DNA of 63,584 bases, filler included, from Stramenopiles sp. TOSAG23-2 (Eukaryota): NCBI GenBank assembly GCA_900128395.1. It is 15 parts of 15 records of this genome, joined end to end, with 100 filler letters (N's around TTAATTAATTAA, not from the genome) between each part and the next. Parts side by side here need not be neighbours in the genome. Positions count along the whole stretch, not along the records: positions 25,021 to 29,909 come from LT650791.1; 14 more parts are not named here. One strand, given 5' to 3'. Below, piece after piece: positions 1 to 63,584 of this stretch. Below the pieces are notes generated by a model. It saw only the letters and a list, made by a program, of their open reading frames with translations, did no database searches and was not told the DNA's origin. The position numbers and the translations under genes are program-made. The stretch's first letter is position 1. Each line of letters starts with the position of its first letter.

Positions 1-90
1 AATGGTATTTATATGGTAATGGGATTTGACGACACCTTGTTTTATCATGTCGTTCATTATTATTAATACATAATAGCAATAAGATAAGCA

Positions 91-250
91 TAGCATATTA
101 TCTTGCACCTCGAGTTTCTAAATGTCGTTGTATTCCCTGACTTACAACACATTGAAGGCCATTTATTATTCACCTTGACTAGCATATTATCTTGCACCTC
201 AAGTTTCCAAATGTCGTTGTATTGCCTGACTTACAACACTTTTGAAGGCC
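91..250. repeat. Imperfect direct duplication (~70 bp, 91-160 / 180-250)
   Basis: TAGCATATTATCTTGCACCTC...TTGAAGGCC occurs twice with a few substitutions. Confidence 0.85.
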
Positions 251-586
251 CTGAGGTAAAACAATATTCCATAATTATCATGTTTCAATTCGGGTGGACC
301 GTGACAAAAGTTCAAACTGGAGTTATAAGACAGGGTTAAATATACATGAAATAACATAATAATGCTATTTATATGTACTTTAAAATTTTATCAAAAAAGA
401 ACCCTTATGGTAAACCAAACCATACCAAAAAAACAAAATAGTAAGCACCACCACCAAGTTATATATCTGTTAAAACAATTAGTAAAATTAAAAAGTAAAA
501 AAAAAAACACTGGTGGCGTGTAGATAAAGAGAGAGAGAGAGATCCAAATAGTACAACCATAAGAACAAATGCATCGATAAAGAACA

Positions 587-2062
587 ATGGTTAAGCCAAA
601 TAAAGATCATTGGAAATCAAAGAAAATTGCACCGTCAACTTCACATAATGGACGTATTTGTAGTGCTACGAAAAATACGTTTTTAAATTATGTATTTGAG
701 AAAGAATATTTTCGACAAAGTAAAGAATGGCAAGATAATATAGATTATTTAAGACAAAAACATTTAAATAAACCAGTATCAAAACCACAATATTTAAGTA
801 TGTCGTTCACTCGAACTGGGATAGGTAGATCAATGTCACGACCATCTGTACGACAACAAAATTATAATAATAGCAATACATCATTGTTTCCACAACGTAA
901 AGATGGTGTAGGACGTATGTTGAATAATAATAATAATAATAATAATACAATAAGTTCACCATCAATTTCATCAATGCAACAACAAGAACAATATCAATTA
1001 TTTGGTAGTACTACTAGTAGTAACAATATGAATGATTTTACATTATACGGTAGTTCAGTCAAAGGAAGTAGTAACAACAACAACAACAATACTGGAGGTA
1101 TGAATCAATCTTCAAGGTCTAGAAAAGGAAAACAAAGAAGACCACAAACAGCACATGTTTTATCATCATCACGTAGCAATAAAAGTAGCCAGGAAAAGAA
1201 AAAAATATTATTACAAAAACAATTAAATCGTATGATGCATGATAGTGCAAAAAAAAAATCAGCTAGACCACAAACAGCTGGTTCTACACGATCACAACAA
1301 CGTTATGCATCAAAGCAGCAACGTAATGATAATAAAAATAGCATTGGCAATTCATCATCATCTAATAACAAGAATGGTATTAATAAGAATAATACTATGA
1401 GATCAGCTAGACCACAGACAGCTGGTTCGTCTCGTCGTAATACTAATAGGGAAGTTATTAAGAAAAACAATAATAATGCAAATACTGGATCTAATAGACC
1501 ACAAACAGCACATTCTTCCTCTTCTTCATCACGTAGAAATTATATGAATGAATCTCAACAAATTATAATGAAACAACAACAACGGCCAAAATCTGCATAT
1601 TTAATTAAAACAGGTACATATGGTGGTGGTAGTGGTAGTGCACGTTCACAACAAATGAATCAAAAATTTATGGATAAATCAAATGATTTTAATACACAAA
1701 TAATGTTAGATCATTGGACCGATGTTGAAGGACGAGTAGGATATGTGACAGAAAAACGTAAAACATCGCCATCAAAGAAAAATAAAAATATGTTGAAAGT
1801 ACGCCTTGGTAATATGCCACCCCCACCTGGATCAAATGGACCAACAATGGAATTTATGAGATCACGTGGTATGCAACCACATGAATCAACAATAACAAAA
1901 TCACGTTCACGTAGTAAACGACGAAGAAGACGTAAAAAAAAAAATAAAAACCGTGGTGGTGGTGGTGGCTTTTCCTGGACGGGCGTTTACAATACGAAAT
2001 ATAGTTCCGATTATAGTTTAGAAGGTACAATGAAAAATAAATATATTTACAATCCATGGTAG
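587..2062 (+). CDS. Basic, low-complexity (N/S/Q/K-rich) protein with five RPx[T/S]A motifs; function unknown
   Basis: 491-aa ORF containing RPQTAH x2, RPQTAG x2 and RPKSAY, poly-Asn tracts and a basic C-terminal cluster. Confidence 0.8.
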   Translation: MVKPNKDHWKSKKIAPSTSHNGRICSATKNTFLNYVFEKEYFRQSKEWQDNIDYLRQKHLNKPVSKPQYLSMSFTRTGIGRSMSRPSVRQQNYNNSNTSLFPQRKDGVGRMLNNNNNNNNTISSPSISSMQQQEQYQLFGSTTSSNNMNDFTLYGSSVKGSSNNNNNNTGGMNQSSRSRKGKQRRPQTAHVLSSSRSNKSSQEKKKILLQKQLNRMMHDSAKKKSARPQTAGSTRSQQRYASKQQRNDNKNSIGNSSSSNNKNGINKNNTMRSARPQTAGSSRRNTNREVIKKNNNNANTGSNRPQTAHSSSSSSRRNYMNESQQIIMKQQQRPKSAYLIKTGTYGGGSGSARSQQMNQKFMDKSNDFNTQIMLDHWTDVEGRVGYVTEKRKTSPSKKNKNMLKVRLGNMPPPPGSNGPTMEFMRSRGMQPHESTITKSRSRSKRRRRRKKKNKNRGGGGGFSWTGVYNTKYSSDYSLEGTMKNKYIYNPW

Positions 2063-2587
2063 GTTGATATATATATATATATATATACGATATGATTAAT
2101 GGACTTTTGCTTTATCATACAAGAAGAAATGTTTCGTATGATACACGAATGATATCGTGTTGTGATTCTATGATATCATACGGGTTGATTTAATAATCTC
2201 AAAATATTACACCGTATAAATGCATCATTTAAATGTTGTGCGAAGTACGAAGCGTTAATACATGCTTTTCGAGAGATATTGAAGTGTATTGAACATATAT
2301 ATATTACTTATAGCACGGGAAGTAAAATTTGTTATAACTTAGGTTTTAACCATCTTTTAATATATAGTATCTTGTCTCAACTCTTTCCATCTCCGGGGTC
2401 CTTCTCTCTTTTATGGAGATGTATTTTTTGTCGTCAGTCCTTTTATCGTCCATTTTTCATTCAATTTTTAAAACATGTTTCGAATGAACTAAGAATTGAA
2501 TAAATAAAAATAAATAGAAAATATAGAAAATATGCATATATATAGAAAACATAATATATATATACATATATATATATACACACAACC

Positions 2588-3661
2588 ATGGCATCACTTG
2601 CAACAAATTCAACCCTTGCAAAACGACAACGTATGTCGTTAAAACCATCAACGATTGAAGCGTTAAAACAACAACGGGCACCACCACCTATTGAAATTGG
2701 TATATTTGTTTTACCAGCTGGTATAGAATCTGCATGTGGGATCTTGTTAAATATATTACAATATTTAAATATTAGATCATTATGTAATGTGAAACGATCT
2801 TCTTTAATACAACTATGTAGGAAAGCATTTGGATCAGATGATTTTGAACGTGTACGTGATATAGCATTGAGTCTACGTTTTGACGGTAGAAGAAGTATAA
2901 ATGAGATAATACTAACACATCCAGCGAGAAGACTTTATTTATTAATTGAAAGATATCGAACAGAATTTCCACGTAGTACAGGATGGAATCCACGTTGCAT
3001 ACCAACACCTTTCATATGTGCATGTGAACACGGACGTATGAATGATGTAGAATTATTTATGAATCTTCATCCTTTTCACAAGTATATTACTAACTGTGAT
3101 GTGAATGGCTACAGAGATGATATGACACTGAAAGAATACGTAAATCAAGTCGGTAAAAGTAGTCGTGGTTATAAATATACACCTTTAATAATAGCTGCAA
3201 AGAACGAACATTTCCACGTAGTTCAATATTTAATTGAACAAGGTGAAGCTGATCCTAATATTGAAATAATTAATAATAGTAGATATAATGCATTACATTG
3301 GGCAGCAGGTAGTAACAGAATGAATACTGAGTTGATTGAATTGTTATTAACTCATATGACTCTTGATAGCATTAATAAGAATTCCAGGGGATACACTCCT
3401 CTGGACTATGCATATTATAATCATAGTCCAATTAAACAAGAGATCATTGCACTTTTACGTTCAAAAGCTGAGTTGATTGAATTGTTATTAACTCATATGA
3501 CTCTTGATAGCATTAATAAGAATTCCAGGGGATACACTCCTCTGGACTATGCATATTATAATCATAGTCCAATTAAACAAGAGATCATTGCACTTTTACG
3601 TTCAAAAGGTGGAAAAGCAAATAAATATGATGAAAATGGTAGAAATGTAGGAGCAGGTTAA
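2588..3661 (+). CDS. Ankyrin-repeat protein with F-box-like N-terminal segment
   Basis: Ankyrin motifs TPFICAC, TPLIIAA, NALHWAA and TPLDYA x2. The N-terminal LP...ILLNILQYLNIRSLCNV resembles the F-box consensus. Confidence 0.8.
   Translation: MASLATNSTLAKRQRMSLKPSTIEALKQQRAPPPIEIGIFVLPAGIESACGILLNILQYLNIRSLCNVKRSSLIQLCRKAFGSDDFERVRDIALSLRFDGRRSINEIILTHPARRLYLLIERYRTEFPRSTGWNPRCIPTPFICACEHGRMNDVELFMNLHPFHKYITNCDVNGYRDDMTLKEYVNQVGKSSRGYKYTPLIIAAKNEHFHVVQYLIEQGEADPNIEIINNSRYNALHWAAGSNRMNTELIELLLTHMTLDSINKNSRGYTPLDYAYYNHSPIKQEIIALLRSKAELIELLLTHMTLDSINKNSRGYTPLDYAYYNHSPIKQEIIALLRSKGGKANKYDENGRNVGAG
3327..3608. repeat. Exact in-frame 141-bp tandem duplication within the ankyrin CDS (3327-3467 / 3468-3608)
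   Basis: The nucleotide block is identical, so ELIELLLTHM...IIALLRSK appears twice in the protein. Confidence 0.92.
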
Positions 3662-4175
3662 TGGTGATTTAAATCCATTAAAAATGTAATTGTGTGTGTA
3701 CAGAAAAAAAGTATGTTCATGTTATGATTTTCATCCAATTAAACAAGAGATCATTGCACTTTTACGTTCAAAAGGTGGAAAAGCAAATAAATATGATGAA
3801 AATGGTAGAAATGTAGGAGCAGGTTAATGGTGATTTAAATCCATTAAAAATGTAATTGTGTGTGTACAGAAAAAAAGTATGTTCATGTTATGATTTTCAT
3901 ATACAATTATAATAAAAAAATATTTTTTATATATATATTTTATATTACACCAACGCACACATGTCTCCACACTCCACACATCAAAGGTGGAAAAGCAAAT
4001 GAACATGATGAAAATGGTAGAAATGTTGGAGCAGGTTAAATGGTGATTTAAATCATTAAAAACGTATTGTGTGTGTACAGAAAAAAAGTATGTTCATGTT
4101 ATGATTTTCATATACTCGTACAATTATAATAAAAAAATATTTTTTATAATATTTTATATTACACCAACGCACACA
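3568..4175. repeat. Triplicated 3' end and 3'UTR of the ankyrin gene (3568-3734, 3734-~3960, diverged copy ~3981-4175)
   Basis: AAAGGTGGAAAAGCAAAT..GATGAAAATGGTAGAAATG..GCAGGTTAA..GTATGTTCATGTTATGATTTTCAT occurs three times. Confidence 0.88.
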
Positions 4176-4352
4176 TTCAATATATATCATTTTATTTTAA
4201 CTCGAAACAAACTTCACACACTCTCTTATATTTTTCCATATGGGTAATCAAATCTATCATAATATTTGTATCATTAAAATGTATGATACGTAATAATTTG
4301 TATATAAATCATTAAAATGATATGAAATGATATATATACAGTAATAATAATT

Positions 4353-4745
4353 TTAATAATCATCTTCACTCACTAAAATCTCATCTTGACGTTTTCCACC
4401 TTTTGAACGTATAAGATCAATGATCTTTTGTTTAATTGGACTATGATTATATTTATATGCCCAGTCCAGGGGAGTGGATCCCCGCCTGTCCTTCTTATTA
4501 ATGCTATTAAGAGACATATTAGTTAATAAGAACTCAATCACCTCCGTATCCTTTTTGTTATACTGTGCTACATAATGTAATACATTACGTCCATCACTAT
4601 TTGCAATATTAGGATCAGCTTCACCTTGTTCAATCAAATATTTAACTATTTGGAAATGTTCTTCGTCTGCAGCTGCCGTTAAAGGTGTACGATTCCAACC
4701 AACACTATTTTTACCGACTTGATTCACGTATTCTTTCAATGTCAT
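4353..4745 (-). CDS. Ankyrin-repeat protein, same family as 2588-3661; 5' end disrupted or truncated
   Basis: MTLKEYVNQVGK...TPLTAAA...YLIEQGEADPNI...TPLDWAY...SPIKQKII.L.RSKGGK. Upstream lies a duplicated block and then the contig end. Confidence 0.8.
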   Translation of the reverse strand: MTLKEYVNQVGKNSVGWNRTPLTAAADEEHFQIVKYLIEQGEADPNIANSDGRNVLHYVAQYNKKDTEVIEFLLTNMSLNSINKKDRRGSTPLDWAYKYNHSPIKQKIIDLIRSKGGKRQDEILVSEDDY

Positions 4746-4901
4746 ATTATTATTATAGGATCAGCTTCACCTTGTTCAATCAAATATTTAACTATTTGGA
4801 AATGTTCTTCGTCTGCAGCTGCCGTTAAAGGTGTACGATTCCAACCAACACTATTTTTACCGACTTGATTCACGTATTCTTTCAATGTCATATTATTATT
4901 A
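4610..4901. repeat. Exact 146-bp tandem duplication (4610-4755 / 4756-4901) of the 5' part of the ankyrin ORF
   Basis: The block TAGGATCAGCTTCACC...GTCATATTATTATTA is repeated. Confidence 0.9.
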
Positions 4902-4910
4902 TTACCATTA

Positions 4911-5010
4911 NNNNNNNNNNNNNNNNNNNNNNNNNNNNNNNNNNNNNNNNNNNNTTAATTAATTAANNNNNNNNNNNNNNNNNNNNNNNNNNNNNNNNNN
5001 NNNNNNNNNN
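4911..5010. other. Artificial contig linker (N-run + TTAATTAATTAA + N-run); first of 14
   Basis: The same 100-nt linker, with stops in all six frames, also occurs at 9919-10018, 14926-15025, 19931-20030, 24921-25020, 29910-30009, 34894-34993, 39859-39958, 44817-44916, 49767-49866, 54717-54816, 59667-59766, 60973-61072 and 62279-62378. Contig sizes decrease monotonically. 41587-41679 is a separate plain scaffold gap. Confidence 0.98.
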
Positions 5011-5404
5011 GTGGTGTGAATAGTCCATAGGTTTTCCAAAGTTTGGTGGTTTTGAATTCCCCAGGGGTGGATTCATAGCAACCATTGTCTAGTTATATAT
5101 ATATATATATATATATGGCATAAAATATTAATGTAGTACCTGAGTACCGAGTGCATAAAAATAAAATCCAGGGGAATTCGTCACACCGGTTCCGTGTATT
5201 TTTTTTTTAAATACTGAGGAAGAGTAATGAGACCGTGGTTCGTATGTGGTACACAATAATGCATTTAATAAAAATTCAAGTCGTACCACACACACGTAAT
5301 TATTTTAAAATTAATTTTATTTTATAGGGCGAGACTTTTTGCAGACATTCTTTTTTATGATAATACTTTGTACACTAGTTTTTTGTGTGTTTTTTGAAAT
5401 CATT

Positions 5405-8400
5405 TTATCGACGGCGTAACAACTTCTTCGCACCCTTCGCACCACCTTCCTTACCTTCAGGGCCAGATTCATCCTCCACCGGCTCTTCCTCGCGCTCATG
5501 CTCCCTTCCTGTCATTGGATCAGGTTCATTTAATTTTTTTCCTTTTATTTTTTTGTCCACTACGCCAGGTTTTCCACCAGATCCACCAAATTTTGGTTCT
5601 TTTTCTTCAATTTCTTTACCACCACCATTTCCAAAGTAAGGTTCAATTTTGTTTGGTTTTAAATTAATCGGTCTCGTACACTTCACCATCTCATCCATAT
5701 TGCCACCATTGGTTTTGTATTTTTCAGATCTATAATTACAGCATGTAACTGAGCAACCTAATTCTATATTTATACCTGTACCGCACCCAACTTCATAATT
5801 ATTAAACCAATTCATGGCTGTATAATGACCTGTCACTCCACCTGTTTTGTCTTTGTCCCAACCTTCACCACCCCAACCATCAACACCTTGTCTCGCACAT
5901 GCTTCTAATACTTTCCCTGGTGCTGATTTCCCTAACATTGATTTATCCATTGGACCCGCTATCCCACCAGCGGCTAAATTTTCTCCGGCATCTATGTCTT
6001 TGTAACTATCATGTCCCTCAAATGTATGGGACAATTTGCATTTATTTTTCCTTGCTAACTTCTTGGCATAATCTGTAGCATATTCGGCTATTTCTTTATT
6101 CCACGACATCGTATGAGAACCAGGACTACACATATTTCTCATTATATTGTGATAATCCAAAAAAGTTACAGCGTATTCACTTGATGGGTCGTAATCAGTT
6201 TCTGTAGTTCCATAATATGCATCAGTATAAAATGGGTGTGTGCCCCCCCCTTCTTCCGGATCTATGTTGATTGGATGAGTGCAAGGTACTTCTTTCTCCA
6301 TGTTACCACCGTTAGTTTGTGGGGTACTTCTGTAATTACACACCGTCACTTGGCATCCCTGTTCTACATTAATACCCATTCCACATCCCAGTTCCCTATT
6401 CTCTTTCCACATCATAGCCGTGTAATGGCCTGTCACTTTTCCGGTCTTGTGTTTCCTCCATCCAATATCAAACCCTTCTCCGCCCCATCCGTTAACGCCC
6501 ATTCTCGATGCTTTATCTTTGCTAATACCGGGGCAATCCCTACATTGTCCTATATTTTCTCCTGCGCCAAAATCTTTGTACGGGTCATGGCCTTTAAATG
6601 TATGGCTCATTTCACAATATTCACCTTTGTTGTTCTTGCTTTCTTTTGCGAGCAATTTAGCGTAATCACTAGCATATTTTGCAAGTTCTTCATTCCATCC
6701 CATAGTACGTGTCTTGGTTTTATGGCATAGATTTCTCATGTTATTATGATATGTTAACATATTTCTAGCATAAGTACTCCCTGATTTTATATCTTCATTC
6801 GTAGTTCCAGGATATGTAATTAATCTAGTCTTATTGCCACTACCTGGCCATGTTTCTATGTGTTTATAATCGCCTCCTAAATCCTCGCGTACTTTTGCCC
6901 AACGTTCATTAGGGTCATTCCATTCATCCCACGTATAATTTCTATCCATGGCTACCCTGTAATTCGGTGGAAGTTTCCCGGTGTAATGTACTTTTTCTAT
7001 TCCCGCCGTTCCTACTGAAATTGTTTGTTCTACATTGTCATTATTCGACATCATATCTTTCATAACATTTTCCACATTTTTCTTATGTCTCACGCCAGGC
7101 CTATCTATTTTTATATCGGTATAATATGCTTTGAAACCTGATTCGTCGACATTGATTGGTCGAGTACATTTTACGTTTTCCTCATCAATCGCTGAGTTGG
7201 TCGTAATTTCCGGTGATATATAATTACAAACAGTTATCGAACATTGCTTCTGTTCGTCATAAGCCCATCCACACCCGACTGCTGTGTTGCCTTTCCACAT
7301 CATAGCAGTATAATGACCTGTAACTTCTCCTGTTTTATCTTGTTTCCAACCTTCTTGACCCCAACCATTCAAACCACCTCTCCCTGAATCTATTTTACCG
7401 TGTAAGACCCCAAACGATGATGCTATGTTTTCGCCTAATTTGTTTTTTGCTAAAAATGCTCCGTGGCCGTCATGGGTATGTGACATGGCACATTTCAAGT
7501 CTTTGACTAATAATTTAGCATAATCACTAGCGTATTTTGCCAATGCTTCATTCCAAGCTATGCGTTTATAATCACCATTGCATCTGTGTCTCATAGCATT
7601 ATGAGCTAATGTCATATATTGAGCATATTTACTATTTGATCTAATATCTACGTGATTAGTAGTCCCAGGGAAAGTAATCATTCTATCTTCTATTCCTTTA
7701 CCAGGCCAAGATTTTATATCTTTATTACCACCATTATCCTCACGTGCTGCAGCCCACTCTTCATCTGGATTCTCCCATTGTTTTTCTTCAAACCCTCTCT
7801 TCATTGCAACTGCTTTCGTCAGAGGCAAATCTTTTGGTGCAAACGATGCACCAAGCTTCTCGTTGATTATTACTGGTCTAGTGCATTTCACTTCTAAAGG
7901 TTCTCGGACTGGTAAAAAATGTGGCCCGGGAATTTTCTCAGAGTTGAAAAATGTATTGATTGGCCACTTCATATTTGGTGGGGAATTATGCTTAGCGCCA
8001 GTTGATAAATAGTTACATACAGTAATTGTACATTTCTTATCAGCAGCGATACTGTAACCACATCCGACTTTATTGCCAGATTTCCACATTAATGCAGTAT
8101 AATGACCTGTTACCTTTTCAGCTCTATCATTTCCAAAACCTTCCGACCCCCAGCCAATTAAAGCTTGTAACCCCGAAAAAAATTTATCCTTTTGCCCTTT
8201 TCCTATATTTTCTCCTGCCCCCTCTAGTATGACATCTAACAATTCGCCGTGTTTATCAAACGTATGGGACATTTCACAATTATTTTCTTTTACTAATAAT
8301 TTTGCATAATCACTTGCAAGTTTTGCTAATTTTTCATCCCATTCTAAATTGGTATTTTGGCTACTACATAATTTTCTCATGTTGTTATGACCATTTGTCA

Positions 8401-8710
8401 TGAATTGAGCATATTGACTTCCACTACGTAAATCGTCGTGAAGGTTCGTTCCTGGATAGGTAATTATTCTATCACCGGCTCCTTTACCAGACCATTTTTC
8501 TATATCTCTATCGCCTCCATTATTTTCACGTGCTGCCGCCCACTCTTCATCTGGGTTGTCCCATTCTTTATCCGTTTTCCCGGCTTTTTTGGCATCTGCT
8601 CTTGTTAAAGGAATGCTTTCATCCCCACCTTTTGACCTTTGGCTTATTGGGACAGCAACGCAGCTTTGAATAACTGTTATAGCAAATATCAAAAAGACAA
8701 CAGTTTGCAT
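5405..8710 (-). CDS. Secreted protein with four tandem CAP (SCP/PR-1/antigen 5) domains
   Basis: Signal peptide MQTVVFLIFAITVIQSCVA. Four copies of HNxMR...W.E.LA.YA.DYAK...SHT...GEN[I/L]...GWGxEG...TGHYTAM.W...VGCG...[V/C]CNY. Confidence 0.92.
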   Translation of the reverse strand: MQTVVFLIFAITVIQSCVAVPISQRSKGGDESIPLTRADAKKAGKTDKEWDNPDEEWAAARENNGGDRDIEKWSGKGAGDRIITYPGTNLHDDLRSGSQYAQFMTNGHNNMRKLCSSQNTNLEWDEKLAKLASDYAKLLVKENNCEMSHTFDKHGELLDVILEGAGENIGKGQKDKFFSGLQALIGWGSEGFGNDRAEKVTGHYTALMWKSGNKVGCGYSIAADKKCTITVCNYLSTGAKHNSPPNMKWPINTFFNSEKIPGPHFLPVREPLEVKCTRPVIINEKLGASFAPKDLPLTKAVAMKRGFEEKQWENPDEEWAAAREDNGGNKDIKSWPGKGIEDRMITFPGTTNHVDIRSNSKYAQYMTLAHNAMRHRCNGDYKRIAWNEALAKYASDYAKLLVKDLKCAMSHTHDGHGAFLAKNKLGENIASSFGVLHGKIDSGRGGLNGWGQEGWKQDKTGEVTGHYTAMMWKGNTAVGCGWAYDEQKQCSITVCNYISPEITTNSAIDEENVKCTRPINVDESGFKAYYTDIKIDRPGVRHKKNVENVMKDMMSNNDNVEQTISVGTAGIEKVHYTGKLPPNYRVAMDRNYTWDEWNDPNERWAKVREDLGGDYKHIETWPGSGNKTRLITYPGTTNEDIKSGSTYARNMLTYHNNMRNLCHKTKTRTMGWNEELAKYASDYAKLLAKESKNNKGEYCEMSHTFKGHDPYKDFGAGENIGQCRDCPGISKDKASRMGVNGWGGEGFDIGWRKHKTGKVTGHYTAMMWKENRELGCGMGINVEQGCQVTVCNYRSTPQTNGGNMEKEVPCTHPINIDPEEGGGTHPFYTDAYYGTTETDYDPSSEYAVTFLDYHNIMRNMCSPGSHTMSWNKEIAEYATDYAKKLARKNKCKLSHTFEGHDSYKDIDAGENLAAGGIAGPMDKSMLGKSAPGKVLEACARQGVDGWGGEGWDKDKTGGVTGHYTAMNWFNNYEVGCGTGINIELGCSVTCCNYRSEKYKTNGGNMDEMVKCTRPINLKPNKIEPYFGNGGGKEIEEKEPKFGGSGGKPGVVDKKIKGKKLNEPDPMTGREHEREEEPVEDESGPEGKEGGAKGAKKLLRRR

Positions 8711-9060
8711 TGTAACAACTATCGTGATAGAAGCTATTATCTTACAACAAGATGCCGCTTCCGACTGTGTGAAATATTTTTATACCACAGAGAAAAAACG
8801 GAAGCAATGAAATTGCTTACCAAAGATATATATGATAAAGTAAATATCCACAAATTAGTAAGTCATAGAAAATATGTGTATGACTTTTAGACTAGATGCA
8901 TTAATTATAATAATATATATTTAATTTTATATACAGTATATATATATTGCACTAGTATTAATAGTATTGATAACTATTGTACCTGGGTATACAGTATAGT
9001 ATTACTTATTGCTGCAACATGCAACTACAAGCTATACAACTGCCCTGATACGAGGACTAA

Positions 9061-9104
9061 TGGAATGCTGGAATGCTGGAATGCCTAATGCCAGAATGCC
9101 TAGA
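9061..9104. repeat. Short degenerate minisatellite (TGGAATGC)n
   Basis: TGGAATGC x3 followed by CTAATGC and CAGAATGC. Confidence 0.6.
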
Positions 9105-9212
9105 AAAAAACTCTGCTGCCAAAAACTTCCTCTTTTTTTTTGTATTTGTCCCAATGCTGTGTGCATATTATTATATTTATATTCTAAATTATATAGCATT
9201 GCATTCATTGCA

Positions 9213-9812
9213 TTGCAGTATATGGTAAAAAACGTGCCGTAGAGCGTTAAACGTGCCGTTCGGGCGATTGTTAATGCTATTCCCATGCTAAACCGGGAAA
9301 TTTTGGAACAAAACTTGGACCTAGCAAAACACAAAAATAATATTATACTATCAAGTATAAATAATTCCCATTTTAAAATGTGATAGGAACATAAAAGTAG
9401 TAGTGTTGTTGATTTAAGTATAAAATTTACACGCAGACTCACACATATCATCCTTTAAATAAATTTAAATTCAAATTTAAACAAAACCAACTACCAAAGT
9501 TATTTATTTATATCCATATGAACAACATCTGCTGTAAAATCCGTACTTCAAAGAATTTGAATTTATTTAAAGGGTGATATGTGTGAGTCTGCGTGTAAAT
9601 TTTATACTTAAATCAACAACACTACTACTTTTATGTTCCTATCACATTTTAAAATGGGAATTATTTATACTTGATAGTATAATATTATTTTTGTGTTTTG
9701 CTAGGTCCAAGTTTTGTTCCAAAATTTCCCGGTTTAGCATGGGAATAGCATTAACAATCGCCCGAACGGCACGTTTAACGCTCTACGGCACGTTTTTTAC
9801 CATATACTGCAA
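9213..9812. mobile_element. Foldback/MITE-like element with ~260-bp inverted arms (9213-~9472 / ~9553-9812), non-coding
   Basis: The arms are near-perfect reverse complements, which explains the mirror ORFs 9032-9451(-) and 9574-9849(+). A subterminal direct repeat AACGTGCCGT occurs twice per arm. TGCA flanks both ends (9214-9217, 9808-9811). Confidence 0.75.
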
Positions 9813-10390
9813 AACAACATGCAAAACTCACAAAAACTATTTATATTAACATAGACAATAGTTTGTGTGTGTGTGTGTATTTATCTACATCAATATATAC
9901 ATCCCCCCATATAAATACNNNNNNNNNNNNNNNNNNNNNNNNNNNNNNNNNNNNNNNNNNNNTTAATTAATTAANNNNNNNNNNNNNNNNNNNNNNNNNN
10001 NNNNNNNNNNNNNNNNNNGTATACGATAAAACACACCTATCAACTTCCTTCAAACACGCAACTAAAAAAAAAAACAACAACTGGAACAACACAAATTCTT
10101 AATGAGGTGTTTCTCAATGTACCTGATAAGTGTGGATATTTGCACATATTATATTCGTATGTGTCAAAGTTATTATACTTATATCTCCCTGTTATCTTCC
10201 ACATCCATACAGAAATAATATGGACAATTACATCCAAAATTAAAAACATTTACACAAATACACAAATACAAACATAGATACGTGGACAGAGAGAAAGAAG
10301 TAGAGAAACAATTTGATTTATAAACATTATATATATAAAACAATAATAACAATAAAACAACAACAAAAACAAATATAAACAACAACAAAG

Positions 10391-11629
10391 ATGAAAACTG
10401 CTTTTGTATTCTTAGCAATATTAGCCACTGCATATGCTGCATGTGATTCACCAACTGGAGGTAAGTTTAACACATTTCGAATAAAAGACCTCTCTTTCAT
10501 CTATTCCATTCCTTTCGACATTTGTATGATAGATGATCATGCGATTCAACTACATGACCTTCTCCCCCCCCCCTCCTTTCTACCATATGTGTGTGTGATA
10601 TGTTTGTATATAATACGATCGATCGATCCATACAAATTCATTTATATATGTAGTTGCTATATGTATATAGATAGATATGTATATTATAATATGCAAAGAT
10701 GATATTATATTTTTACACACATATATAGAGTGGTTCGTTTGATAAATGTATGACAACAACAAAGGAATATGCTACATATATAACTAATGAAACCAACGAA
10801 TGTTTCGTATTATATAGATCATATACATGCAACATAATTAGAAGCAATCGTTGTCGTCACAAAATGCACGCACACAACATACCATTCAACTTATATATAC
10901 ACACACACACACACTCATTCTTACATCAAATATAAATAAAAAAAAAAAAAAAACACAAACACTAACAACAAACCATGTATATATGTACACACAAAAACAG
11001 ACTGTGGTGAGAAAGGTGATTGCCACCCTAAATGCCAATGGAAATGTGATTCTCCAGTGTGCAACCAAGTATGCGAACCAATCTGTGAACAACCAAGATG
11101 CTCCACCAGATGCCAAGAGTTAGGCTGCAGTAAATGTGCAATCAAATGTGACAAACCACAATGTGAAGTACGTTGCCCAGTTAAACATTGCGAAAAAGGT
11201 GCATGCCCAAAATGCGATACAGTATGCAAAGAGCCACAATGCCACACCGAATGCACCAACCCAACACCAAAATGCGAAAGTGTATGCGAAGAACCATTAT
11301 GCGACTGGAAATGCCATCGCCCAGCAGATTGCCAAAAACCACGTTGTGCATTAGTATGTGAAAAATCCCCACACTGTCAACCACAGCCACCTAAAGCAGA
11401 TTGCTGCGCATGTGCAAAAGCTGAAGTTAAAACAGAAGAACCAAAAAAATGCTGTGGATGTGATGCTAAAAAAGAAGCATCCGCATCAGGCCCAGCAGGT
11501 AGCGCAGTAGGATGTGCAGCATACAATTTACAATGCTTAAGTAAATGCAAAGCAGAAAAAGATGCAACTGCATGTGAAGCAAATTGCGGTAAATTAATGG
11601 ACTTGTGCAAACAAAATGGTGGTAAATAA
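10391..11629 (+). CDS. Secreted cysteine-rich protein with CxxxC periodicity; two exons, join(10391..10460,11001..11629)
   Basis: Exon 1 is the signal peptide MKTAFVFLAILATAYAA. Donor GTAAGT at 10461, branch CTAAC at ~10962, acceptor CAG at 11000. The phase-1 splice joins in frame to DCGEKGDCHPKCQWKCDSPVCNQVC and the 11057 ORF. Confidence 0.88.
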
Positions 11630-12547
11630 ATGATATTTTGAGAATTTATGATAGGAAATATATAATAGTAAATATAATAATAATTAATAACAAATAAAAT
11701 AACATTTATTTATAGTAGAGAAGAGACGTGAAAATATGCGCGATGAGAAAGACGAGAGAACGACGACGAAGGGAGAACGAAGAAAAACCAAAGAGAATAT
11801 TGATTGTAGTAGATAAGAGAGAAACAGAAACAAAATGGGATGGTTGAAGGAAAGTGACGTGAATGAAGTGGGGCGGCAATAACGAAATATAAATATAATA
11901 AAAAAAACAAAAAACAATAAATGACTCCGGAGCGGATCATAATAATACAATTTCAAAAAATAATAAAGAGACAAGAAGAAAGATATATATATATATATGA
12001 TATACATATTTTGCTTTGTGAACGAGAGATAATAATACAAAGAGAAAAAAGAAAAAGAAATCATAACCTGTTTAATTTGTAATTTTACAAGGTAATGATG
12101 AGTATGCTTTTTTTCTGCGGTATTAAATAATTTTCAAAAAGACAAAAATCGAAATATGACATTAAATATATGTTACACCAGAGTGTGGAGTGTGTGTGTA
12201 AAATTGTACAGTACTGGAGAAGAGTGTGTGTGTGGTGTGTGGCGTGTCCGTGTACAATATAATATATAATATATAATTCTTTTTAATATTTAAATAAAAC
12301 ATAAGTTTCTCGCGTGTAAATAACAAACTCTCCTCTAGATTACATGATACATCGAAGATTTTCAAGATGGGATTTGTGGTATGCATATCATACATACGAA
12401 TCATAATATCATACGAAAATATGAAGGAGGGGGTATGAAATATATCATATGATATGTTGTCTTGTATTTAAATACATGTGCAATCATTAATCACTGAAAA
12501 TGATAATATACGGTGTGATAATAATTTACAATCTCTCGCTCTCTTAT

Positions 12548-13006
12548 TTAACCATGTTTTCCACCTTTTGAATGTATAAGATCAATGATCTTTTGTTTAA
12601 TTGGACTTTTATTATAATTATATGCCCAGTCCAGGGGAGTCCATCCCCCCCCGTCCTTCTTATTAATGCTATTAAGAGACATATTAGTTAATAAGAACTC
12701 AATCAACTTCGTATCCTTTTTATTATATGCTGCACAATGTAATGCATTCACTCCATAACTAGTTGCAATATTAGGATCAGCTTCACCTTGTTCAATCAAA
12801 TATGTAACTATTTTGAAATGTTCGTTCTTTGCAGCTGCCATTAAAGGTGTATATTCAATACCATAACTATCTTTACCGACTTGATTCATGTATTCTTTCA
12901 CTGTCATATATATCACATCCTCAAAACGTCCTTTTTCACATGCACATACTAATGGCGTACCGTCTGGAAATTCTTTTTTATAATTTTGAAATAATTGGTT
13001 ACTCAT
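12548..13006 (-). CDS. Short ankyrin-repeat protein, same family as the contig-1 ankyrins
   Basis: TPLVCACEKG, MTVKEYMNQVGK, TPLMAAA, YLIEQGEADPNI and TPLDWAY. High visible nucleotide similarity to 4390-4745. Confidence 0.85.
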   Translation of the reverse strand: MSNQLFQNYKKEFPDGTPLVCACEKGRFEDVIYMTVKEYMNQVGKDSYGIEYTPLMAAAKNEHFKIVTYLIEQGEADPNIATSYGVNALHCAAYNKKDTKLIEFLLTNMSLNSINKKDGGGWTPLDWAYNYNKSPIKQKIIDLIHSKGGKHG

Positions 13007-13557
13007 ATTTTATTTACAAACACGAATCAATAAAAATATAGTAATATTGTTTTTTAAGTATATGTAACAACAAGAGTTTAGCAATTTACACTAAATACTA
13101 ACTGTTATATCAAAGATAGCGTATGTTATATTGCTAAGACTCTGATATCGCGTCCGTTATGCTACTTAAAACTGATAATTGTTTTATATAATCTATCAAT
13201 AATTTTTCAAATTGTATAAATATATGAAAATTACTAATTGCTAATTTAACTAAATATTAAATTTTAATAATTATTATACAATATTAGTAATATAATATAT
13301 AATTAATAATGAGAGCCTCACAAATAAATAAATACACACACACACTACTTAACTTTGACTAAAGTATATGTACGTGATAAAATATTTAATATATGTATAG
13401 TTAAGTGGTGTGCTTGAATTGTTGTTTCTTTTTTCTCAAATCCAGCAACCCTCGCATCAATCTCTTCTTCTTTTTCCCCAACACAAAAGGTCTATATATT
13501 CATTTTTTTTTCTTGTTGCACTCCTCCTCCTTTTTTGTTTTTTTTTTTTTATCCCCG

Positions 13558-14377
13558 ATAAGATATAAATTTGGACACTCGGACCCATGCTGTGTCTATG
13601 CTATTTTTTTGCTGGTGGGATTAAGCCCACATAGCACTGATTTTTGAGTAAAGTACAAATATTTGTTATACTAAATAATATATATTGCCTATCAAATACC
13701 GATAAAACCATAAATAATATGTTAAATTTTGATGTTGTGTATATCAATCCTATTCCCATGCTATTTGAAAATGGTACATCTACACATACATGTGTATAAA
13801 ACATGTATATGATCAATATTTAGATCAATAAAACGCATCAGATATCATGCGTTTGATACATATAAACATTATTGAGTGATTATTTTGTTTATTATATGTA
13901 TATATTTATCAAACGCATACTCACTTTGACAAATACAATTAGCATATAAATAGCACTATTGTATTAGTATGGCAATAGCATTATATATCACGTATATTGA
14001 GTATTCTACTTTTAATTTTATAAAGAAGGTGGTGTATGCAATTCAAACATTAAAACATTACCGAACATATTTATATATAGCTAAATATGATATTCGACGC
14101 GTTTTATTGATCTAAATACTGATCATATACATGTTTTATACACATGTATGTGTAGATGTACCATTTTCAAATAACATGGGAATAGCATTGATATACACAA
14201 CATCAAAATTTAACATATTATTTATGGTTTTATCGGTATTTGATAGGCAATATATATTATTTAGTATAACAAATATTTGTACTTTACTCAAAAATCAGTG
14301 CTATGTGGGCTTAATCCCGCCAGCAAAAAAATAGCATAGACACAGCATGGGCCCGAGTGTCCAAATTTATATCTTAT
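13558..14377. mobile_element. Foldback/MITE-like element with ~279-bp inverted arms (13558-13836 / 14099-14377)
   Basis: The arms are reverse complements with scattered mismatches, which explains the mirror ORFs 13601-13816(-) and 14131-14334(+). TA lies at or near both termini. Confidence 0.75.
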
Positions 14378-14475
14378 TGTAATCTACATGTAGGTCCTAG
14401 ACTTTTAATCTTATTGGGTACGAAGAACTTTTCGGGTCAACAAAGGGGCCGACAAAAAGAAGGACGTGTGTAAAA

Positions 14476-14753
14476 CCTTGTAAATGAGAAGGATTGTTAG
14501 TGCATTTCAAAATGGAAGTTAATTTAAGTACTGATTTAGTATACTAATATATGTATATTTGATAGAGAGGTATTGGATATTACAAAAAATCCAAAAACAG
14601 CCAATAGTTATTTTGATGAATAAACTAAGAATTTCCGATTGTTTTGTAATATCCAATACCTCTCTATCAAATATACATAAATTAGTATACTAAATTAGTA
14701 CTTAAATTAACTGCCATTTTGAAATCCACTAACAATCCTGATCATTTACAAGG
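14476..14753. mobile_element. Smaller diverged foldback element (~110-bp arms, 14476-~14586 / ~14642-14753)
   Basis: CCTTGTAAATGA...GAGAGGTATTGGATATTACAAAA pairs with TTTTGTAATATCCAATACCTCTC...TCATTTACAAGG, with several mismatches. Confidence 0.7.
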
Positions 14754-15025
14754 GAAAGAGAAGAGATACAAAAATTTGTACAAAGCATATGATGTAAAAT
14801 ATATAAATTTTTAAAATATCCATCTCCTTCTCTCTTTTAGATTCTTCTCCACATCGAATTCATAAACTCCCATGTATGCTTTTCAAAACAAATAAAATCG
14901 ACTTGGATCAAACATATATATTTCANNNNNNNNNNNNNNNNNNNNNNNNNNNNNNNNNNNNNNNNNNNNTTAATTAATTAANNNNNNNNNNNNNNNNNNN
15001 NNNNNNNNNNNNNNNNNNNNNNNNN

Positions 15026-15403
15026 GTTTCTCTTCGCTTTTCATTGAACTTTCCACTGACGAGGTACGGGGACCTCTTTCTTCTCTTACTCTGTTCGTAG
15101 TTACTCGTACTCTCTTTCGGGTTTTTGTAGTAATTCTCTCATCACCACCTCTTGAATACCTGCTTGTATCAGTTGACCGGGATAGTCTACGTCTATGTCC
15201 ATAATCATGCTGCTCTAAACGCCGATAAGCTGCATCGGTTGAAGGGATTGTTCTTGTGCTGTGCTGGCGAGTCATTTTCAAACCCCCATCCGCTGCTGGG
15301 GTCTTGTCAAAACTAACGTAACCAAGTGAAGATGGTTTAGTTGTAGCGGCTTCCAAATTCGAACCAATATCAATGAGCGCATCAACAACATGATCAACGT
15401 GCT
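15026..15403 (-). CDS. Internal exon of an unknown protein (RRL/HRRRLS motifs), running off the contig end
   Basis: On the minus strand a polypyrimidine tract plus CACAG acceptor ends at 15404. It is followed by the open frame HVDHVVDALIDIG...YRRLEQHDYGHRRRLSRS. Confidence 0.5.
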
Positions 15404-15421
15404 CTGTGGCAAGTAAGAAAA

Positions 15422-18400
15422 ATGGAAAAAAAAAAAGGGAAAAAAAGAAGAAAGTTACAAAAGCTTGATTACAACCATCGTCGCCGCCAGTTATCCATGG
15501 CGACACCGCCCCCAATGTATGAAGATGATATGCATGCAGAAATTGAGAGCTACACATGTTCCCACAACATACGAGATAGAATGTGCTTTGACTTGGAAAG
15601 AGATGCCAATGGTAAATTAACTGCCGCATTTGGGGACGTTGAAAATGGCGAGTTTCGTTTATTTTTTGAATTAGCTGATCCATCACAATCAAAAATTTGT
15701 TTGAGTATCGACGATTGTGGGGTTGTTATATTAGACCCCGTATTTTTGACCGGACAAGCTACGTTTCCAACCAAGGTTGCAAAACGTTTGGCAAACGATT
15801 GCCTTGATGCAACTGGCGACGCCATGATGTGCTGTCCTGGAACAGGTACAATGATAAGAGATATTGCACGATCAAATGGTAAAAATGAATTCTTTGTATG
15901 TGATATGTCAACAATTAATTTGGATGGTTTAAAATCCCCTATTTTTGACGTTGACGTAACCGTTCGAGAAGATACAAATTCAAATTCAACGGTAATCGAA
16001 ATCAGCGATATGGGCCATCCGCCTATGCATTTTACTAATGGCATGTCTATAGATTTTCATTTTATGCAGGAATTCTATCCAACGTATGAAACAGCTAATA
16101 AATTTTGTGCAGGATTTGATGTCTCCTCGATGTTGTCATCGTTTGAACCAAATTGCCCAGAGTGCTCCATGTGTGAAAATGATGGGACAGACAGCATATG
16201 CATGAAACATGCTAATGATGCTTTGGGATGCCTATATGAACTCGAAGCAAATTGCCAATTTAATAACTTAACAATGGAATGCCATAGTCTTCCAGGAGAC
16301 GACAATTTACCAAAAACAGTTTCCAACGATCCGCTACCGTGTGGCGCTGGACAAGCATATTGTGGAAACACGCGCACAGGTGAACCAATGTGTGTCGGGG
16401 AAATGCAAGGGAAATGCATGAACTGCATCGATACGTCCATAGTTGATGACTCTCGTTGGGGAAAAAGGTGTAGTACTCCATCAGGACCTATGTGCGCAAA
16501 CCAAGGAATGTTTTTTTGCCACGAAACGCACCAATGCGTTGCAAACTGTGGTTACGAATGCCAACATAATGGAAACAAGACTGGAATACATGGGGTTGGT
16601 GTAACAAATGCACCCATACTCCTTGGAGATCCCAAGACACATGTTTGCCAGATTCCAAACCCAAACGTTTGCCACAGGCTTGGCCAAACGTTTTGTGAAA
16701 TCACGCAGAATTGTGTCGATAATTGCGATGCTTATGCATGTGGACAAAATGCGGATGGAACGAGTTTCCATCAAACCGTAGAAAGACGTGCAGATGAAGG
16801 TGTAAAATTTCATTCTGAAAGCAATTATTTCTTCCAAGGCAATGCAACTACGTGCAAAGGTGTTGATGCTGCAATTTGCAAAAGCGAAGGCAAAAAATTT
16901 TGCGAGAAAAGCTTTTGGGATAGTAGGACTATGTGTGTTGACAACTGCAACGCATGTCTCGAGTACCCTGCCACGAAGGCTGATGGAACGTGTGTCAAAC
17001 CATCAAAACTTGGAAATACTGAATATTATTGCCCAGCAAATGGTACTACGGGCTCGGATTGTGCAACGTGTAGAGTGAATGACCCAATGATCGCACCATA
17101 CAACCAACCGGATTCTGGAAATCATACTTGCTACCAAGATCCAACGTTTCAAAAACCAGGGCAGTACCGTTGCTCCATTCAAACCGGTAAATTGAGCATT
17201 GAACGTGACGTAACGAGCTGTGCAATGGAGTGTCACGGCTATGACGTTGATTCCAACAATCATTATGAGAAAAAAGTTCACAAAGATACTCCTGGGGCAA
17301 GTCCGCAACGAACGTGCGAACAGGCTGACAAACAGAGTTGTGTAGCGAACGGTATGGTATGGTGCCCAAATGACCAAACGGCAATGGAGAATGGAGATAA
17401 AAGTGGTGAATGTACAATGTCTTGCTTCAACTGCTACAAACCTGTACGAATGGACGATGTTGCTAACATGCATACCTACCCAGAAATTGGCCACATGCCA
17501 CTTCCTGTAAATAATTCAAACACATGCACGGAACAAAAGGATATGAGGCAAGAGTGTAAAAACAACAATGGTTACTGGTGCGAAGGGTCGCAAATGTGCT
17601 CTACCGATTGTTCCGATTGCGAAGATACGGTAGAAGAATGGGACTGGACAAACGGATGGGTAACAAAAACGGAACAATTTATTATTAGAAACGAGCAGGA
17701 GGGAACGTGTGACCTGGGGTGTCCGTCTGTAGATCGCAGTGTAACGTATTCTTACTGGTGGGGGACCGATGGGCCTCGGATGGAGAGTTCCCAAAGTATT
17801 TACTGCCCATTAACAAAAAAATGTATTGTTCCAGACGGGTATGGCTCTGCCGATGGTGTAGTTATAGATGGTGATAACATGTACGGTGGAAGTATGAACG
17901 GTAATACAGACACTTCGTGCAGTGAATGTGGTGCATTTACCATGCGAGGATACACTGCTCAGGGCAACAGTGTTTGCAAAGCGGTGACTAAAGAAACCTG
18001 CAAGAATGAAGGACAACGGTTTTGCCCAACAACACACAAGTGTATATCTCCAAATGAGTGCGCAGACAAGTGTCCAGGTATGCCGTTTGATCCCCCTCAC
18101 GGGCCATCTCACGAACAATATGATGCCAGTAGCTGTATGGAAATTAAAGCGAATGTTACTGAAAAATGTACCAATACATTATATAATGGCGATTGGGAAT
18201 ATCCAAAAAGAAGCCTGCTTTACTGCAAAGATACGTGGAGCACTTACTGCACAGAGACGTGCGATTGGTGCAACAAATGGACAGAGGATTGGACTGAAAT
18301 AAAATCAGCAAATGATGGTTCAGGTTTTTGCTCTTTCCAAGGTGTAGTAACCACACACGATGAGCCTATGGATGATTACATACCAGAATATAACCACACT

Positions 18401-18880
18401 GTTACCGTGGAAGAAGATGGTACAGAAACAGAAATGTGGATCGAAGAACCACAAAACTTTAGCACCTATGAGGATACATCGTACACCGAAGTTATTGATC
18501 CATGGTGCCCATCTAGTATGTCCAGTGTTCTATATTGCGATGAATGTGGAGCAACCACGGATATGTACTATAATTGGGTGGGATCCTCAATGATTAAAGA
18601 TAGTTCAGGCACAACGTGCGTATGGCCAGAGAACGTGTACGGGTGCACTGACCCAAATGCGACCAACTACGATCCACACGCGACAGCGTTGAGCGAAGAT
18701 ATGGGCGAAACGTGCCCAACCGCAACGGATATGGATTATTGCTACACTTGTAGCTACGCAAGTTACAACAACACGGCGGGCTACTCGATGCCAGAAGGTA
18801 CCCTTGACATCTATGGGATGGAAATGAATTTTTCAAAACCAGATCCAGCAATGTACAACTATTCGTACATGCAACCATAA
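15422..18880 (+). CDS. Large extracellular-type cysteine-rich repeat protein, probably lacking its true 5' end
   Basis: 1152-aa ORF with many C..G..[F/W]C..T..CV.NC..C-type modules, HRRRQLS near the start and a C-terminal GCTDPNATNYDP motif. No signal peptide is visible. Confidence 0.8.
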   Translation: MEKKKGKKRRKLQKLDYNHRRRQLSMATPPPMYEDDMHAEIESYTCSHNIRDRMCFDLERDANGKLTAAFGDVENGEFRLFFELADPSQSKICLSIDDCGVVILDPVFLTGQATFPTKVAKRLANDCLDATGDAMMCCPGTGTMIRDIARSNGKNEFFVCDMSTINLDGLKSPIFDVDVTVREDTNSNSTVIEISDMGHPPMHFTNGMSIDFHFMQEFYPTYETANKFCAGFDVSSMLSSFEPNCPECSMCENDGTDSICMKHANDALGCLYELEANCQFNNLTMECHSLPGDDNLPKTVSNDPLPCGAGQAYCGNTRTGEPMCVGEMQGKCMNCIDTSIVDDSRWGKRCSTPSGPMCANQGMFFCHETHQCVANCGYECQHNGNKTGIHGVGVTNAPILLGDPKTHVCQIPNPNVCHRLGQTFCEITQNCVDNCDAYACGQNADGTSFHQTVERRADEGVKFHSESNYFFQGNATTCKGVDAAICKSEGKKFCEKSFWDSRTMCVDNCNACLEYPATKADGTCVKPSKLGNTEYYCPANGTTGSDCATCRVNDPMIAPYNQPDSGNHTCYQDPTFQKPGQYRCSIQTGKLSIERDVTSCAMECHGYDVDSNNHYEKKVHKDTPGASPQRTCEQADKQSCVANGMVWCPNDQTAMENGDKSGECTMSCFNCYKPVRMDDVANMHTYPEIGHMPLPVNNSNTCTEQKDMRQECKNNNGYWCEGSQMCSTDCSDCEDTVEEWDWTNGWVTKTEQFIIRNEQEGTCDLGCPSVDRSVTYSYWWGTDGPRMESSQSIYCPLTKKCIVPDGYGSADGVVIDGDNMYGGSMNGNTDTSCSECGAFTMRGYTAQGNSVCKAVTKETCKNEGQRFCPTTHKCISPNECADKCPGMPFDPPHGPSHEQYDASSCMEIKANVTEKCTNTLYNGDWEYPKRSLLYCKDTWSTYCTETCDWCNKWTEDWTEIKSANDGSGFCSFQGVVTTHDEPMDDYIPEYNHTVTVEEDGTETEMWIEEPQNFSTYEDTSYTEVIDPWCPSSMSSVLYCDECGATTDMYYNWVGSSMIKDSSGTTCVWPENVYGCTDPNATNYDPHATALSEDMGETCPTATDMDYCYTCSYASYNNTAGYSMPEGTLDIYGMEMNFSKPDPAMYNYSYMQP

Positions 18881-20030
18881 AGGCTAAAGATATACAGACA
18901 ATGTGGGCTCTTTCATTTTAAACTGATTGACGACCATTTTATCAATATCAATATCATATCACATCATATATGCATACCATATATATATAATTATATATTA
19001 TTATATAATACTAGTAGTAAGAGTGCCAACAAGACGTACATACGAAGTAGTATTTAATATGTGGTATGTGTGGAGACAGAATTCATATATGTATATTTAT
19101 TCACACCACACATTCACATAAATAATATGCATATCATATTAGTGTATGATACGAATTTCATATCATACATTATTTTAATCTTTTTACGAATTCGTAAAAA
19201 ATAATAAATTTTTCATTTTCACATCATATCATATTGTAAAATCATTAGTGTACATTCTTAAAATATTTTTCTCCCTACGCGTGATAAAGTTCATATTCTC
19301 CCAAAAAAGAAAAGTAAATCACACTTCACACTTCAGTGTTGCCCCTGGTATTTAGGCTGGTCAATATGCGGCCGAGAGTTTATATATGCATTTAACTAAT
19401 GTTTGGAAAACCTATGGACTGTTCACATCACTTTCATCGAGAGTGTTATGCTGGATTCAGACCTGCTTGCGCTTATCCCCGTTAGTATTAGTTTGGCAAC
19501 TGCCTTGCGGCGGCGCAGAGAGTTTTAAAAATAGTCGGGAGTAATTATATTAATAACATCAAGTATAAATATGATAAACAGAAAAGTGCAAAACATGGCA
19601 GAAAAAACACAATTTTCACGTGTAAAATGTTGAAAGGCCTGTGCCAATGCTATTTCCATATAAATATTAAAAACACTTCATATGGAGAATTGTTTGTCAT
19701 TACTACTATATACTAGTACTATAGAAAATAACAAAAAATCTATATATTTCCAATTTCAACGTGCCAACTGGCCAACAACAACAACCGTTATTATTATTAT
19801 TTTTTTTGTTGTTGTCCAATGTTGCATGCCCTAAGGCATGCCAATGTCCAATATTATATTTTAATTATTATTGGCATTGCTTATTATTTATTGAGAATAT
19901 AATAACATGTTCTTCAAGGAAACAACAGATNNNNNNNNNNNNNNNNNNNNNNNNNNNNNNNNNNNNNNNNNNNNTTAATTAATTAANNNNNNNNNNNNNN
20001 NNNNNNNNNNNNNNNNNNNNNNNNNNNNNN

Positions 20031-20100
20031 TAAATAAATAATATAAAATAAAATAAATAAATAATAATAAATAAATAATAATAAATAATAATAATAAATA
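20031..20100. repeat. AT-rich (AAAT/AAT)n simple repeat at contig start
   Basis: Direct inspection. Confidence 0.8.
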
Positions 20101-20271
20101 AAAATTTAAATTTAATAAAATTATTATAATATATTATTACAGTCGATCGACTTATTCACTATGAGCGAAATATTAGCAAAACCAACAACGACATTTGCGT
20201 CACGCTGTTTTTGAGCTAAATACCTTATTTCGCTATCATTGTATGTCCATGCTCAACATTTTGCGCTCCAA

Positions 20272-20985
20272 TTATTGTACCAAAGTGATTACCGCAACAA
20301 ACACAAACATTATTGCATTGAAAGCACTTGACTGTGGTGAAGCTGAAAGCGCAACGCCTTTTTTTGCTTGTTTTGAGTATAATATTGAAGATGTTGATGA
20401 TTTATTTATACATTCGTTCAAATTATATTCAAATCTTACATTAGCCGTTCCAGTGCAATCATTTGTAGTACTATAAATTTCTTGGTAAAAGACTTTTGTG
20501 TTCCAAGACCATATCCCACTACTAGTACTACTAGTGGTTACGCATGTGTCTTTCCAGGAAGCATCGTATATTTTTTCAGGTAGGTAAATATCACTCGGAC
20601 TTACACACTTATTCGAGGCAGAATAACTTATTATGGATACACCTTCGGCTTTCGCTTTTGCAACTTCCGCGTCTGTAAATACAACGACTTCACTGCCAAC
20701 ATAAGTACCCTCGGTACATTTCAAATCCACGTATGATGTGGACGCCGTTCCAGTGCAATCAGTTGTTGTATAGGTAGATCTGGTAGCTTTCTTATCTGCA
20801 ATTGTCCAATATTGCGACTCAGTAGTCCCAAACTTATAACATATGTTCAATGGTTGACCAACCCTCATTTGTGCTATCCCTTGACACTTCCCCCCTGAAG
20901 TGATATAAGTTTTCGTGCCAAGAAAGTCAGAACATACGGCTGAAGTGCAGAGTAGTAATATTAAAATTCCACAAACTGTTTTCAT
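20272..20985 (-). CDS. Secreted, probably GPI-anchored Thr/Cys-rich surface protein
   Basis: The likely start is Met32 of the ORF, giving the signal peptide MKTVCGILILLLCTSAVCS. It has a two-fold internal repeat (YTTTDCTGTA / YSTTNDCTGTA). The C-terminus has small residues followed by a hydrophobic tail, SASPQSSAFNAIMFVFVAVITLVQ. Confidence 0.8.
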   Translation of the reverse strand: MKTVCGILILLLCTSAVCSDFLGTKTYITSGGKCQGIAQMRVGQPLNICYKFGTTESQYWTIADKKATRSTYTTTDCTGTASTSYVDLKCTEGTYVGSEVVVFTDAEVAKAKAEGVSIISYSASNKCVSPSDIYLPEKIYDASWKDTCVTTSSTSSGIWSWNTKVFYQEIYSTTNDCTGTANVRFEYNLNECINKSSTSSILYSKQAKKGVALSASPQSSAFNAIMFVFVAVITLVQ

Positions 20986-21224
20986 TTTATTCAGTAGTAA
21001 AAAATTTCGTTTATTTTTTGTTTTTTCTAAAGCGTGGCGCTTGGCGGGCGATGTAGATGGTGCGTGTGCATCCTTCATTGATTGTTCATATATACATGTT
21101 TACATGTATACATTTAATTATTATTATTACAAATAAGAAGAAATGGATTAATGCCATTCAATTGATTGGACCGAAGTACTTATATACTACCAAGTATACA
21201 TACATTCAATAACTTTGACACTAT

Positions 21225-21417
21225 CACTAGAATTGGTGTAATTTTGCCAAGTGTACTTGGTTTTTGTATAAAAAATGATAGGGAAAAAAATTCACCAATT
21301 CTAGTGACAGTCCCATGGCCATAGCATTACGCGTTCCTTAGCAAGAAACATGAACTTTTTGATGTAACGTGCAAAAATTACACCAATTCTAGTGGTAATA
21401 CCACTAGAATTGGGGTG
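21225..21417. promoter_or_regulatory. Four copies of CACTAGAATTGG(TG) in both orientations upstream of the GPI-protein gene
   Basis: Forward at ~21225 and ~21402, reverse at ~21294-21307 and ~21380-21394. Function is not established. Confidence 0.4.
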
Positions 21418-21492
21418 TCGTGAGCGGTATATCATATTTTTTTATTCGTGACTTAAAGTAATAATGAGCCATAATATAATAAGCCATAATAA

Positions 21493-21810
21493 CCAGTCAC
21501 CGATTTTCGGTACAAATTTTTAGTATACTTAAACAATATATTACCTGATCAAGATAAAAGTAAATCACCATTAGATATAGCAATTGAGATGCATCAACAT
21601 GCAAAAAGTGAATTATTGTTAAAGAGATATTTAAAAGATGCATTGCCAAAACATATTGGTCTTACATCAATTAGAAAATCTATGTTACAAATGGCTGAAC
21701 GCTTTCCAGATCTGTTACTGCATACATTAAAACATTCCGTTCGCCGAACACCTTCCCTGATGTGGGAGGTAGTTTTGTATTTTACCAGATTATATTGTTT
21801 GAAATTGTAG
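21493..21810 (+). pseudogene. Possible gene fragment or exon with an ankyrin-like SPLDIAIE motif
   Basis: The open frame upstream of ATG 21589 reads LPDQDKSKSPLDIAIEMHQHAKSELLLKRY. No clear start or continuation. Confidence 0.3.
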
Positions 21811-22157
21811 TTTAAGTTGGTCATACATACACATCATACATATGGACGTAATTAAATATAGACATTATGTAGTCAGTGATGCGAAATATTGTTGCATTGC
21901 GTGTAATAAGGGCGATGTACTAGTGCGGAAAGATCATGCGTATTATTTAAACGAACATAAATTTATAGTCGGATATCAAACTGTACTGCTACGATCCTTT
22001 TCTATTTGGTAAAAAAATACGAGTAATTTTTTTATGGAAATCAAGGAGATAGACGTTTTGACTATGTACAAATGGGCAATAGTATTTAATCTTACAAATA
22101 TCTGTGATATTACTGCTGGTGTGCATTAAATATATAAAATATAAATTTATGTGTTTT

Positions 22158-24920
22158 TTACTCTTCCTCTGCCGCCTCTTTCCCACCTCTACCACTAAAA
22201 GTATTATCTTGTGGATTTTCTTTTTTATCATACAATGAAAAAACGCGTGTTGGATGCGCTTCTGTATTAAAGACATATTTATTCAAATCAATACCATGCT
22301 TTGATAATGGCGTTTGGACGAGATATAAATATTTCAATGTTTCACCTAACCAAAAACTTTCCATACGATCATCCGGTCTTCGCCCCGTTTGTCGTACATC
22401 TGGCCATGCACCATAACCAAATTTTGTTTTACAATATTTATTAATTGCAACAAACATATCCCATGCCCATTCTTGATACATTGGGTTCCCAGTTATTTGA
22501 TATAAAACAAACATACTTTCCGCAGTTTCCGGCCTTAAAATGTAAAAAGGTGCTCTGCCAGCTGGCTGAAGATCACGACCACCAGGAAATTCAACATATT
22601 CTGGTGCAATGCCTGTTTTTGTACGACGATACATTTGGTAACATGTATATAACATAGCCTTTGCCAGCGTCATATCACGCTTAGCATTTGGACTGTCTGG
22701 TTTTGTATATGCACCTAATGCAAGTATACCGGGTAAAAAACAGACAAGATGATCCATCTTATGATGGATACGACCACCATCCCAATCCCCAACATATGCT
22801 AAATTGGATGGGGAGGAGCGTTTTAATAATTTTGCTGCCATCCCATTCATTGCTTTATCGTACATTTCTCGCAACCATGTCTCTTTTTTATCACCTTGTA
22901 ACCATGTTTTCAACAAATATTCAAAATACGAATCTCCAAGCGCACCAAATGTAACACGGTTTGATGTGAACGATCCTGTTTGAACAGATACATATATTGG
23001 TGCCAATCCATCTTCCAATGCATTTCGATCTTTAATAGTTCGAAATACTTTAGTTGCTGCATCCCCATATTCTTTTACCCCCGTCGCTTTGGACAAGTAT
23101 CTAAATTCCAATTGCAACGTCCCGACTTCAGATAAAATGGCTGCACTGCCAGTCCACCCAGCATTTGCACTATGACCAGTAGCTAAATTGACTTGACCTT
23201 TTGGCAACCCAGATGAAGTACTAAATGCTTTATAAAGCCGTTTGCCTAAATCATGGGCTTTGTCCAAAAATAATTGATTCCCTGAAAAATCATATGCAGA
23301 ATTTAAGCCACCCAAGGCACGAATGGTAGTTTCAAATGTGGATACCATGCGATTTTTATTGAAATTTAAATTATTCCTAACCCATTCCGTTGCATCATCG
23401 AATTCTTCTCGTAATCCCATTAACCACAACGTATCTAATGAATCTAACAATGTCATCCCCATTCCACCCCAATTTTCACTCCTTGATCCAGAAACTGGTT
23501 TTATCTCATCAGCACCCCATGCTTTCAATTTATAATTTCTCCAGCAATGTTGCATAGCAGCTTTTACTGCATTTGAACGTTCGCCACTGCTCAAGGTCAG
23601 TAATTCTGACATTAAATCTTCATTTTTCAAATCAAAAGAATAGGATCCACTAGCTAATACGGATGCATCCCAACCCATTGCAACTTGAATTTTGCTGGTA
23701 AATTGACTATCTGCATTCACATTCACCGCCCCGTTTCCCCTACTACCCCCCAATAAAAGTCTTGAAGGCAATGTTGCAACCCCATTTTTTTTATTCTCAG
23801 ACGAATCTTTAACAATTTTAAATAATTTTCGATTCTTTCTTCCAATAGCATGGTGGTAATCCAACATATATAAACCTTCGAGATAATTTTCATCACCTTT
23901 TAAAACAATATCTCCTGTCAATAACTTGCTTAATGAATTGGATGTCCTCATCGTATGACTCCATACAGATATTTCACTTACGTTTCCAATAAATCCATGT
24001 TGATTATCGCAATGTGCACCAACTCGTAATGGATAATGTGATTTCACATTTCGTCGATGTGGCAATTGCATTGTTATTTTTAATTGTTTATCGATATATG
24101 CACTGTACGTAATGGTATCATCATCTTGATTTACATCAACAATTAATGCAATGTGTATCCATTTCCCATATTTTAATGCACCAGGACCGGATGATTTATG
24201 ATGACATGGTTTTTCATCATCCCCAACATCTAATTCAAGTGCACGATCAGCGGTTTGCCAATGATTCGCATATAATGCAAAACCATATCGATCCGGATGG
24301 ATACTACAACCTGCTACCCTATTTGCAAAAAATGTTTTCATTCTTATATCTGTATTTGATGGTTCCAAACGAAACCAAGCAGCTATTGAATAACTTGCAC
24401 CCAATGCATCGCGATCGCGAAATGTTAAACCCTTTAAATCAATATAATTTTCACCACTCATTCGAAATGAATGCGCACGTAAAGATTTTGTATCCTGTAC
24501 CGGATCTCTAATCTGGCCTTCTGAAACTTTGCCATCAACATTTTCTTTAGAATTATATTTATCAATATGTCCACTTTTAAATTTTTTCATTTTACCTTTC
24601 ATTTTAGTAATCATATTTCGTTTTGCTATTTGATTTGATTCATCGTCATCATTAGCATCTTGATTGTTGTTGTTATTATCATTACTGTTACTTAATTCAC
24701 GTTGTTTCTGTGTTTGTGCATTTTGTATTTCACTTAGAACGTGGTTTTCCACTTCCATAATTTTATTGACTTTATTACCAAATTCGTTAAATACATGTTG
24801 TGCACTTTTGATTTTTTCTGATACAGTCAATTTACTATATGAATGTTTAGCATGTGGTTGACTTGGATGATTGATAAAGTGGGTATAACCAATGAAAAGT
24901 CCAGCAAGAAACAAGCATGC
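22158..24920 (-). CDS. Class I alpha-1,2-mannosidase (GH47) with N-terminal LamG/ConA-like domain; 5'-truncated
   Basis: GH47 motifs WGADEIKP, LDSLDTLWLMG, STFETTIRALGGL, QLEFRYLS, GALGDSYFEYLLK, LRPETAES, MESFWLGETLKY and FNTEAHP. LamG-like YSIAAWFR...WIHIAL...LRVGAH...GFIGNVSEISVW. Confidence 0.93.
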   Translation of the reverse strand, partial: ACLFLAGLFIGYTHFINHPSQPHAKHSYSKLTVSEKIKSAQHVFNEFGNKVNKIMEVENHVLSEIQNAQTQKQRELSNSNDNNNNNQDANDDDESNQIAKRNMITKMKGKMKKFKSGHIDKYNSKENVDGKVSEGQIRDPVQDTKSLRAHSFRMSGENYIDLKGLTFRDRDALGASYSIAAWFRLEPSNTDIRMKTFFANRVAGCSIHPDRYGFALYANHWQTADRALELDVGDDEKPCHHKSSGPGALKYGKWIHIALIVDVNQDDDTITYSAYIDKQLKITMQLPHRRNVKSHYPLRVGAHCDNQHGFIGNVSEISVWSHTMRTSNSLSKLLTGDIVLKGDENYLEGLYMLDYHHAIGRKNRKLFKIVKDSSENKKNGVATLPSRLLLGGSRGNGAVNVNADSQFTSKIQVAMGWDASVLASGSYSFDLKNEDLMSELLTLSSGERSNAVKAAMQHCWRNYKLKAWGADEIKPVSGSRSENWGGMGMTLLDSLDTLWLMGLREEFDDATEWVRNNLNFNKNRMVSTFETTIRALGGLNSAYDFSGNQLFLDKAHDLGKRLYKAFSTSSGLPKGQVNLATGHSANAGWTGSAAILSEVGTLQLEFRYLSKATGVKEYGDAATKVFRTIKDRNALEDGLAPIYVSVQTGSFTSNRVTFGALGDSYFEYLLKTWLQGDKKETWLREMYDKAMNGMAAKLLKRSSPSNLAYVGDWDGGRIHHKMDHLVCFLPGILALGAYTKPDSPNAKRDMTLAKAMLYTCYQMYRRTKTGIAPEYVEFPGGRDLQPAGRAPFYILRPETAESMFVLYQITGNPMYQEWAWDMFVAINKYCKTKFGYGAWPDVRQTGRRPDDRMESFWLGETLKYLYLVQTPLSKHGIDLNKYVFNTEAHPTRVFSLYDKKENPQDNTFSGRGGKEAAEEE

Positions 24921-25144
24921 NNNNNNNNNNNNNNNNNNNNNNNNNNNNNNNNNNNNNNNNNNNNTTAATTAATTAANNNNNNNNNNNNNNNNNNNNNNNN
25001 NNNNNNNNNNNNNNNNNNNNCGAATAACCAGTCCTGTGTACCTGTTAATCCGGTAGTCGGTAGGAAAATATCATACAGATAAGTACAATAATTAGTAGTC
25101 TAAATAAGAATCACCATATTCAAGAGAAATTTTAAAATGAGGAC

Positions 25145-25174
25145 AATTTAGGCACAGAATTCTGTGCCTAATTT
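25145..25174. other. Palindrome TTAGGCACAG-AATT-CTGTGCCTAA downstream of the recombinase; candidate recombinase site
   Basis: Perfect 24-bp palindrome at 25148-25171. The same arms recur at 27936-27966, 28241-28273 and 28356-28388. Confidence 0.55.
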
Positions 25175-25314
25175 TGAATTTTACATCGGTGTACTTGGTA
25201 GTATATAAATTATGAATTTAGTATGGTAATATGATGGGGGAGTATTTTAATTTTTAATATGTTAAAAAAACTTCCACTAAATAAAAAATAAATATCATAC
25301 ACTTAAAAACTCTT

Positions 25315-27594
25315 TTATGAGTCAACAGGATCATCAACACTCATCGGACCAGTTCCATTAAAATCTACATTACGCTCTTGCTCCAAATATGCACGTATTT
25401 CACCTAGTTGTTCTCCTGTTGGTGTACGTACATTAGCCCTTGTTGTCCAATTATTAATAGAGGCACTAGGAGCAGGAACACTACTACTACCTGTAGTAGT
25501 AGTAGTAGCATTTGTAACAACATATGGGCTCATCCTACGCCGAACTGTGGAAATTGACAATTCTGCTACAGGTTTTGATTTATACCTTTTTGCCGTTTTT
25601 GCAATGTACTTACCATTGTTGGCATTACCAACTATGCCTGTACTGCCTACTTCAAAGTATTCATCAGCTTTGTGAACATTTGCCACATTTGTGACAATGT
25701 TACGGCCAGAAAAATCACGTTTAAAGTTCACATTTGGGTGAACTTTTAGCACCTCTTTTTCTACGCGTAACATTACCTTTTTGTAGCTACGGAATGCTGC
25801 CCTGCATGTTTTACTGTTAAATTCACTGCCTCTAAGTAATTGAAATGGTGGCACCTTCTTAGCTGGATCACCAAATAACCAGTAACTCCATCCTGTTTGA
25901 AATTTTACCGCAGGCATTTTGTAGTTGATAGGAAGAGGAGACCGTAGTTGAAGAGTAGAAGAAGAAGGTGATCTTGAAGTTGATGATTTCATCAAACTTA
26001 CTAATTGATCGAATCTTCTTTCTAACCCTTGGAAACGTTGTGTGGTCCAACGTTTTGTAACAGTTGGTTGGCCTATCCCATACTCTTCAAATGCTTTTGT
26101 GATTGCATTTTTTACATCAATGTCCAGTTTATTTACCTTTTTCAAGACAGCGACATGTGGTGGTAATCCTGTAGCATTGACAATTTGTGGTGATGAGTAC
26201 ATATCATCATTTAATGCTAATTTCAAACGCGGTAAAATTGTTGGATCTCTAAAAAGAAGATTTTGGAATATTTTGCTATTTGCAGGGCATAGCTGTTGTA
26301 TTTTCTCAGCATGAGAAACCACTGAAGCCAATGCTTTAGATAATACACCTTTAAAACGAGCACCAACTTTATTAATAATTCCAGAAAAAACAATATCTAT
26401 TTTTTCAAGAACGTAGTCTTCGTCCTTAATAAAATGAGAAGGTAAAACACTGAACTCTTCACTCATTACTGGTAGTCCTACTATTAACCTTCCAAGATAT
26501 GCATCTTGTGCACCACCAACTGCAGCTTTCACGAAATAACGATCTTTTACGTTGCCCAAGCTATGATCTGCTCGCATACATGTTGCAGCAAAGCTTGGGC
26601 ATTGGGTCGTCCCGCTTTGGGAGTAAGTCCAACCACCTTTCCTTAGACTATGCGACCCTAAGTATTCCCAGTTTGTCCAGCCGAGCTGTTTCCCGGCCAT
26701 TTGCAACGCTGTTGTGAAATGTTTATCCTCATAATTTCCGGGGAACAGCTCTACACCACTTAAATTGTGTGTTAATAAGTATAATCCCAATGATGTTATT
26801 GGGCACACAGCAAATGTTAATGGGTTGGCAAATACTCGTTTGGAAAAGTCATCGGTTGCTGAATCTTTTCCTCTACTCATCTTTGTAGATGTAAAAACAA
26901 TATCCAAATGATCGCGTATCCACTTCATACGAGTAGTAGTTAAACCATTTAGTTGATTTACTCGACACATTAGATTCCATTCAAACGTACTCATAACTAC
27001 ATGTTTATAATCTCCTTTTTTTAAGAAATAATAACATAACTTACAATATTCCTCATAAGTTATTCCTTCTCTGTCGAATCTGACTCGTTTTCCATTTTTC
27101 TCATCAATTTTTTGTATTCTTGTTATCCCCCCAATAATCAGACCCATTAGCTCATCAAACTCTTCAAGACCCTTCACCTTCTGCCATGCGAATATTTTCT
27201 TGAATGCACTGCGATACCCACCGTAATATTCTTTCGTGTAATTGGTACCATCTTCTTTTAACTTAGAACCAAAAAATAATTCAATTGCCTCATACCCGCT
27301 AAGCTTTAGCTTTGCAAGATTAAATTGGCATGCAATTTTTTTCGTATCTGGTAACTTCAATTTTTTTTGTAATGTGTTGGCTTGCCTCTCTGTAAGTAGA
27401 ACAGACGGGTCGTTGTTGGTGCAAAACTCATGAAATTCTTTAATTTTCCGTGTGTACCCGTATAAGCTTGACGCTCCCACGTCTGCGTTTTTCCAAGTTA
27501 GGATTCTAGCTCGAACAACAGCTCTGTTGGTTATTTGCCTTGTATTACGAGATTTTCTTTTCTTTGTTCTTGTTTTTTTTGTTGCATTTACCAT
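25315..27594 (-). mobile_element. Crypton-type DNA transposon tyrosine recombinase (CryptonS/F-like), intact 759-aa ORF
   Basis: The tyrosine-recombinase R..HxxR..H..Y pattern is present: WNLMCRVN, GSHSLRKGG, RADHSLGNVKDRY. It is followed by a helical linker and a C-terminal P..YKMP..GWSYWLFGD..VPPFQLL domain like that of oomycete/diatom Crypton proteins. Element termini are not resolved. Confidence 0.85.
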
Positions 27595-27797
27595 GGTTCC
27601 TTTTTGTTTCCTTTCTTGCTTTTACTTTCTTACTTTTCCTTTCTTCGTTTCGCTCTTTCTATCTATCTATGTCTACATTTCTTTGTTCTTGTTTTTTTTG
27701 TTGCATTTACCATGGTTCCTTTTTGTTTCCTTTCTTGCTTTTACTTTCTTACTTTTCCTTTCTTCGTTTCGCTCTTTCTATCTATCTATGTCTACAA
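27559..27797. repeat. ~119-bp tandem duplication covering the recombinase start codon and 5'UTR
   Basis: The block containing CATGGTTCC (MVNATKKTRTK on the minus strand) occurs twice. Confidence 0.9.
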
Positions 27798-27935
27798 TAA
27801 TAATAATAATAATTATAATATATAATTATGACAGACGAAATAAATCATGATGCCCTCTTTTTTTACATTTGTTATAAGGTTAGTCTTAGGGTATTGTATA
27901 GTTAATATTAGGGTTATAATGCTATCTTCATGCTT

Positions 27936-28471
27936 TGAATTTAGGCACAGTCCCTGCCTAAATTAGAAAAAATTTTCACATTATATTAATGCTATCCCAT
28001 GCTAGCCTATCAACAAAAAGAGGTGAATAGAGTTAGCAAAATAACTAATCAAGCCTGTGTCATTGTAGCTACCCTAATAAAACTTTATAATGGATAACAA
28101 TGGGAAATTTGACTTGTAATGCTATTTCATGGACCGCTTTGATAGGAAAAAAACAGAGATTTATAAAAAAATGAAAGCTTCCTATATCACACTAACAGAA
28201 AATTGTACTTATTTCAATATAACAAAAAAAATCACGTTTTTGACTTTTGGGCAGGAAAACCTGCCTAATTTCAAATAGCAGGCAATAAGCTTAGGATTGA
28301 TTTTAGGTAACAGAAAATTGTACTTATTTCAATATAACAAAAAAAATCACGTTTTTGACTTTCAGGCACAAAACTGTGCCTAAATTCAAATAGCAGGCAA
28401 TAAGCTTAGGATTGATTTTAGTCGTATTCACCTGTTAGAGCTAAATTTTGATGTTTCAGTGTGCCTAAATC
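27936..28471. repeat. Cluster of TGAATTTAGGCA-N7-8-TGCCTAAATTCA-like palindromes, two of them inside a 115-bp tandem repeat (28193-28306 / 28308-28421)
   Basis: Sites at 27936-27966, 28241-28273 and 28356-28388, plus a half site GTGCCTAAAT at 28461. Confidence 0.75.
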
Positions 28472-28562
28472 TTCTAGATTTAGCGATTTTTAAGAATTAT
28501 CCTGGTTAGCCATTAGGGTTAGGAGCAAAATGCCGTCAATTTTCATCAAAAAACCGTTAGGC

Positions 28563-28822
28563 ATAATAAATTAATAAACGTTAGGATATATCTTAAATAC
28601 TAAATACATTCATGTAAAGCAAATGGAACATATACTGTAAATTTAAAAAACACTGACGGATGAATACAAAAAAAAAAAAAACAGAGGCATAATTCTAAAT
28701 AATAAATTAATAAACGTTAGGATATAGGATATATCTTAAATACTAAATACATTCATGTAAAGCAAATGGAACATATACTGTAAATTTAAAAAACACTGAC
28801 GGATGAATACAAAAAAAAAAAA
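28563..28822. repeat. ~120-bp direct duplication (28563-28680 / ~28699-28822)
   Basis: ATAATAAATTAATAAACGTTAGGATA...CTGACGGATGAATACAAAAAAAA occurs twice. Confidence 0.85.
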
Positions 28823-28864
28823 CAACAGAAAATATCATCCCCAGACTGTACACACCATTGTACC

Positions 28865-29698
28865 ATGTATTTCAATCCAAATGATTATAAAGTAAGTGAT
28901 CAATATGATGATCTATCATCAACTACGAATATTATTAATAATCAACAATTTATCACACAAACAATACAAGATATGGAAAATTTCAAAGCAAAATCGAAAT
29001 CACCAAATATTACAAGGCAATTGTTATTCATTGATGATCCTAATGATGATGATGGTGCTAACAATATCAATATACATGATAAACAACGTGTGCATAATGC
29101 AAATATATACAATCCAACAAATACAAATATCAATGTAATCGTGAAAACACGACAAAGACCTGTATCTGCTGCACCAACACGTTCGAAACCATCCACATTA
29201 TCAAATAAAACAAAAGCATATTATTGGAATCATAAATATGAAGAAGAGCAAAAACAACAACAACAAATGATGCATGATAAAGAAAATACAACAACAAATA
29301 ATATTAATATACCGAAATTAAATTTATCTAAGAATAAACAACAAAAACAACGACGACGACGCCCGCAATCAGCAGCTGTAACAAGAAATATCAAGAAACA
29401 CAAAAGTAAAAAACATTTATTAGGTAATTTATCTAAGAATAAACAACAAAAACAACGACGACGACGCCCGCAATCAGCAGTTGTAACAAGAAGTAGAGAA
29501 GAAATGTTAGGACCAAACCACCAATACACACTAAACACAAAAGGTAATTTAGGCCATTGTTTAATGTTAAATAACAATCCATTAGGACGTGAAATGGTTC
29601 TCGATGCATTTAATAAATTACAAGAAGGTCCAAATGGCATTAAAGCATCCCATCCATGGTATACAAAATTTACTAAAATTTTAAACGGGGAAGCATAG
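28865..29698 (+). CDS. Low-complexity basic protein with RPxSA motifs; function unknown
   Basis: 277-aa ORF with RPVSAA, RPQSAA and RPQSAV. Internal in-frame duplication 29321-29387 / 29426-29492. Confidence 0.7.
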   Translation: MYFNPNDYKVSDQYDDLSSTTNIINNQQFITQTIQDMENFKAKSKSPNITRQLLFIDDPNDDDGANNINIHDKQRVHNANIYNPTNTNINVIVKTRQRPVSAAPTRSKPSTLSNKTKAYYWNHKYEEEQKQQQQMMHDKENTTTNNINIPKLNLSKNKQQKQRRRRPQSAAVTRNIKKHKSKKHLLGNLSKNKQQKQRRRRPQSAVVTRSREEMLGPNHQYTLNTKGNLGHCLMLNNNPLGREMVLDAFNKLQEGPNGIKASHPWYTKFTKILNGEA

Positions 29699-29823
29699 AT
29701 ATGAATGATTTGGTATTTGTTCGGTTATTGACATTTATATTAAGGTATTGTGAAATATGTTTTTTTATAAAGTATAAAGTATATCTAAAATGTTATAATT
29801 ATCATAATATAAATATGATATAT

Positions 29824-29909
29824 TGGTTAAAATCTAAGTTATAATATTTTTACACTTCTCGTGTTAAAGTAATATGCTCAATACTCAATCGCAAGAATAA
29901 TATGTTATC
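29824..29909 (+). repeat. Dispersed repeat end shared with 63026-63111
   Basis: 86 bp with one visible mismatch, on two different contigs. This copy runs into the contig end. Confidence 0.88.
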
Positions 29910-30009
29910 NNNNNNNNNNNNNNNNNNNNNNNNNNNNNNNNNNNNNNNNNNNNTTAATTAATTAANNNNNNNNNNNNNNNNNNNNNNNNNNNNNNNNNNN
30001 NNNNNNNNN

Positions 30010-30561
30010 TTGCGTAATATTTTCTGAAAGTTGCATACAGTCTGTCATCGTAAGTAAATTCCTGCCAAGCTTACAAAGCATCAACATTTTTTTCATCCCG
30101 GATGGATTTGATACGAGGTATCCATAATTTTTAACTGCTACCATGAGATTAACTCTCCTACTCAGCATACCGTCAAATAAAATATTTAACTTTTGTGCCT
30201 TTTGTTGCACAAGTAGTGTTTCAATTAGTTGTAGTTGGTTACTTGTTGTGCAAGCCAATATCCAATTTCTATTTTCTCCAAATAATATCATACCGTCAGT
30301 ATCAATAGAAGATTCGAATTGAAATTCTTCATTTATCAATGAATTTAATTTTTTTCTAGTTATGTAATATTCAATATTTTCCAAGTCAATTGTTCCATTT
30401 ATTTTCTTAGAAGTATCTTCATTTTGATAATGTAAACAATTATTAGCGAAGAAGAAAAATCTTCGCTTAAGGCCAGTATTTAGTAAAGCTGTTTTCTTGC
30501 CAGATTTAAACAAGTATCCAATTGGCACAAAATCTTTTGCTCTCACCATAAACGAATCCAT
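30010..30561 (-). CDS. PH-domain protein, 3'-truncated by the contig end
   Basis: GYLFKSGKK...LKRRFFFF.NNCLHY...GTIDL...RNWILAC matches a PH-fold pattern. Confidence 0.7.
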
Positions 30562-31036
30562 TTTCCCGTTTTACTATCTTTAATGTACTTTATTTATATT
30601 TATGTAGTATGATACTTATATTTTAATCAGATGGTAAGTTATAAAAAATATATGTACTCTGTTAATGTATATATACTCTGTATGCACGTATGTATATAGC
30701 AACTATACCACCAGGTGGTATGTGAGATATATTAATATTTTTACCAGGTAGGCTGTAGGCTGGTAGGCACGTAGTCTAGCACTATTTTACTGCAAGGAAA
30801 ATCTATGGTGCCAGAGTAACGTAAAATGGCCATTTTTTTAAGGGGTCACATAATACCGGTAGAGCTACGCTCGTACCACGTAGCGACTAAAAACGAACTA
30901 GGCCGCTGGTATTATAGTATTGTGTAATAAATATAATATAGTATACTGTACGATAAATCGATAAATACAATAGTCCTCGTAACACAAGAGTAAAAATATA
31001 TACACTTGCGCACACAAATTATTTGTTTTTAAGATC

Positions 31037-34000
31037 TTATTCTTCATGGAAAACAATACCTTCTCGCTCTAATAAAGACAAACCTGGGATGTAAATATCG
31101 GGCGTTGTTGGAATAAGAACACCTTTACCTTTCACCACATCGTCCAATATCAATTGTGCACCAATAGCGATCGTATACCCTACAGTTTTTGCCATTGAAC
31201 TATCGCCATTTGCATCACCATAGCCAATAAAAATAGATGTCTTCTTACTCAAATTGTCCATATAATTGCCATGTGAGACAACAAAATCATGCTTCATCAA
31301 TACCATGTCTCTTTCGTCATTCCCATATGCTAGTCTCTCTTCCAGTAAGGAACAAAATGCATCTCCAACTTCACCACTAGGGCTGTTATGGACAGTATTT
31401 TCACTAAAAACACCAAGCCATTTTAAACATGCAAGCGCATCATCATCATGTATTGTATTTGTTATATTAAGTTTTTCCGATAATTCTTGCCAGCTTTCAA
31501 TATCATTAGGCATATTGCCAGTGCCAAATAACCCCGTTTTGGAAATTTCATTCATAATTTTAGACCACCCAGCATAGCGCAACGTACCACGATAAACAGT
31601 TTCTGCTTCATCATGTATACCATACAATTCCCCATAAGGAAGAGAATCTCTATTTGGTAATTGCTCAAGTGATAATGTGGGAAATCCATCTACGGCTTTA
31701 GCAGATGATAATAATTGTTCCCCGGGTACTTGTATGATTTGACCATTTTCGCGGTATTGAGCGCTATTTTTAGCAGCTGATAATACGCCTTTTGGACTCC
31801 AACTAAATTTATAGCGCAGAGGATTATTTGCAGCTTCTGGCGCTGGTAGACCACCGCATAAAGAAGAAAAATGTACTACAGATCCACCGTCATGATGAAT
31901 TTCATCTATAACTTTCATGGCACTCATATGATCCATACCAGGATCAAGTCCCATTTCGCATAATATTGGTATTGATGCATCACTTGCTTCTTCATTTAAT
32001 TGTTGCATTTCATCATTAACATAACTTGCTGTTACCAAGGGTTTACACGATTTGATACAAAGCTTGGCTATTGGCACATGCATTGTTGCAGGCAATAAAC
32101 TTAAAACAACATCAGCCTTTTTGATTTCTTGATGGACAAGATCAATTTCTTTTAAAACATCTACCGTTTTATATTGAACATGACTTCTTCCAACACTTTT
32201 AATAATGTTAATCGCTTCCTCTTCGATTGATGAAAGTAGAACGACATCGTTTTGACGTGAAAGGTACTCTACGGCTGGTTTTGCTACCAAACCAGAACCC
32301 AATACAACCGCTTTTTTCCTACCATTACTCACATTGCTTTCATCACTATTACTATTGCCAGTAAATGACATGGAAGGTGGATCTTTGAATATCATTTGTT
32401 CTTGCCCAACACCCCCATGCAATGTTTTTGAAAAATCACCTTTGCAATAATCAAACGGCATTTCCGCAATAACTGCTTCAGCTTTTGGTACAACATCAGC
32501 TAACGCATCTAATTTTGTCATGATCTCTTTTAAGCCATCACGGCCATTTGCCACACTTATTTGTATATCCGCGCTACTTTTAAATTCCGTTTCACTGTTT
32601 GGTCGAACGTCCATTTCTACAATATAAAATTGACCACCACAATCTTCGATAATGTCCAATGTTTTATTGATAAATCCACTGTCAAATAAATGTCCAGTTA
32701 CTCGTATTACGGTATTACCTGCAGTTTCTTCCATCAATTCAAAACGCTGTTTCAAATGATTACGTTCACGCTCAGCTCTCATGCTTTCAATATATGAAAA
32801 TGATGGTGTTAAGCTACCATTGCTTGCTATGCATGCACCGTGTAATGCCTTTGGTAAATCATGTACTTGCTCCTCATATGGCAATGTACCATCAGACGTT
32901 ACCAGTGGCATGACAAAATCAAACATAGCATCACCGAAATGCATACTACTTTCATTTGGCAATTCACTTGGCAAAATGTCTACACCACACATTAAGATAC
33001 CGTTGCCTTCTAATGATTCAGTCGTTTCATCATTTATTGGATTGTATAGGAAAAAAGGTTGTTCGATGTATGATGATTTGGTCAAAAATTCAACACTTCC
33101 CTCAATGTCACATGATATATCTGCGACTGCCATCATTTTCTTGATATTTTTGTCCATATGTTGTTCGTTGATTTGATCTTTCGTTATTAAACGTGGATAA
33201 CGATGATCCCAATAAGTACAATTCACAAGACATGATATGTAAGGCACTATATGATCATGAAATATCGGACTATATTTTTCTGGATGCTGATAATACTCGT
33301 TTCGTGAAAAATTTTTACCCGTACCGTCATCATCACGTTTCACCATATGTTCCTCTTCTATGACACATCCATATACTAAATCACTACGTCCACCATCCTG
33401 TGTTAATTGTTTTAAATCATTTGGCGATATCCATTCATGTGGTAATTCCTCAAAAACTTCTTGCGCACCTTGTGAAACATTTCCATTGCCAGTAAACCCA
33501 AAGACTAATGGAGAAAAGTCTTGTGGAAGTCCAGCATGTTGTATACGACCACCAACTAGGCGCACAGCACTTTTTGCATCGTTTAGTGATGGATACATAT
33601 ACGAACTGCCAATGTTTAAGAAAGGCGTTGAATAACCTAAACACAACATTCTTTCTCCTAAACCACGCAATGCACTTATCATTCCAGCTCTTCCAGCAAA
33701 TCCACCAAATGCAACTAATCGTGGTTTATTCCTTGAGCCATCAACAGTGATAGTTTCATAATCAAATAATCGTATATTATTCTCTAAAATTGAATCTAAT
33801 AATTCCATATTTTCAGGTTGTGCCTTGATGACATGTGAGAAAAAAACATAACTACGCTCTGGTAATAAATCTTCTACTGGCACTTGTTTCACTCCGAATA
33901 TCACAGATGCAGGTGATAAATCTTCCGTTATCTCAGCTCCTACTTTTTCATATTCAATATTTGTAAAAATTCTGCGATCAGATGGTTGCACCAATACGCG

Positions 34001-34123
34001 ACAACCTTGTTTTACCAAACGCTCTACATGCACTGGACATAAAGGTGCACGACGTTCCCATTTATTATATACCTCTTTTACTATCCCAATAATTTTATTA
34101 CCTTTTAATTTATTAGAGGACAT
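31037..34123 (-). CDS. AASS: Bifunctional lysine-ketoglutarate reductase / saccharopine dehydrogenase
   Basis: LKR motifs WERRAPLCP, FFSHVIKAQ, LVAFGGFAG and DISCDIEGS; interdomain GHLFDSGFIN; SDH motifs VLGSGLVA, EMGLDPGMDH, CGGLPAPEAANNPLRYKFSW and YRGTLRY. Confidence 0.96.
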   Translation of the reverse strand: MSSNKLKGNKIIGIVKEVYNKWERRAPLCPVHVERLVKQGCRVLVQPSDRRIFTNIEYEKVGAEITEDLSPASVIFGVKQVPVEDLLPERSYVFFSHVIKAQPENMELLDSILENNIRLFDYETITVDGSRNKPRLVAFGGFAGRAGMISALRGLGERMLCLGYSTPFLNIGSSYMYPSLNDAKSAVRLVGGRIQHAGLPQDFSPLVFGFTGNGNVSQGAQEVFEELPHEWISPNDLKQLTQDGGRSDLVYGCVIEEEHMVKRDDDGTGKNFSRNEYYQHPEKYSPIFHDHIVPYISCLVNCTYWDHRYPRLITKDQINEQHMDKNIKKMMAVADISCDIEGSVEFLTKSSYIEQPFFLYNPINDETTESLEGNGILMCGVDILPSELPNESSMHFGDAMFDFVMPLVTSDGTLPYEEQVHDLPKALHGACIASNGSLTPSFSYIESMRAERERNHLKQRFELMEETAGNTVIRVTGHLFDSGFINKTLDIIEDCGGQFYIVEMDVRPNSETEFKSSADIQISVANGRDGLKEIMTKLDALADVVPKAEAVIAEMPFDYCKGDFSKTLHGGVGQEQMIFKDPPSMSFTGNSNSDESNVSNGRKKAVVLGSGLVAKPAVEYLSRQNDVVLLSSIEEEAINIIKSVGRSHVQYKTVDVLKEIDLVHQEIKKADVVLSLLPATMHVPIAKLCIKSCKPLVTASYVNDEMQQLNEEASDASIPILCEMGLDPGMDHMSAMKVIDEIHHDGGSVVHFSSLCGGLPAPEAANNPLRYKFSWSPKGVLSAAKNSAQYRENGQIIQVPGEQLLSSAKAVDGFPTLSLEQLPNRDSLPYGELYGIHDEAETVYRGTLRYAGWSKIMNEISKTGLFGTGNMPNDIESWQELSEKLNITNTIHDDDALACLKWLGVFSENTVHNSPSGEVGDAFCSLLEERLAYGNDERDMVLMKHDFVVSHGNYMDNLSKKTSIFIGYGDANGDSSMAKTVGYTIAIGAQLILDDVVKGKGVLIPTTPDIYIPGLSLLEREGIVFHEE

Positions 34124-34993
34124 TTTAAATATATATTCTTAATTGTAATAAAATATTTCTTTTCGCAATTTGAAATTTTGCAATCAATACACACTTTTAT
34201 ATTTCTATATATGCATGTACAGTTTAATTTCTCTCTCTCTGTATATATTATTTTTTGTTTGTTTTTATTTTTTATTTGTTTTGAATCGTTAATCTTTTAT
34301 ATGAATAACTTTTTTTCTTTTTCTTTTCTGTTGAATAATTGAAATAATACAGTATATGTCGCTTAGTCGTTATTTTATTTATTTTATTATAAATAGCACA
34401 CTGGCACACCACAGGAGGCACAACTTCAATTCGGTTCATGGAAAAAAGAGATTTTCCTTAATCATCTCCACACTACATATCATTCTCTCAGTACATAGTA
34501 CGTACAGTATAATACATAAGCGTATACTCGTAGAATTTCCGTAGTCTATACATAGGACTGCGTCATCACCATTTTTTTGTTTATTCTTTTACTTTATAAT
34601 ATTAAAAATCTAAGCTAATAATATAGCACAATACAGGTAGCTCCTGTAATACAGTACTTGTGGTACTACTAGACTACCTGGAAGAATAATAAAAAATATA
34701 ATAATCGGTAGTATGGCAACTATGGCATTATTGCTACATACAGTACAGGTATATGATACTTTTAATATAATTGTAATTTAAAATATCATATTATACTATT
34801 TTAAATACAGGTTACACTGATAATTCATGCAATAGACAAAGATACAATAACAATACACGAATACAGTTTAAATGATGATACGATATCAATTTANNNNNNN
34901 NNNNNNNNNNNNNNNNNNNNNNNNNNNNNNNNNNNNNTTAATTAATTAANNNNNNNNNNNNNNNNNNNNNNNNNNNNNNNNNNNNNNNNNNNN

Positions 34994-37900
34994 GGAATAA
35001 CCTTCATCACAAACACATATTGGATTTTTACCATTATGATCTTTCTTGATCTTCATGGCGGTTTATCACAAGCAGCACAAATCCATCGCATACATTTAAA
35101 AGAACTACGAGGATCCTCACCGAGATCAAATAGTGCTCGGCAAAAAATGAAGCATGTCACAGAATCTGCAACAATGACCCGATCTGAGTTCGAACGACTA
35201 AAGCAGCGTTGGTTTTTAATTGCGGGGAGACCTATCAAAACCGCTGGTGGTCTTTTAGATAGGGCCGAAGCTGGTGCAATTGAATGTTTTGGTGGGCTAA
35301 AAATAACACGAGATACAAAATTGGAGGATATTTCTAGAATCAAGGAAGACGCCGTGGAAATTCAACGTCAAGCATCAAGGCGTGGCACACTTACCGATAA
35401 ATATATGGCAGAAATACATAAATGCCCTGATGTGGCATCCGCATATTTACCCCCAATAGCGATTGCAAAAGGTAGCAATGACCAATTTCAAAACGAAAGA
35501 AGACGAGTTGTTGTGCTGTTTTTATCGCTTCCAAATACACAAAAAGAAGCTATTAAAAGTAAAGGTATTGAAGCGACAGCATTAAATGATATCTATTCTG
35601 CTTTAAAATCTATTTTGGCTAAGTTCGAAGGTCAAATGCGTGATTTTCTATTTGAAGATAAAGGATGTACGTTTATTGCATGTTGGGGCATTACACAAAT
35701 AACGGAAGTCGATGCATTGCGTGCAGTGTTGTTTGCATTAGAGGCAACAGCGGCTTGTGAATCATTGGGCGATCCTTGTAAAATTGGTATTTCAATGGGT
35801 CAATGCTTCACAGGGGTATGTGGTCATCCATCTCGCAATGATTTTGTTGTCATGGGTGCAGAAACCAATATGGCGGCACGGCTAATGGGAAAAGCGAAAG
35901 TAGGATCTTCACTCGTAAGTGAGCGCGTTTATAATGCTACAAAAGATTATATGTCTTATGATATGACAGATCCAATTGAAGTGAAAGGTAAAGACGGGAC
36001 GTTTCGTGCACTAAGACCATTCGGTAGAAAACCTGGTGCAGTTCGCCATAAAGCGCAAGAAGAATGGGAGACAACCGTCTTTGTTGGCCGTGAAGAGGAG
36101 ATGGTAAAACTACGAGCTGGACTGAAAGAATTACAAGAAAAAAAAGGTAGTGCTTTCATTTTAGAAGGTTTAGCTGGTATGGGTAAAAGTGCAATTGTAT
36201 GGCAATTACAACGAGAATCAATTGATCAAAATATTCGTTACTTAATGGGTACAGGATCAGCGATTGAAAAACAAACGCCATATTTTGCTTTTTCCCAAAT
36301 TTTATGCGCAGCTGCAAATTTATCATCTAGTCCATCGTACGGCGAAGTTTTAGCATTAAAATTTACGTATCAGCTGGACGAAGATGACATCAATGCTTTG
36401 GGAATTATGCTACCGACTCTTGCAAAACGAAACGAAGACGGTACACAAGTTGATCAAGGTCGCTTAGAAGGACGTGCTGCAAAGGTAATATTAAAAATAT
36501 TCCAAGCATTGGAAAATACCGTATTTGTATTTGAGGATGCGCATTGGATTGATTCACAATCGTGGATTATGTTGCAAATGGTATTGCCGCAACTGTCTGG
36601 CACAAGCATGGTAATGATTGTAACACGCCCACCAAATATGGCATCGCAACTGAAAGGGGGTGGACAGGCAGGTACAGAAGGATTCAACGATACAAGTGAA
36701 AATAAGCTGGATGATGAATTTTTGGAAGACGATGATCGTGTAAAGTTTTCCCGTATCTTAGCTGCATTGAAAGAGAATAGTTCTATAACATATCTGGAAT
36801 TAGGTACCATGGATCTTGAGGCAATGCGAGAACTTGTAGCAAAAACTTTGGATGTCAATAACTCTGCTGTAAGCGACGAGTTTGTCAAATTAATGGATCA
36901 AAAAGCAGGCGGCATTCCAATGTACTTATCATCTATGACCAATTGGTTAAAAGAGCGCGATTTAGTGAATAAGGATGACGATGGGAGTATATTTTTTAAA
37001 GGTAATATTCAAGATATAAAATTTCCAAATTCCATTATGGATACTGTTATGGAACGTGTGGATAGTCTAGGCGACGAAGCAAAGGTATTAATCAAGATCT
37101 GTGCATGTTTTGGATTTGAGTTTCGCCAAGAAAGCTTAGAGAAGGTTGCACCATCATTTATGTATTCCCAAGATCCCGCTCATCTTGAAGCAACGTTGGA
37201 ACAATTAGCAGCGCGTAGTTTAGTTGTACCTGTTACCGGTGAATCAGTTAGCAAAATGATGAAATTTACACATCAAATTATTACTGAAAGTGCATATAGT
37301 TTAATGCTTGATTCCCAAAAGCGTGAAGTACATAAAGCGATAGCAAATGAATATGAAAATGCAACATTCAAATTTGAATTGGACGTATTAGCATATCACT
37401 GGCTTCGAAGTGGAGATGTGGGAAGAGGTTGCGATCTGCTGCAAAGTGCAGCAGAAAAAGCGGTAAGTAATTTTTTATCCCCTAAATCTAGTAGATATCC
37501 TCTCTAACATGCCACTCAGTTCACTATTGGCGCGTTTAAAGAGTGTGTTAATTCTTTAGGTCAAGCAATTTCGTATGGTAAAGATCATCATAATTATCCA
37601 TATTGGTTGGCGTTATTAGGATTTGCTCGCAGAAATAGTGGTGATCTCCACTCAGCGTATAAATTCTTCTACTTAGCATTGAAAGCTTTGAACGATGATG
37701 AATTTATTCCAATGGTAAGGAGTGATCTGGCATTAGACAGAATGAAGAGAGAATATGGAGAATTTGATGATTTTCCAAAGCAAGAAAGTGCAGATCCCAC
37801 TGAAATTCAGAAGGCTAAAATGATTATTGCTCTTGAAATGGGCGATGTCTTGTTTAATGCCGCAGGTGTTGGTGATTATAAGGAGCAAGTTAAATCAGAT

Positions 37901-39625
37901 TATGGCCTAAGTGATGAAGACTTGCTATACGTGAGTGACTGGTATACATATTATGGACTCAATGCTGCATACAAATATAGTGATCTTGATAAATGGGGAT
38001 TTTATCATAGCATTTGGCCCATGCGTAATGCACAAAAATTGGCATCCCAAGATCCTGATGGTTGTCGCAGAATTTATAGGCGAGTTTTTTTGCTGGCACA
38101 ATCTGAACGTGTTTCTCCACATTATCGTAAGTACTCCATCTTTTTTTGTATCTTTTAAACTTTTCTAACTTTCGTTTGGTATTTTTCTTTACATTGATAC
38201 ACAGGGGTTTTTATGATATTTTGCACTTACAATTGGTATATTCAAATAGCTCCAGAATGTGTGCCAAAGAATAATGAATTAATGCAGGAACTGCTATTGC
38301 TAAACGACGGAAACATGAAACAAGCATATTATCAAACAGTAGGAACTTCCCAAATCGTCGGTGGGCTTGTGTCAACTGGAAATGTGAAAGCCGCCAGGAT
38401 CTTTGCAAATCGTCATTTGAAAATACGAGTAGACTCAGAAGCAATTGAAGACAATAAAGCAAGTACGTTTCAATTCCAGTGGTTCATTTCAGGGATTACT
38501 TTTAACTTCATACAATGGAATGTAGAGGACGTTCGTGTCTACTTTACAAAATTATTTTCCATGGATAAGCTGTTTCCAGATACAAACTCATCGTATCCAT
38601 TCCCGTACTTTGTTTTTCAGACGAAACACTATATGGCATATATAGCAGTAGTAGAGGGAGATTTTGAAACAGCGGAATCACTTCTACTTGATCAAATGAC
38701 AAATAAAGCGGCATATTTAATACCATCGCATGGAACACATTTAGAATACTTCCTTGCAAAAACAGTGTATCCTATTTGTAGAATATATGCTCATAAACTG
38801 GAAAGTGGAGGGGACACAACTATATGCAAAAATGCGATGATAACAATGCGTGATGGTATTGAAAGAATGGCAGCTATTAACCCTGGAAATGTACGATGTT
38901 CTGGTGCTGCTCATGTGGCTCAAATCACCCTCCTTTTAGAAGATCGTCCGTTTGCCGACACATTCAAAAATATGGAAAAAGCACTTGAATATGCAATTGA
39001 GCTAGGATGCTTGCCTTTAGATATTTTAGTTCTTAAAGCCGAAATTGCTAGATGGACTGGAGATGTAAATAAATTGCAAGAGATTTACAATCATTGCGAA
39101 TCTGAACTTTTGAAATATATTAGTGTCAGGATAAAGCCAGTGCTAGATGGACTCCAATCAGGCGGCTTAAAAGCTGTTGACCTAGATTTTGTACCTGAAA
39201 TTGTGGTACCGGTACTCTCAGATGAAGAAAGGATGGCAGAACTCAAGGAGGCATTAAAAGAAGCAAAAAAAGAAGTAAAAGCAAGTGTAAGCAATGGGAC
39301 AAATGAAGAAGTAGAAGTTGCTAGAACAATGGCAAAAGCAATTAAAGCCCAAATTAAAGAGTTAAAAGCAGAAATTGCAGAGAAAGCAAAACCAACAATA
39401 GACCAAGCAAAAATAGATGAAATTAAAGCTAAAATTGCTGATGCACAAATTAGGCAAGAACAAGCCTTTGACAACGATGATGATGATGCTGAAGAAGCAG
39501 CAATGGCCGAAATTAAAGCATTAAAAACTGAGTTAGAAGGAATGACAATGGATGTTGGCGACTCAATACCTAAACAAAAATTAGAAGATGCAAAAAAGAA
39601 AGACACAGAGATAAACCCCAAGTAA
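34994..39625 (+). CDS. Soluble adenylyl cyclase (ADCY10)-like class III cyclase + STAND/AAA NTPase + helical C-terminus; 5'-truncated; introns 37463-37519 and 38127-38204
   Basis: Cyclase motifs FEDKGCTFI, IGISMG..F.GVCGH..R and GAETNMAARLM. FVGREEE, Walker A GLAGMGKS, Walker B VFVFEDAHWID, GGIP. Both GTAAGT..CTAAC..CAG introns join the three ORFs in frame (phase 0 and phase 1). Confidence 0.88.
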
Positions 39626-39959
39626 AAACGTACGAATCGTAAATTTTACACACGCGTACAGTGTTTGTAAAAATAAAACATGCATTTAAAATCGTTTTTT
39701 TTAATTTTTAATATTTATAAATTTTTTAATTTTTAATAAAAAATGATAATTAATGATATGCACATATTTGATATCAAGAATACGAAAAGTAAAGATAGAT
39801 AAATTTTTACTTCCTCCCTCTTCGTTTATATCGTGATTTACTTTTAAATGCTTTGTTANNNNNNNNNNNNNNNNNNNNNNNNNNNNNNNNNNNNNNNNNN
39901 NNTTAATTAATTAANNNNNNNNNNNNNNNNNNNNNNNNNNNNNNNNNNNNNNNNNNNNG

Positions 39960-42863
39960 AACTGGCCACCTTGGTTCAAATGTTTTAATGCTACAGGGAA
40001 CAAAAATACTGCAGAATGCATGAAGTTGAACAAGGAAGAAGTGAAATGTAACCAAGAACACCCGGTAGATAAAGCTGAATGTGAGGAAAAAAATTTTGCT
40101 ATCAAGTACCCACCAATAATGACGTCGTTGCCCAGGCACTTGAAAGATATCATTCCAACAGCTGAACCTGGAGGTAAAAAAGCACCAAAATCGAAAATAG
40201 AAAAACAGTTTGGAGGAAATGGCCCTGCCGAAGCGGCAGGTAAAGCACTAAATGCCACGAGAGATTTTATTGCAGGCATGGCTGATAAGGCTACCAATCA
40301 TGGGGAAATACCAAGCCCTGAGACCCAGATGAGACCGGGGTGTGTTAAAAAAGCTATCGTGACGTATAAAGCTGTCTGGGCCTCTGCAAAGAAAAAGCCA
40401 ATGCCTTTGTCTCCATTGATGGAAGCTGAAATGGTCGAAACGGTGCAACTTAATGATCAAACAGCGCAAGACTTTGTTCAGCAATTTTTATTGGATAATC
40501 CATTCGCAGCTAGTGAAATTGCTGCCTTAGCGGCAGTATGTAGCGTTAAGCAAAGCATGGAAGACAAATTAAAAGAGCATACAATATATGACTACTATGG
40601 GCCAGAAGGATGGGCCGCGCCGAAAACATTTGGAAAGATGACATATAAGAACAAATGGGGAGTGAAAGGAGGATGGTACCAAAACGAAAAAGTCGAAGAT
40701 GAACAAAAAATAGCATATTTTCATACCGTTAGTCAAAATGGTGGTAAAATGCCCGACGAAACCCAACCCAAATTTTTCCTTGAAACTTTTGAAAGTTTAT
40801 TGAAAGATACCCGAAACACTTTATTAAGAGGCAAAAGAACGGGGGGCGAACCTCTGACATCGACCGAAAACCCTTGGTATTTTGGTACTGATGTTCCGAC
40901 TAAAAAAAAGCCGGTAAAAGAACAATTACCACCACCTATAAAATGCGAAAGTCCCCCATATGCAATTGTTCGTATGGAGAAGAAGACAGAAGCTATCCGT
41001 GCCGTAAAAGCATTGAATGGTGCAACGGCATCGGAATTCGGTGGGCAAACGTTAGATGTACATTTTGCATCTCCTACTGAGAAAAAATTCTGTGATCCTA
41101 AATGTGATAATATTGATGCTATACGGAGAAATATGTCGAAATTGTATGTATTTGCCGTAAAAGCTAGGGCTGCATATCTGGATATGGCGCAGAAAGAAAA
41201 AGATATGAAAGGGATGGAATCACATCTTGGCTACGGAACCGAGGCATCGTATAAGAAAATTGTTGAGGCTGCATCTTCAGCTGTACGTAAGTTAAAGAAG
41301 GAAGCGATTAGAACGTGGAAAATTTGGTATGACATCAAAACAAAAAATGAACCTCTTGCAGCATGTGCAGAACCTAATTGTGTTAAAACTTTTAATGCCC
41401 TAAAAAAATGCGACAAAGTCAAGATTGGTCAAGATATGGATACTGTATATACTGTAGTCAAAGTTGATCAAACATCGCATGCAATTGAATTTGACCCACC
41501 ATTAACTTCTGCAGTTGGTGATGCCGGGAAGGTTAATTTCCCCATTTATTTCACGGCTGGTAATGGGGACTTCAATGAAAACTTAGNNNNNNNNNNNNNN
41601 NNNNNNNNNNNNNNNNNNNNNNNNNNNNNNNNNNNNNNNNNNNNNNNNNNNNNNNNNNNNNNNNNNNNNNNNNNNNNNNAAGATGGCATGTTTAACTATG
41701 AGCTGCATCTTAAACATCGAAGACGAAGAGATGTCAGCACGTTATGAAGATGGTGGTCGGGATTTGCATGGCGGGCATAATATTAATCCTAAAAAAGAAT
41801 GTAAACGTGTCGAGAAAGAAAATACGAACAGTGAAAGCAGTGCATCTAAGCAAATGTTAGGATACATCGGTTCGAAAGAAACAGCATCCATTAGATTTAA
41901 ATGCCTAGCAAATACGAAATTTGTCAATAAAGTCACTTTACCGAAGGCAGCGATCTTTCAAGATATGTCGATACAAATGCTATCGTCGGTAGTATATATA
42001 AAGAGTTGCGAAGTGGGGCCCCTGGTGATTTGATTTCTTTAACAGAACCAGCAGAACTAGGACCAAACACTAAAAATTTGGGGAAATGGACTAGGCTTAA
42101 ATTTAAAACGCAGAACTTAAAATTGGATCCTGGTTTTTATTTTTTAGCATTAACAATAGAAAACAATGCATATTGTTATGGGAAAAGAAGTTATAATATG
42201 AATTATTTAACGACGTATGAGCAATATAATCATAGCCATTTGAGTAAGGAATTTCCGACCATCAAACCACTTCAGCCGGCAAAATATAAAATTGCAATGT
42301 TTGCAAATTATTTTGTCGATTTAACAACTGAAGCAAAATTAGATGTTAAGCGAAAAGAAATTGAAGCGGACCAAGAAAGAGAAACAGAAAGGTTGGATAA
42401 ACGGAAGAAGAAAGAACAAGAAGCCAATGAGATAGAAGATAAATCCTCTAGTGGTGAGGAGGAATCTGTGAGTGACGATAACGAAGACGAAGACGATGAT
42501 GATGACCAAGACGACGATGATGATGACCAAGACGATGAGGAGGAAGACGATAACGATGAGGATAAACCTCGATTTTTATCGATTCGTCAAAAACTCGAAC
42601 CAAATGATATAAATCTCGATCCCAATGAAAAACAAGTACCAATTACTGAAAGAGACGAGTCATGGGTACCTAAATATCAAAAAGATGATGTGAATGACCC
42701 AACATGGTATCCAAATAGTTATGCTGTACCCCCAGCTGACGGAATGCCAGATTTTACAAAAACCGAAAGGGTGAGAAATTTCATCAAGACTGAAGAACAG
42801 AAAGTTGGTGATACGGCAAGTGTACAGAAACATTTGAAAGTAGCAACAATAAAAAGATTGTAG
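39960..42863 (+). CDS. Large unknown protein, 5'-truncated, spanning the scaffold gap and a probable frameshift at ~41995; RRM-like fragment and acidic tail
   Basis: The frame is open from the contig start to the gap. ORFs 41683-42033 and 42006-42863 join if 2 nt are removed from the TATATATA run. Continuity across the gap is inferred. Confidence 0.6.
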
Positions 42864-43290
42864 AAATAAGAAAAGTGTATAAAAAGAGGAGTGTGGTGTA
42901 CCAAAACCTGGCCACAGTATTCACCATGACAGATAAAATTGTTAGTATTATTTTTCATCCTTGTGTCATCCTTTCCATTATATTGTTTTACATTTTTTTT
43001 TCTTCTTCTTCTTTTCTCTGAATAGAGCAAATTCCTTAAAGAACTTTAAAACCCTTAAAAATGATTCGAATGGTCTTCCCCTTCCAATTATTCGACAACA
43101 ATTGATAAATTGATCGAAGAAGAAATAGATAGAAATGAAAATGATGGAGGGAATAGACGAAGTGTAAAAAGGTAGTATATATATATAAAAGATTCTCCTC
43201 TATATATTGTTTTGCTCTTGTATGATTACTTAAATTCAATTTTATCATATACATTTTTTTATTTACTTATCGAAAAAAATAAAACAAAAA

Positions 43291-44511
43291 ATGATGAGAA
43301 AATATTATAATCAAACTATTATTATATCCAATTATATTAAAAAAAAGGGTATATCACCATTTGTTGCTAGTCATTTAAATGTAACACAAAGAAACAACAA
43401 TAATAATGATAGTAATAAATACTATCATATATTAGTAAATAATGTTAACAAAATAAATCAGCCATCGCTACTGTCACAAAAAAAATATCGTCGAAATAAC
43501 ATATTATTCCCTTTTTCATCTAATTATAACAATACCGTGAATTTTTCATCTTCTGCAAATAATGATAATAATAATAGTTTCAATGAACTACATGCAAAAG
43601 CGGCAGCTGAACTTGTTGAAAAATTAGATTATGAACATTACATGTTGTCCATATTTTATCCAAATGAGAAGCGTTTATTGTACCAAACAATTCGTGCATA
43701 CAATGCTGAAATTTCTACTATACGTGATTCAGCGAAAGGAAATGAATTGACTGCAAAAATGAGATTTCAATTTTGGAGAGATACACTTGAAAATATTTAT
43801 GAACCAAGTAGTGGTGATAATCGGCAAATTGCAAATCATCCAACTGTAATAGCACTTGAAAATGCATGTCGTGAAGGTAGATTAGGAAGACAATGGCTTG
43901 AACGATGTTTAAATGCAAAAGAAGCGGAAATGTTAGAAGATGAATGGACTAATTTATCAGATATGGAAGAATATGCAGAAGCTGCATTTTCCTCATTGAT
44001 ATATTCATCAATTGAATGTCTAGGAATTCCAGAAACAAATGAAATTAATACAGCAGCTAGTCATTTAGGAATTGCACAAGGAATTACAACATTAATACGT
44101 GCAGTACCATATTCAGTGCAAATGGAAAATAGAATACCACTTGCGAAATGGATATTAGCAAAAAATAATTGTATCAATGATGATATATTTATCAATTCAT
44201 TAGAAGATCATAATAATTTCACGATTGAAGGTAAAAATGCCATTTTTGAATTTGCAAGTGTTGCACATAATCATTTACGAAGTGCAAAAGATATTTTAAC
44301 AAATGATAGTGGTGCATTAGTTGATCGAAATGTTTACCCAGCATTTTTACCAGCAATGCTTGTACAAGAATATTTAAATCATTTAGAACAAGCAGATTTC
44401 AATGTCTTCGATCCAACATTACGGAAACGGGAACGAAGGGGATGGCATACACTGAAATTATTATGGAAAATCTATCGACAAAGTAAAAGTGGAACAGTTC
44501 CATTTGAGTGA
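43291..44511 (+). CDS. NDUFAF6: Mitochondrial complex I assembly factor 6 (squalene/phytoene synthase fold)
   Basis: DYEHY, IRAYNAEI, MRFQFWRD, HP.V.AL, MEEYAE, AASHLGIAQGI..LIRAVP, A..HL.SA, L...DFNVFDP. The N-terminus resembles a basic/Asn-rich transit peptide. Confidence 0.9.
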   Translation: MMRKYYNQTIIISNYIKKKGISPFVASHLNVTQRNNNNNDSNKYYHILVNNVNKINQPSLLSQKKYRRNNILFPFSSNYNNTVNFSSSANNDNNNSFNELHAKAAAELVEKLDYEHYMLSIFYPNEKRLLYQTIRAYNAEISTIRDSAKGNELTAKMRFQFWRDTLENIYEPSSGDNRQIANHPTVIALENACREGRLGRQWLERCLNAKEAEMLEDEWTNLSDMEEYAEAAFSSLIYSSIECLGIPETNEINTAASHLGIAQGITTLIRAVPYSVQMENRIPLAKWILAKNNCINDDIFINSLEDHNNFTIEGKNAIFEFASVAHNHLRSAKDILTNDSGALVDRNVYPAFLPAMLVQEYLNHLEQADFNVFDPTLRKRERRGWHTLKLLWKIYRQSKSGTVPFE

Positions 44512-45860
44512 GTGTGGATGTGTGGGGGTGTATTCTAATATATATATAATTATTGTACCTTTTATATGTTTATATTTGAAATTTAATTTTTTTATTAGTC
44601 GATTTGTTGAACTAAGAATTAAAAAAAATAACTAAAATCAAATATAAAATCATTTAACATATAGTGTGTATGTACGTGAACAAGAAAGAGAGTATTATCA
44701 TTATACATTCTACGTATATTTTACTTATTGGTGTATTACACTTGCACATAATCAAACATACAGCATATATCATCCAAGATACATACAAAGTATGAATTTT
44801 GCAGCTTCTGGTTCTANNNNNNNNNNNNNNNNNNNNNNNNNNNNNNNNNNNNNNNNNNNNTTAATTAATTAANNNNNNNNNNNNNNNNNNNNNNNNNNNN
44901 NNNNNNNNNNNNNNNNATTAAGCGATTTTAGAGAAAACCTTATTTGGCGACGGTATTAGCGGAGGTGGCTCATATAGTATATTATTATCATGAATAAATT
45001 TTTAAACATTAAGTTATACTATTAAATGCATTTTTTATTTTAATATTCGTAAATTAAAAACACTATTATTTGAATATATGATGTACGAAGTATTTTTTTT
45101 AAAATGCCTCACTTTAAGTATGGATTTTATTTGCTAAAGACTTGTTCCTCAAGATCTTGATCTACATCGTTATTGACAGGAACGTATTCAAATTCGTTGA
45201 CATTTGGTGGCATTGGTGCATTGATATTTTTACTGCCACTGATAACTTCTTTGTATTTTTTACCACCTGGAACACAACTTTGGCCTTTGCCTGTTCCCTT
45301 TTGTATCATCTTCATCTTCATGGGATTGCCACGATTCTTTTTGTCTTCACCTTCTTCATCTTCTTGCGAAATTAAGTACAAAATAGTAATTGGTAATATA
45401 TACTTGAGATATAGAGAACCATACTAATAACAATACGACTATTCGGCCAATTCATTATTCCTTAAGCTATAGTATATTGTTATGTGCCACAGATTAGCAT
45501 ATAAATAACATCAAGTCCTATTTATTCGAGAGTGAAGATATTGTTAATGCTATTCTTCTTCTATATCTACGGGTTGTTGAAGATTTAAGGTGTATCCGTG
45601 TTGTTGTTGAAGATTGTCAAAAGAAGATATAATATATTAAAAAACTACAATTGAGGAATGAATAAAAATATAATTGAAATAATTCAATTGGAACAGATGG
45701 AAAAGAAAGAATGCGATGATCATCACTCCATGATTTGTCAGTACTATATATATGAAGTCATAACATTGTATTGAAACTATTATTGCGAGTTAATACATAT
45801 CTACTCTCTCTCTCTACATAAAATAATAATAGATTATTGTTATTATTATTATTTTATCAA

Positions 45861-47729
45861 ATGTCGTCCAACGTTACACCGAAGAAAATAACAATTGCTG
45901 ATAAATGCATGTTAGCAGTATCCAACTTTGGAGTCTATGGTTGCATAGCTAGTTTTGTTTTGCATGGACCGGTACTTTATACGACGTATCTTGGTGGCTC
46001 TCCTCAAGCTATCGGTACAATCGGTGTCATTATGGGATTTTTCAATGCAATAAATGGTCTACCTATTGCTCATTTAGCGGACAAAGGTTATTTAAATAAA
46101 CTTTGTAAATGCTTTCCTATTGAATCATGTGGTCGACGCGTTCCATGGATTGCTTTTGGGGTGCCTATAACTGCACTGGCAGGATTATTTATGTGGGCTC
46201 CACCAGTTTATGGTGATGGACCTGCTGCTATTGCTACGTGGTATGGTGTAATATATTTTGTATTATCATGTGGTTTTACAGCTGCTTTGCAGTCTATGAT
46301 GGCTGCTGTGCAGGAATTAATGCCAGATGCCAAATCAATAAGCCAACAAACTGCATTAGGCCAGCCTATTAATTTAATGGCATATACCATTACTGGTTTA
46401 GTTTTTCCTTCCATTGCTTTTACACAAGCTCCTGATGACGCTACGATTGATAACAATTGTTGCATTCAACCTTTACAACGATGTGAATTATCTGATAATA
46501 AAGTTTTGCCTTGTGCATGTTTTGTAAATAATGATAATAATAATAATAATAATAATACTACAATAATTTATAAAAAAAATTATGATCCATTGTTGATTTC
46601 GAAATGCAAACCAGTATTTGATGATAATAATGCAAAGTCAGCTTCACTTGGATTTAATAGTAGTAATTGCAACGTAGTTGACGACGTTTTAAGTACGAAT
46701 AATGGTTTAACATCATCATCGTCACAAGTACAAAATTTTACATTGTGCGGAATCATTCTTTTTTTCATGACATTGGTCAGTTTGATAGCTATTATACCAT
46801 CAAGAAAGAGCCGATTAGTTTTAATAAATCGAAAAGAGGAGGAAGACGATGATAATAATGCATCATCAGTAATAAATAATAAGAACAAGAACAATGTAGA
46901 TGATGATGAGAAGACGACCGGTATAGAGACAAAAATTAGTCTATTGGATTCAATTAAAGTTACTTGTGGTATGAATTCATTTCGTTGGACTGCAATTGCG
47001 AATCTTTTTGCAAATGTTAATGAACAACTCACTGTGCAACTTTTACCATTTTATTTGATATATTGTGTCGGTGTTGATTTTAGAGATGTTGGCAGTGCTT
47101 ATACAATGGTTGCAGGAGGACAAGTAGGTGCTGCATTGGTATCCGTTCCATTTTTTGTCTATTTATTGTCGTTGGAAAAAAATATGGAGACAACAGATCG
47201 TGTTAAAGTAAAAGTACCAAAAATACACCCAACAACAATAATGATGATTGCAACAACAATAAAATTGTTAATTCAATTACCATTAACAATTCTTGCTGCA
47301 GTAAATCACGATGTTGTGTTACTTACAATAGCTGCTATTGCTGGCGGTACCAGCACTGGTGGACAACCACAAGTAACTCAAGCATTGATGGGTTGGGTGA
47401 TGGATGATGATGAAACTCAAAATAATGGCATACGCCGCGAAGGAACGATTATCGCTTCAAATGCTGCTGTTCAACATATGTCGTTTGTCATAATTAGTTT
47501 TATCCTTGCTATGTGGGGAGCAGCGGGAATGGATGTAAACAAATGTCCAATGGAAAATCCACAAGGTGCTCGAGATGCAATATTTTTTACGTTCACATGG
47601 CTAAATGCAGTATTTTTGTTAATTTACATTGTTGCATTGTATTTTTATCCAATCAAAAATGATAAATTGATGGAAGTTATAAAGACTGTTACCGTAAGAA
47701 ATAGCAATAAAAATATTACAGTAGAGTAG
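45861..47729 (+). CDS. MFS transporter, GPH/MFS_2 (MelB/MFSD2-like) family
   Basis: About 12 hydrophobic segments, LADKG...GRRVPW in loop 2-3, D.DE....RREG motif and a Cys-rich luminal loop. Start taken at ATG 45861 (MSSNVTP). Confidence 0.85.
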   Translation: MSSNVTPKKITIADKCMLAVSNFGVYGCIASFVLHGPVLYTTYLGGSPQAIGTIGVIMGFFNAINGLPIAHLADKGYLNKLCKCFPIESCGRRVPWIAFGVPITALAGLFMWAPPVYGDGPAAIATWYGVIYFVLSCGFTAALQSMMAAVQELMPDAKSISQQTALGQPINLMAYTITGLVFPSIAFTQAPDDATIDNNCCIQPLQRCELSDNKVLPCACFVNNDNNNNNNNTTIIYKKNYDPLLISKCKPVFDDNNAKSASLGFNSSNCNVVDDVLSTNNGLTSSSSQVQNFTLCGIILFFMTLVSLIAIIPSRKSRLVLINRKEEEDDDNNASSVINNKNKNNVDDDEKTTGIETKISLLDSIKVTCGMNSFRWTAIANLFANVNEQLTVQLLPFYLIYCVGVDFRDVGSAYTMVAGGQVGAALVSVPFFVYLLSLEKNMETTDRVKVKVPKIHPTTIMMIATTIKLLIQLPLTILAAVNHDVVLLTIAAIAGGTSTGGQPQVTQALMGWVMDDDETQNNGIRREGTIIASNAAVQHMSFVIISFILAMWGAAGMDVNKCPMENPQGARDAIFFTFTWLNAVFLLIYIVALYFYPIKNDKLMEVIKTVTVRNSNKNITVE

Positions 47730-48243
47730 TAATTGATGAAACAAGTAAGTTATAAATTTTTTGAAAAAAGAAAATTCATTAATTTTGTGTGCTGTCTTTG
47801 TTTGTGCGTGTATCCATATGTATTTAAAAAACTTTTCGTAATCATACGACGAACCTTTTCGTATGATATGAAAATTTTGGTTTTTTTTAAATAGAAGTAA
47901 TGTGTGACGCGTGTCGTAATAAATTATGTTTTTCGGTGTGTCGTTAATAATTATGAAACCGTAAAAAATATATGTTCGTATGATAATGGTAAACAAAAAG
48001 TATACTTTTTTCTCTCTCAGTAATATAAATACTCCCTCTCTCCTTTTATCTATATTTTTTAATATATACGTTCGTATCATTTAATTTACAATATATATAT
48101 ATGAGTATATATACGAGTACGTAATATTATAAATATGTACGAGTATGAAAAAATATTTTTGTAAATATATTCTTCTTTTTCTTTTATTCACAAGCGTAAT
48201 AGATTAATACACATCGCTTTACAAATAAAACACGATTGCTCGC

Positions 48244-48277
<34 letters not shown>

Positions 48278-48280
48278 CTC
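48244..48280. repeat. (CA)n/(CT)n microsatellite
   Basis: Direct inspection. (TA)n runs also occur at ~2068, ~5093 and ~49723. Confidence 0.85.
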
Positions 48281-48333
48281 TTCAACATACGACGTACAAC
48301 ACTCTAATATTAAAACATTACGAGTATCACTTT

Positions 48334-49535
48334 CTAATACAACAACGATTTTTGTAATCTTGATGCCATGGATGTAATTCCATAATTAGGTATACATACA
48401 GGATATGGTGGAAACGATTTTGAATAATACCATTTATCAAAACGGCGTTTTCTAGCTTTGTTCACTAACTCCATTCGCTTCTCTTCATTTATCATACCAT
48501 CAATTGCATTTGCAGAATCAAGATCATCCTTATTACTATCGGAATCATCCCATAATTCTGATAAGTCAATATTAACATTATCTTCCTCATCTGAATTTAA
48601 TTCATAACAGCAATATCCATAGGTATAATAATATTTATTGTCAAATGATTTTGTTGACAATTTTCCAATTATATCTTCATAACTAATAGTCGGATTGCCC
48701 AAGACGCCTTCCGCAAGGGGTTTCAACGATGTATGTAGAGAACTTATTTTATTATTACTATGTGATGTTTTCGTTGTGTTTCCTCTTTTTTTGCGTTGGT
48801 ACTTTTTTTTTATATTTACACTATTGCTATTTCCAATTTGTCGCTTTGCTGCTAATCTTCATTTGCTTGCAATTGCCTTGATGCCAATGCCTCATTTTGT
48901 TGAAGTATTTCAAATGGATCTCGTGGAATTTCTTCAATGTTATTTTTCCATACCTTTTTAATTATATCTGTCGGTGCGTTACCCGAATTATTCAATACCC
49001 TGCGGTTAAAGTGGCTATATGCATGTGTACGTACTTGTACGGCAGATTTTGTGCCAACGTGTTTTGCAATCATTGACCAATTACGTTTAAAACGTTTCAT
49101 ACCTTCAATAAATAAATCATGTTCATGATCATTCCATTTTTCTCTTCTTCGTCTTTTATGCAATTTTCCATCTTTACCCTTTACTAGAGTCCAACCTCTC
49201 TTTTTATCACTTGAAGATAATTTTGGTGATGACGACGACGTTGACGTTATGGATCCATCCGAGGAGATGGTGGAAAACGCATGCTTACTTGTGTTGCCGT
49301 TTGCAAATTTGCTAAGAAGTGCATTGGCATGGCTATCTTTTGACTCAGAAATCATCCCATTATTATTGTTTCCTGCTACTAGCATATTTGAACTAAGGAT
49401 AGTCGAGCTCATTTTTTGAGACTTAAGATTATTGTTGTTGTTGTTGTTGTTGTTTTTCTGAAATAGAAAATTATCTGAAACACTATTGGGACTTGTAACT
49501 CCTTGCAGTAATTCGCAATCTTTTGATCTCAACAT
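48334..49535 (-). CDS. Single-repeat Myb (SHAQKYF-type) transcription factor with a 1-nt frameshift at ~48858
   Basis: KWNDHEHDLFIEGMKRFKRNWSMIAKHVGTKSAVQVRTHAYSHF. Adding one A at GAA^GA continues the frame as RLAAKRQ... into ORF 48334-48726. Confidence 0.8.
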
Positions 49536-50219
49536 TCGATGTATACACAGTTATTAGAGAACCTTGATCTCTTATATATATCTATCTATCTATATATCTA
49601 TATATCTATATAGGGTTATATATCAAAATGTAGTGAAGTATACGTCTTTTTCTTCTTTTTCTTACTAATAATATATGGAGATCAATGTATAATAATGTTT
49701 AAAATAAAAAAGATATTGATCCTTATATATATATATATATATATATATAACACACTTGATGTATGTNNNNNNNNNNNNNNNNNNNNNNNNNNNNNNNNNN
49801 NNNNNNNNNNTTAATTAATTAANNNNNNNNNNNNNNNNNNNNNNNNNNNNNNNNNNNNNNNNNNNNGTGTGTGATACATCGTACCGTGGTAGAGTATATC
49901 ATGATCCTTCTTGCATATACACTTTAAAGTGCAATGAATATGCGATATATTATATAAAAAATTCTCTTACTTATATATTTTTTTATTTAAATAAATTTTA
50001 TTAAATTGTGTGTGTAAATTAATTATTTCTATATCAGTATATACGTCTACTTCTCTTGTATATTTTAAAGGATACCATTAAATTTTAAAGGATAGTATAT
50101 TTATTCTCGAGATTGAGTATTGAGCATATTATTTATTTTAGAAGTAAAATTATTATATAAATTAGATTTTAACCATATATATTTTTAATGGTGAGGTTTA
50201 TGATATGTCACACTTTGTT

Positions 50220-53200
50220 TCATTGCCCAGTTTGTTCATCTTTTTCATAGATCACCATTAGGCCCATGTGTGCACTAGCAGTTTTATTTGGCCATGCAAC
50301 AATCGTTGTTGCTAGCGCGTACATTAGGCTTTTATCTGTTCTATCCCATGGCGAAATGTCTTCATATTCATGGTTTAAAATATGTGAACGAACCGTCGTA
50401 ACATCAACTGATGATGTATCATAACAGTAGACTTTACCAACGAAACCAGGTGGTACACTTTGCATTAACGTTTTTAATTTTTTACGATATTGTTTTTGTT
50501 TCCATAAGCCTAAACTCATGCCGTCTGCGTAGATGTTCTCCCCTTTGCCTTTTCGATACCTAAAATCTTTAGGCTCGATACTAAATCCAGGTCTACCCTC
50601 ATCTTCCAACATATACCTCCATCCATGATCGTATACTTTTGGCACTAATTGAAGTTCTAATCGTGCTTCGATGAACTTGACTAAAATTGGTTTAATAGTT
50701 TCGTTTCCTTCCCAGTTTGTCTCTAAATTTAAGGCATACCGATGGTTCGATATAGCCGCTTCTATATTCTCTTGCATTTCATGCTCTAGCAGAGCTACAT
50801 TTTCATCTGACATTTGTTCGCTTAACGAAACGGGTGCCAGGGCCGGTTGGACTTTAATTTTCATAGGAGATTCATAAGGCTCATCATGTATAACAGCTAG
50901 CCAACCACCTTTTTTTTCTAATTGTAGATCATACCCGATTTTTGTAGGATCGACTAAACGCTGGTTGTTCACAAACATTTGCTTATGATTAAAAACGCAA
51001 AACAATTCTTTATATGGAAATGTCTCAGACGCTGAAATGGTTTTGTATACATTATCAATTTCTAATATAAATTCCATTCTCTCGTGGTATTCCTCTGCCA
51101 GCATAGCGCGTAGTTGTGCACGATATTCCGCCTCCGCTTTGTCCTTCGCTGCCTTATCTGCTTGCCGCGCCATTTCAAAATCATTTGCTTTATCCTTTAA
51201 AATAACACGTTCATCCGCTTTCCCCCATGCCTCACCACCAAGCCCTGCCCCGTGCAAAAATATCCCATCCGTCTTAACGTCTGCATCAGTTCGCATTTTA
51301 TGCGATACAGAATCCATGAAGGTCAACATGTCCTCCTCTTGTGGCAAATCGTCTTCATCGCTGCCTTCCTCTTTCACAACTGATTTGCGTTTCCTTCGCA
51401 TTTTTACCTCTTTATTTCTTCGCCTTTTCTTTTTCTTTTTTTTCTCTTTATATTTTCCTATTGCTATTTGATATGACTTCTCATCGTCCCTTCCTTCCCA
51501 TCTATTAGCCATCGGAGGAGCTATCGGCTTTCCAAGAGCAACTTCCCAAAATTTAACGCTTCCTGTCTCCCTATACTCTTCATCGTCGCCCCATTTTTGA
51601 CAGTCTATCGACGTGCTTTCACGTGTTAAAACCCACTGATGTTGCGCCTGGCGCTTCCCATCCAATGCATCCATAACTAAGGCTTCTCCAATGCAAACCC
51701 AAGCATCAATTTTAATTCCTAACAACAAACAAACCATCAGAATTGCATGAGCTTGCACATCACCTTTTCTTGCTTTTAAAAAATAATCTGGTGTAAACCA
51801 AGAGTCTGCTCCGGCACTGCCAAAATGTTCAACCTCGTCATCAACGAATTCAAATTCGATCATGCTTACAAATTTTGCTACTTTCATCGACGTTATCGGT
51901 TTTCTGGAATCTAGACAAATTAAATACTTGCGTTCGTCTGGGTCAACCATTTGATATGGTGGAACAATTGGAACCAACATCTTGGGCAAAAAGCACTCTT
52001 GCATATATTGATTAGTTCCTCGAATTATTTCTTCACAACCATACTGTTCGATTCTTCTTCGAAATTCAGCCAATTTTAATTTTTCCTGCAAAAATTTTTT
52101 AATTTGCTGTGTTTCAACAGGAGTTTCTATACGTGTTTGGTGCATATCACTATAATAATTCAAAAAAAATAAACCAGCTGGGACCCTCGCCTTACTTATA
52201 CGAGGTTGTTCCCCGTCCGCTTCTTGCTGCTTGCGTTCCATTTCACTTGAACGGTCACGTGGCCTGTGCGCAATTTGTATTAAATCCCCCCCCCGCAATA
52301 AACGTGTGCCATCCTCTTTTAAATAATGGGTTGACATACCTTTCGGCTTTTTATCTTCGCCTATGAAACCTGGCCCATGAAACCAACCTTCAATAGTTAT
52401 TGTACTGTCTAAATATGCTGGCAAACCTTCTAGTTTCGACGTTTGTATGTGTCTGCGAGTTAATATGGTATGCTCGCGTAACGGTGTTCCACGCCGTCTT
52501 CTAAATTTTACCACTCTCTTTTTTGGTACAGACGCTTTCCACTTTGGGTGGTTTTGAACATCCAGCGTCTTATATGGTTTGTACGGTCTTGGTCCGGTAA
52601 TATCATGGAGGTAAAACCGTGCACTGCCTAAATTATCGCTATCCCCTGCTTCATCGAAATCCCATACATTAATGCGTGCAAATGGAAATTTATCAAATTC
52701 ATCTTGCTGTGGCATGTCACTCATTCTTGCTTTGATGGGAAAGTACAACGTTTCGTCATACTCAGGATTGCAATTATCTGTGTGGGTCGCAGTCTGCTGA
52801 GACATATTGCCCCAATCAACCGTGACATATGGATCGGATAAACCGGAAGGGTTGACGCCACGTAACCCGTTTGCTTTGATAATACGGATACATAAATAGC
52901 AGCGTTCATACGGTTTATAGACCTTCAATTCCATTGGTTGAGCTACACCCTTTTGTGAATACTCTCTCCAAAGTGTTGATTTAGGGCAATTTACATCCAC
53001 AGAACCGCTTACATTCCCGGATTTTAAAGGGTCCATTTTTCTTTGTTTTTTTGCCCACGATATTGATGTACTTAAACTTGAGCCAATGGATGCCCCCTCT
53101 AAACCTATATGTCCTTTTCCAATTAATAATTTTTGGTAACCGTTCCTATGCCATACTTTAACTTGTAGTACTTCATCTTCCAATTCTGTTCTAGTTCCTT

Positions 53201-54245
53201 TGAATTTCATTTTACCCATCGTTCGAAAACTCGGGTATGCAAACGCGTCGTTATATCTATATTCTAACGCAGTGTCTTTTGATTGAATTTTCTTTGAGTT
53301 AAATCTACCTGCTGGTACTTTGGATTTATATAATCCTTTGCCTAATTTATACGTCATAAATGTAACTCTCGATTGTTCCTCCTCTTTTGCATTTTCGTCT
53401 TCTAGTTGCATCATTTTTGTGTCTATCTCTGCCGTCCAGTTTTGAAGTTGTAATTCGAAGTCTAAAACTTCTTGTAGAATGCATACAAATTTTATTTGCC
53501 CAACAGCAAAAACGCTTTGTCGTTTTTTAATTGTGACTACATGGTTACAGTCCCACACTTGATTTAATGAATCGCGTGCTATATGGACCATTTGGCGCTC
53601 AACGACTCCCATACGCTCGTTAGGCATGTAAGAATGAAAATCCCAAACTTCCACCCTGATTTTATGATCATACATGTCTAAATAAGACATGTTCAGCGCC
53701 ATTTTAGCTGCAAAGCCATTAAAGGTTTTTTCTTCTCCCGCAGTTATGTCATTGAAAAAATCCGTGGAATACATTAGACCGTCTTTTCCTCTAGGTTTCC
53801 AAACTTTTTTCTTAATACGTCTACCTGTCTCAGGATCTTTTTCACTAGTTTTTACTAACACCTTTTTTGCTAAAAAGTTATAACCAACGAAAAACTTTAA
53901 AAATATATCATTTTCATCACTTTGGTTCCATTTATGTAGGTATCTAACATTCTTAATCTCGCATTTCCATCTTCTTTTTTTACTTAGTTCTTTTATATCT
54001 TTTGCAGTTCTATCCCTGGCATACTTAAAATACTTCATGTGTTTTTTATCATTAAAATGTATCATAGACCAACTTTGTTCCATTTCTCCAAACGGTTCAC
54101 CTGTCTCTATATCAAATAAGTCTTCATCTAATTCATTTTCGTCGTCACTAGACTCATCATCATCTTCTTCTTCCTCTTCTTCCTCTTCTGGTTCTTCCTC
54201 TTTTTCTTCATCATCTTTTTTTTCATCGTCTTTCTTATCGCTCAT
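50220..54245 (-). CDS. Multi-C2-domain protein with CEP76/CC2D2A-type transglutaminase-like domain (ciliary/centriolar family)
   Basis: C2 motifs IRIIKANGL...SGLSDPYV...NPEYDETLYF...INVWDFD and RVEVWDF. Transglutaminase-like motifs WFTPDYFL..RKGD...HAIL..CLLLG...AWVCIG, HQWVLT, VKFWE and PY....CVFNH...FVN. Confidence 0.8.
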   Translation of the reverse strand: MSDKKDDEKKDDEEKEEEPEEEEEEEEDDDESSDDENELDEDLFDIETGEPFGEMEQSWSMIHFNDKKHMKYFKYARDRTAKDIKELSKKRRWKCEIKNVRYLHKWNQSDENDIFLKFFVGYNFLAKKVLVKTSEKDPETGRRIKKKVWKPRGKDGLMYSTDFFNDITAGEEKTFNGFAAKMALNMSYLDMYDHKIRVEVWDFHSYMPNERMGVVERQMVHIARDSLNQVWDCNHVVTIKKRQSVFAVGQIKFVCILQEVLDFELQLQNWTAEIDTKMMQLEDENAKEEEQSRVTFMTYKLGKGLYKSKVPAGRFNSKKIQSKDTALEYRYNDAFAYPSFRTMGKMKFKGTRTELEDEVLQVKVWHRNGYQKLLIGKGHIGLEGASIGSSLSTSISWAKKQRKMDPLKSGNVSGSVDVNCPKSTLWREYSQKGVAQPMELKVYKPYERCYLCIRIIKANGLRGVNPSGLSDPYVTVDWGNMSQQTATHTDNCNPEYDETLYFPIKARMSDMPQQDEFDKFPFARINVWDFDEAGDSDNLGSARFYLHDITGPRPYKPYKTLDVQNHPKWKASVPKKRVVKFRRRRGTPLREHTILTRRHIQTSKLEGLPAYLDSTITIEGWFHGPGFIGEDKKPKGMSTHYLKEDGTRLLRGGDLIQIAHRPRDRSSEMERKQQEADGEQPRISKARVPAGLFFLNYYSDMHQTRIETPVETQQIKKFLQEKLKLAEFRRRIEQYGCEEIIRGTNQYMQECFLPKMLVPIVPPYQMVDPDERKYLICLDSRKPITSMKVAKFVSMIEFEFVDDEVEHFGSAGADSWFTPDYFLKARKGDVQAHAILMVCLLLGIKIDAWVCIGEALVMDALDGKRQAQHQWVLTRESTSIDCQKWGDDEEYRETGSVKFWEVALGKPIAPPMANRWEGRDDEKSYQIAIGKYKEKKKKKKRRRNKEVKMRRKRKSVVKEEGSDEDDLPQEEDMLTFMDSVSHKMRTDADVKTDGIFLHGAGLGGEAWGKADERVILKDKANDFEMARQADKAAKDKAEAEYRAQLRAMLAEEYHERMEFILEIDNVYKTISASETFPYKELFCVFNHKQMFVNNQRLVDPTKIGYDLQLEKKGGWLAVIHDEPYESPMKIKVQPALAPVSLSEQMSDENVALLEHEMQENIEAAISNHRYALNLETNWEGNETIKPILVKFIEARLELQLVPKVYDHGWRYMLEDEGRPGFSIEPKDFRYRKGKGENIYADGMSLGLWKQKQYRKKLKTLMQSVPPGFVGKVYCYDTSSVDVTTVRSHILNHEYEDISPWDRTDKSLMYALATTIVAWPNKTASAHMGLMVIYEKDEQTGQ

Positions 54246-55041
54246 TTTACTAGTTATTGAAATATGCTAATTTAGTAATATTTCTACTAACAGTCACTTG
54301 CACTGTATATATGTATGTACAGACGTATGTATCGTTGCCTTTTATCACAAAATATTCTTCCAAGAAACAGGGATAGTTTGCTATTTCACAGCTAAATTTT
54401 GGGTCGTATTATATATACCTCGATACAATTTTGCAGAGTTTATTAATTTTCGGTTATATGGAAGAAGGAACTGACTTATTATTATTATTTAATAATATAA
54501 ATAATTATTATGTGTTGTTATAGTTAGTATTATTATTGTTATTACAAGTACTATTCCCACTATAATAATATAATATCCAGGTGTTATAGTATTATTAGTC
54601 GAATATTGAGTTACGGGACTGCCAGCCGGCCCGCTGGGCCAGCCCTGGGCCAGCCCTAATAGCTTTCCTGGGAAAACGTAGATTTGGACCAGGAAATGCC
54701 TCTGGTGTCCAGAGAANNNNNNNNNNNNNNNNNNNNNNNNNNNNNNNNNNNNNNNNNNNNTTAATTAATTAANNNNNNNNNNNNNNNNNNNNNNNNNNNN
54801 NNNNNNNNNNNNNNNNTGAAGAAAAAATATTACGAGTATAATATGTGCACATTAATCTCAAGAAAAAAAATATTTCACCCAGTTTATAAAATACATATAC
54901 GTATCATACGAATTTCGTACATGCATAATATATATAGTAACGCTCAGTTCTATATACTATATATATATAATGCAAATTACGTACGTCGTAGTAAACCACT
55001 ATATATTATATATATATATAGTGTGTGTGACAAAAAAAAGC

Positions 55042-56637
55042 TTACAATCCACTTTTTAATTTTTTCACGTACAAGCTCTTTACATCAACGAATTCTTTTA
55101 AGCCGATTGCACCACCACCTTCGCTTCCAAGACCACTTGCTTTAACACCACCAAATGGTGCTACTTCATCTCTGCGTACTAAATGTTGATTGACCCAACT
55201 CATACCAGATTCAAGCTGTACAGCAACTTCAGCTGCTTTTTCTGCATCTGGACCCCATACGGAACCACCTAAACCATATTCAGAGTTATTTGCACGTTCC
55301 AATGCTTCATCCACATCTTTGTATTTCAAGATTGGTAATGCCATGCCGAATTGTTCTTCTTTAACAAGACGATCTTCATCAGTTAAATCAGCAACCATGG
55401 TTGGAGGGTAGTAGTATCCACCTTCTTTACCTGGTACGGTAATACGTTCGCCACCAGATAAAATACGGCCACCATTTTTTTTAGCATCGTCAACTAACAT
55501 TTCAATGCGTTTCAATTGCATTTCATTGTTCATTGGACCATATGCAATACCGTCTTGTGTACCATCACCAACAGTTGCTTGTTTTGCAATGTTACCGATT
55601 TTGTCAACGAAATCTTCATATTGGCTTTCATGGACAAATACACGTTTGATTGCAACACAGGTTTGGCCAGAGTTGAACATAGCACTGAAAAATATTTGTG
55701 GTGCAACTTCATCGAGGTTTGTTTCAGGCATAACAATTGCTGCATCGTTACCTCCTAATTCCAATGTCAATTTTTTCAATGTACCAGCTGCAGATTTCAT
55801 GATATTTTTACCAGTTGCTGCACTACCAGTGAAAGTAATATGAACAATATCTGGATGATCAACGATCCAACGTCCAAGTTCATTACCACCAGACAAAATG
55901 TTGATAACACCAGGTGGGAATGCTGTAGCTGCAAGCTCACCCATCATAACCGTAGTTAATGGTGTATGTGGCGATGGTTTTAATACGATAGTATTACCAG
56001 TTACTACAGCAGGCATTAATTTATCGCATGCCATTAAAATTGGGAAATTCCATGGTGTGATACCACCAACGACACCACGTGGTACGTAATGTAACTCAAC
56101 ACGTCCGCGTTTGTCTTCACTAACAACTTCTGGTTTTAACAAATCTTCTTTGATCAAACGTTCACAAGTATGAATGCATCCAAAGATTTCTCCCATTGAT
56201 GCACCAATTGGTTTGCCTTGTTCCAAAGTCAATGCATGTGCAAATTCTTTTTGTTTTGATTTTAACCCTTCAACAAATTTCCTCATGCAAGCTGCACGTT
56301 CAGCAAAACTTGTTCTTTTCCATGATCCATAAGCATTCTTTGCTGCTGCAACAGCACGTTCCAAATCTCCTTTTGATGCTTCTGGTACTTGTGTGAAAAC
56401 TTTTCCATCTGCAGGGTTGATAACACCAGCAGTTTTTCCGCCTTCAGCACTATCATATATGAAAGAATATAAATGTATATCATATGTTAGTTTATCTATT
56501 TCTCAGTCTTACGGGGATATATATATATAAATAGGTTTTTTGAGATAAAAAAAGATAATTGATGAAAGGGTGCAGATACTATCAAATACTTACTCCACCA
56601 ATTGTCCATTGATTAATAATTTGTTATTGTATGACAT
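55042..56637 (-). CDS. NAD(P)-dependent aldehyde dehydrogenase, copy 1; join(56637..56594,56449..55042)
   Basis: ITPWNFP, LKPSP.TP, FTGS, LELGGND, catalytic GQTC, EEQFG and PFGG.K.SG. Exon 1 MSYNNKLLINGQLV is followed by GTAAGT, and acceptor TAG at 56450 gives an in-frame join. Confidence 0.95.
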
Positions 56638-56812
56638 GTGTGTTGTTTTTTGTTGTGTTTATAAATTTGTATTTTATGAATCTTCTTTTTTTTTGTTTTA
56701 ATACTTACTCCACCAATTGTCCATTGATTAATAATTTGTTATTGTATGACATGTGTGTTGTTTTTTGTTGTGTTTATAAATTTGTATTTTATGAATCTTC
56801 TTTTTTTTTGTT
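56585..56812. repeat. 115-bp tandem duplication of ALDH exon 1, donor site and 5'UTR
   Basis: ATG at both 56637 and 56752, each followed by an identical exon and GTAAGT. Confidence 0.9.
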
Positions 56813-57469
56813 TTTCTACATATATATGTTTGTTCCTTTCCACCTTTGTTTCTACTCTGATTACATTTATATATTGTTTTAATTCATTCTTAGTTTATAT
56901 ATATATTTTGCAAACTATTTTGTAAAAAAATAACACTATTCATTATTGGAAAAAATATTTGGATAGTGTTATATGGAAATACCATTGTAGTGTTATATAA
57001 TATGGAAATACCATTGTATATATAATCGCGAACAACAATGATGTTTACAATGTGTGGATGTATGTGCTTGAAGAATTTTATATATATATAGATATATTCA
57101 TTAAAAGGGAGAACACAATCTAGTTATAATTATAGGACTTACCGACGGCATAATTATAGGCAGAAGCGGGATATTTATATATTATTATGTTGTTGTTTTT
57201 TTGTTTTTTTGTTGTACAGAATAGGTAGTAGGAAGTAAGCAGCGCGATAAAAAAAACTTCAATTTATTATAAAGAACTTCAATATTGTTGAGATTGTGAT
57301 TTCCAAGCACTTAAAAGAATCAGGATACTCCAAAGTATTACAACCCTCGGGCCTCATAATTACTCTTTATCACTTTACAAAAGCGTCGACATTCGTCCAA
57401 CTTCACAAAGCCTGTGCGTATATGTAGGTGTGAAATAGTTTTTCCTGAGCTTGCAGATAACATTACACC

Positions 57470-58561
57470 ATGGCAAACATAAAGAAAATACAGGCATCGC
57501 TAATCAGGGGTGGAACAAGCAAGGGTCTATTCTTCAGCGAACACCTGCCCGACCAGCTACTCGCTTTGGCCCTTGGCTCACCTGACGAAACCTCCATGCA
57601 ACTTGATGGTGTAGGTGGTGGTATAACTAGCACATCGAAAATTGCTATCGTGACCCCTCGCCCCGGTGACCTTGATGTCGATTATCTTTTTGGACAAGTG
57701 GATTTGTCAAGTGGCCGTGTAGACTGGTCAGGAAGCTGTGGCAACCTAGCTGCAGCAGTTGGTATTTATGCCCGCGAGAGTGGCCTGGTGTCGCCAGAAA
57801 AGCGTACTATTTCCGTGTGGCAAAAAAATCTCGGATACCAAATTGATGTCACATACCCAGAAGAAGAGAATCAAATTGCAATTCCAGGTGTTCCTCGCAC
57901 ATCCCCGTCTATCTTAGTTGAATTTGTGCGCCCAAAAATGAGTGGGCTTGATTTGCTGCCAACTGGAAATCCGATAGATAAGCTGCTTGGCATTGATGTT
58001 TCACTCTGTTGCTGTGGCAATCCAACAGTCTTTGTGCGTGCAAGCGACTTGTTAGCTTTGTTAGGAAGGGATGAACAAGAGGAACTGCTCCTTCCCGATG
58101 CGTACTCAGCAAAGTTAGCGGACATTATCGATTCTCTGTGTAGCGAAGGTTCTGCGAAGATGGGCATTAAGCACACTGATGCAATAAGACTGAGCTGGCT
58201 TAGAAGCCCGAGTAATTATCGGCGCCGCTCTGGGGGAGGATTAGTGTCTGCCGAAACTGTTGATATTATTGGGTGCATCTCGACGCCTGGAAGAGTGCAC
58301 CATGCCTTCACCACTACAGGGATGGTAAACTTAGCCGCAATGGCATGTATTCCCGGGACAATACCGTACGAGATAGCAGGTAACACGGGTACTGATGGGA
58401 AATGCTCTGTATCCCTTGGGCAGCCTGCGGGGGTAGTGAAGATTCAAGCGCTGTGCTCCAAGAAGGAGTGCGGAGAGTGGTATGCGGAGAAAGTGGGGCT
58501 GTTGAGAACGGCCCGAACCCTGATGAGCGGGTATGTTCATGTTCCTTTACCTTCCTCGTAA
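57470..58561 (+). CDS. PrpF-family (DapF-fold) isomerase
   Basis: IRGGTSKGLFF, LGSPD...QLDGVGGG..STSKIAIV, DVDYLFGQV, GSCGNL, GNPTVFV, HHA, P.GV and RTARTLMSG.V. Intronless. Confidence 0.9.
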   Translation: MANIKKIQASLIRGGTSKGLFFSEHLPDQLLALALGSPDETSMQLDGVGGGITSTSKIAIVTPRPGDLDVDYLFGQVDLSSGRVDWSGSCGNLAAAVGIYARESGLVSPEKRTISVWQKNLGYQIDVTYPEEENQIAIPGVPRTSPSILVEFVRPKMSGLDLLPTGNPIDKLLGIDVSLCCCGNPTVFVRASDLLALLGRDEQEELLLPDAYSAKLADIIDSLCSEGSAKMGIKHTDAIRLSWLRSPSNYRRRSGGGLVSAETVDIIGCISTPGRVHHAFTTTGMVNLAAMACIPGTIPYEIAGNTGTDGKCSVSLGQPAGVVKIQALCSKKECGEWYAEKVGLLRTARTLMSGYVHVPLPSS

Positions 58562-58729
58562 ATAAAACTATAGTTAATATAATTAATGTCTTTACTTTAA
58601 AATAGCACTTTGATTGATTGTATTATATACGAGAAGTTCATATTATGTGCGTCGTGTTACTTTTTCTTTCCCTGTATCTCTCTCTCTCTCTCCCTCCACC
58701 TTCCCTCTTTTCAATTTTTATGATAATTT

Positions 58730-59666
58730 TTACAATCCACTTTTTAATTTCTTCACGTATAGACTTTTAACATCAACAAATTCTTTCAAGCCAATTGCAC
58801 CGCCACCTTCACGGCCAATACCACTTGATTTCACGCCACCAAATGGTGCATTAGCATTGCCAGATAAATGTTGATTGACCCAACTTTGGCCGGATTCAAG
58901 TTGTACAGCAACTTCAGCTGCTTTTTCTGCATCTGGACCCCATACGGAACCACCTAAACCATATTCAGAGGCATTTGCACGTTCCAATGCTTCATCCACA
59001 TCTTTGTATTTCAAGATTGGCAATGCTAAACCAAATTGTTCTTCTTTAACAAGACGATCTTCGTCAGTCAAATCAGCAACAATGGTTGGTTTGTAATAAA
59101 AACCACCTTCTTTACCAGGAATTACTGGGCGTTCACCACCAGTGATAATACGACCACCACTTTTTTTAGCATCATCAACTAACATTTCAATGCGTTTCAA
59201 TTGCATTTCATTGTTCATTGGACCATATGCGATACCATCTTGTGTACCATCACCAACAGTTGCTTGTTTTGCAATGTTACCGATTTTGTCAACGAAATCT
59301 TCATATTGGCTTTCATGGACAAATACACGTTTGATTGCAACACAGGTTTGGCCAGAGTTGAACATAGCAGCACTGAAAATCTTTGGTGCAACTTCATCAA
59401 TATTAGTTTCAGGCATAACAATTGCTGCATCGTTACCTCCTAATTCCAATGTCAATTTTTTCAATGTACCAGCTGCAGATTTCATGATATTTTTACCAGT
59501 TGCTGCACTACCAGTGAAAGTAATATGAACAATATCTGGATGATCAACGATCCAACGTCCAAGTTCGTTACCACCAGATAAGACATTCATAACACCAGGT
59601 GGAAATGCTGTAGCTGCAATTTCACCCATCATAACCGTAGTTAATGGTGTATGTGGTGAAGGTTTG
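58730..59666 (-). CDS. Aldehyde dehydrogenase, copy 2 (near-identical paralog), 5'-truncated by the contig end
   Basis: Same motifs as copy 1, long identical nucleotide stretches and the same C-terminus KKLKSGL. Confidence 0.93.
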
Positions 59667-59780
59667 NNNNNNNNNNNNNNNNNNNNNNNNNNNNNNNNNN
59701 NNNNNNNNNNTTAATTAATTAANNNNNNNNNNNNNNNNNNNNNNNNNNNNNNNNNNNNNNNNNNNNCAAACAGAATATAA

Positions 59781-60965
59781 ATGCCATCTGGTACCTCTTC
59801 CGCTGCACGTGATGCAGAGATACAACGTATTAAAAAAACAATTTTGGAACATCGTGAAGCAGATGCAAAAATTAAAGAATTACGGGACAATACACGTGAT
59901 TTAAAAAAACAATTTGATAAAACAGAAAATGATTTAAAAGCATTGCAAAGCGTTGGACAAATCATCGGCGAAGTGTTGAAACGTTTGGATAATGATCGTT
60001 TCATCGTAAAAGCATCGAGTGGACCGCGTTACGTCGTTGGATGCCGTAAGAAATTAGATATGGAAACATTAACACCCGGTGTACGTGTAACACTTGATAT
60101 GACGACGCAAACTATTATGAGGAAATTGCCACGTGAAGTGGATCCATCCGTCTACAATATGTTAAACGAAGATCCAGGAAAAGTATCATGGGCTAGTATT
60201 GGTGGTTTAAATGAGCAAATACGTGAATTGCGAGAAACGATTGAATTACCATTAACTTCACCGGATTTATTTTTACGTGTTGGTATTAAACCACCAAAAG
60301 GTGTTTTATTATATGGACCACCTGGTACTGGTAAAACATTATTAGCACGTGCATTAGCATGTAATTTAAATGCTACGTTTATTAAAATTGTTGCATCTGC
60401 TATTGTAGATAAATATATCGGGGAAAGTGCACGTTTGATACGTGAAATGTTTGGTTATGCACGTGATCATGAACCATGTGTCATATTCATGGATGAAATC
60501 GATGCAATTGGTGGTAAACGCCAAGGGGAAGGTAGTAGTGCAGATCGTGAAATACAACGTACGTTGATGGAATTGTTAAATCAATTAGATGGTTTCGAAG
60601 CATTAGGCCAAGTGAAAATTGTCATGGCAACGAATCGACCGGATATATTAGATCCAGCATTATTACGACCTGGTCGTTTAGATCGTAAAATTGAAATACC
60701 ATTGCCAAATGATGCATCTAGGATGGATATTTTAAAAATTCATGCGAGTAAAATTCAAACACGTGGTGAGATTGATTTCGAAGCTATCGTGAAATTAAGT
60801 GATGGATTTAATGGTGCGGATTTACGAAATGTATGTACGGAAGGTGGTATATTTGCTATACGTGCCAATCGTGATTATGTATTGGAGGAAGATATGTTAA
60901 AAGCAGCAAGAAAATTAGCGGAAAATAAGAAATTGGAAAGCAAATTAGATTATTCAAAGGTTTAA
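59781..60965 (+). CDS. RPT4: 26S proteasome regulatory AAA-ATPase subunit 10B
   Basis: [56 protein letters not shown] and the C-terminus KKLESKLDY are diagnostic of Rpt4/PSMC6. Confidence 0.97.
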
Positions 60966-61072
60966 ATGTATGNNNNNNNNNNNNNNNNNNNNNNNNNNNN
61001 NNNNNNNNNNNNNNNNTTAATTAATTAANNNNNNNNNNNNNNNNNNNNNNNNNNNNNNNNNNNNNNNNNNNN

Positions 61073-61483
61073 ACCTGCATCACCGCCAGGTATCACAATA
61101 TTACCAAATTGCAATACTGTCTTTTCAAGTCTTCTTTCCATTTTTCTTTTTTTGTCCGACTCTTCAGCATTAAAGAGATTTATGCGATCAAGTTGATTTA
61201 CCACAGCAGTATGACCAAATCGTTGGATGTAATGTCTCAAAGTATCTGATGCTTCCTTATCGAATCCACCACGGTCGAAGCCATCATCTTCATCAAATTG
61301 ATCTCGTTTCCTTTTCTTTTTTTTTCCTTTACCATTTCCTCGTTTTTTTATCGTAATTTTCTTTCTCTTCGTTACTGCTGTAGTTGTCGTAGTAGTAGTT
61401 GTTGTGGTGTTGCTTTTACTATTCGAACCTTTTGGTGTCGTAAACGTGTTGTTTGACGAATCACCGTCGTATGGCATCATCAT
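61073..61483 (-). CDS. Unknown protein N-terminus with NLS-like basic clusters, 3'-truncated
   Basis: The ORF runs off the contig and contains KRKKITIKKR and KKKKRKR. Confidence 0.5.
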
Positions 61484-61508
61484 TTTTGTTCGTTCGTTCG
61501 TTATGTCG

Positions 61509-61687
61509 GTAAGTGATTGTTTCTTCTTTTATCTTTTGGTTATCTTTCGCTTTGAAATGAATTTTGAATTATATATCTAGTCTAGAATACTTATTGTAGT
61601 AAGTGATCGTTTCTTCTTTATCTTTTTGGTTATCTTTCGCTTTGCAATGAATTTTGAATTATCTATATATAGACTAGAATACTTATT
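61509..61687. repeat. ~90-bp imperfect tandem duplication (61509-61595 / 61599-61687)
   Basis: GTAAGTGAT.GTTTCTTCTTT...CTAGAATACTTATT occurs twice. Confidence 0.85.
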
Positions 61688-62523
61688 TCACTTATTGATT
61701 TTCTTTTCATAAAAAAATAATAATAATATTTTTCATCAAGTAGTAGTTTTTCACACTACGCACCTTATTTTACATGTAATTTTTCATTTTTAATAATTAA
61801 TACTTTTAAGATAGCAATAGGCTTAATATAATTTTAGATCTTACCAAAAGATCAAATGAATAAAATTTACATAGAAATAATATCCATTTTCATGAATACA
61901 AAACATACATTTTATTGATGAATTGCAAGGATTGATGACAAAGAAACACGAAATTGTAAAGATTGCATAAAAAATATATTTTTACGCTCGTGCTTAGTTC
62001 ATTATTTTGATACAAAATATTAACACTAATAAGAATGTAAAAAATTTATATTTTTAGCCGTACAGCCGTGATAAAACCGAAGAAAATGCTTTCCCTTGCC
62101 TTTTCATCCGACACAACGAGGAAGGAACCCAAAAAAACATCAATTTTATCGTAATTATTTTTAGACATCAAAATTCCAACCAAAAAGCAACCAAAAAAAC
62201 TTGTTGTGCGGCCTGTGTTCATGTAATTTTTATAATGCTATTCACCTGTATGACAAAAAAACATCATTATAAGAATTCNNNNNNNNNNNNNNNNNNNNNN
62301 NNNNNNNNNNNNNNNNNNNNNNTTAATTAATTAANNNNNNNNNNNNNNNNNNNNNNNNNNNNNNNNNNNNNNNNNNNNCAATCTATTATTAAATTGCAAG
62401 TTCGAGTATATACGTAGTAATAAAATCTTCTAGCATCGAATCATTAGACGTAGATCAAAACGACGTACAATCTATTATTAAATTGCAAGTTCGAATACAT
62501 ACGTAGTAGAGAGGCTTAATTAC

Positions 62524-62904
62524 ATGCTTTGCGAATTATTTAAAGATATGGATTCTGTTAAACAATATTTCACTGAGTCATCAGAATTATTTGACCTTGA
62601 TAATAATGATTTTAAGAATGCATTAAAAAATGATGATGATTTTTGGAAAAATATTTTACACGCATCGTTCACTCCTGCTGCCATCCCCAATGTAGATTTG
62701 ACAACAATTCAAATGGAAGAGGAGAAAAAAAAACGTGAAGCTGCTGCTGCAGATACAAGAATAAAGAAAGCGTTGGAAAAAATAAAATTGGAAGATGAAG
62801 CGTTTGAAAAAATGGAGTACAAATTTATTGAGAATACAATAAACAATAATAGTGATGATGACCGTTCAATATCACCAACAGCCAAAAAGCAACGATTGCA
62901 GTGA
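62524..62904 (+). CDS. Unknown protein or C-terminal fragment
   Basis: 126-aa ORF with protein-like composition, a coiled-coil segment and a terminal SPTAKKQR. Confidence 0.45.
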   Translation: MLCELFKDMDSVKQYFTESSELFDLDNNDFKNALKNDDDFWKNILHASFTPAAIPNVDLTTIQMEEEKKKREAAAADTRIKKALEKIKLEDEAFEKMEYKFIENTINNNSDDDRSISPTAKKQRLQ

Positions 62905-63025
62905 ACTAATGTATATATTATATATATATATGTGTGTTTTTCTCTTACTCATATGATATATATATATATGACCCACCTTCGATAAGATCAGGAGGATCAG
63001 TAAAAAAAGTAGTATATATAAATGA

Positions 63026-63584
63026 TGGTTAAAATCTAAGTTATAATATTTTTACACTTCTTGTGTTAAAGTAATATGCTCAATACTCAATCGCAAGAAT
63101 AATATGTTATCCTACTATAGTAAAGCTCTAATGCACCTCTGCAAACTAATACTCTACAACCACAAGTAGGTTTCTATCGGTCCACAACGTACGACGATGA
63201 TGATAATGATTGTTTTTTTTCAATGTTACCACGATGTTAAAAGTGTGTGATTTGTTAGGTATATTATTGACTCAATACCTTTTAAGTTCTTAAATTTCCC
63301 AGTTTGCTTCTGTATTCCTTTAATCACCTTTTTTTTCAAAGTAGCTGCTTCAGGTGATAGCTATTAGGGATTTGGTTGCTCTGCTAACTTACTTGAGATT
63401 AATGCACTGACATGTCCCCAATGTCCTAAACCTGGTGTTGATTTTTCCCAAGTGTATTCCTTTAATCACCTTTTTTTTCAAAGTAGCTGCTTCAGGTGAT
63501 AGATAATAGGGATTTGGTTGCTCTGCTAACTTACTTGAGATTAATGCACTGACATGTCCCCAATGTCCTAAACCTGGTGTTGAT
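63026..63584 (-). repeat. Dispersed repeat with a decayed minus-strand reading frame and a 142-bp-period tandem duplication (63311-63442 / 63453-63584)
   Basis: The first 86 bp match 29824-29909. The minus strand reads STPGLGHWGHVSALISSKLAEQPNP in both copies, followed by TAT TAT in one copy and TAA TAG in the other. Confidence 0.65.

Follow-up and report, generated by a model that had tools for sequence, protein, structure and literature searches.

How a Crypton recombinase might recognize the DNA that it moves is a question raised by a 4,889-bp contig of Stramenopiles sp. TOSAG23-2, on which palindromic repeats lie on both sides of a tyrosine recombinase gene. Of all classes of eukaryotic DNA transposons, Cryptons are, to our knowledge, the one least understood. 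A first-pass annotation had read these palindromes as loxP/FRT-like sites of the recombinase that would allow excision between the 5' and 3' copies. We examined this proposal in a window of 63,584 nucleotides (the whole stretch of DNA analysed), in which N linkers connect 15 short pieces of the assembly, such that "other contigs" here refers to only ~57 kb. On the evidence presented below, the motif copies (core TTTAGGCAC) probably serve a Crypton-type transposon of 3,349 bp as cis-acting recognition sites, bound most likely by its own 759-aa recombinase.

In the available text of two sources (PMC3212892, PMC13465315), Cryptons are described through 2026 with short terminal direct repeats only, no recognition site or conserved DNA sequence is said to be known for them, and the word stem "palindrom" is absent. 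Literature searches on Crypton binding sites returned no paper on the subject.

Palindromic motifs are non-random and specific to the element

All five sites proposed by the first-pass annotation, i.e. four palindromes and a half site, are present at the coordinates given (Table 1), and the palindromes are real and non-random. The four related sites with inverted arms do not, however, represent four independent cases: some arms are imperfect (those on the left in C and D and the outer ones in A), and C and D are tandem twins located in the two copies of a 115-bp repeat, which leaves three independent palindromes and a terminal half site. These repeat copies differ at 9 of 115 positions, with eight of the nine differences inside the palindrome. 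Site A, which includes a perfect 24-bp palindrome (25148-25171), lies 12 bp from the 3' end of the element and 140 bp beyond the stop codon, and sites B-D are found 340-800 bp upstream of the start codon. The 5' non-coding region also bears ATAGCATTA, a motif common on host contigs.

Table 1. Positions of the element, its gene, and its repeated features along the window.
Feature	Position	Strand	Description
Whole mobile element	25133..28481	(-)	3,349 bp; from metagenome joints and homology limits of relatives; the ATTT repeat leaves up to 4 bp of uncertainty in the boundaries
Tyrosine recombinase ORF	25315..27594	(-)	759 aa, intact; 18 homologues, catalytic residues, fold matches
Site A	25145..25174		AATTTAGGCAC / AGAATTCT / GTGCCTAATTT; 11-bp arms, 8-bp centre
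Site B	27934..27966		Palindrome, spacer CAGTCCC; start codon 340 bp downstream
Site C	28240..28274		Degenerate palindrome, inner arms GGCAGG / CCTGCC
Site D	28355..28389		Palindrome, inner arms GGCACA / TGTGCC; tandem twin of C
Terminal half site TGTGCCTAAAT	28460..28470		Within the 5' inverted repeat; L003 equivalent equally far from the end
115-bp tandem repeat	28193..28421		Two copies bearing sites C and D; family D2
119-bp tandem duplication	27559..27796		Perfect; family D1; spans the start codon; absent from L001
ATTT direct repeat, flank copy	25129..25132		4 bp, read from the sequence; empty form retains one ATTT
ATTT direct repeat, element-end copy	28478..28481		AAAT in gene orientation; L003 homology starts with AAAT
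Terminal inverted repeat, 3' end	25135..25156		Imperfect, 22 nt; contains the outer arm of site A
Terminal inverted repeat, 5' end	28460..28481		Imperfect; contains the terminal half site (28460-28470)

When up to one mismatch was allowed, the core TTTAGGCAC matched the window 17 times, including four exact matches. Seven of these matches, among them all four exact ones, fell within the non-coding part of the element (1,069 bp) and none in either the ORF or the flanks of the contig, while the remaining 10 were lone one-mismatch matches on other contigs. Similarly, the heptamer TGCCTAA/TTAGGCA was detected 15 times in the window, eight of these on the 4,889-bp contig. Shuffle-based comparisons, which overstate significance because the motifs were chosen from the same data that were tested, yielded a mean of 0.15 and a maximum of 3 matches for the element's non-coding DNA (2,000 shuffles) vs. 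the seven observed, and 0 matches to TTAGGCA-N2-16-TGCCTAA in 100 shuffles vs. two in the window. The first-pass annotation had noted no such motif elsewhere, and this holds for the ~57 kb of other contigs, which include neither an exact TTTAGGCAC copy nor a palindromic pair. The motif is element-specific. An Rfam search of the contig returned one chance match (HepC_CRE, 23.9 of 140 bits), far under threshold.

Two alternatives can be weighed against this distribution. Neutral repeat debris or chance is extremely improbable as the source of the pattern: AT-rich non-coding DNA with several tandem duplications can easily produce short repeats, but the seven matches observed contrast with the shuffle mean, and the occurrence of three different motifs in three lineages under one layout (see below) strongly disfavors this explanation. 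An origin of the motifs as host sequences (transcription-factor, promoter, or terminator elements) carried by chance is also very unlikely. While the location of B-D before the start codon and of A after the stop codon would suit such elements, and the 5' region does share ATAGCATTA with host contigs, these contigs (~57 kb) are devoid of exact copies and palindromic pairs, the motif shifts with the recombinase lineage, and the spacing between the copies and the element end is fixed on both sides.

These palindromes have centres of unequal length and differing sequence. Between the GGCA core and the TGCC core lie 10, 7, 8, and 8 bases in sites A, B, C, and D, respectively, and 9 bases in site B of both the related locus L003 and metagenome variants, and the centre sequences of sites A-D are unlike one another. 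Metagenome variants of site B have an altered centre and retained symmetry, including one from run X2 with perfect 11-bp arms around a single base. At the same place as site A, the related locus L001 displays perfect 11-bp arms and a different 8-bp centre, with 8 differences in 30 bp between identical flanks. Conserved symmetry could be taken as a sign of folded hairpins or cruciforms, acting as structure-specific single-strand sites (cf. integron attC) or as an origin for circular copies, in which symmetry would outweigh arm sequence. Paired inner-arm changes that keep C and D symmetrical (Table 1), the X2 variant of site B, and the 24-bp perfect palindrome of site A are all compatible with this explanation, yet outer arm sequences are strongly conserved, the lone 5' half site of the window, L003, and L008 cannot form a hairpin, and repair within a palindrome can yield paired changes without selection. 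Overall, we regard a hairpin-based function as quite unlikely.

Element ends are located outside of the palindromes

Marine metagenome contigs from three studies (runs X2, X3, and X4) fuse position 25132 straight to ~28482, across joints whose sides are short (15-27 nt) and show 90% likeness, both of which are stated warnings of the tool used. Specific joints connect 25132 to 28487 (run X3) and 25107 to 28478 (runs X2 and X3). In addition, loose ends at 25132 continue as sequence from 28482 onward (run X2 and three contigs of run X4), and loose ends at 28478 are preceded by sequence from 25114-25128 (five contigs of run X2). Since the left flank is a repeat, these "empty sites" may represent paralogues and not alleles; a copy of this flank (25021-25132) was sought on the other window contigs and none was found. 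Among relatives, the L001 contig terminates exactly at the base equivalent to 25133, and the homology of L003 to the element ceases at 28481, beginning with an identical AAAT.

The direct ATTT repeat bounding the element is what the Crypton model leads one to expect, with a 4-bp end repeat matching the target and an empty form detected in runs X2, X3, and X4 (with short joint sides). The element sits 384 bp upstream of an ORF, and an ATTT remains in the empty form. TATGG/CCATA occurs on the contig at 25114, 25222, 25523, 26078, and 28972, and at neither element end. The two ends form an imperfect inverted repeat, in which 25135-25156 and 28460-28481 are complementary at 17 of 22 bases (77%, repeat pair I10). 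All motif sites fall within the element bounds, and the outermost copies are located 11-12 bp inside each end, in inverted orientation.

These boundaries do not correspond to the excision between 5' and 3' palindromes put forward in the first-pass annotation: the empty-site contigs instead place the ends at 25133 and 28481, and the breaks, anticipated in the spacers, occur at the ATTT repeat, 11-12 bp beyond the outermost motif copies. In this context, it seems unlikely that the palindromes are true lox/FRT-type crossover sites with strand exchange in their centres, either between A and B-D or between the same site in two copies (resolution of tandem or circular multimers). Several features do resemble such sites, including 11-13-bp arms around short centres (11-bp arms and an 8-bp centre for site A in both the window and L001), the identification of Flp and Cre as top fold matches, the concentration of variation in the centres (as seen between C and D and between the two versions of site A), and the existence of head-to-tail copies, per L008. 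However, the element ends lie outside the outermost copies, and none of the four joints listed breaks in a palindrome centre, as a crossover would. A skip from 25154 to 25186 begins in site A, yet fits an L001-type sequence variant, and some variants are nearly centre-less, such as the single-base X2 form of site B. Differences in centre length and sequence also block exchange between unlike sites in known systems; given their core spacings of 10, 7, 8, and 8 and unlike spacers, A and B-D would be poor lox/FRT-type exchange partners. The element's own circle or tandem junction (28481 to 25133) is absent among the four joints listed; a further 164 loose ends lie outside this listing and may include rare events.

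The element encodes an intact tyrosine recombinase

The recombinase ORF takes up 2,280 of the element's 3,349 bp, and other ORFs of at least 80 aa within the element are only antisense or low-complexity; the element has no gene for a reverse transcriptase, a DDE transposase, or another enzyme. The first-pass annotation had assigned this gene to Crypton tyrosine recombinases, and the product does retain R211, K238, H315, R318, H344, and Y353, the last being the catalytic Tyr of the KDRY signature. All of these residues are invariant across 18 sequences except H344, which is aligned to W in the others. Homologues include oomycete sequences, aligned through the C-terminal region.

Structural comparison with VIA-align matched the fold to Flp (Z 16.4, rmsd 3.1, 222 residues aligned), followed by XerA (13.8), XerH (12.5), Cre (12.4), and the Tn1549 integrase (10.9, structure 6emy), and Foldseek also identified a match to Flp (E 5e-4). 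Sequence searches against solved structures returned nothing significant, the best profile match being Cre (E 0.38), and Pfam yielded no family match, including to GCR1_C or DUF3435, with two irrelevant weak ones at E >0.1. The C-terminal region (380-700), when folded alone (pLDDT 74), had no structural match (best Z 4.1), and an ESM Atlas lead to a GCR1_C/NDC10_II cluster scored just 0.78, below the usable level. Based on its catalytic residues and fold, this ORF is an intact Crypton-type tyrosine recombinase with a Flp/Cre-like fold. Six contigs of a poly(A) RNA library (run X15) map to the ORF; in the same run, the sites and the 5' region of the element are uncovered, a lack of cover that is not evidence.

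Related loci associate other motifs with other recombinases

The motif layout was present in five of the seven related loci with at least 300 bp of flank (n = 8 loci in total). Amino-acid identity of the recombinase to that of the window element was 97% for L001, 72% for L003, 62% for L002, 46% for L004, 45% for L008, and 33% for L007. L001 and L003 retain the motif of the window element in homologous places, including perfect 13-bp arms in the L003 homologue of site B and one L003 site homologous to D, but L002 and L005 are without such a motif, which counts against the main reading. Window and L003 align at 77% across the whole 5' non-coding region, so that conservation of the sites there is not site-specific. 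No repeated palindromic motif was identified in L002 (447 bp upstream), L005 (316 bp downstream), or L006 (<100 bp of flank), and the 36 pattern matches to viral contigs included no relative.

In more distant lineages, the same layout is made up of other palindromic motifs. L004 and L008 include AATTTCCTACG palindromes, whose exact 8-mer occurs 5 and 7 times, respectively, in their non-coding DNA and 0 times in their ORFs, and L007 bears eight non-coding copies of ACGTAACA and 0 in its ORF; observed counts were never matched by shuffles (0 of 1,000 each, significance being overstated as above). The motifs of the three lineages are TTTAGGCAC, TTTCCTACG, and ACGTAACAT, and a search for the motif of each lineage in the others found none. 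Motif and recombinase lineage co-vary, as cognate binding sites would. The window element, L003, and L008 each have a solitary half site at the 5' end. In L008, the 3' end abuts the 5' end; the downstream ORF of this copy is broken, and a chromosomal tandem is possible.

A candidate recognition system for Crypton transposition

In the best reading of these results, the motifs represent lineage-specific candidate binding sites of the element's recombinase, with strand exchange likely occurring at the ends and not in the palindrome spacers. The recombinase would bind the terminal copies and cut a fixed short distance outside of them, after which the element ends would be joined into a circle and inserted at a target sharing AAAT. 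This scheme follows the model reportedly proposed for Cryptons by Goodwin in 2003, namely a circle of joined ends followed by insertion at a matching target. Internal palindromes would not be crossover points for transposition but may serve as accessory sites for recombinase dimers, and could aid end pairing or control the element's own promoter. The 7-10 bp core spacing is odd and counts against binding by a rigid dimer.

A broader and more tentative possibility, on which we lean towards doubt, is that CryptonS-like elements of marine protists share a modular recombinase-site code, with inverted terminal copies, internal palindromes, and movement through a circle junction. Each recombinase lineage would then have its own 9-13-bp motif, as potentially illustrated here by three mutually exclusive ones, and the circle junction would unite the two terminal copies around the crossover. 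If true, recognition sites would be defined for the first time in any Crypton, and a set of natural orthogonal eukaryotic recombinase-target pairs would become available; should motif-recombinase pairs be specific, the Cre/Flp toolbox could be extended. Natural filled and empty forms define the ends of the element exactly, poly(A) RNA library contigs cover its intact gene, a short motif recurs at a constant distance from the two ends, and its relatives repeat the layout with motifs of their own. Taken together, these features open the Crypton recognition step to a direct test with a single protein and a small set of oligonucleotides.

Comparison with known systems

The best fold matches to the recombinase belong to Flp/FRT (yeast 2-micron plasmid) and Cre/loxP (phage P1), in which 13-bp inverted arms surround a short centre. 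This centre is a constant 8 bp, where strands cross, and FRT includes a third arm copy. Comparable inverted arms of ~11-13 bp are found here, including perfect 11-bp arms in L001 and perfect 13-bp arms in L003. Unlike in these systems, centres vary in length and sequence, with no constant 6-8 bp centre common to partner sites, and breakpoints are located outside of the sites: the ends are at 25132/28482, and none of the four joints listed has its breakpoint in a centre.

Tn916 and Tn1549 encode a tyrosine transposase, have imperfect inverted end repeats, and pass through a circular intermediate in which the two ends abut; their crossover region is short, and extra subterminal direct-repeat sites are bound by a second DNA-binding domain. 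The present element shares with them a tyrosine recombinase and imperfect inverted ends, an abutted 3'-5' junction being seen just in L008 (broken ORF). These elements differ in being bacterial, in a likeness at the fold level only (Z 10.9), and in having direct repeats instead of palindromes as subterminal sites.

Starships are likewise eukaryotic, moved by a tyrosine recombinase, and bounded by short direct repeats; the available text of PMC13465315 describes a "captain" tyrosine recombinase and, in some Starships, asymmetric terminal inverted repeats. They are giant fungal cargo carriers with a DUF3435 recombinase, whereas the present protein has no Pfam match to DUF3435.

Among Cryptons, the active CryptonF-1_cRei of Chlamydomonas has a terminal 5-mer CACCG matching the target CAYCG, and its clean excisions leave the target alone, with insertions near genes (Lopez-Cortegano et al. 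2023, PMC9977147, available text). The present element is similarly near a gene (384 bp upstream of an ORF), with a single ATTT in its empty form. CryptonF-1_cRei differs in belonging to Crypton group F and including GCR1_C, and the available text of PMC9977147 describes no internal or terminal recognition motifs.

For Cryptons in general, the available text of Kojima & Jurka 2011 (PMC3212892) describes ends with short direct repeats matching the target, no terminal inverted repeats, and no conserved nucleotide sequence, and the majority of CryptonS with TATGG termini and 5-6 bp repeats. Compared with this published description, the element resembles Cryptons, and may specifically resemble CryptonS, in its single tyrosine-recombinase ORF, with no reverse transcriptase and no GCR1_C by Pfam, its long conserved C-terminal region, oomycete relatives, and low copy number, and its target-matching short direct repeat at both ends. 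Hallmarks of CryptonS are a missing GCR1_C domain and a conserved C-terminal region in common with oomycete and diatom elements. The present element is unlike most CryptonS in its 4-bp AAAT repeat and lack of TATGG termini, and unlike Cryptons as described in that text in its imperfect 22-bp inverted ends and palindromic motif array. These inverted ends depart from the published description of Cryptons rather than from their mechanism.

A tyrosine recombinase of Crypton type

The window is not one locus: N-TTAATTAATTAA-N linkers separate its 15 assembly pieces, all of them short (about 1.2-4.9 kb). Both the recombinase gene and the palindromic sites lie on a single piece (25021-29909; 4,889 bp, 33% G+C), part of which was found in 20 public runs, mostly marine metagenomes. 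Contigs from three DNA runs of three studies (X2, X3, and X4) and one poly(A) RNA run were compared with this piece at a likeness threshold of 90%.

Features of the recombinase-bearing piece and of repeats shared with other pieces
Feature	Position	Strand	Description
Recombinase ORF	25315-27594	minus	759 aa
Site A	25145-25174		AATTTAGGCAC / AGAATTCT / GTGCCTAATTT; perfect 24-bp palindrome within
Site B	27934-27966		perfect 10-bp arms, centre CAGTCCC
Site C	28240-28274		one arm good, other degenerate; in one copy of 115-bp tandem repeat
Site D	28355-28389		one arm good, other degenerate; in second copy of 115-bp tandem repeat
Lone half site	28460-28470		
ATAGCATTA upstream of recombinase gene	27917-27925, 27987-27995, 28117-28125	minus (gene orientation)	12 further in window
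Tandem duplication	27559-27796		perfect, 119-bp unit; spans recombinase start codon
Right-flank tandem repeat	28563-28822		143 bp; 98 nt at 100% identity
Right-flank ORF	28865-29698		277 aa, Asn/Gln/Lys-rich; internal 105-bp repeat; no Pfam match
Dispersed repeat	29824-29909, 2301-2352, 50091-50182, 63026-63111		about 90 bp; on four assembly pieces

No Pfam family was detected for the 759-aa ORF, and sequence searches of its product against solved structures returned nothing significant. Its homologues number 18, the two named ones coming from the oomycetes Aphanomyces astaci and Lagenidium giganteum. R211, K238, H315, R318, and Y353 are invariant in the alignment, while H344 stands opposite Trp in the other sequences; together these residues are the tyrosine-recombinase catalytic set, in which Y353 is the catalytic Tyr of the "KDRY" cited by the first-pass annotation. 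An AlphaFold model of the protein (pLDDT 74.8) matched, over residues about 30-430, Flp (Z 16.4, rmsd 3.1, 222 residues aligned), Ndc10 (Z 14.2), XerA (Z 13.8), XerH (Z 12.5), Cre (Z 12.4, 264 residues aligned), and the Tn1549 integrase (Z 10.9), and residues 380-700 folded separately gave no structural match (best Z 4.1). With the catalytic residues kept, these fold matches, and no second plausible gene among the ORFs of the element, the earlier assignment to a Crypton tyrosine recombinase was upheld. The element fits a Crypton, with the stramenopile group CryptonS closest, a likeness judged from the published description; the relevant part of that description gives CryptonS no GCR1_C and a conserved C-terminal region of its own (PMC3212892).

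The start codon falls inside the 119-bp duplication, so that the upstream copy yields a short upstream ORF. The unit is single in L001, a 97%-identical copy found in a different metagenome, and X2, X3, and X4 contigs alike break off at 27677, where the first copy ends; the duplication may be a recent event or an assembly effect.

Non-random palindromes with free centres

All five sites proposed by the first-pass annotation were recovered in the sequence, although C and D, lying in two copies of one tandem repeat, count as a single ancestral site. The same annotation had not noticed the motif on other contigs, and indeed all four exact copies of TTTAGGCAC lie beside the recombinase ORF. Allowing one mismatch, 17 matches occur in the window: seven, including the exact copies, fall in the 1,069 non-coding bp surrounding the ORF; the ORF itself and the remainder of its contig have none; the other ten, each single and with one mismatch, lie elsewhere. 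Shuffling the 1,069 bp gave a mean of 0.15 matches and a maximum of 3 (2,000 shuffles). The TGCCTAA/TTAGGCA heptamer occurs 15 times (8 on this contig), and two TTAGGCA-N2-16-TGCCTAA pairs were observed vs. none in 100 shuffles. The motif is far from random, and a chance origin is hardly credible.

That the palindromes are host regulatory motifs is very unlikely, as ATAGCATTA is common on other contigs whereas the palindrome motif has no exact copy there. ATAGCATTA itself, with 15 exact occurrences in the window vs. roughly 1-2 expected (a hand estimate from base composition), was also seen in the 5′ regions of the related loci L003, L004, and L008, and is probably a host-wide promoter-type motif used by the element.

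The centres of the palindromes diverge far more rapidly than the sequence around them. The GGCA and TGCC cores are separated by 10 bases at site A, in the window as in L001, and by 8 at C/D, a count common to both window sites and L003; at site B, the separation is 7 in the window and 9 in L003 as well as the X2 and X3/X4 variants. Eight of the nine positions differing between the 115-bp copies lie inside the palindrome and the differences include a paired switch (GGCACA..TGTGCC vs. GGCAGG..CCTGCC). Between L001 and the window, 8 of the 30 site A positions differ next to identical sequence, and in one metagenome variant the arms of site B, perfect over 11 bp, enclose just one base. With symmetry and outer arms preserved and the centre free to vary, a fixed crossover centre does not fit. 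The pattern fits a pair of half sites for a dimer or, alternatively, DNA that forms hairpins; of these, sites acting as folded DNA seem quite unlikely.

Element ends lie outside all sites

In all three DNA runs we found a form with 25132 joined straight to sequence from 28482 on. This form is seen as the joints 25132>28487 (X3) and 25107>28478 (X2 and X3), with loose ends at 25132 continuing into the right flank (X2, and three X4 contigs with a 30-letter consensus) and at 28478 in five X2 contigs, preceded by the 15 letters of 25114-25128. ATTT is common to both flanks (25129-25132, 28478-28481) and single in the joined form, which delimits the insert to 25133-28481 (3,349 bp, uncertain by the 4 bases in common). 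The sides of the empty-site joints are short (15-27 letters at 90% likeness). The left flank, moreover, is repetitive, so paralogues rather than alleles may have supplied the empty sites. These ends are matched by two independent findings: the L001 contig ends exactly at the base equal to 25133, and in L003 (72% protein identity) DNA homology ends exactly at 28481, beginning with the same AAAT.

All sites are contained in the insert. The half site lies 11 bp from the 5′ end and the outer arm of site A begins 12 bp from the 3′ end, so that site A combines the 3′ terminal copy with an inverted partner; the terminal 22-mers are inverted repeats (17/22 matching), and upstream of the recombinase start codon, at a distance of 340-800 bp, are sites B and C/D. 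With the ends outside all sites, transposition breakpoints are not in palindrome centres. Excision between 5′ and 3′ sites with breakpoints in the spacers, as first proposed, is thus not supported by the joints, which place the ends 11-12 bp outside the outermost motif copies, and true lox-like crossover sites, e.g., for multimer resolution, appear unlikely.

X2-X4 contig depth was about 30-50 on 27955-28606, the site-bearing 5′ region, vs. 4-9 on ORF positions 25347-27465; extra copies without the gene could explain this, only a hint given that contig depth is unfit for ranking parts of a locus. The 5′ end lies 384 bp upstream of the 277-aa ORF. The dispersed repeat reached a summed contig depth of 11,000-35,000 in three marine metagenomes, with many different continuations, and at least two of its copies lie immediately beyond the 3′ end of an ORF. 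Rfam gave no match on the contig.

Lineage-specific motifs at related loci

A metagenome scan yielded eight related loci, seven of them flanked on one side by at least 300 bp. Site A recurs at the equivalent place in L001, where its 11-bp arms are perfect and its 8-bp centre differs. In L003, homologous positions hold the terminal half site, a single palindrome of C/D type, and one of B type whose 13-bp arms are perfect. The window motif was absent from L004 (46% identity) and L008 (45%), which have AATTTCCTACG / CGTAGGAAATT palindromes whose centres measure 4-7 bp, one either side of the ORF in L004 and three upstream in L008. L007 (33%) has ACGTAACA(T) copies and palindromes flanking the ORF on both sides. 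Exact 8-mers number 5, 5, 7, and 8 in non-coding DNA of L003, L004, L008, and L007, with none in any ORF and none of any lineage's motif in other lineages; no shuffle among 1,000 reached any observed count, figures that are generous as motifs were picked after looking. No comparable motif was found in L002 (62%, 447 bp upstream) or L005 (316 bp downstream).

The window and L004/L008 motifs, the two sampled best, have their outer five bases in common (AATTT-AGGCAC, AATTT-CCTACG), and their 3′ terminal segments are alike (TTGTCCTCA... and TTGTTCCTGA...). Such shared bases suggest that one part of the site may be read by a conserved, and the other by a variable, part of the protein.

In L008, a 3′ end, which matches that of L004 as far as the latter's switch to unrelated flank, is joined head-to-tail to a 5′ end, which opens with a terminal half site. 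The ORF downstream of the junction (L008 1026-2101) is in at least three frames, and the three upstream palindromes are perfect; with this ORF broken, the junction may reflect a tandem arrangement in the chromosome instead of a circle. L001 carries about 250 bp extra between stop codon and site A (2380-2760; window 25175-25310) and a perfect 11-bp-stem hairpin there, of which the window keeps one half (25190-25200). An X2 joint, 25154>25186, fits an L001-type variant.

A recognition model and comparison with known Cryptons

The reading we favor, with some reserve, is that the motif would serve the element's own recombinase as its recognition sequence. Terminal copies would set cleavage a fixed short distance outside, at the AAAT common to the target, and the ends would be joined in a circle, then inserted via site-specific recombination. 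Internal palindromes could serve as accessory dimer sites, for end pairing or control of the element's promoter. Element ends, site positions, and lineage-specific motifs are the observed steps of this scheme.

The Crypton model predicts a short repeat common to element end and target, here 4 bp. The active CryptonF-1 of Chlamydomonas likewise has, in the portion of PMC9977147 describing it, an end repeat matching its target (CACCG ends, CAYCG target). Cryptons are described without terminal inverted repeats, and with no conserved DNA sequence reported, in the relevant sections of PMC3212892; the literature searched, as far as its accessible text goes, agrees on both and reports no Crypton recognition site. 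Relative to the Cryptons so described, terminal motif copies in inverted orientation and palindrome arrays that differ by lineage are new.
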